From: Eledone cirrhosa
Taxonomy: Eukaryota
Direction of reading: 5' to 3'
DNA: 64,000 nucleotides
NCBI GenBank assembly: GCA_964016885.1
Contig: OZ024743.1
Coordinates: 165,478,001-165,542,000, forward strand
How positions within the stretch are numbered: the stretch's first letter is position 1; the number at the start of each line of letters is the position of its first letter. Both the position numbers and the translations under genes were made by a program. The notes under the pieces were generated by a model, which did no database searches, was not told where the DNA came from, and saw nothing but the letters and a program-made list of their open reading frames with translations. This document shows, piece after piece, positions 1 to 64,000 of the stretch.

Positions 1-615
1 ACCAGGTCAGGTCTATTGTGTTCTAATTTTTTGTCCGTATGTATCCTAAAATCCCATAGCACCTTCACCTGATCGTTTTCTATCACCGACTCTGGCTTAT
101 GCTCATACCACTTCTCCGAATGTGGTAAATTGTTTACCTTGTATAGATGCCAGTGAATCCCCTTTCCTATCATATCATGTCTCCAGCCTTTATAGTGGGT
201 CTGGGCTAGATGTTTACACTCAGATACAATGTGAGACACAGTCTCCTCTCTCTCTCTCCACAGATCCTACACAGTGAGCTAGCCTCCTCCTTGTCAATAT
301 GGTGTTTCACCCACTTCGTTCTGAGTGCTTGCCCTTGCGCAGCCGTTAGCATTCCTTCTCTAGCTTTTTTAAGTCTCCTCTTTTTAACCAGTTCAATGTC
401 TGTGGCTCTCTAAATTTCGTTTTCTTATGAAGGGATTTTTCATGAAGGTTGCTCTTCCTCCTTGTTGTTATTTCCTCCTTGGACATCCCCTGGTCTATTG
501 TCTTCTCCTTCAGTACAATTTTGAGCATTGGCTCCCTACTCTCAATCACATACTTGTGCAGGTTGTTTTTCTCCACCTGAACACAGTCCTCTATGCTGAT
601 AAGACCTCTTCCACC
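1..615 (-). mobile_element. R4/Dong-like non-LTR retrotransposon fragment (post-RT region, CCHC knuckle, start of RLE endonuclease)
   Basis: The minus strand reads GLISIEDCVQVEKNNL...CRICGEREETVSHIVSEC...RHD...WDFRIHTDKKLEHNRPDL with frameshifts. It is highly similar to 49950-50785. Confidence 0.85.
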
Positions 616-1598
616 TACACGGCTCGGAAAGATCCCTTTCTTTGAGCTATTTAATTATAAAATACTATTTTCAGTTTCTAACTTAATCTATAATATTCTC
701 GGCTCCATAGGTAGAGCCAAATTTAGTCTCATAAACCCGGCTGCTATTTTTAGCGGAATGAGAAGCGCTAGGCCCTGTATCATGTGCTTTTATATCAGCA
801 TATCGTTCAGTCTTCTTAGATCCTTTGGAGTAAAATGACGAATTTCCTGGATACCGGCAGAAGATCACAGGAATGGTGGCTTTCACTTAATAATTCTTGC
901 GGAACAGATTTAGATCTGTCCGGGTATCAAAGGCAGTTGCCCGATGTAGGTTTGTAATTTTTATTGATTTATTACTTTAAATCGAGACAGGCAAACCATA
1001 TTGTTTTAAATTAGTATTTTTTAAACTTAGCTAATTCGGACATCTGCAATTGGAACACATGTATACTTGATCGGTGTTCATCCCTCTCATATATTCAGTT
1101 GTATTACACGGCTCAGAAATATCACCTTTTTGAGCTATTTAATTGCAAAACACTATTTTGTGTTTGTAACTTAATGTAAGATATACTCGGCCCTATAAGT
1201 AGAGCTAAATTTAGTCTCATGAACCCGGCTGCTATATTTAGCGGCATAAGTATGAGACGCGCTAGAACCTATAACATGTGCTTTTATATCAGCATATCGT
1301 TCAGTCTACTTAGTTCCTTTGGAGTGAAATATACGAATTCCGGGATACCCGCAGAAAAGGGCAGGAAAGGTGGCTTTCACTTAATAATTTTTGCGAAACA
1401 GATTTAGGTCTGTCTGGGTATCAAAGGCAGTTGCCCGATATAGGTTTGTTATTTTTATTGATTTATCACTTTAAATCGAGACAGGTAGACCATAGTGTTT
1501 TAAATTAGAATCTTTCAACCCAGCTAACATGGTCATTTGCAATTGGAACACATGTAGACTTGTATCCGTGTTCATTCCTATCATATATTCATTTGTAT

Positions 1599-1601
<3 letters not shown>
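616..1601. repeat. Tandem dimer of a ~489-bp non-coding unit, ending in (TA)n
   Basis: CACGGCTC occurs at 618 and 1107, and the two diverged units align along their length. Confidence 0.9.
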
Positions 1602-1645
<44 letters not shown>

Positions 1646-2705
1646 TTATGCATGTATATATATATACATATATATATAAATATATAGACACACAGACACA
1701 CTCACACGCACACACACACACGCACATACGCACATATATTTATAAATATACATATATATATATATATATATATACATGTCTGTATATCTCGTGTTTGTAG
1801 TAATAATGTGGCAACATGCCTCTGGTGCGTTATTCATTGTGTCACTATTACCTAACTTATTGTGTTCACTCTGAGGAGCAATTTCTAAATTACTCTATCA
1901 TTGAGTTCTTCGTGACAATCTCGAAATTCAATCGGATGCGAAAGAGAGAAAGTGGAAGAACAAGAGGCAAAACTTGGTTCACAACATTATATATGTGAAA
2001 ACCTACTGTATTTCGTGTTTAAGATGGGTTGTGCAAGGCTTAACATTGGTGTAGAGTTGTTAGAATGTCAAATAGGTTGTTATCAGCACTCAGAGCTCAA
2101 ATCCTACGAAGTCAACCCTTCCTTCATCCTTTCGCGCTCAATGAATAAAGTACCAGTCCGGTACTGGGTCAATTTTTTAACTATATATCTTTCTATTCTA
2201 ATATTCCCCCCCTCTCTCACTCACTCACCCTCCTTCTCTAGAAGAAATCAGCCGCGTTTAGAACTGGAGAGGGATGGGCTCCGCCCAACTACTTCAAGAC
2301 ATGCCGTATATCACTACGATGTCCCGACGACTCAAATAGGTGCTAAAGACCTACTGACCACAGATGTGAAATACTCCACAGAGGTATTTTATCCTACAGT
2401 CATATTGTTGATTCAGATATTATTTATTACACATAGACAATAACATGTTAAAGAAAGGCAGAGTAGTAGTGAAAATGAATGAGTTAAGGGAACAATAATG
2501 TTTCACATGAGTTCATTATCTGATTTCTAATTGTTAAACTACATTGTTTTACACACATACACACACTGTCTTCCCTCCCCTCTCTCATACACACACATAT
2601 CTAGCTATGTTTTTATGTATGCATATATATTTATAGGTATACATACACATAAGTATACACACATACACACATTCACATATAAATACATACATACATGGAT
2701 TCATA

Positions 2706-3201
2706 CATGGTGGCTGTCCCCTCATTATCGAGTATGGGCATTGCACGATATAACATTAATAATAGTTATCAATAAATGCTATCGTGCAATGCCTGTACGT
2801 GAAGATATTTTTTAAAGTGAGGAAAGACTGTGCACTGAGCCAATCCCACTCTCTGAGTGACAGCAGCTATAACCCGAAAAGAAGAAAAGATCAACATCAT
2901 CGGTAACTACTGAGGCGCAGGCTTTATGTCGAAGTTATCCAAGTTCCTGAGTTGCCTTCTCCTAGAAGAATGCCTTGACAAAGGCTAGGGGTCCTTCACT
3001 CCCAGTGGTTTAACTGCGCGATCGAGTATCCAGCCCGATTATTTCTATGTCCCCGCGCATATACATACACACGCATACATGCATATACATATATACATAT
3101 ATATACATACATACACATGCATGCATGTTTCTACATATTTACACATTTTTGGATGACCGTTGACTTCTAAGTGCCCGCCCATATACATACACATCATACA
3201 G

Positions 3202-3272
<71 letters not shown>

Positions 3273-3355
3273 CACATGCATACATGTCATACATGTATAT
3301 ACATATTTACACATTTTTGGATGGCCTTTGACTCTTATAAGTTCTTCCGCCCTTT
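2706..3355 (-). mobile_element. Non-autonomous bipartite RTE-derived element
   Basis: It is the reverse complement of 31398-31867 and carries a near-match to the 3' terminus CAATGGCCATACTCGATAACGAGGGG of the RTE at 50830-54815. Confidence 0.8.
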
Positions 3356-3529
3356 GTCAGGTCTTGTTTTTTGTCCTGCAGGGTGTACAAAATCCTCCTC
3401 CTCACCAAGTAAACTTGGTGGGGTTGCCGGTTTAGTGTCTGACGATCCAGCCATGCGACAGGTTGTACTGGGTTACATGTTACCAGTAACACTCAAGAGT
3501 GACCCAACATACATACATGAGGAGTTTGC

Positions 3530-3730
3530 ACACTGGTTAATTGCTGGCCTTGTGCCTAACATAGAAACAATTATTGGAGCTACAGGTTATATACCTACCC
3601 GCTGGACCAAAGTATAACTGAACTTGGATTTGTGGACAATGGGCGTAGCTCCCTAATTCATAGACTACAAATGGCTACGATAGCTGGGACCTTCAAAATT
3701 TTCAAAACATTCTAGCGATTCAAGGGATGA
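3530..3730 (+). mobile_element. SINE 3' tail joined to an R4/Dong RLE C-terminal remnant
   Basis: The SINE tail GCTGGCCTTGTGCC..AGAAACAATT is followed by IIGATGYIP...LQMATIAGTFKIFKTF. Confidence 0.6.
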
Positions 3731-3938
3731 CAGTTTCTTTTCTTTTACAACTTTGCCATCAGGAAATTGGCTGGTCAAAAATGTACTCGAAATTAAGAGA
3801 AAGAAAAGAAACACATATTAAGTTAAATAATTACTTCAGTAGTTACCATCCTTGATTTATATATAGAAATATTTAGATATATTAAGTTTAAAATGTCAAA
3901 TTCAAAATAAGATAATGAAATTAAAGATGATAAATAAT

Positions 3939-4121
3939 TGTGTTTACTTTTGGCACAAGGCCAGCAATTCACCAGTATATTACTGGTACTTTATTTTATC
4001 GACCCCGTAAGGATGAAAGGCAAAGTTGACCTCGGCGGGATTTGAACTCAGAATGGAAATGGCCGTAACTCTATGCGTCAAAGCATGACGTCCGACCCTC
4101 TACCGATACTGCCAATCCACC
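3939..4121 (-). mobile_element. Full-length tRNA-derived SINE with 19-bp TSD
   Basis: It has a B-box GTTCAAATCC and the core GCCTTTCATCCTTACGGGGTCGATAAAATAAAGTACC. The TSD ATTAAAGATGATAAATAAT is at 3920-3938 and 4122-4140. Confidence 0.9.
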
Positions 4122-5339
4122 ATTAAAGATGATAAATAATAATCTAAAAATGTAAGTTTTTTTAATGTATCTCTGTTGTTTAGATCCATTCAAGCAAATA
4201 GTTATGTATATTTACAACTTGCCAAACAAATTTTGTGAAATGTCTGCATTTATTGAAAATTCCTCTCCATATATTTTGAAAGTCTGTTATGTATCCATAA
4301 TCTGATTCATTTTCTTTAATTTCAACTTTTCAGTTTACCTTTTTTTAAATTATCATATCGATTCTTTTCAATATAGAATCTAAGAAGGGTAACTAATCTC
4401 ATCATAGTTTGACATAGGGCTGCGACGTATTATGTACCTGTATACATATACATATTCTTTAGTTACCTTTTCTGTATTAAGCAATTTCACGGGGCATTTA
4501 ATTAAACCATTTCTCATCTTCGGTTACATCTGATAAAGTTTCAGTTGAGCAACTCTTTGGTAATGTGAAACTTCAAGTCATGGGCAGTTAGATTTAGGGA
4601 CAGCTATTTTACCTTAATACATGCATACATACTGCCGCGAATGTTAATTGTATGCGCATATACATACACACACATAAGCAAATGGAGGCATGATCATGTG
4701 CCTCCATTTTTCTGTTTAACATAGATCCAACCAGTGTCATTGATGTTGAAGCTACCACTGGGGGTCAGTCTATTTCTATTCTTGATGTCCGAATTATGAA
4801 TGTCTTCAAGTGTCCAAACTGGTATTGCCTATGTTGGTACTGACACTGGATACTGGTACTATAAAAGCAATAAGGGATATGGTGTTATTTAATGCGGATT
4901 GCTCAGACTTCCATATGTTTTAAAGTCTGCTAAGATATTATCTGTTTATTACGGCTTTACTCACAGCTCCCTCGTACAAAACGTTCTTATCTATTCCATG
5001 GCACTGTACTATTCGCCAGTGGAGATAGAAGCGATAGATGTGACATTGATATACATATTCCTTGATTATTTTGACAATTTTCTTCGATTGATAAAACTGT
5101 GTAACTCGATTTTTGTCCTTGGGTAGCAACTATTATTTTCTATTTCCTTATTCATAGAAAGTATGAAAAATGACTAGTATTTCCTTAAAACTTTGCTGTT
5201 ATGGCCATGATAATGATATTTCTAGATTTACCTAATCCTATTGGGTAAAGTGCCAAATGTGAACATTCTCGTTAAAGCAAAGCTGGAATAAAATAAATGA
5301 CATGATTCAAAACGTGGCATATATTTATTCTAGGATTAT

Positions 5340-5910
5340 ACAAAACACTTAGAAGCGCGTGGGTTTTCGGGTTTTACACTTAAGCTGCAAATTATTTTCA
5401 CGAATCAGTCCCCGTATATAGTGTCCCATCATGTTTTCATTATATGTTCAAAGTCAAGTATATCCTAGTGGAAGCGCTCGCTTTGTTCTTCAGAGAATGC
5501 TCCCATGTTACCCTTGAATTTATCATGATGAGCGTCAAGGATATGTACTTTGAGTGACATCCTGCAACCCATTTTGCCGAATTTCTTCACCAGGGTCTCA
5601 ACAACCTCCACATAATTTTCGGCCTTGTGATTCCCCTGGAAGCCCCGAAACACTGTAACAAAGCTATTTCATGCTGCCTCCTCTGTCTTAGTGAGCCTTC
5701 TTGCACTCCATGATCTTCATTAGTTGTGGTCCGACGAAGACAGCGGCTTTCACTTTTGCCTCAGACACCTTAGGGAAGAAGGCTCGGAGGTACTTGAAGG
5801 CTGTCGACTCCTTATCAAGAGCTGTAACAAACTGTTTCACAAGGCCCAATTTTAAGTGAAGTGGTGGGAACAATACATTCCGGGGACCAACCAGTGGTTG
5901 TCCATGTCAC
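5340..5910 (-). mobile_element. DNA transposase remnant (probably CMC/Chapaev3-like)
   Basis: It contains the motifs PPLHLKLGLVKQFVTAL, FVGPQ and GCRMSLKVHILDAH...GAFSEEQSERFH, and is frameshifted. The superfamily call is from memory of these motifs. Confidence 0.7.
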
Positions 5911-6350
5911 AAAAGCAAATTTAGAGGAGAATAATAGCCATTTCCTGTGCTTTCAAGGCATAAGAACTAACACTTATTGACCAAATACAAAAAAAGAGTA
6001 ACATTTACGTTACATAGTGTTATCAAATATGAACACTTGTCCTGAACAAAATCCTATGTCCTATGAGAATGCTGTGAGCAGTTCTGTCTCTTGGGGCAGT
6101 AAATTTGCCAAGGACATTGATAGAAAAGATGAGACCTTAATCTTTTCTTTCTTCTGCAGAGCCTAGCATGTAGCCTTGATATTATTTCCTCAGCAATGCT
6201 GATAAGCAGATTCTGTTAGCACAAACAGTATTACAGGCAAACCGTACTAATGGAATATTCCTCTCGATAATCCAATCCTATATGTTTGGGAGACAGCTGA
6301 GTGGAACATGAAACAGTAATATAATGTATGTATGTATGTATGTATGTATG

Positions 6351-7576
6351 TTCTTCTGGTTTTATAATTTCACAAATTTTTTTTCCCAATAAAGAGAGAG
6401 TCAGTTTCTAACATAGACACAAGACTCTCTCATTGGAATTTACACATCAACTAGGTACATTATGTATGCATGCATGTGTAGATATGGATGTTATTGTATG
6501 TGTGGATGTGGATGTTTTGAGTTGTATGTGTGCATGTGTATATGCTTTGCATCTGTACATGTGTATATGGAGTTATTAGATGCAACATTTTGGGAATGTT
6601 TTACATATTTTTACTGTTCCATTAATGGATTGTACTTGTAATTTCCTAACTAGTTGTGTTCTTTCTGTTCCTGTGAAGCCTAGCTTCTCAAGATTTGTAT
6701 TGAGGCAGTTACTAACATACCCCAGTGCCCCAATAATCACGGGCATCAATCTGAAGGTGTAATCAGGGTGGAGTATCTGCAGATTTCTCATCAGTTCTGC
6801 ATAAATATTCTCCTTTTCGTTAATCTTTGATATTATATTGGCATCTGCTGGGCAGCTAATTTCCACTACTGTGCATGCTTTCTTCTCCTTGTCCCATATC
6901 ATAATATCTGGTCTGTTATGCCTGCCTGCATTTTATTGGGGTTTTTACTGGAACATTCCACCAGTACTCTTTCATATTATGTACATGGATGTCTTCCACA
7001 TTGCTGTAGCTTTTAATGTATTCATTATCGGGGCTATCTTTTTTACGAACTGCATTGTAAAGTGTTTTGGCCACTACATCATGCCTCATAGGTAGATAGT
7101 ACCGCGATGACATCTTTGGACAGCTGCTGATGACATGGATGATATCCTCGATGTTAGTTCTGCAGAGTCTGCACTTGTTATCACATCTAGATGTTTTGGC
7201 CACTATATCATGCCTCATAGGTAGATAGTACCGCGATGACATCTTTGGACAGCTGCTGATGAGATGGGTGATATCCTCGATGTTAGTTCTGCAGAGTCTG
7301 CACTTGTTATCACATCTAGGTGTTTTGCCTGCATCCCTATCTCTTTTGTGAATCAGGTATTTCGTGTTAATCTCCTGTTCTTGGATTGCAAAAGCGTATC
7401 CTTCATAGCGGTTGTTGGTCCAAGATAGACTACTTTCCTTATCTATATTACTCTCACTCTGGAGCTTCCTGGCAACATATCCATGCATGATTTTTTGCTG
7501 ATAAGCAAGCAGTTTTTCATCCATGGATTCACTGCGATACTGCTGAGCGACTTCCATGGGTGTGAGCTTTTGATTT
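6351..7576 (-). mobile_element. 5'-truncated R4/Dong-like LINE flanked by (TATG)n
   Basis: It encodes FAIQEQEINTK, a CRLC..H..SSC knuckle, RHD, the RLE motif PDI..VEISCP and PVIIGALG. There is (TATG)n on both sides and an internal 129-bp duplication. Confidence 0.85.
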
Positions 7577-7834
7577 TGTATGTATGTATGTATGTCATTA
7601 TATTCGTGTGTGCCTACAAAAGCTAATTAAACGAAACTAGCATTGTTACAATACTCTTTATTTCAAAATTTAAAACAGCTCGAAATCCTACTGTACGCCA
7701 TCATGTAATTCGGACAAACACAATCTGCATCTTATTAATTCGAACAGACATTAGAAAGCACACCAGGTTTGTTGAACAGTGTTGCTATTTATAAATAAAC
7801 ATATAGTCATTTATTTTATGAATTTTGAATAGTT

Positions 7835-7905
7835 TCAGAAAAGAAATTTCTTTAACATCAGTGCTGCAACCAAAGGACCACTGAACATTCTGCTGTTTAT
7901 TGCAC
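7835..7905 (-). CDS. Host gene coding exon 4 (last): GPI-signal-like tail (S)AINSRMFSGPLVAALMLKKFLF*
   Basis: The acceptor TTTATCTTTCATTACAG is strong and its phase matches exon 3. The stop is TGA and a minus-strand AATAAA lies at 7810-7815. Confidence 0.7.
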
Positions 7906-8167
7906 CTGTAATGAAAGATAAATATAAATTTATATAGGAGAATTATATATATCTTGTAGAGTATATATCTACCAGAATGTTTTCAATCCGCTGACGCGTG
8001 TATGAGTATATTGTTATAAACGCACAAACACAGACACACTTACAAAAATACACACTCACAGACATACATTCATACAAATACACATATATTCACACAAGCA
8101 CACACATACATTCACACAAACACACACATACATTCACATAAAAACACACACACATACATTTACACAA

Positions 8168-8368
8168 TCATCACCCTTTCCTTCCTCGGTCATCTCTAGT
8201 GGGTAACATCATCACCCCTTCCTTCCTAGCTCTTCTCTGGTGTGTAACGTCATCACCCCTTCCCCAGCTATCTCTAGTGCGTGACGTCATCACTCCTTCC
8301 TTCCTCAATCATCTATAATGCACGACATCATCACCCCTTCCTTTCCCAGCCATCTCTAGTGTGTGACG
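8168..8368. repeat. ~40-bp minisatellite, about 5 units
   Basis: CATCACCCCTTCCTTCC..CATCTCTAGTG.GTGACGT recurs. Confidence 0.85.
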
Positions 8369-8653
8369 GACAGACGGAAGCCGTTCAAATTTATATATCT
8401 ATATATATAGAACAAAACCAGTTTTCACATTAAGGTCTTTATTGATTATGCACACTTACGACCGCCTCATAGATGAGTGCCCCAGGATTCATCTTAATGT
8501 TATAGACCCGAGTCCAGCCCAATCTGCTAATCAGACTTATTAATCAATCAAAACCAAAATCTAATCTGATGGTATCCCGTCCCAAACGATATACCCACAC
8601 ATATATATGAGTATTGATCAATCACCGCATATACAGAGAGGGACACTCCCAAC

Positions 8654-8714
<61 letters not shown>

Positions 8715-8804
8715 ATATATATGTACATATAGAGATATACATATAGAGTTACGGGGTGTTTATGGCAGGTAGTGGGGAGCAGCAGCTGGGATTGTTAATC
8801 TCAG

Positions 8805-9090
8805 TATTTCAATCACACTTACTCTTTTAAACACAGGAGCAAAAGATCCCACACAAGTCTGGCTGAGTGCGTATGGCGGCTTAAGGACGAACTTCTAAAC
8901 TTCAAATTGAAGTGAAAGACCTAAAATATCTGCCTCCATACGCGTTTTGCAGCAGGGAGTGCAGTCTCTGCATATCAGAATGTGTGGAGATCGTAAAATT
9001 GAAAGGCCGTAGAATCAATACGCGGTCCGAAGTTATAATGAACCGCATGCATCGGCGGGCCCATTTTCTCACCAGGCTCGCATATGCACG
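8805..9090 (+). mobile_element. Penelope-like element, GIY-YIG C-terminal remnant
   Basis: It reads NHTYSFKH..TSLAECVWRLKD, then PYAFCSRECSLCISECVEI...INTRSEV, matching the PLE C-terminal CxLC/LNxRSE pattern. Confidence 0.65.
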
Positions 9091-9301
9091 GCCCGTGATG
9101 ATTAAAAATACACCAACCTGAACGTCTGACAATCGACCAGCTTCACTCAACCGCAATGCGGTCTATTGCACGAATGTCGATATGAATACCTTCTTAAAAT
9201 GATGTCTTCCTTTACACTTTCTTTTCTGTATCATCTCCCTTAGTTCATGTTTCTGTTATTGCTGGCCTTGTGCCAAAAGTAGAAACAATTATTATTATTA
9301 T

Positions 9302-9633
9302 TCCCAACATTTTATGAAAGATGGGTGAGAGAGGCAAGCATGGCCCGAGTGAATGGGCCTGCTCAGAGTATGCGACTGTAAATTGAAGGTGGAAAACTGG
9401 GAGAAGGCACTTGCCCTGGTGGTCAGGGGCACCGTGGATTTTTTTAATGGGCTTTCTCCACGAGTGTCCCTCGGAAGTCTCCCCACTATTAGGGAATTTC
9501 CTTTGTTTCTTTTTTGTCATTTTCTTTGTTTTTTTTCTTTATACGCAGAAATTCCCATTTGTACCGTCCTGTACCATCCTGTGCTGTTCTTAATGTTATA
9601 CCGTATGTCAACCCTTGTGGTTAATAAAGAAAA

Positions 9634-9664
<31 letters not shown>

Positions 9665-9665
9665 G
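9302..9665 (+). mobile_element. Tx1 LINE 3' fragment inserted in the (ATT)n tail of a SINE
   Basis: It has the ORF2 end ERWVREASMARVNGP, a 3'UTR and the terminus AATAAAGAAAAC(ATT)n, with (ATT)n also on the 5' side. Confidence 0.85.
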
Positions 9666-9936
9666 ACAAAGTCTCCCTCTCTCTCAGTTGTCTGACAGCG
9701 CTCTCTCTATTTTTGTGTCATCCATGTTTGAACGAAATGTTTTTTTGTATAGCTTTTATATAATACGACACCCCATAAAGGGGTGTCATGTTATTTGGGA
9801 GTGTACCCAAATTAGGTGGGTCACTTCTTCTAAACTTTTATCAAGTTTAAAACTTGAATAAAAGGTTAGGAACGGTTGAAATCGATGAATACTGTTGAAA
9901 AAAACTGGAGCCGATAAGAGGCATGGCTTCACCTTC

Positions 9937-10152
9937 AATAATAATGGTTTCTTTATTGGCCACAAGGGCTAACATGAAGAAAAACATTACAGACGGCACA
10001 GAACGGTGCGGGACGATACAAAGTGGGTTTTGGCCGTGTAAAAGGGTTATTACAAGACAAAAATGTGTAAAAACAAATTGAAAAATTCAAACAACAAAAA
10101 TTCCCTAAATAGGGGGAAGCGTCCGAGGGTCACTCATGACGAAAACCACACA
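9937..10152 (-). mobile_element. Inverted Tx1 3'UTR fragment
   Basis: Its reverse complement matches 13689-13808 and ends in AATAAAGAAACCATTATTATT. Confidence 0.8.
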
Positions 10153-13100
10153 AAACATCACGGCCAATAACAACAGCAATAACAAAAGTAACAGTGATAA
10201 GGTCGAGAAAGACAATAACAATGACAATGACAACAGCCACAACAACAATAACAGCTCAACAGTACCAACGAAAACAACAACAATGACCTTAATACCAGTA
10301 TCAGCGATCTTAGCACCAACAGCAAGATCAGTAGCAGCAGTAGCGGCAGCAATAGTGGTGCGACTGAAAAAGGGGCCACTTCTTGTGCAGGTGTGGTCCG
10401 AAATATAGAAACAGTGCTAGTCACGGAGGAGAAGATGGCAAGGACCATGGTGACGAGAAATGCCAATCGAGTCTCCCTGAAACTTCCACCCAATTTTTTC
10501 AAGGACCAGCAGTTACGGACGGTGACTTACTGCACTGTAAGCAAAATATCACATCTGGTGGAGAGAGCCACAGAGACTCAAATCCCAAAGACCTTGGAGT
10601 GCGTCTGGGCGCGCAAAACCTACAACACCCGAGGAAAAAAAATATGCCACAGTAGACGTACTTTTTTCCACCCCACAGGAGGCGAAGTCTCACTCTTTCG
10701 TAACCCTAAAGAGTGAGGGGATAGTCTTGCTGCCCTCCTACTACGGGCAGAAAATTGTGAGGTTCAAAGTGACACAGGTTCCGCCCGACGTGCCCATACT
10801 TTGGCTGGCTGCGTCTGTCCTGCCTGGAATCGAGGACAGGACGACCATGCTGCAAGTAGAGAAAATAGGGAGAGAGAACTGGTCAGGTATAGGCATGCAA
10901 TTGCTAATACAAACTGACCAGAAGTGTATCGAGGCTATCCCCGATATCATAGACCTCGAGGAAGGACTACAACTCCCTATAAGCTTGGATGGAAGACGCC
11001 CAAAATGTTATTTCTGTGGGTCAAAGGGTCACCTCAGGGCTTTTTGCCCGCAGAAGACAGCAAAGAAGAAGGCCCTCCTCCTTCCAATGCCTGGTCCGCT
11101 GCTACCAAGAGCAGAGCATGCAAGACACGCAGAAGACCCTTCCACGGTGAGTAGGAAGGCAACGTCTGTAGCACCCGTACCAAGGCCACTGACAACTAAA
11201 GCAGTAGCGTCAGTGGCGGCAACACCAATAGCTACATTTGCAGTAGCTGCACCAGCAACAAAATTGCCGGAGAGGGCTCCACTACCATTACCAACAGCCG
11301 TGGAGCACATACCCCTCCCAGACGCCACGGAATCCGACATGGAGTATGAGGCGGGAGTGAAGTGGCAAACGGTCTGCCACAAAAAAAAACAGAAAAGAAA
11401 AAAAACCCCCTTAGTTTCACCCTCCAAAAGCGAAGAAAAACAAAGAGGGATAAAGGCTGCAAGGCGACTCGCAGCAACGCCACCTCCATCACTACCACAA
11501 GCATCACCACCAACAACAACAACCACACCACCACCAACATCACCACAAACACCAACATCGCAAACACAACACAACAAGGTAAACATACCCAACAGCAGCA
11601 ACAAGAAAACAGCACCCACCTCCCCCCAAAAAACATTACAGTCATAAACATGGCAAATAAAGAACTCTTAGAACATATAAAGCAGCATACAGACATTACA
11701 GACAAAAATTACTACACCCCACCAACACCAAGCACTCTCCCATAAAATATAAACATTATTGAAATTAAAATAAAACATTATAAACATTTAAAAGAAAATT
11801 CCCCAACGCAGTTGGAGACTTCAAGGGGTCAGTTACCAAAAGGATATGCACCGACATCATCTTGGAGAAACATATGACCAACCAAAAGGACGGTTCAACT
11901 GTCCCTTTCCCACACGATCAGGGTAGGTGATCCTTTCTCACTTACTCCATTCTTCATCCAACATGGCCTTACTTAGACTAGGCAGTATAAATGTACGTGG
12001 CCTGGGGTCATCTTCGAAGCAGGGTCACCTGCTTAACGATCTCAGGTCACTAAACATAGATGTGCTGGCCACCAGCGAGACCAGAATTTCCGAAGCACGA
12101 GACTTCGCACCGATCCTCGGCGGTTACGATGTATACGCATCTCCCAGCCGTCCGGGAACGGGGGGGGGGTGCTGTGCTTTTTCAGAGAGGCTTGGATTTC
12201 GCCATACGGGCCATCTTCCTGGACCCAGAAGGTAAGTCGGTGGTACTGGACGTGACAAGCAGCGAAGGCAATGCTTTCAGGCTAGTAGTCGTCTACGCCC
12301 CATCAGGGGCAGGGCGGCTAGATTTCTTCAGACGTCTAGAGACCTTTCTTGGAACGTCCCGCTCTTTAATGTTAATGGGCGACTGGAACGGTATCTTAGA
12401 TCTGGGATTATGTGGGGCTAGTAGGCAAGACAGAAGGGTGTAAAAGCCTCAACAACCTGCTCAGACGTTTTCAACTGTCTGACAGGTATCGACTGGATTA
12501 TCCGCATGTGCCAATGTGGACATGGGTAAACCGCTTCGGATCATCCAGATCGTATCTAGATAGGTTATTGTGTAGGGAAACAGATAAGGCTAGCGTAGGT
12601 TGTCCACAATTTAAAGTAGTCGGCTACTCAGACCACACATTTGTGATCTGTGAAGTCGACTTAGATAGACTTCATAGGCAAGGACCCGGTTACTGGAAGC
12701 TGAACGCGTCTTTCCCGGCGCACAAGGCTTACAGAGACCGGATAAGCGAATTACTTAAGCGTGCGTTGACGGGTGCGATCGTCAGCAACAGGTGGTGGTT
12801 TACCCTGAAAAGGGCAATTAGAGTAGAATCAATAAGGTTTAGCAAAGGAGTAAAGAAAGAGGAAAATAGAGTAGAAGGAGAGCTAGTTAGAAAGCTAGAA
12901 GAGACGTTTAAGACAAGCATCGCAACCGACGTGCTTGCGGCAAGATTGGAACTCGACCATTTCTTCAATGCAAAGCACGAAGGCTGCGTTATCAGAGCTA
13001 GAGCGCGTGCTCTGAGACAAGAGGGGACAAAAGCTGTCTAATGGGCCCGGGTGGTGGAGGCGTGACGTGGCAACAAAGCCACAATTCAATCCTTGCCTGA

Positions 13101-13810
13101 CCAAAACAGACACATGTTACTCGAACCCGAGCAGATGTGTGAGGTTTTTCAGCAGCACTTTGCTCAACAGTTTGGGAGCGGCGGCGGGCCAGATCGGAGT
13201 ATGAACTTCAGTGCATACCTCGAGGGACTGCCGCATGCACTTGTTCGGTGTCCGAACATTGCTGACTTGTGGAGCTATGTCGAACATTTGCTGTCACGTG
13301 TATGACGGATCCGGTTATCGACTGAGTCCATTGTGCAGATAGCCCCGCCTTCCTCCTTTAAGGAAGAGGAAGGGCAGGCAGTTTTTATCTGCCTGGTGGC
13401 CATGGCGAAAGAGATTGTATGGTGGACAAGGTTGAAAGGATTGAAGACGGACACTTTCCTCTTCGGCGAATCCCTGATTAACTTTTTCAAGTTTCACTTG
13501 AAGAGGAAAATCAGGGCGGAGAGACAAATGCTATCTTCTAGTAAGTTTGTTGAAAGGAGGGTACAAGTGGCGAGTCTGGTCCGAGTGAACGGGCCCGCTC
13601 TGAGTATGCTGAGTATGTGCATGTAGACTGAGGAGTGGGAAACTGAGAGAAAGCGCTTGCCCTGGTGGTCAGGGTAGCCGTGGTCTTCTGTGTGGTTTTC
13701 GCCACGAGTGACCCTCGGAAGTTTCCCCCCAATTGGGGAATTTTTGTTGTTTGAATTTTTTTGAGATTTCTATCTTCTTGTTATAACCTTTTTTACACGA
13801 CCAAAAACAT
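10153..13810 (+). mobile_element. Tx1-clade LINE, degenerate, RT domain deleted
   Basis: ORF1 has a CYFCGSKGHLRAFC knuckle. ORF2 has APE motifs (SINVRGL, GDWN, YLDR, SDH, GPGYWKLN) and jumps at ~13233 directly to the C-terminus. Confidence 0.9.
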
Positions 13811-16800
13811 GGACGCTATACGTCTCCCAAAATTAAGCCGTCTGTCACGTGACAGCGACTCTAACCACCACTATTGTGAACTTTGCTACAATTGCTAACA
13901 CCGATAATGTTTTCGCTAACAGCAGCAGCGACACCAGCAATAGCAGTCGCCAAAGTTTGCCACGTACGGACCTAGACTGTCCACCTTTGCCAATGTCTAC
14001 CGGTGTTAAAGCCGCCATCTCCACCGCCTCAAAGTCATCGAGGTAATAAGAATAAAATAAGAGAACTGGTCAGGATCTGGGATAGAGCTCCTGATCCAAG
14101 CGGACCAGAAAAGCGTCCGAGAGATTCCAGAAGTGATAAACCTTGATGACAGCAGCCACCTCACCCTAGTCGCTGAAAGTTTAAGGCCTAGGTGTATCGT
14201 TTGTTGCGATGGAACCCACATAAACGCCTTCTATCCCCAGGGGATGGCTAAAAAATTAAGGTCACCTCTCCTGCCTACCACACTGGTTCAACCAGCAAGA
14301 CCAGCAGCAGCAATGGCAGCAGCAACTGTAGCAGAAACGACAGCAGCAACAGTAGCAGCAACGGTAGCAAGACCCACACCACCGACGCCCACCGTACCAG
14401 AAGTAGCACCAGCGCCTCCACCATCCACTACGCCACAACCAACACTAACGCCTGTGGAGGACATTCCACTTCCCGAACTCTCACAACTGGAGACGGATTG
14501 TGACGAGGAGGCGGGGTGGGTGGGAAACTGTGTCTAAAAGAAAGAAAACAGAAAAGAAAGGACCCTCCTCCTTCGCCCTCCCCCCAAAACAGAGGGCGAA
14601 ACAAACAAGCAAACAAAAAAAACCAAGAAAGTTAAGACAGCTATGCCACCCCCACCACTACCCACACCACCCACACCAGCATTACCAACCCCATCACCAC
14701 AATCACCAACACCATCACCATCATCAACCCAAACACCACCATCACCAACACCACAAAAAAACACCAACAAGCGAAACAACACCACAAAAAACACCAACAA
14801 GCGAAACAGAAACAAACAAACAAAAAACGCAAACAAAACAAAGCACCCAAACCGATACACACTACACAGCATTAAATTTGAACAATAAACAATTATTACA
14901 CTACATCCAACACAACACCAGCATCACAGAGAAAGACTACACAAAACCGCCAAACTTCACACCACCCACACACATACAAATCACACGTATCACACAGAAA
15001 ACATACATAACACTGAAATAAAAATTCCCCAAGGACAGTGGAGATTTCCGGCAACACTTTCCAGGAGGATATATAAAGACATACTTCCGGAGGGAGCCAC
15101 AAACCATCCTTCCTTCACAAGAACTGAGGTGAGTGGTCTTTCCCAACTTTTGCTACTACTTTTCAACATGACCTTACTCAGAACCGTTCAACATCATGCA
15201 CTCGGTTCGCCAAGGATGTCCCCTCTCGTCCCTGTTGTACGTATTGACTCTCGAGCCATTACTGTATAAACTGGGATACGGGAGAACCGTGTCAGCATAT
15301 GCCGACGACGTCACCGTAGTGTGTCGAACGCTAAACACATCGAGGCGATCGGCACTACACTAAGAGAATACGAGGCGGTGACAGGAGCAATGATTAAACA
15401 GAAAATGTCGGTGGGTCTGTGGCTCGACACCTGGAGAGGCAGGTCCATGCCGTTCAACGGTGTCGTCGAGCACTGGACGTACGGACCGGTTAAATTGCTA
15501 GGGGTCTGGTTTGGTCCGGACCTCCAGACGGACAAAAACTGGGACGAGGTGACGAGCAGGGTGGTCTCTCACCCAGAAATGGGCGAGAGGAAGCTATCCC
15601 TGAAAGGTCGAGCGGAGGTGGCGAACGCGTACATCGCGTCCGAAATCTACTACCGCCTGACCGTCGTTCCTTGTCCCAAGCCTCGCCTGACTGCGTTGGA
15701 GCGTTTGCTCTTTCGCTTTTTGTGGAAAGCGGTCCATTTGCTGTCAACAACGGCTACGCGGAGGGCTGGGCAAGCCGTGGTTAATTATGCGCAAACATGC
15801 GCTCAGGCTACGGCATCTCCACCTCTTCCTCCACAGTGATCAGGTGTGGACGCCGTTTGCTAGACGCATTTTTCCACAGCTCATCTCCTTAACGGAGCGG
15901 CAATCCTGGGTCAACCGAGAGGGAACGCTTGGAGCCTGGAAAGTATTCGACCAATCGGGCGATGTGGTCGGTGGAACTCCACCTTGGCGTTCTATAGAGT
16001 GGAGGGAAAGAGCGACGGTGTCCTTGGGGAGACTCTGGACGTCGACGAAAATCAACTAGCCAATCTTTTCGGGAGAACTTTCGGGCTGGGGCTCATGGAC
16101 AACATCCAGAAATCCCTGACCAGGCAGTGGTAACGGGGAGCTTTGCAAGTTCGGGATAAACTCTACAGACATAGAAGTGCCGTAACCAGCCTGTCCGAGA
16201 TGCGCGCAGGGCGATGAAACCGTCCTGCACGTACTCGTCCAGTGTCCGAGCATTGCTGAGTCCATCGTGAGGATTTCCTTGCCGCCTTCTTTTAGCCATG
16301 AAATGCAGACAGTTTTCATCTGCCTGGTGACCATGGCGAAAGAGGTCGTGTGGTGGACGCGTTTGAAAGGGCTCACGACGAACACTTACCTCTTTGGTGA
16401 TGCCCTGATTTACTTTTTCTAATTTCATTTGAAAGGGAAAATCAGGGTGGAGAGGGAAGTGCTCTTTTCCCAGCAATTTGTTGAAAGATGGGTGAGAGAG
16501 GCAAGCATGGCCCGAGTGAATGGACCTGTTCTGAGTATGCGCCTGTAGATTGGAAGTGGAGAACTGAGAGAGCGCACTTGCCCTGGTGGTCAGAGTCACC
16601 TTGGTTTTTTTTAATGAGCTTTCTCCTCAACTGGCCCTCAGATGTCTCCCCCTCTATTGGGGAACTTTCCATTGTTTCTTTTTTTTGTCATTTCCTTTGT
16701 TATTATTTTTTTTCTTTGCACGCAGAAATGGCCATTTGTACTACCCTATACCGTCCTGTGCTGCCCTTAATATTATACTTTATGTCAATCCTGATGGTTA

Positions 16801-16827
16801 ATAAAGAAAACATTATTATTATTATTG
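13811..16827 (+). mobile_element. Tx1-clade LINE, degenerate, endonuclease deleted
   Basis: It has ORF1 remnants. The ORF2 start at ~15168 is fused to RT motifs (RQGCPLS, AYADD) and the 3' end is AATAAAGAAAAC(ATT)n. Confidence 0.9.
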
Positions 16828-16999
16828 GTTGTTGAAGCGAATGGTCGTACTATCGTTAGCTCGAGTAAATTTGTTATTTCTACGGTTTTAAATACGTTTG
16901 TTATTAATATTTTTGTTTCAAAAGGGGCATAAGTCTTTACCCTAAGAAAGGACTCCCCATAATATTTGGGCCTTTTGGCCCAAATATTTGTTTAAAAGA

Positions 17000-19900
17000 A
17001 AACTTTTATCGAGAAAAAAGCATGTCGGAGCCACGCCCTCCAACTGTGTTTGCTATGGTGCGACAGCGACTCAAACGTTGAAGCTAATAACGCTACCCCT
17101 CCCACAACAATTTTAAAATGTAACACCACATCAGGCAATATCTCCAACACCAGCACCAACAACAACACAAACAACAGAGAGAACATTAATATAAACAAAA
17201 TAACAGCACCAACAACAGCAACAACAGCGACAACATTACCAACAACACCAACAACAGTAAAAACACAGTCGTGAAGAAGAACAACACCAGCAACAACGAC
17301 AACAACACCAACAACAACTGCAATAATGAAAACAACAGCAACAACAACAGCAAGAACGACAACAAAGACAACTATATCAACAACAGTGACTACTACAACA
17401 ACAGCAACAACAACAACAACTGCAATAATGAAAACAACAGCAACAACAACAGCAAGAACGACAACAAAGACAACTATATCAACAACAGTGACTACTACAA
17501 CAACAGCAACAACAAAAACAAAACAACAAAAGCAACAGTAACGAACGAAATCACACAGCAGGGAGGAGTCGCCCAAGCTACATCATTCTCGAAGGCTACC
17601 AAAAATGTTGAACGAGTAGGCGTCAGTGATAAGGAGATGAGGCAGGCCAAGGTGTAGGTCAAGAAAACTAGACGCAGGGTCAGCCTCACCGACCCACCCG
17701 AGGTCATGAAAAACCGACGACTGTGTGTGGTCTCGTACCGTACACTTGGACTGAAATTGGGCCGGGTGGAACGGGCGACCGAGTCACAGGTCAAAAGGTA
17801 TATGGGTGCCGTCTGGGCACAGAATACCTACATAGCCCGAGGATCGAAGTATAGCACAGTGGATGTTCTCTTCGCTACACCCGAAGAAGCCACAGCTCAC
17901 GCCATTACGCCACTCAGCAGGGACGAAATACTGATGGTTCCCACATACTGCGGCCAGAGAGTCGCGAGGGTCTGAGTGTCCCAGGTTCCGCCCTCAGTGG
18001 AGAGCACTTGGCTGATGGCGGCCGTCCTCGCAGACATCGAGGGCTCAACATGATGCCATGCGTATAAGACAGGAAAACTTCTCAGGCTCGGGGATGGAGC
18101 TAACCATTCAATCAAACCATGAAAGCATAGAGGCCATCGCCGATGTGATCGACCTGGACAATGGTAGCCATCTACTGTGACTGTCGAAAGTAGGCGCCCA
18201 AGGTGTCACGGGAGCGGAGACAAAACACACCTTAAGTCCTTCTGCCCCAAACTCACCAAGGCGGGCACGCGCTCCACTCTTCTCCATACGCCGTGCCTCG
18301 CGACTGGAGTGGCCAAACCACCCGTGGCCGCAGTTGCGGAAAAACTACCAGCACCAACGACACCAATGACAAAAACACCATCTTCACCACCAATAAGCGC
18401 CAACAAGACCAATGGAGAGCATTCCCCTTCCCGATATCGCTAAATCGGACAGAGAGTGTGATGACTCTGAAGGGTAGAAAACCATCGCAGCGAACAAAAA
18501 AGAAAGAACTCCCTACATTCGTCCCCCAAAAAAGAAGAGGATGAAAAGACACAAAAAATGAAAAAATCAACGAGCACACCACCATCACCATCAACAGCTG
18601 CACCCCCCCCCCCACCACCAGTATTACCATCTACTCCATCGTCACCCCTAGCAACACTACAGCAAACACAGAAAGCACCAACATCCCCAAAGCAGACACA
18701 ATACACAGCTATAGACACAGACAACAAAATAACATTCAACACCACACCAGCTTCACAGAAATAAATTACAGATTAAAGAAAATTGGTGACTATCGAGGGA
18801 ACCTAGTCAAAAGAATTTACTCTGACATTCTCGTAGAGAAATCCACCACTGGTCGGAGGGATGGATCACCTACCCGCTTCATAAAAAAAGTCAAAGATAA
18901 AGTTTATTTTACTTTTCCCATCTCATTTGTTTTCCTCCTATCTTAGCCAACATGGCTTCTCTCAGGATAGGCTATAGAAATGCACGTAACCTGGGGTCGT
19001 CATGGAAGCAGGGCCACCAGCTCAACGACCTCAGGTCAATGAACATAGATGTGGTGGCCATCAGCGAGACCAGAATTTCTGGGGCACATGCATGTGTACG
19101 CATCTCCAAGTCGACTGGGATCGGGAGGCGGAGTCGCTGTATTGTTTCGGAGAGGCCTGGATCTCGTGATACAGACCATCTTCCTGGACCCAGAAGGTAA
19201 GTCGGTGGTGCTGGACGTGACCAACAGCGAAGGCTATGCTTTTAGTCTAGTGGCTGTTCATACCCCGACAGGGCCAGGACAGTCTGATTTCTTCAGGTGA
19301 CTGAAAACCTTCAATGTTAGTGGGCGATTGGAATGAGATCTTGGATGCACGCTGGGATTGTGTGGGATTAGCGGATAGGAGAGGAGGGTGTAAAAGCCTC
19401 GCAAACCTGCTCAGACGTTTTCAACTGTCTGACAGGTACCATCTGGATTTCCTGAATGTACCAGTGTGGACATGGACATACCGCATCGGGTCATGCAGAT
19501 CGTATATAGTTAGAGTATTTTGTAAGTAAATAGATAGTTCTAGCATAGGTTGTCCACAATTCAAAATAGTAGACTACACAGACCACAAGTTCGTGATTTG
19601 GGGGTTCGACTGAGATAGGCTTGATAGACAGGGACCCGGCTACTGGAAGCTAAACGCGTCGTTGACAGTGCGCAAAGCCTACAGAGACCGGATTAGCGAA
19701 CTAGTTGGCGGGGGCAGTCGTCAACAACAAATGGTGGTTCGCCCCGAAAAGGGCGATTAGAATAGAGTCCATTAGTTTTAGTAAGGCGTTAGCAAGAGAG
19801 AAAAATATAGCAAAGGGAGAACTAGTTAGAAAATTAGACGAGGCGCTTAGTAAAGATATCACGACCGACATGCTTGCAGCGAAATTGGTCCTCGACCAAT

Positions 19901-21860
19901 TCTTCAACGCAAAGCACGAAGGCTGCGTTATCAGAGCTAGAGCACGTGCTCTCAGACACGAAGGGACGAAAGCTGTTCGATGGGCCCGAGTGGTGGAGGC
20001 ACGTCCTGGCAACAAAGCCACGAACCGGTCTTTGTTACTCGCAAATGTGTGCGTCATTGAGCTGCACTTCTCTCAGCTGTTCGGGGGGCAATGGCAGGTT
20101 GGATCATAGGATGGACATTAGTGCCTACCCTGACGGTCTACCGCAGCTCTCGGTTACTGAGGCGGAGTGTTGCGAAAAGCCGATAACAGCCGTTGAAGTA
20201 CGGGAGGCAATGATTGAGTGCATGATGGTTTAATCGCCTGGTTAGGATGAAAGCTTTCGATAGAGTCGACCATCGTTATCTGGCGGCGTTCCTGAGAGCG
20301 GTCGGCTTTAGGCCTGTCTTCAGAGGCTGGATCACTGCCATGCGCAGTGACATCTGCTCTGAGTTGAGAGTGAACTGACCCCTTTCGGAACCGTTCAACA
20401 CCATTCGCTCGGTCCGCCAAGGATGTCCCCTCTTGTCCCTGTTGTACGCATTGATTCTCGAGCCATTACTGCACAAGCTGGAGACGTTGAGGGGCGTCCA
20501 GCGCAGACTGGGATGCGTGAGAACATATGCCGACGTCATCACCGTAGTGGTGTCGAGCGCCAAACACCTCGAGGCGATCGGCACTACACTAAGAGAATAC
20601 GAGGTGGTGATTAACCAGGGAAAGTCGGTCGTCCGTCGGCTCGGCTCCTGGAGAGGCAGGTCTATGCCATCCAACAGCGTCGTCGGGCGCTGGACGGACG
20701 GACCGGTTAAATTGCTAGGAGTCTGGTTCGGTCTGGACCTCCAGACGGTCAAAAGCTGGGATGAGGTGACGAGCAGGGTCGCCTCTCTCACCCAGAAATA
20801 GGCCGAGAGGAAGCTATACCTGAAGGTTCGAGCGGAGGTGCAGAACGCATACATCGTGTCCATCATCTACTAACGCCTGACCGTCGTGCCTTGTCCTAAG
20901 CCTCGCCTGAGTGCACTGGAGCGTTTTTTCTTTCACTTTTTGTGAAAGGGACGCACTCTGATGGTCAGGAGATCCATTTGCTGTCAACACCTGCTTTGCG
21001 GAGAGCTGGGCATGACATGGCTTATGATGCGCAAACATGTGCTCAGACTACGGCATCTCCACCTCTTCCTCGACGGTGAACAGATGTGGTCGCCGTTTGC
21101 TAGACACGTTTTTCTACAGCTCGTCTCCTTGACGGTGCTGCAGTGTCGGGTCAACTTAAGACTGAGAGGAAGCATTTGGAGCCTGGAATATTTTCAGGTG
21201 CTCACAGCGCTCAGCCAATCGTGCACTGCGATCGGTGGAAACTTCCCTCTTTTCCGAAAAACTTCCGGTCCAAGGAACATGGATGACTTCCAGAAATCCC
21301 TGTTCTGGCAGTGCTACTGGGAACGATTGCCAGTTCGAGATAAACTCTACAGGAATGGGAGATCCCCCTGCACGCATCTCAGACCTGTCTGAGATGCGTG
21401 CAAGGCGACCAAACCGTCCTTGCGCGCATTATTCAAGTGTCCGTGCATTATGATTTGTAGGTTTACGTCAAACACCTGCTGTCACATATAAGACGGATGC
21501 GGCTATCAACTGAATCCATCGAGAAGATTGCTCCGCCACCGTCCTTTAGCCGGCAAGGGCAGGATTGGTTTTTATCTGTCTCGGGCCACGGCGAAAGAGG
21601 TTGTGTGGTAGACACGTCTGAAAATGTTGAAGACATGAACGTTCCTCTTTGGCGATACCCTGGTTAACTTTCCAGGTTTCGTTTGAAGAGAAAAATTAGA
21701 GTGGAGAGGGAAGTACTGCCATCCAAGCAATTTGTTGAAAGGTGGGAACGTGTGGCGAGCTTGGCCCGAGCAAACGGGCCTGCTCTGAAATTGTGCCTGT
21801 AGATTGGAAGAGGTCAACTGGGAGGGTTCACTTGCCCTTGCAGTCAAGATGACCGGGGTC
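17000..21860 (+). mobile_element. Tx1-clade LINE, degenerate near-full-length
   Basis: It has an Asn/Thr-rich ORF1 start, a knuckle remnant, APE from 18952, RT motifs (KAFDRV, RQGCP, YAD) and a C-terminus, with many stops. Confidence 0.9.
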
Positions 21861-21861
21861 T

Positions 21862-22220
21862 TTTGCCTTTCATCCTTACGGGGTCGATTAAATAAAGCAC
21901 CAGTAATGCACTGGGGTCGATTTAATCAACTTCCCCCCCCCCCCCCCCCCAAATTGTTGGACTTGTGTCTAAATCGAAAATCATTATTATTATTATTTGG
22001 TGGTGGATTTTGCAGTGTCGGTAGAGCGTCGGACAACATGCTTTTTTGGCATATAGTTACATCTCTCTGCGTAAAATTTCAAATCCCACCAAGGTTTTCT
22101 TTACCTTTCCTCCTTACGGAGTCGATAAAATAAAGTACCAGTAACGCACTGGAGTCGATTTAATCGACTATCCCCTCCGCAAAATTGTTGGCCTTGTTCC
22201 TAAATCAGAAACCATTATTA
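21862..22220 (+). mobile_element. Two tandem SINE copies (one partial, one full)
   Basis: The core and tail are the same as in 3939-4121. Confidence 0.8.
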
Positions 22221-22666
22221 TTTCTTTTGCGTGTTTTATACACTCTCTTGCCGGGCTATTATCTCTGACCTGTAACAAGAGAAAGTGAACGAGTGAGTAG
22301 TTGCGGTCAGCTACTTGTATACGAGATGTTATAAAAACATTATTTAAGCCAAAGGGCCCTTGCCGCTAATTATCCCCTCTTTAGAACGGTTAAACGCTCA
22401 GCTAAAATATGAACATTTGGTTGACTTACGAAGTATTGGGAAATTTGAAGTTTGAAAAGTATAGTCGCCACAATGCAGATAACTATAATAATAGTTGAAT
22501 AAATTGAAACGTAATGGTTAACTTCGCTCGCCCACTATACAAGAGATATATGGTTCGATTCCTCGCAGGCGCCTCTGTCCATTTTCTTCTGTCCCCAGTG
22601 TACTTAACCCAATTTATTCTATTTTAAGGGTGACTCACTACACTATGTGTTCACACTAAACAAACT

Positions 22667-23100
22667 ACTAGCAGAGGTACCAGGCGTTGCTCGGGTATTA
22701 AATAGCAGTTATGTATACCATTTATGCCTATACTTCAGTGCTGCTTCGAAAACTATAGTTTTACAAAATCATCGGATTTTTCCAAAAGGGGGTTCCTGCC
22801 CCCAGGGGTCCCCTACTCAATATGTGCTAATTCTGAGAGTTCACATTCATCTGTAGAACAAATGTAGCCCATGTGTCAAGTTTTGTGAAAATCGGTTGCG
22901 AACTCTAGAAGGTATGACGTTTTGTTGCATTGCACTGCAGTGCTTCAGTCGACTCCAAGGGAATGGTTAAAGGGCGTTATCTGCTGGGAGGCCCTATAAT
23001 CAATATCTGGAAAAATGAAAGTGCCCATGACCATCCGGAGTACATAAGTAACCTATGTCTTAAGTTTGGTGAAAATACTGTAGAAATGCATAAGGTTTAT
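22667..23100 (-). mobile_element. Non-autonomous Helitron-like element, 3' end
   Basis: The minus strand ends in the hairpin-like CCCGAGCAACGCCTGG followed by CTAG|T. Confidence 0.55.
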
Positions 23101-23231
23101 ACACACGCGCGCGCGCGTGTGTGTGTGTATGTATGTGTGTGCGCGTATGTATATGTATGGTATGTCCGTCGGCGCATACGTATGTACTGGCCTAAATCTT
23201 CACTATTTACTTTTACTATTTTAAGGCAAAG

Positions 23232-23345
23232 TTAAAATCCCGTCGAGGTTAACTTTGCCTTTCATCCATACGGGGTCGATAAAATAAAGTACCAGTAATG
23301 TACTGGGTAATTGCTGGCCTTGTGCCAAAAGAAGAAACAACTATT
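23232..23345 (+). mobile_element. 5'-truncated SINE
   Basis: It has the core and tail of the family at 29950. Confidence 0.8.
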
Positions 23346-23623
23346 TTAATAACCTGTCATTTTCGTTTACAATTTTATTTACATCATTCTTAAACTCCGG
23401 GGCTGGAAATCATTTGGTTATTTTAAATAGAATATTAGTCTAACGACTCCATTTATACCATAAACTTGGTCTTGTCTTTGCATGAAATTGTTCTTCTCGG
23501 TCCACATAACGACATATTATCCTCACTTCTTTTCGTTCATTACCAAAATATCGTCTTCCTGTTTTCCTTCGGTTGCAACGTTTCTCGAAATATTTAATTC
23601 TGCGTTCACAGATTGAATTTTTT

Positions 23624-23674
23624 AGTTTAAGAAGATCTCGTTAATGTTGAAAGCAGCGATTCTTTGCTTAAACT
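23624..23674 (+). ncRNA. Degenerate hammerhead-like motif (same family as 34352-34402)
   Basis: The sequence is AGTTT-AAGAAGA-..-GAAAGCA..TGCTT-AAACT. Confidence 0.45.
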
Positions 23675-23912
23675 TTCTTTCTCAACCCCTCTCCCTTTTT
23701 TTTCTCTCTCTCTCTCACTCATACCCCGTCTCTTTCGCTTCCTCTACAGAATGGAGAACAATAAAGAACGCGCAAATCTCTCTCTCTCTCTCTCTCTCCG
23801 TCTTTATATATATGTGTTTGTGTGTGTGTGAGTGAACCAGCGTTGGTCGCCATTCTCTCTCTCTATCTCTCTATCTGATTATCTTGTACCTCTCTCTGTA
23901 TAACGACCTATC

Positions 23913-23949
<37 letters not shown>

Positions 23950-24034
23950 ATCTCCCTTTCTCTCTTTAGATGTATATGTATGTGTGTGTGATATATATAT
24001 AGAGAGAGAGAGTTGCAACATGTATGTAGTTTCA

Positions 24035-24365
24035 TAGATTTTTGAGGGTAGTGAGAATGAAAATATAAACAGAGCATATAAATAAATTTACAGTAGAATA
24101 ACATAACAAATATGTTTTAAATATATACATAAATAACATTACAAATGCCTCGATAACACTACAAAGGATGATACAATGAAAGATATATTCCTTCAATGCT
24201 ACAATTTTAAAGAAAATGTAAAGGAAGGGGTGAACAACGGAGCCAACACCAGAGCAAAAGACAGCAATGTCGCGAGTACTGGGCAACCTCTCTAATGATT
24301 TTTGAGGCAAGCCAGCACACTCGCAGCGTTGCCGCGGGTGATGGCGAGTCTGATGTGCTGAAATG
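24035..24365 (-). mobile_element. CRE-like RLE retrotransposon 3' fragment
   Basis: FQHIRLAITRGNAASVLACLKNH* matches the CRE C-terminal 'FQRxSxAxxRGNA' motif. Confidence 0.65.
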
Positions 24366-24369
24366 TTGT

Positions 24370-24724
24370 TTTAAAAGACTTTTTAATGGAAATGAAGCAA
24401 AATGGAAGCTTAATGCTGAAACTTCGAACTCATGAATTTTGCAGGTTAAAATTTTGCTGGGTCGAAAACTGTTCGCGTATTTTTGTACCTTTGCACGCGT
24501 AGTTTGTTTGTAACGTAAATATATAAACAAATGACGCTATAATTTATACATTTGAACTGAAAAATTAATACATTACAAATTCGATTTTTGCACTTGGCGT
24601 GGGTCGATTTGAACATTTTTTTACCGATGTCTCCGCCGGACCTTCATCTATAAGTGTAGCAATTTCACCGAAATTTGAACGTAAGGTTTAGGGGGAGATG
24701 CGTGCCGACCGTTTTAGTAGACAT

Positions 24725-24764
<40 letters not shown>

Positions 24765-24785
24765 CCTCAGTTTTATATATATAGA
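24370..24785 (-). mobile_element. Non-autonomous Helitron-like element, 5' end with (CTGT)n
   Basis: The minus strand starts A|TCTATATATATAAAACTGAGGTTG(TCTG)n. Confidence 0.5.
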
Positions 24786-24809
24786 TAACGAATTTTGTGA
24801 GATACTTAC

Positions 24810-24964
24810 TACTTGATGCATGATCATTGCCTCTTTTAGGTGTCCGTAGATCGTCACAACCTATAGACCTCATCATGGTATATATTTGGTCACGTCCTTT
24901 TTTCACATCCATTTTACAATTGTAATTGGCTTTTTCTATACAATCGATATACTCCTTGGCTGCC
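24810..24964 (-). CDS. Host gene coding exon 3: (R)AAKEYIDCIEKANYNCKMDVKKGRDQIYTMMRSIGCDDLRTPKRGNDHASS
   Basis: The acceptor is TTTTTTCTTTATAG and the donor is GTAAGT. The frame is open, entering in phase 2 and leaving in phase 1, and matches exon 2. Confidence 0.88.
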
Positions 24965-25641
24965 CTATAAAGAAAAAATATGATGATAAAAGAAAAATGA
25001 ATTATTTAGAAAATAAAGTAAGCTGTATGCACGTCTATATCTCCATAGGAAAAAATTATTTTGTTTAAATGTATTTTCTGCCTTTTGATATTTGCTTCGA
25101 GTGGAGGCAACTTAGTTTGCAAGCATTCGGACCAGGTGTCCAATTTTTGACACTTTTTCTTCTCTCAATCTAAGAGGCGTTTCAAACTCATGGGCGCGGT
25201 CCTTCTGCTAAGGTGACTCTGACTAACAGACTAATGACTGCTGAAGACCAGAGGCGTGTTTTCACTGCTTAGCCTAGGTGAAACTGATTGATATGTGACT
25301 GAGAGCTAAGAGCTAAATGTGTGTTTTTACTGCTCAGTTAAGGCGACACTGTTTAATAGACTGCTGACAGCTGGGAGACAGGTGCTTAGCTGTGGTGCGT
25401 TCTGTTTTCATTTAAATCTTTGTGCAGCAGTTATGACTTTTGTTGTATGTGATATTTTTAGCTGTTTTATTTTCCCCAGCCCAGAGTCTCAGTGGGCATT
25501 GCCTAGATGCCAATATGGCCAGACCAGCTCTGGCTATCAGTATTGATCCGCTGGTGGGTCAATCATTTATATCACTGTAAATATTAGACATGTGCTAGAC
25601 TCACTAACAAAGCATAAAGAATATTTTTGTATATTTCTTAC

Positions 25642-25747
25642 CTGCACATAGAGTTTCTGTTTGGCTGATTTTCTAGCAAAGGAAGATAGGCTCTCTGACA
25701 TTCGTCCATTTGTCCATAATCACATTGAGCCATAACCCTGCCAATCA
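25642..25747 (-). CDS. Host gene coding exon 2: (V)IGRVMAQCDYGQMDECQRAYLPLLENQPNRNSMC
   Basis: The acceptor is TTTCTTCCAG and the donor is CAG|GTAAG. The frame is open and phases are compatible with both neighbours. Confidence 0.88.
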
Positions 25748-25754
25748 CTGGAAG

Positions 25755-25810
<56 letters not shown>

Positions 25811-26050
25811 TTGTGAGGTTTTTTATATGAAATCGTGTGTCGAAACAAATATTGTTATACTTGGGGAGGGTCATATTTGTGTAATATTGCCAGAATTAAT
25901 AACAGAACACACTCACTGTTTGGTTGGTTTTCGCTTTTCACTTCTGTGTCTTTTATATCGGTAATCTAATTTATTCGGTCCTCAATGTTGCCATTGACTG
26001 ACCAACAGTCAAAAATAATACAGATACAATATAGACACAAACACATATAT

Positions 26051-26104
26051 ATAGTTTATCAAAGTTCTTTCGTTGCACATCTGCAACATCGTCAGTGGTG
26101 CTAT
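26051..26104 (-). ncRNA. Hammerhead motif in the inverted pLTR
   Basis: It is the mirror copy of 27411-27464. Confidence 0.65.
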
Positions 26105-27410
26105 TGTTTTCTCCCGTTACATTGTATGTCTACCCTAACAATAGACTACCTGTATTAGACACGGAACTCTGGATTAACACTAGAGGAGAGAGCCCAAATT
26201 CTCCACTCACACTATGCTAAACCCATGGCCTCCAAATACCTGATACTCAAAAACTCAGCAATGTCCTCTAGTGCTAAGTTTAATATTCTGATCGCAGATT
26301 TGGTACGAGTGATGAAGAATGTGTCCCGCATGTGCGACCCAACAGAAATGGAAAGACACATCCAACACTTCATCAACCGCATGCAGTTCGCTGGCTACAA
26401 ACAAAGAGACAGAGTCAGAGTATACGAAGGAGCCATGGAGAAGTATAAGACCCTCATAAAACTGGACATGTAGGAATTTTCCCATTATACAGGAGCAAAT
26501 CATGGAATAGCTTAGATAGGGCTAGACATAAGATAGGGAAAGCCACCTCATGGTACGACAACCAGAGATACCAGAGATACATGTTTGTGGACGCTACCCT
26601 GTGGAGGGAAATTAGCTAACCAGTGTAGAAAGGCCCTGAGAAAGACCCACTTAAAGATTAAGGTGGTAGAAAAGCCAGGAACCACCATAAAATCCCTGAT
26701 CAGCAAAACCTACCCTTTTAAGAAAGCCCATTGTACTAATAGGAAATGTATCATATGTAAGGTAAACCCCCGGATAAACTGTAAAACTAGAAACGTAGTC
26801 TATAGCATAAGATGTACAGAGCGTACTTGCAGAAACATGACAACAACATACATAGGCGAGACAGCTCGTAGCATAGGTGAAAGGATAGACCAACACTGGG
26901 GGAACTAAAAGGACGAAAAAACGGGTCAGTACTATACGAACATGCCAGACAACAACACGACGGTAACATAGACAACATAGAAATTAGAATAATATCTAAA
27001 CATAGAAATGACCCAGCAGATAGGCATTTCAGAGAGGCCAGTGAAATAGAACTTAGAAGGCCAAGGCTAAACAGAAAGAATGAATGGAATAACAACAACA
27101 CCCAAACAAACAACACTGACCTAAGAGAAGTATAAATAAATAAATAAATAAATAGATAAATAAATAAATAAATACATACACAAGCACAATAACAACAAAC
27201 ACATATAAACACACACTAGTAAAGATAGAATACATTAACCAATACACAGTCACCCAATCACGAACACACATCAAACAAAACACTATACACACACGCAAAC
27301 GCATGCGCAAAGAAGACAAAATAAAATAAACAAACAAACAAATAAATAAATAAATATATAAACAGACTAAATAAAGATGGCGTAGACATACAATGTAACG
27401 GGAGGAAACA

Positions 27411-27464
27411 ATAGCACCACTGACGATGTTGCAGATGTGCAACGAAAGAACTTTGATAAACTAT
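27411..27464 (+). ncRNA. Hammerhead motif in the PLE pLTR
   Basis: The motif is CTGACGA-T-GTTGCA(GATG)TGCAAC-GAAAG-AA-CTT. Stem I is weak. Confidence 0.65.
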
Positions 27465-27657
27465 ATATATGTGTTTGTGTCTATATTGTATCTGTATTAT
27501 TTTTTACCGTTGGTCAGTCAATGGCAACATTGAGGACCGAATAAATTAGATTACCGATATAAAAGACACAGAAGCGAAAAGCGAAAACCAACCAAACAGT
27601 GAGTGTGTTCTGTTATTAATTCTGGCAACATTACACAAATATGACCCTACCCAAGTA

Positions 27658-27795
<138 letters not shown>

Positions 27796-28063
27796 ATTTC
27801 GTGAGAGAGAGAGAATATGTGTCTGTATGTATGTGTGTATGTGTGTATGCAAAGAGTAAACGGAAACAACAAAGCAAACGACACAGTTCAATGAAGAAAT
27901 ACATTAGTTCCAGGCTTGATATAGTAAGAAAAGAGTTGGTGATAGAATGAAAAATAAAAGATGAAATATAAAGATAGAGAGTGAGAAGAATGCGTGTTTG
28001 TGTGTGAGTTTGTGATTCACTCTCTCTCTCTAACTCCCCCTCTCTCTCTCTCTCTCTCTCTCC

Positions 28064-28149
<86 letters not shown>

Positions 28150-28364
28150 AAGTGTAAGGAATTCTTTTACAATGGAATTAGCTCGAAGGAGGAAAATACC
28201 CCTGAGCCGTGTATAATATCATAGCCTTTTGGCAATGCAGTTCGTCTTTGTTGATTTATTATTTTAAATCGATATGGACAAACTGTAGTATAATAATTAG
28301 TATCTTTCATTCTGGCTAAATTTTCTTTTGCAATATATATACAGATGTGTTGGTATCTGTGTTT

Positions 28365-28429
<65 letters not shown>

Positions 28430-28430
28430 G

Positions 28431-28548
<118 letters not shown>

Positions 28549-28610
28549 TAGAAAGTGAGGTTTTTTTTACAAAATGAAAAATAACCGAGGTGTCCTATAC
28601 GAGTGGAAGT

Positions 28611-28856
28611 ATAAAGAAAAAGGGATGAAATCGAAAATGCAACTGAAGTCATATTTTTTAAAAAAATATATATATTTATTTGGTTCCTTTACCGGTTTCG
28701 CAGTTCTTCTGCTTTTCAAAAGGTGAGTTGAGATCTCAACTCACCTTTTGAAAAGCAGAAGAACTGCGAAACGGGTAAAGGAACCAAATAAATATATATA
28801 TTTTTTTTAAAAATAAGACTTCAGTTGCATTTTCGATTTCATCCCTTTTTCTTTAT
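28611..28856. repeat. 246-bp near-perfect palindrome carrying two divergent hammerheads
   Basis: It is centred on GAGATCTC (28733/4), with HHR motifs at 28686-28723(-) and 28744-28781(+). Confidence 0.95.
28744..28781 (+). ncRNA. Minimal type I hammerhead, U3-A8 core variant
   Basis: The motif is CCTT-TTGAAAA-GCAG(AAGAA)CTGC-GAAAC-GG-GTA-AAGG. Confidence 0.7.
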
Positions 28857-28857
28857 G

Positions 28858-28985
<128 letters not shown>

Positions 28986-29002
28986 GTATATATATATATA
29001 TG

Positions 29003-29265
<263 letters not shown>

Positions 29266-29284
29266 TGTTCTTCTTTTTGGTAAA

Positions 29285-29578
29285 TATCATCTTGGTTAAG
29301 AGAGTGGGACTGGCTTTGTGCAGTGCCTTTGCTCACTATAAAAGCTTCACGGCACAGGCATTGCTTTATATCTGGAGATCTCTCTGCACTTGTCGTCACA
29401 TGGTACCATGGGCCCAGCACTATGTGTCAGTAATTGTCACAAGTGTAGTGTTTGTACCAGAGTTTTCAAGTCGCTGGCTGGACTAAAAAGTCACACTCGT
29501 TCAGCGCATCGGTAGGGGTTCTCCTACATGGATATAAAGTAGTGGCCGTACTCGAAAACGAGTTGGCAGCCACACCAT
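29285..29578 (+). mobile_element. Bipartite RTE derivative retaining the last C2H2 finger
   Basis: The 5' part resembles 31720-31785. It then reads [25 protein letters not shown] followed by an RTE-type 3' end. Confidence 0.75.
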
Positions 29579-29591
29579 ATATATATATGTA

Positions 29592-29820
<229 letters not shown>

Positions 29821-29949
29821 ATATATATAAACATCACGAGCACTCTATCTCAAAATTATTTTTGAAAAGCATTAGAAATGCGCAACCGGTAAAAACTTAA
29901 AACTAAAACTGAATATTAACCAATACTTATTACTAATTTATACTTATTC

Positions 29950-30130
29950 GGGTGAATTGGCAGTATCGGTAGAGCGTTGGACGCCATGCTTTCTAGCATA
30001 GTTACGTTCCTTTACGGTCTGAGTTCAAATCCCGCCAAGGTTAACTTTGCCTTTCATCCTTCCGGATCGATAAAATAAAGTACCAGTAATGTACTGGATA
30101 ATTGCTGGCCTTGTGCCTAAAGTAGAAACA
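29950..30130 (+). mobile_element. Full-length tRNA-derived SINE with 21-bp TSD
   Basis: It has A/B boxes, core and tail. The TSD ATTACTAATTTATACTTATTC is at 29929-29949 and 30131-30151. Confidence 0.92.
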
Positions 30131-30205
30131 ATTACTAATTTATACTTATTCTTAAACTATTTTTCACGGGGAAAAATTTGTCAGCATTTTCTTTTTCTTT
30201 TTACT

Positions 30206-30249
<44 letters not shown>

Positions 30250-30311
30250 TGTAGTACACTGAAAGGTAATATCCGTAGTGGTAGAGCACTCAGTCCATGG
30301 GACGAGTTAAG

Positions 30312-30437
30312 TAGAAGTGGTTACACAACAGTTAGTTCACGATGCCGAGAACAATTGTTTCACCTTAGCGGATCCTCACCTCGTAATGAGTTCATTGTTC
30401 TCGGTATGGTGAACTAACTGTTGTGTAACCACTTCTA
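30312..30437. repeat. Hairpin (44-bp arms) with a hammerhead-like motif at 30346-30383(-)
   Basis: The minus strand reads CGAG-GTGAGGA-TCC(GCTAA)GGT-GAAAC-AATT-GTT-CTCG. Confidence 0.8.
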
Positions 30438-30560
30438 TATATAGAAATATATATATATAAAAACAAATAACGAAACTATATATATATATATATATATAGT
30501 AATAATACTAAATATGAAGACTAAAATCCAAAAAGCAAATATTTATTAAAATAAAATATA

Positions 30561-30695
<135 letters not shown>

Positions 30696-31366
30696 AAGAT
30701 AGTCATAATTATAGAGAGATTGTTGGATGATTGAACCATTCTCATTCAACCAAGTGAGAGACTTAAGCACTGATAGTGTACAACGATTCATCAGCTATAA
30801 CTTAATGGTTACGTGTCTTAAACAAATGGGAAATGGACTGTAAATATGCCACTTAAATGTGAAATATTTACCACAACTAATTTTACGGCATATCTAGATA
30901 TTTCGGTGACGATTCATTTTGTCACCCGCTGTTAAACTAAAGTAAGTTATTCGTTTAGCTACACAATATATAGCTGTTGTTGATAACACGGTTAAATGGT
31001 ATATGAATCGACGACCTGGAACGGTCAAAGGAACGAAGCTTGTCTGCAAAACAATTAAACAGTTCATTGGCCTCCGTGAAGTGAAGAAAAGCTGAGCTAG
31101 TATGGCCATGTGGCACGATTCAATGGCTTTGCAAAACCATCCAACGAGGAACTGTTGTTGGGGAGAGAACCAGAAGAAGATTATTAGCGGAGGCATGAGA
31201 TCTATCCTGCAATCACGAGATATGAAAAGGACTGGCATATAGTATGTTGCAACGGTGCCCTTACGATTTTATCCGAAGTTGAAGGTCTACGATATTATGT
31301 ATGTATGTATGTATGTATGTATGTATGTATGTATGTATGTATGTATGTATGTATGTATGTGCATAT

Positions 31367-31397
<31 letters not shown>

Positions 31398-31867
31398 CAA
31401 AGGGCGGAAGAACTCATAAGAGTCAACGACCATCCAAAATTGTTGTAAATATGTATATACACATGTACATATGTAAGTATATGTGTATATACATGGGTGC
31501 CTGTGTATGTATATGCGCGGGGACATAGAAATAGTCGGGCTTGACACCCGATCGCGCAGTTAAACCACTGGGAGTGAAGGACCCCTAGCCTTTGTCATGG
31601 CAATCTTCTAGGAAAAGGCAACTCAGGAGACTGGGATAACTCCGATATAAAACCTGCGGCTCAGTAGTTACAGATGATGTTGTCCTTTTCTTCTTTTCGG
31701 GTTATAGCTACTGTCACCCAGAGAGTGGGATTGGCTCCGTGCACAGTCTTTCCTCACTTTAAAAAATATCTTCACGCACAGGCATTGCACGATAGAATTA
31801 ATGAATAATTATTAATAATGGTATATCGTGCAATGGCCATACTCGATAACGAGGGGGCAGCCATCAT
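31398..31867 (+). mobile_element. Non-autonomous bipartite RTE-derived element
   Basis: An RTE-5'UTR-like part (AGGAAAAGGCAACTC..TAAAACC) is joined to the RTE 3' end. A second copy lies at 2706-3355. Confidence 0.8.
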
Positions 31868-31946
31868 ATATATATATATATATACATAAGAAAGAGAGAG
31901 AGGAAGAGTAGGGACCCCACGGCTGAGCTCTTGCCATTTCGACAGC

Positions 31947-32030
<84 letters not shown>

Positions 32031-32081
32031 TGTGTGTGTGTGTGTGGGGGGGGGGGGGGTGATGCGTATATATATATATAT

Positions 32082-32665
32082 CATCATCATCACCGTTTTA
32101 CGTCCGTTCTTCCACGCTAGCATGGGTTAGACGGGTTGTCCTGTTGTGTGCAGTGTCTGGTCGGCTGACCATGCCTTGCTCATACAGGAACTGATCTGGC
32201 TTGATTTCTACAGCTGGATGCCCTTCCTAACACCAACCTCATTTACAGTGAGTGGTGGGTGCTTTTTCGTGGCGCCTACACGTCCACTTTACAGTGTGGG
32301 CTGGGTGCTTTTTTGCTGTGGCACCTCCACGACCACCTTGCGGTGGGGGGGGGGGGGGGGCATATTGTTTATATGCTTCAGCATGTACCCATGGGAGGTC
32401 GGGTACCCTGTATTACTGCGTGACGCCAGAAGTCACGGTCGTGTGTCATTGTCTTTGAGAGGTGTAATTGGGTAAGGTCGGCTTTTATCACCTCATCCCA
32501 GTTCATCTTGGGTCTCCCCACTCCGCGGTTTCCATCAACTTCTAGTGCTCTGCACCTTTTTATGCAGCTGTCATCCTTCATACGCATCACATGTCCATAC
32601 CAGCGCAACCGCCTCTCCTGCACACAGCATTTGATTCCTCTTATGCTCAGTCTCTCTCTCAATTC
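32082..32665 (-). mobile_element. RTE-clade LINE 3' fragment (second family)
   Basis: It reads [12 protein letters not shown]...RGVGRPKMNW and has a 3'UTR ending in (GAT)n. A shorter copy lies at ~38105-38265. Confidence 0.85.
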
Positions 32666-32679
32666 ATTTATGCATTGTC

Positions 32680-32817
<138 letters not shown>

Positions 32818-34107
32818 TAGTCTTATTAGGAGGCTACCACAATGCAAGTGAGACATTCATTGATACAGATATTGTGATAAGAAAGATTTGGGGATGTTAC
32901 GTTGGAGTAGTTTAATGGTACTTATGAAATATTAAATAAAATCATTTCATCAAAAGAGTAATAGAGCTAGAGAGAGAGACAGAGGTAGAGAGAGACACAG
33001 ACATAGAAAGAGACAGAAAAACACAGAACAAGATAGGCACTCACAGAGGGATATAGGGAAACAGAGGGAAAGAGAGGAAAGGAGAAATAGAGGGGGAGGG
33101 GGTAGAGGGAGACACAGAGAGATAGTGAAACAGTGAAAGATAAAGAGACGGAGTGAAACAGGGTGAAAGAAAGAGAGATAAAATTAGACAGAGAGAGATA
33201 GAGGGACAGGAAGAGACAGGGAGATATAGAATGACAAAAGGAAGCAGAGAGAGACAAGAAACAGAGATAAAAAGTCAAAGAGACAGAGAGAGAGATAGGC
33301 AACTGAGAAAGAAAGAGAAAGAAAAAAGAGGCAACCAACTCTTGATATTTTTTTTTTCTAACGGACCGTGGCGGTATTTTTTACCGTTTAGTTAGAGAGG
33401 GTATGGGAGCTCGCATGATATTTTATTTTGGGGAGTCATCTGAGTCTGTTAGAAGGAAGGTTGTCTACTCTTTGTATTTTCTACCATAACTACAAATTGA
33501 TAACTGCTTACCGCACTCAAATTGACAAATGCTCACCACCTTCTCTTCAAACCAATGATCTGGACTGAATGTTTGAAACAGATGGAACTCTGTTAATGGT
33601 AACCTCAAGCTAGTAATGCTAAATAGTGAGACGGATTAAGCCTATGTATCCCAAGAAAGAGTCATGAGTTATGCATGCGATAGGCTACTGCACAGTTTCC
33701 ATCTGCTAAATTTCACTCACAACTCGAGACTATAGTAGAATACATTGCCAAAGTACTTCTCAATGAGATTTTTAACCATACAACCGTTCATTTCTGATTC
33801 GCCAGATCTATGATTAAAAGCGTTCCAGTATTAGCAAGTTCATCTTCATTTATGACGAAGTGCTGTAATATAGGAGAGCGACGATATAAAATCCCTGTCT
33901 CGGTGGGCAATGAGATGTAGTGTAAATACATAAGCAAAAGCTCGATGAACATACATAAAAATCATGTTGCAATAGTTAATCTCACTGATCCATCCACCCA
34001 TCATTGATCTTGAACTGTTGATGGAGTTGTAATGACGACGTCGTGATATTTAAAAGTGTCGGAACCCATCTCTCTCCAGTTATGAACACAACCAATTTTT
34101 TCCATAG

Positions 34108-34421
<314 letters not shown>

Positions 34422-34509
34422 AATATTTGCTCTAGGGTTCTTATATATTTGTTATATATTTATGCTTATCGAGCCCTCTTTGGATTTTAGTCTTCAAATT
34501 TATTATTAT

Positions 34510-34601
<92 letters not shown>

Positions 34602-35023
34602 TGTGTGTGTGAAAGAGAAATGTGTGTGTGAGCAGAGAGAGAATCAACTCCAGTACTGGAATTGTACTTTATTTGTCGACCTCGAAAGGATGAAATATAA
34701 AATTGAACTCTAAGTTTTGAGAGTTTCCATCTATTGCCGCAATATATATATAAAGTCTAGAAGAGATCTAAAACGTCCAAGAAGCATTGTCAACTCGCGC
34801 ATATAACGTCAGATTACGTTATAAAAACTAATATCAACCATCATCAGAATCACCATCATCATTATCACCTTTACCATCACCATCACCATCATCATCGTCA
34901 TCATCATCATCATCATCATTAGGTTCTCATCATCCTTTCCTTTATCCCCTCTCCCTATCATTTCATTCTCTCCTTCTCTCTCTCTCCTCTCGCATAAAAG
35001 TTTGAATTGTTAATACAACTTAC

Positions 35024-35060
35024 CGAAAAAAAAGCATATCCCATAAATTAATCCGTTCAT
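35024..35060 (-). CDS. Host gene coding exon 1: MNGLIYGICFFF (signal peptide start)
   Basis: The start context is CACA-ATG and the donor is G|GTAAGT. The phase-1 join to exon 2 gives the 19-aa signal MNGLIYGICFFFVIGRVMA. Confidence 0.82.
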
Positions 35061-35119
35061 TGTGGATGTGTTTGCCTTTGTTTGTTTTGCTTTGTAGGGA
35101 AATTTAACCTCAAGCGCTG

Positions 35120-35155
<36 letters not shown>

Positions 35156-35333
35156 TTATGTTTTTTTGATTTTTTTTATCGCTTTAAGATGGTCTGTTGG
35201 TCCTTTCTGCGTGTGATTGTCAAAAGATTTGGCTACACAAATGACAGCTAGAACAGTTTTCCTTTTAAAGTTATTTTTGACTCAGCAGTGACTGCTGCAG
35301 GCAAGGTTCTTCCGTCCTATATTAAGCAGCAAG

Positions 35334-35451
<118 letters not shown>

Positions 35452-35461
35452 TATGTATATA

Positions 35462-35520
<59 letters not shown>

Positions 35521-35521
35521 G

Positions 35522-35590
<69 letters not shown>

Positions 35591-35952
35591 GCAGACACAC
35601 ATAAATTTCAATACACACAAGTACATACTAACAACTGCGCGCGCACTCGCACACAATTACACCCAAACAATTAAAGACACACAAACAAACACACGTACAC
35701 ACACATACATATAGTCTACTAGTTAGCAAGGAAATAATTACCAAGAGCTATTAACTTTTTGATTTAACGTTTAGTAAGGAACAAAAGAATTTGACATTTG
35801 TTTATAGCTAAGTGGACCGAGCCTAGAACTTAAGAAAACTAAAGATATAAATAGGAAAAAAAAACAAAAAACAAAGAAAACGAAGGAAGATAACAAAAAA
35901 TAGCGAACGGCGTACAAATTCAATATAATTACACCTTTTGAACATGGGAAAA

Positions 35953-35986
35953 TTTAACGTTTCGGACAGTCGTCCTTCATCGAGAA
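35953..35986 (-). ncRNA. Degenerate PLE-type hammerhead
   Basis: The motif is TCGATGA-AGGAC(GACT)GTCC-GAAACGTT. Confidence 0.55.
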
Positions 35987-36499
35987 CAGGAACGTGTGTG
36001 TGTCTGTGGGGGGTTTAATGAAAGAGAATGGTGTTGATTTCCGTAAAGCAGCATGGTGGTTAAACAGGATTTAGAATTGGGGTTTGGAGCCAAAAGAGCG
36101 GAATTTGAGGGGGATAAATGAAATAAACGTGTGAAGGTATAAAAAGTGTATACCTATATTATATATTTAAGTGAATGTATACAGTATGGAAGTATAACAA
36201 AGTACCTTATAAGTGCATGTGTGTGTGTATTTGTTCTTGGGGAATCGATGTACGGCCGTAAAGAAAACACTTTCAACCGCCAAGAAACGTTCCCATGCGG
36301 ACTACAATCTACATTTCCTCACACGTATCCAAGCAAACACGCAAATATACACAAACACAAACATATACACACAAACATACACACACAAAAAGATACACAC
36401 ACACGAATATACACACACAACATACACTATACAACTCATCTACCACACACCATCACATATTCACACTACGCATCTAAAAGTCTCTAAAAATCAAAAGTC

Positions 36500-36765
36500 A
36501 GTCACGATCCCGGTGGCTCATGAGGCCGGTGCTTATGCCAGTTTCCGTGGTGTTAAGCGAGAGAGACTACGAGACCCCTTGACATGACGCCACTCCATCG
36601 CAGAGTAAGACTACCAGCTATTGCTGGAACTCAATTTCAACTAAGTGTACTGGAGCAACGTGGAATGAAGTGTTTTGCTCAAGAACACCACACAAAACCT
36701 CGTCCAGGAATCTAACCACGACATTATGACTGTAAATACAACACCCTTCCCACTAGGCCATGCTT
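36500..36765 (-). mobile_element. tRNA-derived SINE (second family)
   Basis: It has the head TGGCCTAGTGG...GGTTAGATTCC and the core GTGTTCTTGAGCAAAACACTT. Confidence 0.7.
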
Positions 36766-37164
36766 TACACTCTATTATGCTATGTTCATAACATCTATTC
36801 CCCAAACCATGCATATGCACACGCATACACACATACACACGGATTCTACATATATGCACACACATACAGACATGCATACACAAACATACACGCAGATACA
36901 TATACATACATACACATGCACATGGCAATGTGACAAAAGAAGTGGAATACTACACGTGATGTTATGCTTCACAAGCTGGACTGGCTCTCCCAGCGTATCT
37001 TGTAATTTTGTCCGCTGGGTTTGTAAAGCAGTATTTAACTAAGGATTTGCTTTTCAGAAGGACAAAACGACCGAAAAAAAGAATGTCGCAACCCCCATTG
37101 GCTAATTTCTGATGTTACCGCCGGATGTCACTATACACACACAAACACACACACATACACACAG

Positions 37165-37266
<102 letters not shown>

Positions 37267-37329
37267 GTGTGTATGTGTCAAAATTAAACAGAAATAACAA
37301 CACAATAGGCATAGTATATTAGGTTAACG

Positions 37330-38086
37330 CTTGAAATAGCAGGAAGAGGGCCTTAACATTTCGCACGCTAGTCCTTCATCAGATGAAAGAATGAGAAATT
37401 AGAAAGATTGAAGGGACGGGCGGGGGGAAATTAGAAAAAATATTTTTAGGAAAAATAACAGGTCCATTCATGTTGGCATCTCTTGGAAAACTGTTGATGC
37501 TGGCGTCTTGTGTATGATATATTTTTTTTAGAAAGGTGGATGATAGAGCGCGTCTACCTGAAATGGAAAAGAATACCGTTTTGTATAAAGAGCTATACGT
37601 GTGCGCGTGCGTATGCATGTGTGTGTGTATGTGTGTGTGTGTCTGTGTGTTATTATACGTCCGTACGAAGCTAACAGGATATGTGTGTATATGTAAGTAA
37701 AATAGTGTGTGCGCTTGTAAGTATGAAGCAAAACTATGTTAATATAAGGGTCTGTGTGTGTGTGTATACAGAGGTGTGATGGGAAAGTGGAGTGTACGTA
37801 TTTTGTTGGTCTGTATTATCTGTAAGAGTATATTTCTGACCATAAGAGAGCCATAGGAATCTAGGGGTGAATGTACAAGTGTGTGTGTGATAATGGACGG
37901 GATATTAAAGAAATTGGGGAGGTGAGTTGAGTCCATCAGGGAAACAGGACCCAAGGCAGTAAATCAGACTCTGTTCAGTACTGGTGCGCGAGGCCTGTGA
38001 TCAGTGATGTAAAAGGACACCCATGACTGAGACATGTAGGGAAGAGTGACCCAGGGTTCGGAAATGACGGGTGACGGGTGTATCCA
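37330..38086 (-). mobile_element. Penelope-like 3' fragment with hammerhead at 37352-37386
   Basis: It reads PVTRHFRTLGHS..VSVMGV...EQSLIYCLGSCFPDGLN, the GIY-YIG C-terminus. Downstream is CTGATGA-AGGAC(TAGC)GTGC-GAAATGTT. Confidence 0.8.
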
Positions 38087-39648
38087 AACCAAATCCCTCA
38101 AATATATTATCATCATCCTCATTATCATCTCCATTTAAAGTCCATTTTTCCACGCTAGCATGGGTTTGACAAGTTGTCTCGTAGTGAGACAAACTAGATT
38201 CTATGATCATGTATTGCTCATATAGAACTGATTTGGAATTGGTTTCTACAGCTGGCATAGCTTTAAAGAGGCTGTTTGCATAATTGCAAACGAATCGAAT
38301 ATTATCATTAATATTCGAAAAACTCAGATTACATTTATTGTATTCAGCCATGTAGATCAATAAACGATTTGTTTGTTTATATATATATGCCAGATTGGCT
38401 TTTGCACGACCAACACCAAATCTTTATGTGTTGAGGCCTTTCCACACTACATAAGCTAGTAGCTTATAACTGTTGCTTGCGGTGGTGATAGGATTAGAAG
38501 TATCTTATCAATACTCTCAGGGCCGTGGCGTAGACGCTCCTACATTGACCCCTTTTAGTTGAATGAAGCCTCAAGTAGTTTTTCAGTAGTTTTTCGGAAA
38601 AAACAACCATAAACCGACGGAAAAAATATTACAGGTTTCTCATGTGTTATTTTTAATAGTGTTTCCATAAATCAAATAAAGAACCCAAAATTTAATGAGA
38701 GGCTGACACACACATATGCCCACAGAGCTATATAAGAAAATGAGGCATATATATACACAAACACGGAAAAGATATGAAGAAGATAGTGGTAAGAAACTCT
38801 CAGGAGAGCTGAATAGCAGAAAGTCTTCACAGAAGAACCCCCCCCCCCCTCAAGCAAGCGTTTTAGCCCTTAACTTCTTACACTGTATGGAGGCCGAGCT
38901 ACATGCTGGTCAATTAAGACGTATGTAGATTTTATTGACAGGAACTAGCTGGAACTCCGCTTTGTTGCCTTTACTTTGAAACTTATATCTAGAAGCTTTC
39001 TTGAGTTTGGAAAAATAACGTTAGTAGTCATGGTAACGGCGAGACAGCATCAGTGTCACCGGCCACCGCCAACTACAACTATGAATTACTCAGAGTTACT
39101 TCCCTTCACGTACGTTAAATTACAAACAAAATGCCCTCAAACTGTATGGAGGTCTTTTTGTTCACGGACTAAATATTAAGTAGATATGACATATATACAC
39201 ACACATGGAAGAGATATAAAGAATGTATCACAAAATATGCTGCTGGCAATAGAAGAGAGAGCGGAAGTTGATATCAAAGCAGGCGTGTATTGTTACTTTA
39301 TGTTGATTGAATGCATGTGGTACCTTCTTTCATGCAGGATAGAGAGAGGCGGACGTTCAATACTGACGCAAGCGTGTGTTTATTGCTTTAGTGTCAGCTA
39401 CTATGTTGAATGCGTGTCGCTCACTTTCTTCGCTTTCTTTATCTCTGTTTCTTTCACTCTTCGTTCATGCATTGGCAACTTATTTGCTTATTTTCATCTT
39501 TGGCTTTCAGCACTCTATTTAATTTCACATGTGGTTTCTCTCAAATTCTCACTTCTTCATTCTCATTATTTTCCGTCATATTCCATCGTAGTGAAGACGG
39601 TAACTCAGGACGACCACAGATTGACAAACAGTCAAACAAACGAGGAAT

Positions 39649-39712
<64 letters not shown>

Positions 39713-40740
39713 TGTGCGCGCGCGCGCGCGTGCATATGTAAGTATTAGACTAATTAACCTTTAATTAATATTAAACTGCTCCTTAATAATCGAGGTGTAC
39801 CAGACGGTCTTTAGACTGCCATTTCTAGTGACATTATAAGCCTGTCAAGTAGTCTTAATATCCTAGCAGGCTTGAAAACACTACGCGTGTTTTTTTTATT
39901 TCACCATGCTGCCGCGGCTAAGAAAATAGTATGTATTATATTTTGTTCCTCTTTCTCTCTCTTTTTCTCTCTCTCTCTCTCTTATTCTCAGGCTCCCCTT
40001 TTTGTCTCGTCAAACCCCTCTCTCTCTTTCGAATTCCCTGCAAGAAATGAGCTGTTGTCCGACCTGCAGAATATTGGGCTCCGGCGATTCAGTCAGAAGT
40101 AAATTATCTGATAGGTTCTTCGAGTTGTAAGGTGGAGGGCTGCCACTTGAGGGACATTTGGCTTCTAATTTCTAGATGTTGCATTTGTATTTTGGAAAAG
40201 CATGGCGTAGATCAAAGGTTTCAACCCATTTCGGCCAAACGCCCCTCGAAATAACGAAACGCCCCCCGACTCTATTTTTCCATTTTTCAATAAACTACTG
40301 ATTTTGATATCAGTAGATTACTGGGCCAAATCAAGTTATGTTAGAATCTTAAAAAAAATATTTAAAAAATACTCGTACGAATTAAATACAAAAAAGTTTC
40401 AGTCCAAAACAAAAGGAAACTATTTCAAATTATATATTTTTGAAAAATAGACGTGAATATTCTCAAAGATTTGATCTCAGTCGAAAAAGCTTTTATTTTA
40501 AATTCTATATTTCACTGTGGATTCACTGTGATTCTATATTTTGAGTGGATAGACAATTCTACAATTCAAAACTGTAAAGTCAAAATACAAAAGATGCAAA
40601 ATATGAAGAATTTCTTACCCTTCTCTGAAATCAAGGGAAAATAGTACCTTGCAAAATAAAGTGCCTCGATCACAAACTTAATTGCAACGAATGAATTGAG
40701 ATAGATGCTTAGTGACTGTGAGCAAACAATATCTGTATCC

Positions 40741-41077
40741 CATATATATCGCTATTTCAGAGCATTTAATCCAATTTCTAATTTCTGCCGGACCGGCAAC
40801 CGCTCTTTCAAACCAGTTCCTGTACACAGCTAAGTATTCTATAAGTCTCTAGCTGTGTCATTCTCGATAAAAGCACTGGATATGTAATCCTGAAGATTTC
40901 TAATAAGAATGAAACGCGTAGGTTACTTCCCTTGCTTTTATCGAGACTCTAATTGTAATACGTGACGTATTCTATTCTATAGCGATTAGGTCTTCAAAAT
41001 GTTTATTATAAACATACAGAATATTTTCGAATATTCTATGTCTATCTTCACATATATATCGCTATTTCAGAGCATTT

Positions 41078-41085
<8 letters not shown>
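40741..41085 (+). mobile_element. Retrozyme-like element family A, copy 1 (310-bp monomer plus 35-bp redundancy)
   Basis: There is a direct repeat at 40741 and 41051, an internal HHR and a (TA)n 3' flank. It is homologous to 55235-55672. Confidence 0.75.
40884..40926 (+). ncRNA. Canonical type I hammerhead ribozyme (GUA site)
   Basis: The motif is GTAATC-CTGAAGA-TTTCT(AATA)AGAAT-GAAAC-GC-GTA-GGTTAC, with a 14-bp stem I extension at 40862-40875/40933-40946. Confidence 0.9.
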
Positions 41086-41161
<76 letters not shown>

Positions 41162-41367
41162 TGCAGTGCACCTTACTGCTGCATTAGTGCTGCAGAAACT
41201 CGAATCCGGGAACCTTATAGGCACCCGTTTTACGTGTGTTGTGTTGAGGCAAATAACTATGTATATACTCTGGTAATGTATCTTACATTGCCCATTGAGT
41301 GCGCTGAGATACAACCGGTACTGGCATTGATAAATATGGTGGGTCCGTTAACCCTTATTATATATAT

Positions 41368-42081
<714 letters not shown>

Positions 42082-42104
42082 AGAGAGAGAGAGAGAGAGA
42101 GAGA

Positions 42105-42139
<35 letters not shown>

Positions 42140-42153
42140 TGTGTGTGTGTGTT

Positions 42154-42190
<37 letters not shown>

Positions 42191-42192
42191 GA

Positions 42193-42315
<123 letters not shown>

Positions 42316-42813
42316 GTGTGTGTGTTTGGTACACGTCTATCTATCTATTCATCCAACCAACCCCCCACAAATCTAGCTGTCGTCTGTTCTACAGCGTAGA
42401 TGTAATTCACTTCGCGCAGAAGTTTTGTTCCAATTTATTGCGGAAATTTTGTAAGTTCAATTTTAATTTTGATACTATTGTGTAGCTTGACCCCCCGTCT
42501 GAACTGTCAGGCCGTGGGTCAGCTCATCTTCGCCCCTCCCAGGGGTTAAAAACCTGTTTTTAAAAATTTTGTGGCATAAAAAATTCAATGGTCTGACAGA
42601 AATGTTAAACGAAGCTAACGAAAATAGTGGTGGGGGGGGGGGGGGCAGCGGTAAGAGTTGTAAGCTCGCACGCTTTAGTTCCCCCCCTCCTTCCCAACTA
42701 ACGTCATAGAGAACGAAAGAAAAAATAAAATAAAAACAGATGAATGTGCGGAGAAAAATGACGAAAACACAAATCTGGACATTGATTCCAACAACAACAA
42801 AAAAATTGAAAAA

Positions 42814-44544
42814 TTGCATGACAATATTAATACCACAAACAAAGACACAACAAACACAAAAATAACATTTGAAAACAACATCATAACAGAAAGCAAAGCA
42901 GACGACAAAGTCAACACCAATAATATTTCAATTGCACAAACAACAAAGAAATCTTTGACATATATACCTGAAAATATTTCAGATGTGGCACAAAGAATTA
43001 TAAACGCCAAACAATACATAACTCAAGGGGAAAATAGTATTTTATCGGTAAAAATGCCTCAAGAACTCACCAAAGACATTGAAAGTCGGACGGTCGTTTT
43101 CCGTACCATCAACAACATTTCTAAAAAACCTCAACAGCCAACACAAACAGAAATCAAAGCAGTACTTACAGAAGTACTTAATGAAACCACTTTCATAAGA
43201 AGAGACAGACTGTATGGAAGCCTAGCGATTATTATGAAGAACCAATCGGCGGCAAAAAAATGTGCTTTGTCGCCGATTCGTTCGACAAATTTTACCTTTT
43301 ATCCATCTTATATGGGTAAAAGAACTCAGCGCATATGGCTGGATGCAATGATGCCAGATGTGGACTACTGCTGGCTCATAGCTGGCTTCATCGATCCAGC
43401 GAATGACAACGTGATTTCCATTGGGAAAACCACAGGCAATGCGTTCAGTGGAACAGGTATAGAACTTGTAGTGCAAATGAAGCCTGAACGTATCGCCCAA
43501 ATACCCGATAGAATCCTATTAGAGGGCCACGGGTATATAAACATTAGCGTGGAGGGGAGAAGGCCGTCCTGTCATATCTGTGCAGGCAGAGGGCACCTGA
43601 AGGCGGCTTGTCCCCAACTCAACAAAAAGAAAACCCTGCTACCAACACCACAACAGATAAACAAACAACAAAACTCAGTCCCACCCAACCCGTCCCTCAG
43701 TAAAACTACACCACCACCACAACACAAACAGTCACAACACATTACCCAAAAACAAAACACAGTCCCACCCAACCCCTCACTCAATAAAACAACACAACCA
43801 CCGCAGCCACAACACACAACACAGTCTAACATAGTGACATCCATCTCCCCCACAAAGAAAACCAACACGGAAACATTACCAGCAAACATACCTCTTCCCT
43901 CCAACACTGAAGATAACCCAACGAATTCGGAGGACGAAACGGAGTCCTTCAGACAGATTAAAAGGAAAAAAAGAAAACATGTGCAAAACACACAAGGCCA
44001 AACAACCCCTACCCAAATGTCAACACAATCCAACAAAACACAAAACACCCCTCCAGCTACAAACAAAACCAAACCTGCCCCTCCCCTCTTCGAAACACTC
44101 ACACCATCCGAAAAAAAGACATTACACTATACTTACATCAACAGAAACAATAATAAATTAAATGAACTCATAAACAATAATCCTTCGGTACAAACCGAAG
44201 GTGTAAACTTTGTTTCTTCAGAAAACTACCCACATTTAAAATTAATAAAGATCCCAATGAACCTCTACCAAAAACTAAAAAAGGATTTTAAGGAGGACGT
44301 AGGACCACCCCCTGTCAAACCCATAAACAGCGTCCTACTAAAAATCTTTCCCCCTCCCCTTCCCCTCCCCAACACAACTCCAAACACCCCAACCCCACCA
44401 CACACTGACGACCCCACACCACCACAAGACACCCCTTCACCCAACACCCCCGACCCCATGGAAGTCGTGCGACCCGAACCCCGGGAGCAGAAAGGTAGGT
44501 CTCTACACTCTCCTTTGGCTTTGCCGCCCACATGGATGTGTTAA
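42814..44544 (+). CDS. Tx1 ORF1 (gag-like, CCHC knuckle), 576 aa open
   Basis: It contains CHICAGRGHLKAAC, a basic NLS-like KRKKRK and a Pro/Thr-rich linker. The true start codon is uncertain. Confidence 0.85.
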   Translation: MHDNINTTNKDTTNTKITFENNIITESKADDKVNTNNISIAQTTKKSLTYIPENISDVAQRIINAKQYITQGENSILSVKMPQELTKDIESRTVVFRTINNISKKPQQPTQTEIKAVLTEVLNETTFIRRDRLYGSLAIIMKNQSAAKKCALSPIRSTNFTFYPSYMGKRTQRIWLDAMMPDVDYCWLIAGFIDPANDNVISIGKTTGNAFSGTGIELVVQMKPERIAQIPDRILLEGHGYINISVEGRRPSCHICAGRGHLKAACPQLNKKKTLLPTPQQINKQQNSVPPNPSLSKTTPPPQHKQSQHITQKQNTVPPNPSLNKTTQPPQPQHTTQSNIVTSISPTKKTNTETLPANIPLPSNTEDNPTNSEDETESFRQIKRKKRKHVQNTQGQTTPTQMSTQSNKTQNTPPATNKTKPAPPLFETLTPSEKKTLHYTYINRNNNKLNELINNNPSVQTEGVNFVSSENYPHLKLIKIPMNLYQKLKKDFKEDVGPPPVKPINSVLLKIFPPPLPLPNTTPNTPTPPHTDDPTPPQDTPSPNTPDPMEVVRPEPREQKGRSLHSPLALPPTWMC

Positions 44545-47500
44545 GAGTAGGATGTTTGAATGCACGTGGCCTGGGCTCAACTTGGAAGCAAGCAAAGCTT
44601 CTAAATGACCCCAGATCACGTAATGGTTATCTGTGAGACTCGGATCAGCGTCGTGCGGCAGCTGGCCCCTACCTTCGATGACTTTGAGGTGCATGCATCT
44701 CTCTGTCAACCTGGAGGTGGGGGGGGGGTTGTCGTACTGCTGGAAAAACACCTGGGTCTCGCCTTACAGGTTGTTCACTCGGACCCGGAGGGTCGTTTGT
44801 TGGTGCTAGACGTTGGCAGTAGTGAAGGTGCGGCCTTGAGACTGGTTGCCGTCTACTCCCCTTTCGGAGCTGAACGGCCCGACTTCTTCCAGCGTTTGGA
44901 GACTTTTCTGGGAACGTCGCGTTCCCTGCTTCTAGCGGGGGATTGGAATGACATCCTAGATGCACGTTGGGACTATGCAGGAGCATGTCCTAATAGAGGG
45001 GGGTGTAACAGCCTCAAGGGGTTACTCGACCGTTTTAACTTGGTCGATAGATATCGACTAGATTTTCCAACTGTGCCAACCTGGACTTGGACGAACCACA
45101 GTGGTCAATCTAGATCGTACTTAGATAGATTCTTAGTTAGAAGTAGGGATAGGGACATATTAAGCTGTCCAGAAATGCTCACGGTTGGCTATACGGATCA
45201 CAAATTAGTGACCTGCGTAGTCAATCTCGAGAAAACACATAAACAGGGTCCCGGTTACTGGAAACTTAATTTGTCTTTACCGGCAAAAGAGACTTACAGA
45301 AACTGGATTAGCAGATTAGTTAAGGAGAGGTTGACGGGTCCAATCGTCAACAACCGATGGTGAGCATCTCTCAAAAGAGAGATTAGAACAGAATCAATAA
45401 GTTATAGCAAGATGTTAGCTGCCGATAGGAATAGAAACGAGAAAGAATTAACAGGTAAATTAGAAGAGGCAATCAAGAGCGAAGATGTGGCCAGAGTGCT
45501 GGCATCGAGGACGGTCTTGAACCAGGCTGCGTCATTCGAAGTAAAATACGTGCTCTAGGTAATGAGGGGGCCAAAGCCGTTGGCTGGGCCCGCGTGACAG
45601 AAGCTAAGAGTGTAAATCGATCCACCATCCGGTCTTTGCAAGACGAGGATGGACGGGTGATCCGGGAGCCTAAGCAGATGTGCGAGGCCTTTCAAAGGCA
45701 CTTTGCCCGATTATTCGGGGGAGGCGAGGGGCCGGGCGGGGACGTGGATTTCGGTCCATACCTCGACGGCCTGCCGCGTCTCTCGAGCGAAGAGGCAGAG
45801 TCCTGCGAGGGACCAATCTCGGCTGATGAGATCGGGGATGCGCTGAGCCAATGCAGCAGACGCAAATCTCCAGGTCTCGATGGTATACCTTACGAACTTT
45901 ATTTAGCAATGCCGGTCTTCTTCTCCGAACTCCTCGAAGCGGTCTACTGCAATTGGCAGCAGAACGGGAGAATTCCTTGTTCTGTAGCCAAGGGCGTAGT
46001 CTCGATGGTGAGGAAGGACGAGAACAAGGGAGATAGTATAAATAATTTTCGGCCCATAACCCTGCTAAACACAGAGTTAAAGATTTTGGCCAAGGTGTTA
46101 GCAAAGAGGTTGGCGCTTGTCGTGGGTGGCCTGGTGGGAGATGCGCAGACATGTGCTATCCCATCCAGGTCCATTCACGATAACCTCCACCTCATGCGAT
46201 ACATCATAGAGAGGGTTGGAAACAAACCCGGATTCGGTGGGGCCCTGATCAACTTGGATCAGTCTAAGGCCTTCGATAGGGTCGACCATGGTTACCTGGA
46301 TGCGGTGCTAGCGGCGGCTGGGTTCGGTCCTGTTTTCAGAGGCTGGATCACTGCCTTACATAGCAACCACATCTGTTCTAGGATCAAGGTGAACGGCTAC
46401 CTTTCGAAGCCGTTCGAAATCACACGATCCATTCGACAGGGGTGCCCTCTCTCCTCCCTTCTGTACGCATTGACTCTCGAGCCTTTACTGAGGAAGTTGG
46501 AGTTGTTGCAGGGTATCCCCCTGGAACCAGGATTGAGCAAAGCGGTGTCGGCCTACGCCGATGACGTAACAGTAATGGTATCGACCGACTCGGAGATCGA
46601 GGCGATCGGTACCTTACTGGAGGATTACGAAAGGTTGTCAGGAGCGAAACTGAACCGGGAAAAATCCATCGGGCTGCAACTCGGAACGTGGAGAGGCAGA
46701 CCGATGCCTCCCGACGGTGTCGTCGGACACTGGACGGAGGGCCCGGTGAAGTTGCTTGGGGTCTGGTTTGGACCGGACCTCCAGGTGGAAAAGAACTGGG
46801 ACGAGGTTACGAACAAGGTGTTTGCACTAACCCAGAAATGGGCCAAGTGTAAGCTGTCCCTAAAAGGTCGGGCGGAGGTGGCGAACATTTACATAGCGTC
46901 CGTCACTTACTACCGCCTGACTGTCGTGCCTTGCCCTAAGGAAACACTCCCCACCACGGAACGCATGCTCTTCCAATTTCTTTGGAAGAAGCGCCCTCCT
47001 ATGGTGAGAAGATCCATCTGCTGCCAACAACCTTCGAAAGGAGGGCTGGGGATGCCGTGGTTGATGAAGCGTAGGCACGCATTAAGGCTACGGCACCTAC
47101 AGGTATTCCTCACTGGTCAACCGGTGTGGGCTCCGTTCGTGAAACGAGCCTTTCCGAGACTCGTCTCGCTCACCGAGCTGCAGTCCTGGGTCAAGCAAAG
47201 ATCCGGAAAACTGGGAGACTGGCACACTGAGTGTGCCCAGGCGCTCAGGGCTCTCTGGCAAGCGGGCCAGGCCATCGGTGGAGAATCCACCTCATCATTC
47301 TATAGAGGGCTGGTGGCTAGCAGGGGCGATGACACCCTTGGAGAATCGCTGGACATGGAAGAGGACGAACTGGCCAGCCTGTTCGGTAGGACTTTCGGCC
47401 CGGGACCAATGGACAACTTCCAGAAGTCACTAGCCTGGCAGTGCTACCGGGGGGCTCTACCCGTTCGAGAGAGGCTCTACAGACACGGGCGCCGAAAAAG

Positions 47501-47920
47501 ATTTGTCCTAGATGCGTGCGTCACGAAGAAACCGTTGCGCACGCATTGGTGCAATGTCCGGGCGTGGCTGATCTGTGGGGCTACGCCGAACGACTGCTGT
47601 CGCGGGTGGCGCCGATTCGATTGACCGCCGAGTCCGTGATGACAATCAAGCCGCCTCCCCTCTTCACAAAGGAAGCAAAGGCGGTTTTTCTGTGCGTAAT
47701 AGCCATGTTGAAAGAGGTTGTTTGGTGGACACGATTGAAAGGTCTGAGGTCAGGCAACTTCCTCTCTGGCCATAGTCTGGTCTACTTCTTCCGATATCAC
47801 TTCGGAAGAAGGATAAGAATGGAGAGAGAGGTGCTTGGCCACAGGCAGTTTTATGAAAGGTGGGTGATAGTGGCGAGAATGGCTCGTGTAAATGGGCCTT
47901 CTCTGTATACCATCCTGTAG
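44532..47920 (+). pseudogene. Tx1 ORF2 (APE endonuclease + reverse transcriptase), disrupted
   Basis: It has MDVLRVGCLNARGL, GDWN, YLDR, KSPGLDG, FRPITLLN, LDQSKAFD, RQGCPLS, YADD and a C-terminal CPRC..H..C, spread over several frames. Confidence 0.92.
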
Positions 47921-48261
47921 GTAAAGCAGTGAAGGAGAGGGGAGCACCTTCTCCATGTGCTCCCCGGGTAAAGAATTGCACACTTTTTCGGGGGTGTGTG
48001 CAACCCCCATCACGTCCCCTCCCTTTTGAGGTTGTTTTCGATTATTTTCATTTTATACCCTTTTTACTCGATTTTATGTAAACTCCCCTTTTGTATTTGT
48101 CCCTTCTTTTTATGCCTTTATGGTAAATAAAGAAATATATCTATCTATCTATCTCTCTATCTATCTCTCCAACAGGGGGCTCAAAGATGCGGTCCGCGAA
48201 CTACTTTTCTATAGCCCGTGGTAGATCCAATATTTCAGATTCCATTATAACTGGCGAAAAT

Positions 48262-48450
48262 AAGGCGGTGAGCTGGTGGAATCGTTAGCACATCCGGGGA
48301 AATGCTTAGCGGTAATTCTTCCGTTTTTACGTTCCGAGTTCAAATTCCGCCTATCTCAACTATGCCTTTCATCCTTTTGGGGTCGACAAATTAAGTACCA
48401 GTTGTGAACGGGGGTCGTAAATTTCATGCCTTGTGCCTATAGTAGAAATG
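48262..48450 (+). mobile_element. tRNA-derived SINE with 18-bp TSD
   Basis: The head is GGCGGTGAGCTGG...GTTCAAATTCC. The TSD ATTATAACTGGYGAAAAT is at 48244 and 48451. Confidence 0.9.
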
Positions 48451-48560
48451 ATTATAACTGGTGAAAATCATCACCCACCACCACGTTTGGCCCACTGTGC
48501 CTCTCCTCCAAGACGTAATGGCCCTTTTATGTCCTTGAGTTTGAGAACCCTCTTCTACAT

Positions 48561-48612
<52 letters not shown>

Positions 48613-48871
48613 TTTACTTTTTTTCTGTCTCTAGACTACGCCCATGCTGGAGCATCACCTTGGTAAGTTATGGGGACGTCAGCAAACCAACAAGCATTGG
48701 TGGGAGGGCAAACACAAACGCAAAGACACACACAGACATATATACATATATACGACGCGCTTATTTTAGTTTCGATTTATCAAATCCACTCATAGGGCCT
48801 TGGTCGGCCTGGGCAGTTGGACTGAACCCAGAAACATATGGTTGGGAAGCAAGCTTCTTGTCACACTGCGC

Positions 48872-48948
<77 letters not shown>

Positions 48949-49170
48949 CGCGTGTTATCAAATTAACAATGAAAATAAAAAGAACAAAGTCAAGTTACTT
49001 TATAACTTTGTTTTTATTTTGTTGTTTTTATTCTTACTGTTAATTTAATACCTAATATCTGACTCTGTATCTAAAGAATTAATTCAGCGAAACAGAACTT
49101 TATGGATTTTACAAGATTACATAGAGTTCTATCTACGGTACGGATCCTACCACCAGAGGTAGACCAGACT

Positions 49171-49300
<130 letters not shown>

Positions 49301-49336
49301 CGTGTGTGCGTGTGTGTGTGTGTATATATATATATA

Positions 49337-49934
49337 TCTTTTGTGAAGTGAAACCGTCGGTAAAAGCAATTGGAATAGGTAAATATTTAAATTATATTTT
49401 TTAATTTATTTTAAAAAAATGTTTGAATCTTGCTTGCTCCGCTTATCTCACTTTTATAGTTCTGGTATGTCAAATTAATACCATAGAACAACCACTGTAT
49501 CATAGACACCCTATATATTTCCAGGGGTACTTAGTACCTGTGGGGATATTAACTCCTTTTAATATTCTCCGTTATGTAGAGAACAAATCTGTTGTTCTAT
49601 TTAGCTGCTATTTTTAGTGGCGAGGTAGACAATGCGTCTATGTTTACCTCCGCTTCTACTATGGGTTCGTTCATGCATAGGTCAAATTTTCGGCCCCATT
49701 CGATCCTGTGCTAGCTGGCAGATGGCAATATATTTTGCCGTTCCTGGGACATTTTGTTCTAGGAAAGGAAAATGCTTTCTGATTATCTAAACGTTTCCAT
49801 TGGAAGTCCCTAGGGATCTCCAATCTTTTGTGAAGTGAAACCGTCGGTAAAAGCAATTGGAATAGGTAAATATTTAAATTATATTTTTTAATTTATTTTA
49901 AAAAATTGTTTGAATCTTGCTTGCTCCGCTTATC
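49337..49934 (+). mobile_element. Retrozyme-like element family C (487-bp monomer plus ~110-bp redundancy)
   Basis: There is a direct repeat with period 487, many hairpins and (TA)n flanks. The HHR-like motif at 49773-49855 is TGCTTT-CTGATTA-...-GAAACCG(T)CGGTA-AAAGCA. Confidence 0.65.
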
Positions 49935-49949
49935 TAAATATATATATAT

Positions 49950-50785
49950 TCAATGTGAGCCACAGTCTCCTCTCTCTCTCCACAGATCCTGCACAGTGGG
50001 CTAGCCTCCTCCTTGTAGATATGGTGCTTCAACCACTTCGTTTTGAGGGCCTGCTCCTGCGCAGCCATTAGCATTCCTTCTGTAGCCTTTTTGAGGTCTC
50101 CTCTTCTCAACCAGTTCCATGTCTGTGGATCTCTAAATTCAGTTTTCTCAAAGAAGGTACTATGAAGGGATTTTCCCTTAAGGCTGCTCTTCCTCCTTGA
50201 TGTTATTTCCTCCTTGGATATCCCCTGGCCTACTGTCCCCTCCTTCAGTACAGCTCTGAGCATTGGCTCCTTACTATAGGTCACGTATTTGTATAGGTTG
50301 TTTTTCTCCATCTGAACACAGTCCTCTATGCTGATAAGACCTCTTCCACCCTCAGATCTCCTTAGGTAGAGTCTATCGACATCACTCCTCTTGTGGAACA
50401 TGTTGTAGATAGTCAATAGCTTCCTAGTCTTCCTATCCATTTCTTTTTGTTCAGCAACATTCCATCTCAGAATTCCCGCACTGTACCTAATAATAGACAC
50501 AGCTCGGGAATTTACTGCGCTTATGGCATTTCTGCTGTTCAGATGTGACTTCAATACGCTCCTTACTCTCCGAATGTATTCAGTTCTTAACAATTCCTTC
50601 ATTTTTTTGTTCTTTATGCCATCAGCCTCCAGAACGCCCAAATACTTGTATCCTTCCTCAGAGTCAATTTCCTTTATCATCTCACCTGTTGGTATCTGGA
50701 TCCCGTTACTTCTGCTCAACCTACCCCTCTTCATCACAATGACTCCACATTTACCAATACCAAACTGCATACATATATCACTGCT
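49950..50785 (-). mobile_element. R4/Dong-like LINE fragment (RT end to CCHC knuckle)
   Basis: It reads MQFGIGKC..YKYLG..RLYLRRSEGGRGL..AAQEQALKT..CRICGEREET. Confidence 0.9.
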
Positions 50786-50800
50786 GAAAATACTATATTA

Positions 50801-54815
<4,015 letters not shown>

Positions 54816-55200
54816 ATGTACGTATGCATGTGTGTATGATTGTATGTATGTATATGTATACACCCACACCTTTCACACCATTGCTTCTATTTCTTGTCGT
54901 TTCTGTTGTTCTTGTAACTGTTGTCGTAGTTGACGTTGTCCCTATTTTCATTTTCTTCGATTACTTTTGCTTTTCTTTTATCTCCCTAGGGAATTCGTTG
55001 ACAAGCTTCTTTTATATATTTCCTTCGTTTTCTTCATTCAAATGCATTCACACTGGCTGTCTCTAAGACGTACAAATGTGGCTGATAAAACGTACCTAAG
55101 TAAATAGCCTTCCAGCTCCCCTAACGCCCCAAAGCTTCAAACGCCCCCCCCCCCCCCCCACGTCACTTGCTCCCCCCCCCCCCCCCCCCTGGAGCTCCGA

Positions 55201-55672
55201 ATTGAAAATTAGAATTGGTGCTCTGAAATAGCGATGTTGAAAAAAAACGTAAGTGACATAGTCACCATTTTAAAATAATAGCGCAAGGTCTTCAAATGGT
55301 TTTAATTAAGCATTCAGTATATTGCCAAATATACTATACATATATTCATGTATACATCGCTATTTCGGAGCAACAATCCTAATTTTCAATTTTTACTGGA
55401 CCGGCAATCGCTCTGTATAATCAGTTCCTGATTATTACTGGAATTCTATAAGAATCTAGCATCTATAATTTTCAACAAACACCGGCGAGTGCTAAGCTCT
55501 GATGATCACCAACAGTATGATGAAACAGATCTGTCAGCTTATCTCCCTTTGTTTGTTGAAAAAAGAAGTAAGTGACTTAGTCATTACTTTAAAATAATAA
55601 TGCAAAGTCTTCAAATTACTTTTAATTAAACATACAGTATATTGCCAAATATACTATACATATATTCATGTA
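55201..55672 (+). mobile_element. Retrozyme-like element family A, copy 2 (319-bp monomer, ~110-bp redundancy, 5' inverted piece)
   Basis: GTAAGTGAC occurs at 55249 and 55568. 55201-55236 is an inverted copy of 55355-55390. It has an internal HHR. Confidence 0.78.
55493..55541 (+). ncRNA. Canonical type I hammerhead ribozyme (GUC site, cleavage predicted after 55535)
   Basis: The motif is TAAGCT-CTGATGA-TCA(CCAACAGTA)TGAT-GAAACAG(AT)CTGTC-AGCTTA, with a 13-bp extension at 55469-55481/55550-55562. Confidence 0.93.
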
Positions 55673-55692
55673 TATATATATATATTTATATA

Positions 55693-55889
55693 TAAAATAT
55701 GTAGTTTAGAAAACCACAACAATGCAGATGGGAAATCTCGAGGTAGGAAGTGAGTGAGAAATAGGAGAAAAGTGAAAATTGAGAGAAACGAAAATGAAAA
55801 CAATTTTCACTTTTCTCCTATTTCTCACTCACTTCCTACCTCGAGATTTCCCATCTGCATTGTTGTGGCTTTCTAAACTACATATTTTA
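55693..55889. repeat. Inverted repeat, 89-bp arms, 19-bp loop
   Basis: The arms 55693-55781 and 55801-55889 differ at about one position and lie in a TA-rich context. Confidence 0.95.
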
Positions 55890-55940
55890 CACATTTCACA
55901 ATGCTTCAAGCAAACTTTAACACCCTCTTATATTTATATA

Positions 55941-56031
<91 letters not shown>

Positions 56032-56499
56032 GTCAAGTGGCCCGAAGGCCAGCCCCTCTCAGGAATGACGGCACCTGAACAAAGGCAGACAGAATGCTTG
56101 TTGGACCTTACAAACAGACTCATCATGGAACAAATGGTGAGAATACCCTGGATCTTTGCTTCACGAATCACTCTACCACCATTCTGTTATGCACGTATAG
56201 GATTTTATGATCGCGACATGACGGTCCGTGTTTTATATCTCTTTGTTCCTTTTTCCTTGTTCTCCGTATGTTTACCTGCTTTTGTATTTATGTATATTCT
56301 TTGTTCTTTTTGTTCCTGTGTTCTCCCTATGTATACCTGCATTTGTATCTATATACCAATATGTATGTTTTTTGTTCCTATATTCACTTGCTACAGCTCG
56401 CTTCCACAGTCTAGCAGTCTTTTTTTGTCGGACGTGGTTGTTACCGTTGTTATTATTAACTGACTACTATTGTGGTTACTAATTATTATTTTGCACTGA

Positions 56500-56655
56500 G
56501 ATTATTGCTGGCTTTGTGCCAAAGGGTAGAAGCGAAGATTATTATTCCCGCCGAGGTCAACTTTGCCTTTCATCCTTACGGGGTCGATAAAATAAAGTAC
56601 CAGTAATGTACTGGTTAATTGCTGGCCTTGTGCCAAAAGTAGAAACAATTATTAT
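56500..56655 (+). mobile_element. SINE tail plus 5'-truncated SINE
   Basis: It has the core and tail of the family at 29950. Confidence 0.8.
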
Positions 56656-57361
56656 TTTAGTACTTTTTAGTACTATTATTACTGTATTTATAGCGACCGG
56701 CACCACCAGGCTTTTTTGTTACCGTCGCCGTCGTGACGGGTTCATTGCTGGTGTTGTTGCTGGAAGTGTTGCCGCTGCCTGGCTATCGGTTATTAGCTGG
56801 GTACTAATATCACTACTACTGCAACGGCCAGTGTGGGCGGTGTTGCTGTTGTTATCGTTGCTGTTGTTGTTGTTGTTGTTGTTGTTGCTGTTGTCTTGAG
56901 TATAGCTGTCATCAAATGTAGAGTTCCGTTTATTGCTGGTGTTGTTGTCGTTGTTACTGTTGTTGTTGTTAGTTGGGTATTACTATCACTGCGACTACAA
57001 CGGTCAATGTAGGCGATGTTGGTCGGTGTTGTTGTTGTCGTCGTTGTTGTTGTTGTCATCAAAATGTGTTTCTCACCCTCCCTCAGAGTTCCGTTTATTG
57101 CTCCCACTATCTGCTGGAATGTAGCTACGCATAGACTGTCGTTTGGTACAGGTCAACACAACACACTTGAGGGGTTACGCTTTTGATAATTTACGACCCT
57201 AATTCCGTGGGGGATGTGTGAATATTGATTTCGATAATTGACACATGGTTAGCACTCCAGAAAACACGACAGCTGGGAAACCTTTTAGGAAATCATGTCT
57301 GCCGGGCGCACGAGCAGAAGGACGTATTTTTCCTGCCGGCGGCATATCACAAAATCGAATT

Positions 57362-57447
57362 TCATCTGAGGATACCGTTCTCATAACAACGACAAATGCA
57401 TGATACATCGTGATTGCATGGAAGAATCGGTGAAATGATTATAATGA
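57362..57447 (+). ncRNA. Type I hammerhead with long stem II (AUA site)
   Basis: The motif is TCAT-CTGAGGA-T-ACCG...CGGT-GAAAT-GATT-ATA-ATGA, with the extension AAATCG/CGATTT. Confidence 0.7.
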
Positions 57448-57506
57448 TAAACGATTTATGTAACATCAGCATCTTTCTGAATCTCCATCGTAACTACAAA
57501 CTACGA

Positions 57507-57563
57507 TGTTGAGAGCTTTCGCCTGTTTGCTCCCGTTTTTACCAAAACAATCTCTTCGGTACA
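57507..57563 (-). ncRNA. Degenerate hammerhead-like motif
   Basis: The motif is TGTA-CCGAAGA-GATTGTTT...AAACAGGC-GAAAG-CT-CTC-AACA. Confidence 0.45.
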
Positions 57564-57592
57564 AATAGATAGATATATTTCTTTATTTTTTT

Positions 57593-57627
<35 letters not shown>

Positions 57628-60600
57628 TGTTTCTTTATTAGCCCAAAAGAAGGGGACAAATACAAAGGGGGAAGTTTACATACAGTAAAAACGTGTAAAA
57701 TATTATCACAAATGTAATTTAAAAATTAGTCGATTTTCCCCAATAGGGGGAGACATTTCATATGGGTAACACATAACCTCGAAAAAAAAATTTGCAACTC
57801 TCATCTCCAGGAGTACGAAGAGTTTGTACTCCTTTCCTCTCATTCTCTTTTTCCTCAACCTACAGGCTGATATAGAGAGAAGGCCCATTCACTCGGGCCA
57901 TTCTCGCCACTTTCACCCACCTTTCATAAAACTTGCTGGGGTACAGCACCTCTCTCTCCATCCTGATTCTTCTTCCAAAGTGGTATTTGAAAAAAAGAAT
58001 CAGTTGTTGGCCGGAGAGAAAGGTGTCTGACCTCAGCCCTTTCAACCTTGTCCACCATACAACATCTTTCGCCATAGATATCACACAAAGGAAAACCGCC
58101 TCTCCTTCGTTTTTGAAGGAGGGTGGCGGTTTGATCATGACAATGGCCTCGGTGGTCAACCGGATTGGTCCCACCCGCGACAATAGTCGTTCTACATAGT
58201 CCCACAGGTCGGTGACGCCCGGGCATTGTATGAATGCATGCGCGACGGTTTCTTCGTCTCGCACGCACCTCGGACAGATCTTTTTTGCAGGGTCCCTGCC
58301 CGGACACCCATGTCTGTAGAACTTGTATCGAACTGGTAGAGCTCCTCGGTAGCACTGCCAGGACAGAGACTTTTGGGAGTTGTCCATCGGTCCCGGGCGG
58401 AAGGTCCTACCGAACAGACTGGCCAGTTCGGCTTCCTCTACGCCCAGAGTTTCACCGAGCACGTCGTCGCACTTGCTGCGGATCAACCCTCTATAGAATG
58501 ACGAAGTGGAGTCTCCACTGATCGCCGGGTCCACCTGCCAGAGGGCTGTGAGCGCCTGAGCACATTCGATGTGCCAGTCGCCCATTTTCCTCGGTCTTTG
58601 CTTGACCCAGGACTGCAGCTCGGTCAGCGAGACGAGTCATGGGAAGGCTCGCCTCACGAACGGGGCCCACGCCGGTTGTCCGGTGAGGAATACGTAGAGA
58701 TGCCGCAGCCTGAGCGCGTGTTTGTGCATCGTCAGCCACGGATCCCCAGCCCTCCGTTGGAAGGGCGTTGGCAGCAGATGGATCTTCTCACCAAAGGAGC
58801 CCGCCTCTTCCAAAGGAATTGGAAGAGCGCGCGCACCATTTTGGCGAGCGTTTTGGCTGGACAAGGCACGACGGTCAAGCGGTCGTAGATGGCGGACGCT
58901 ATAAAACTGTTTGCCACCTCCGCTCGACCTTTCAAAGATAGTTTGCACTCGGCCCACTTCTGGGTGAGTGCAAACACCTTGGCCGACACCTCGTTCCAGT
59001 TCTTCTCCACCTGGAGGTCTGGACCAAACCAGACCCCGAGCAGCTTTACTGGCCCTTCCTTCCAGCGTCCGACGACGCCATCGGAAGGCATCGCTTTGCC
59101 TCTCCACGATCCGAATTGCAAACCGATGGACTTGTCCCGGTTCAACTTCGCTCCTGTGAACCTTTCGTATTCCTTCAGTAAGGTGCCAACTTCCTCGATT
59201 TGCGAGGCACTCGACACCATTACTGTAACGTCGTCGGCGTAGGCCGACGCCGCTTTCCGCAGTCCCGGTTCCAGAGGGATGCCCTGCAATAGCTCCAACT
59301 TCCGCAGTAGTGGATCGAGAGTCAATACGTACAAAATGGAGGAGAGAGGGCATCCCTGTCGAATGGATCGCGTGATATGGAACGGCTCCGAGAGGTAGCC
59401 GTTCACCTTAACCCTTGAGCAGATGTTGCTGTTATGCATTGCAGCAATCCAGCCCCTGAACACGGGTCCGAAGCCTGCCGCCTCGAGCACCGCATCCAGG
59501 TAACGATGGTCAAACCTATCGAAAGCCTTAGACTAATCCAAGTTGATCAGAGCCCCACCGAAGCTGGGTTTACACCCTACCCTCTCTATGATGTATCGCA
59601 TGAGGTGGAGGTTGTCGTGTATGGACCTGGTCGGGATTGCGCATGTCTGCGCTTCTCCCACCAGGTTCTCGACGACAAGCGCCAGCCTCTTTGCCAACAC
59701 CTTGGCCAAAATCTGTAATTCTGTGTTTAGCAGAGTTATGGGCCGGAAGTTGCCTATCTCATCCCCCTTATTCTCGTCCTTCCTGACTAGTGTGACTACG
59801 CCCCCGGTCACAGAACTGGGAATTCTCCCGTTCTGTTGCCAGTTGCAGTAGACCGCTTCCAGGAGACCGGAGCATAAGTCCGGCATTGCTACGTAAAATT
59901 CGTAGGGTAGACCGTCGAGACCTGGAGATTTGCGTTTGCCGCATTGGCTCAGCGCATCCGCTATCTCAACGGCTGAGTCGCGGTAGGCCGTCGAGGTATG
60001 GACCGAAATCCATAGCCCCTCCCGGCGCGCCGCCCTGCCCGAACAGCTGAGCAAAGTGCCGCTAAAAGGCCGCACACATCTGCTTCAGCTCACGTATCAC
60101 GCATCCGTTTTGGTCCTACAAAGACCGAATCGTGGACTTGGTGCCACTTTTTGCCTCCGTCACTCGGGCCCAACTAACAGCTTTGGCTCCCTCGTTTCCC
60201 AGAGCACGTATTTTGCTTCTGACAACGCAGCCCTCATGCTTTGCGTCGAAGAAAAGGCCGTTCTCGTTGCTAGCACGCTGGCTACGTTGCCACTTCTAAT
60301 TGCCTCTTCTACTTTATCTACCAGTTCTTTCTCGGTTCTATTTCTATCTAACGCTAATCTTTACTAAAAACTAACGAGTCTAATCTAACTTCCCTCTTGA
60401 GAGAGTACCACCATCTGTTGTTGACAATGGCCCCTGTCAAGTGCTAATCCGTCTACTGTAGGCTTTGCATGTCGGTAACGACAAGTTCAGCTTCCAGTAG
60501 CCGGGTCCTTGTCTATGGGTTCTATCAAGGTTGACCATGCAGGTCACTAGTTTGTGATCTGAATAGGCAACCATGAACATTTGTGGACAGCTTAACATGT

Positions 60601-63362
60601 CTCTATCCTAATTTATAACTAGAACCCTATCTAGGTACGATCTAGATGTTCCGCTAAGATTAGTCCACGTCCACAGTGGCACAGTCGGAAAATCTAGTCG
60701 ATATCTATCGGCCAGGTCAAATCGGCCGATTAACTGTTTGAGGATGTTACACCCCGCTTTATCGGGACATGCTCCCACATAGTCCCAACGTGCATCTAGG
60801 ATTCCATTCCAGTCCCCCACTAAAAGCAAGGAGCGGGATCTTCCCAGAAAAGTCTCTAGACGTTTGAAGAAGTCTGGCCGCGGTGTCCCGGATGCGGCCA
60901 CCAGCCTGAAGGCTCCACCTTCACTACCGTCAACGTCTAGGACCACCAGTCGACCCTCCGGGTCCAGATGTACCGTCTGTGTTACGAGGCCCAGGTGTTT
61001 CCGCAGCAAAACGGCAACTCCGCCCCCACCACCCGGCTGAGAGAGAGATGCGTAGATCTCAAAGTCATCGAAGATGGGGGCCAGCTGTCGCTCGCTGTGG
61101 ATCCTGGACTCGCAAATGGCTACTACATCCATACTGTGCGACCTGAGGTCGTTTAAGAGTTTGCCCTGCTTCCAGGACATCCTCAGACCGCGTACATTCA
61201 CAGACCCAACTCTTATATTGGCCATGTTGGTTCTGAAAAGTTAAAAGAGGAGAAGAAAACACTCACCTCTTCGTCTCCCGGGGATCAGGCCGCACGGTTT
61301 CCATGGGGGTGTTAGAGGAGTTGTCTGGGTGGGTGGTGGTTTCCGGTGGGGTGGGGACGGAGATGTTTGGTGGGGTGGGGGTGTCTGGGGTGGGTGGGTG
61401 TGGGGTGAGGGTGGGGAAACTTTTTAAAAGGACGCGTTAATGGGTTTAACACAAGGATTACCCACGTGCTTAGGAAAGTTTTCCTTTAAAGACTTATAGG
61501 TGTCCGTAGGGACCCTAATCAACTTTAAATTAGGTTTGTCTACACAGTTCGAAAAAGTTTTCCCTTCGGTTTTCACCGAAGGGTCGTTGGAGATGACCTC
61601 CATTAAAGTTTTGTTTTTACTGTTTATGTATGTGTAATGTTCTTCTTGTGTTGTGGTGGTTTTTGTCTGTTGTTCTTGTGGGAGCTTTCGTTTTGTTGTA
61701 GGTGTTTGTGTTTGGAGTGATGTCGTGGTTTTGTTTTCGGGACGGGGGGGTTTTGTTTGTAATGTTTGTGTTGTTTGTGTTGGTGGTTGTATGTTTGTAG
61801 TGAAGTTTGTTGTGTTTTTGTTCTTGTGGTGTCTTTTCTTCTTTCTTTTCGAACGGAGAGGCTCTCCCTCATCATCACTTGGTGATGATGTGGGGGCCTC
61901 GTCCGTTGTGGTGTCTGTGTTATTTGGAAGGGGTATATTTTGGGGAGCTGTTGTGTTTGTGGGTGTTTTTGCAGTGGTTTTAGGTGGAGTGGGGTTGGGT
62001 GGGACTGTGCTTGCAGGTTAGTTTGTTGTTCTTGTTTTGGTTGTGTTTGCGTGTTGTTGTTGTTGTTGTTGTGGTGGTGGTGGTGGTGGTTGTGTTGTTG
62101 TTTTGGGTGTTGGCAGTAGTACCTCTTTTTTTTTTGTTAACTGAGGACAGTAAGCCTTCAGGTGACCACTGCTTAAACAGTGGTAACATGAAGACCGCCT
62201 ACTCTCAACAGAAATGTTTATGTGTGAAATTCCATCCAGAGGCACACGTTGGGGTATTTTAGCTATCCGTTCTGGCCTCATTTGGACCAGAACTTCCATG
62301 CTTGTACCATTGAATGTGCCTCTGGAGGACTTTCCCACCGAAATGATGGTGTCTTCGTCGAAATCGATGAAGCCAGTTAGAATCCACCAGACGTTTACAT
62401 TTGGTGCAATGTTCAAAATTTTTATTTTTTGAGTTCTTTTTCCCATATATGTGGGGAAAAAGGTGTAAAGGGGGGGGGGGGCACAATCGGCGATACAGAA
62501 TATTTTTGTGCTGTCAATTGGTCTTTCAACAACACCGAAATGCTTCCAAAAAGTTTCCCATTTTGGATGAAGGCAATATCCTTCATGGAATTCTTCAGAA
62601 CCAGTTCAATATCGTTTTGGGATAACTGAACTCGTTTTTTCGACACATTTGAAACCGTCCTAAAAATTACTGTTTTTAGAACAGTTTCTCTGCGTAACTG
62701 TTGAGGAGAAGTGATGCTGAAAGCACCACTCTCACCAAAAGTTACGTACTGTTTTGCATCGCTTAACATTTCCCTAGCATTGGAAATGTCAAGGTATGTG
62801 AACAGTTCCGTCTTTTGGACGGTTTGAGCAAAAGAAATCTTTTCCTTGTTCGTGGAGTTGTTCGTGTTGCTGTTGTTGTTGGTGGTGTTGTTGTTATCAT
62901 TGTTGCTGTTGTTGTTCTTATTGTCATTATTGTTGTTGTTGTTGTTGTTGTTCTGGTTGGTGTTGTTTATATTTTGCATGTTATTGGTGTTTGTGTTAGT
63001 GTTGATGTTACAATCAACGTCCGACATCGTGTTCCCAAAACTGACGACATTTTCGATGTCTTTCAATGAGGTGGTGAGAGGAGGTGACTGCGAGCTTAAC
63101 ACTCTTACCGCATCTCCACCACTTCTAGTTATGAACGCAGCGTTCATGACTGAATGCAAGGTTTGTTTACACTTTTTTTTTCACCGGCGAAATTTTTTTC
63201 AAAACGAAAATTTCACCCCAGAGTGGGGTGAAGATGACTTGACCCACCGTCTGAAAGTCCAGACGTGGGTCAAGCTATAAAATAGTAATAAATTTAACAA
63301 TACATTTTTTATCTCTTACTTAGAAAATCAACAAAAACTTACCAGCGAACTGGCACACGTCT
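57628..63362 (-). mobile_element. Near-full-length Tx1-clade LINE in (GATA)n, degenerate
   Basis: ORF1 fragments (CYHCLSSGHLKAYC) and ORF2 from 61225 (APE, RT YADD, C-terminus) are present. (GATA)n arrays lie at 57595-57627 and 63364-63478. Confidence 0.95.
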
Positions 63363-63363
63363 C

Positions 63364-63478
<115 letters not shown>

Positions 63479-64000
63479 CATAAAACAGACAAAAATAAAA
63501 CAAAAACAGTAAGTAATCATATACAGAGAGTTCATGGTAAAGATCAGATGTTGTTGTTGTCTACTTGTTTTGGATGGATATTCCGGCTGGGCGTGGCATG
63601 TCAGAGTTGACGGGGTTGGATGCTGATTGGTTGAAAATGTTTTGTTGTATTGACCAATGAAACTTGTTGACATGCACTTGTCATTGATTTCTATGGTTGC
63701 GAAAGGGTGTTAATAGATTTATAGATAAGGAATTGCCATTGTTTTATGGCCATTCCGATAAGACTTAGTTTAATGTTTTTTCAGTGGCGTCAAAGTGTAC
63801 ATGGAAGGTATAATAAGGAAGTGAAAGAGTCTAGGAGATAAGGTTTATATATGTCTGAGTAGAATGGTAGATGGATTGAATCTTGGGCTATCCCAGGTGG
63901 TAGTAGGAGAATGTATTTGCAATTTTATGTCTACAGTTGAAGACACATTCGATCCTGCTATTTTATAGTTCAACCCCCATAATTATGTAATATAACTCAA

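What the first reader, a model, noticed from the sequence alone, without database searches (positions are those of the whole stretch)
40741..41085. Second copy of the same family with covarying ribozyme stems
Seen: a 310-bp monomer colinear with the 55.2-55.7 kb unit, sharing ATCGCTATTTC, GGACCGGCAA, CAGTTCCTG, ATTCTATAAG and GGTCTTCAAA. The helices change sequence but keep pairing. Stem I is GTAATC/GGTTAC vs TAAGCT/AGCTTA, the extension is TCTCGATAAAAGCA/TGCTTTTATCGAGA vs TTTTCAACAAACA/TGTTTGTTGAAAA, and a distal hairpin is GAATATT/AATATTC vs AGTATATT/AATATACT. Inference: selection acts on RNA structure, so this is a functional replicating RNA family with subfamilies.
Basis: partly seen in the sequence, partly recalled or inferred. 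Interest (0 to 1): 0.85.

Follow-up and report, generated by a model that had tools for sequence, protein, structure and literature searches.

The report
Hammerhead retrozyme with co-evolving ribozyme helices
This is one copy of a young, protein-free jumping repeat (about 18,000 units) whose predicted self-cutting RNA keeps its fold, including one pair in the catalytic core, across seven diverged subfamilies, and which is likely pasted into AT microsatellites by a Penelope-type retrotransposon enzyme; it is a known kind of element with an unusually clear evolutionary record.

Summary
Observation confirmed. Window 40748-41057 is a 310-bp non-coding unit with a type I hammerhead motif, 65% identical to the 55.4-kb unit. 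Family A has 18,043 exact ribozyme-core matches in a 3.0-Gb animal genome.

Covariation holds across 51 copies in 7 subfamilies: 92.5% of cells pair against 81.1% shuffled, 0/500. A tree-aware test gives 13 double changes against 0.9 expected. The core pair C3-G8 switched to U3-A8 twice, and helix III stays palindromic, which points to cleavage as a dimer.

Insertions carry Penelope-like element (PLE) marks: (AT)n targets, two fixed 3' ends 28 nt apart, and head-to-head arms. In 38 of 38 two-armed loci exactly one arm ends at the main site. Both arms share one ribozyme haplotype in 11 of 11 loci, which fits copying from one, probably circular, RNA.

Verdict: a new family of the known non-LTR retrozymes (non-autonomous PLE derivatives). 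Cleavage, circles and the helper PLE are not shown, and RNA-to-RNA replication has no support. This scan already noted the two-armed layout on other DNA, including this genome.

The parts
40741..41085 (+). Whole insertion: single arm of about 1.1 units of subfamily A, 5'-truncated, 3' end at the tail site
   Evidence: L001
40748..41057 (+). 310-bp unit, GC 0.345, no ORF over 59 codons even as a multimer
40862..40875 (+). 5' arm of the helix that extends stem I
40884..40926 (+). Type I hammerhead motif. Stem I 40884-40889/40921-40926; CUGAAGA 40890-40896; U10.1-U11.1 mismatch 40897/40910; stem II 40898-40901/40906-40909; GAAA 40911-40914; palindromic helix III CGCG 40915-40918; U16.1 40919; A17 40920, predicted cut 3' of it
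   Evidence: sequence
40933..40946 (+). 3' arm of the extension helix
41019..41036 (+). Distal hairpin, about 20 nt upstream of the main 3' end
41048..41057 (+). Main 3' end site of the family (unit positions 300-310), inferred first reverse-transcription start
   Evidence: 46 of 94 arm ends
41058..41085 (+). 28-nt tail (start of the next unit), inferred second reverse-transcription start
   Evidence: 44 of 94 arm ends at positions 20-36
41084..41159 (.). (AT)38 microsatellite target
55200..55236 (-). Subfamily B1 copy: short inverted arm ending at the tail site
   Evidence: L031
55235..55675 (+). Subfamily B1 copy: plus arm of about 1.4 units; hammerhead 55493-55541, predicted cut after C55535; 3-nt insertion in stem II

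Best explanation
This is a non-coding, hammerhead-bearing tandem repeat (a non-LTR retrozyme) that is likely moved by the reverse transcriptase and GIY-YIG endonuclease of a Penelope-like element. Shown: the unit, its copy number, the covarying ribozyme fold, the (AT)n targets, the two fixed 3' ends and the shared haplotype of the two arms. Inferred cycle: (1) arrays are transcribed. (2) Neighbouring hammerheads pair through their palindromic helix III and cut 3' of unit position 173, releasing 310-nt monomers. (3) Monomers are ligated into circles. (4) A PLE protein, probably a dimer, nicks both strands of an (AT)n tract and primes one strand at unit position 310 and the other 28 nt further on, on the same RNA. 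(5) Each RT runs round the circle for a variable distance, and the two 5'-truncated cDNAs are joined head to head. Selection for cleavage and ligation keeps the helices paired while their sequence turns over. The flanks, which hold the RT start sites and probably protein or promoter signals, are kept at sequence level.
For: Copy number: 18,125 exact matches to a shared 16-mer and 18,043 to the A ribozyme core, controls 0. Covariation: RNAalifold, given no structure, recovers the extension, stems I and II and the distal hairpin, and 22 of 29 pairs show two-sided changes. Named structure: 92.5% paired versus 81.1%, covariation score 0.423 versus 0.227, 0/500 shuffles, slid controls 34-44% paired. 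Tree-aware test: 13 internal branches with a pair-keeping double change (10 on a tree built without the helix columns) versus 0.9, 0/1000. C3-G8/U3-A8: 29 CG, 21 UA, 1 other of 51; 43 CG, 54 UA, 3 CA, 0 UG in the first 100 of 1,205 pattern hits (hand count); 2 switches on the tree. Helix III: CGCG, CAGATCTG, CAGCTG and CAGAGCTCTG are perfect palindromes; CAGACTG and CAGAGATCTG are near-perfect. PLE marks: 90 of 94 arm ends fall at two sites and 83 of 94 have AT-rich flanks. 38 of 54 A loci are two-armed; all 38 have exactly one arm at the main end, and 35 have the other at the tail. B loci: 42 end/tail, 6 end/end, 0 tail/tail, 18 other. One template: 9 haplotypes in 16 unselected loci, 0 of 101 units depart from their locus type, 11 of 11 arm pairs match where the chance per pair is 0.15. 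Private variants are fixed in all full units of both arms in L188 and L181. 5' ends are scattered (1 of 94 near the cut site, 3.3 expected) and 60 of 94 arms cross the cut site at least twice. An intact young PLE family with the same anatomy is present (69 scored copies, 98-100% identical).
Against: No cleavage, expression or circle was shown. No autonomous PLE with homologous ends was found in 80 PLE loci or in one low-power pattern search. The active PLE has a tail of about 55 nt, not 28. In vitro, an anole PLE uses uncleaved RNA and needs no ribozyme activity (PMC11167929), so uncleaved multimers could be the template. Only 1 of 9 Xenopus retrozyme dimers cleaved in vitro. The count of 'further pair types' is below the shuffled mean (43 versus 48.9). 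The 10.1-11.1 pair is unpaired in 26 of 51 copies. 7 of 19 arrays with 5 or more full units repeat private variants, so some arrays are not plain copies of one monomer.
Confidence: 0.8

Rival explanations
1. The same PLE-driven element, but the template is an uncleaved linear multimeric transcript, or monomers joined by template jumps. The ribozyme then acts at another step, such as freeing RNA from read-through transcripts, and no circle is needed.
For: Anole PLE inserts from unprocessed RNA in vitro (PMC11167929). A homogeneous source array would give homogeneous daughters. Some arrays hold mixed monomer types (L096, L081, L063).
Against: New variants fixed in every unit of both arms (L188, L181) and 9 homogeneous haplotypes in 16 loci need a one-monomer bottleneck followed by re-expansion. 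Arms of up to 23 units persist. 5' ends do not cluster at the cut site.
Confidence: 0.2
2. A PLE-derived satellite whose arrays grow mainly by DNA-level unequal crossover or slippage, the ribozyme being an inherited relic.
For: Proposed for vertebrate retrozymes (bioRxiv 10.64898/2026.07.22.740005). Block-like repeats of private variants in 7 of 19 long arrays.
Against: Arrays are bounded by PLE-type ends with fractional 5' units, and inverted arms share haplotypes. The youngest long arrays are almost free of variants. Repeated compensatory changes, including the core pair, need selection on the RNA.
Confidence: 0.07
3. A viroid-like RNA that also replicates RNA-to-RNA, with only occasional reverse transcription into the genome.
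For: Variation within family A is concentrated in the 43-nt ribozyme: 8 of 9 shared variable sites (p about 1e-6) and 6 of 7 sites at 5% or more in an independent data set. Four-gamete patterns occur among these sites (read by hand). Such RNA steps were suggested for PLE hammerheads (PMC4209133).
Against: No hammerhead-like core on the minus strand of unit A (unit B gives one loose match, not followed up). The fold is branched, not rod-like. RNA-level mutation would hit the whole circle, so selection or recombination explains the local excess as well.
Confidence: 0.07

Closest known systems
Metazoan non-LTR retrozymes (Cervera and de la Pena 2020, PMC7229834; parts 2 and 4 of 6 and passages read)
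   Same: 150-450 bp low-GC tandem units, each with a type I hammerhead and no ORF. The axolotl forms have a palindromic helix III or a U-U mismatch at the base of stem II and work as dimers. Circles copied by an RT were proposed, with PLEs as the candidate.
   Different: In the parts read, insertions are not described as two inverted arms with fixed 3' ends in (AT)n. Cleavage and circles were shown there and are untested here. Seven subfamilies with two core-pair switches are resolved here.
Retrozymes as non-autonomous PLE derivatives (Li, Clavereau and Pollet 2026, bioRxiv 10.64898/2026.07.22.740005; parts 1-3 of 5 read, supplements closed)
   Same: Same claim of PLE origin and co-occurrence with PLEs.
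   Different: There, 24 of 57 Xenopus families match known TEs, 21 of the 22 matched being PLEs; here no homologous autonomous parent was found. Here the support is insertion anatomy, and the host is an invertebrate.
EN+ Penelope-like elements (Craig et al. 2021, PMC8557442, passages; Frangieh et al. 2024, PMC11167929, parts 1-2 of 4; Cervera and de la Pena 2014, PMC4209133, passages)
   Same: 5'-truncated tandem plus inverted arms, a 30-40 bp tail often at only one end, microsatellite or AT-rich targets, two internal RT start sites, both target strands extended, palindromic helix III.
   Different: No RT or endonuclease ORF, and the tail is 28 nt. The strict pairing of one start site per arm and the shared haplotype are counted here. 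In vitro no strand difference in start sites was seen.
Natural hammerhead core variants U3-A8 and U10.1-U11.1 (Perreault et al. 2011, PMC3088659, passages)
   Same: Both variants are known in nature, and the U3-A8 covariant was already shown active in vitro.
   Different: Here both states of the 3-8 pair alternate within one repeat lineage, each in hundreds of copies or more.

Membership tests
Non-LTR retrozyme | Type I hammerhead motif in every unit | tested here: met
Non-LTR retrozyme | Head-to-tail units of 150-450 bp with GC under 50% | tested here: met
   310 bp, GC 0.345; arrays up to 23+8 units
Non-LTR retrozyme | No protein coded | tested here: met
   longest stop-to-stop frame 59 codons in a tetramer
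Non-LTR retrozyme | Self-cleavage of the transcript | not testable with these tools
   only motif and covariation evidence
Non-LTR retrozyme | Expressed as linear and circular monomers | not testable with these tools
   no run on record as RNA was listed
Penelope-like element (autonomous) | ORF with RT and GIY-YIG endonuclease | tested here: not met
PLE-mobilised non-autonomous element | Partial tandems with an inverted 5'-truncated arm | tested here: met
   38 of 54 A loci; 66 head-to-head junctions in 93 B loci
PLE-mobilised non-autonomous element | Two 3' ends about 30-40 nt apart, tail at one end | tested here: met
   90 of 94 ends at two sites 28 nt apart
PLE-mobilised non-autonomous element | AT-rich or microsatellite target | tested here: met
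   83 of 94 flanks with at least 11 of 12 A/T
PLE-mobilised non-autonomous element | Sequence shared with the pLTR of an autonomous PLE | tested here: inconclusive
   none in 80 PLE loci, out of 10,596 GIY-YIG candidates
Viroid-like RNA replicon | Ribozyme on both polarities or rod-like fold; RNA-to-RNA copying | tested here: not met
   no antisense core in unit A; branched circle fold; replication itself untestable here

The most novel reading that the evidence does not exclude
A long-lived protein-free RNA parasite that has outlived sequence ties to any parent PLE. A PLE dimer copies one circular monomer from two start sites at once, one per target strand. Each insertion is thus a clonal record of a single ribozyme genotype, and the genome holds a natural selection series for a dimeric hammerhead, with recurrent tuning changes and two independent C3-G8/U3-A8 core switches.
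Probability: 0.5. Interest if true: 0.7.

Novelty: new member of a known kind. Interest (0 to 1): 0.45.

Why it matters
How Penelope-like elements make tandem-plus-inverted insertions, and whether retrozyme circles are the template, are open questions stated in the papers read (PMC8557442, PMC7229834, PMC11167929). This family supplies a 310-nt candidate substrate, fixed start sites, and built-in haplotype tags that show both arms come from one RNA type, so the model can be tested directly. The subfamily series is also a natural mutational scan of a hammerhead. The class, the PLE link and the core variants are already in print, which limits the surprise.

Tried and rejected
Rfam at gathering threshold: no match in the window.

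RNA evidence: no RNA holder listed. Three runs of other organisms each hold one or two low-depth contigs, near-identical to family A. They may be carry-over, so they are not used as cross-species evidence.

Partner search: BLAST of A and B against 50 GIY-YIG loci and a family profile against 80 PLE loci found only neighbouring copies and weak matches to unrelated hammerhead repeats. The active 775-aa PLE has the same layout but no end homology. A pattern meant to catch a different continuation after the tail gave 37 hits with no recurring new sequence, at a power of perhaps 15%. A PLE domain accession recalled from memory was not in the library, so GIY-YIG was used instead.

Idea that 5' ends mark the cleavage site: rejected. 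Idea that repeated variants show exact multimeric circles: not supported, because the spacing is irregular. The LINE ORFs of the window were not taken as partner, since the end pattern is PLE-like.

Rows dropped: A1 holds 51 of 76 copies. The 76 were thinned from 131 loci by removing duplicates and most near-identical A and B1 copies; the cut to 51 removed partial copies and further near-identical ones. The 94 arms include two small internal pieces of L177. 38 of the 54 A loci were chosen as best hits to the window copy, and 16 came from the first 100 pattern hits.

Full report
OBSERVATION. All quoted motifs and helix arms are at the stated coordinates. The 310-bp unit (40748-41057) aligns end to end with the 55.36-55.67 kb unit at 213 of 330 columns, score 203.5 against at most 53 in 300 shuffles. 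The unit holds a type I hammerhead motif: stem I GTAATC/GGTTAC, CUGAAGA, a U-U mismatch at 10.1-11.1, a 4-bp stem II, GAAA, a CGCG helix III and GUA at 40918-40920. A 28-nt repeat of the unit start follows, then (AT)38. Rfam misses it. No frame exceeds 59 codons.

FAMILY. The genome is 3.0 Gb and rich in microsatellites. Earlier scan notes call it a probable octopus; I did not test this. A 16-mer shared by both window units has 18,125 exact matches and the A ribozyme core has 18,043, with reversed controls at 0. A copies are 99-100% identical and lie in arrays of up to 23+8 units. B1 copies are about 91% identical to the window's B copy and short. Pattern searches brought in further subfamilies, and a tree of 76 copies resolves seven groups.

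COVARIATION. On a structure-blind alignment of 51 real copies, RNAalifold finds the extension helix, stems I and II, the distal hairpin and one more hairpin; 22 of 29 pairs show two-sided changes. For the named 33-pair structure, 92.5% of cells pair (shuffled 81.1, 0/500), 259 cells change on both sides (99.5) and the score is 0.423 (0.227). Slid controls pair at 34-44%. One measure, further pair types, is below the shuffled mean. That shuffle ignores kinship, so I counted internal branches where both partners change and stay paired: 13 on the full tree and 10 on a tree built without the helix columns, against 0.9, 0 of 1000.

The core positions U4, G5, A6 and U16.1 never vary. N7 and H17 vary freely, as the consensus allows. 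C3-G8 alternates with U3-A8: 29/21/1 in the alignment, and 43 CG, 54 UA, 3 CA, 0 UG in the first 100 of 1,205 genome hits (counted by hand; copies are not independent). The tree needs two switches. This covariant is known and active (PMC3088659). Helix III changes length from 4 to 10 nt but stays palindromic or nearly so. Four of six such sequences have no stable hairpin, while all six form duplexes of -7 to -20 kcal/mol, as expected of dimeric hammerheads (PMC4209133, PMC7229834).

The ribozyme region is the least conserved part in sequence. 24 of 89 positions share a majority letter in all groups, against 130 of 221 in the flanks (p 4e-7). Within A, 8 of 9 shared variable sites fall in the 43-nt ribozyme, and an independent data set agrees, 6 of 7 (it may be the source sample). 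One A lineage (L180) differs mostly outside it.

INSERTION ANATOMY. In 54 A loci (94 arms), 46 3' ends lie at unit positions 300-310, 44 at 20-36 and 4 elsewhere; 83 run into AT-rich DNA. The 5' ends are scattered (uniformity p 0.10; 1 near the cut site), and 60 arms cross the cut site at least twice. 38 loci have two head-to-head arms. Every one has exactly one arm at the main end; the other arm is at the tail in 35 and at positions 37, 54 or 73 in 3. B loci agree: 42 end/tail, 6 end/end, 0 tail/tail, 18 other. These are published PLE marks: inverted 5'-truncated arms, a tail often at one end, microsatellite targets (PMC8557442), and two internal RT starts with both strands extended (PMC11167929).

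Among 16 unselected loci there are 9 ribozyme haplotypes. None of 101 units departs from its locus type, and 11 of 11 arm pairs match. Private variants are fixed in all full units of both arms in L188 and L181. The simplest reading is one monomeric template copied round and round from two starts. Against a pure version of this, 7 of 19 long arrays repeat private variants irregularly. All seven are of the window's haplotype, which also carries more private changes, so later DNA-level duplication is likely.

PARTNER. The genome has 10,596 GIY-YIG candidates. One young family has an intact 775-aa RT plus GIY-YIG frame (69 scored copies, 98-100% identical), its own hammerhead with the same U-U mismatch and a palindromic helix III, two 3' ends into (AT)n, and one end type per arm in the three inverted pairs seen. 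Its tail is about 55 nt and its ends are not homologous to this family. It is a candidate, not a shown partner.

COMPARISON. The element works like, and meets the testable features of, an animal non-LTR retrozyme (PMC7229834), a class now argued to be non-autonomous PLE derivatives (bioRxiv 10.64898/2026.07.22.740005). It is not an autonomous PLE and fails the viroid-like tests. Seven paper searches listed no description of this family, nor a count of the one-start-per-arm rule or of core covariation within a retrozyme lineage; subscription papers are not covered. Earlier notes of this scan reached the same class and the two-armed single-template idea on other DNA; I saw them after my own counts.

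VERDICT. A real feature and a new member of a known kind; interest 0.45. Cleavage, circles and the helper enzyme remain inferred.

Noticed in passing
window 41676-41725 (-): A different hammerhead repeat (core at 41713, palindromic CTAG helix III) lies 600 bp downstream, with inverted repeats around it. Relatives occur in L121 and L137, and it matches this family's profile weakly (E 0.0013).
   Followed up: partly
window 28719 (-) and 28748 (+): A head-to-head pair of hammerhead motifs with the U3-A8 core in an AT microsatellite. The same motif lies downstream of PLE ORFs in L127, L128, L132, L136 and L140, so it is probably a truncated PLE end.
   Followed up: partly
L277-L306 (e.g. L299 1084-3408): Young intact PLE family with a 775-aa RT plus GIY-YIG frame, a 4.2-kb tandem period, a Cys motif between RT and endonuclease, and apparent coding sequence upstream in another frame.
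   Followed up: partly
L061, L063, L073, L076, L081, L088, L096: Private variants recur within arrays at spacings of 1 to 10 units, not strictly periodic. A few are shared between loci (unit positions 52, 118, 237). Later duplication or mixed templates are both possible.
   Followed up: partly
L198, L210: Copies at the base of one U3-A8 clade carry C3 with a non-G at position 8, a possible intermediate of the core switch.
   Followed up: no
L136 7495-7705, L138 4620-4826, L132 683-810: A further short hammerhead repeat in fold-back layout, with a stem II nearly identical to family A but a long helix III.
   Followed up: partly
window 44605-47917, 51231-54302, 57863-61240: Three broken LINE-type elements (endonuclease, RT, zinc finger).
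   Followed up: no
window 616-1602: A 494-bp two-copy tandem ending in an AT microsatellite; no hammerhead core was found there by the scans.
   Followed up: no
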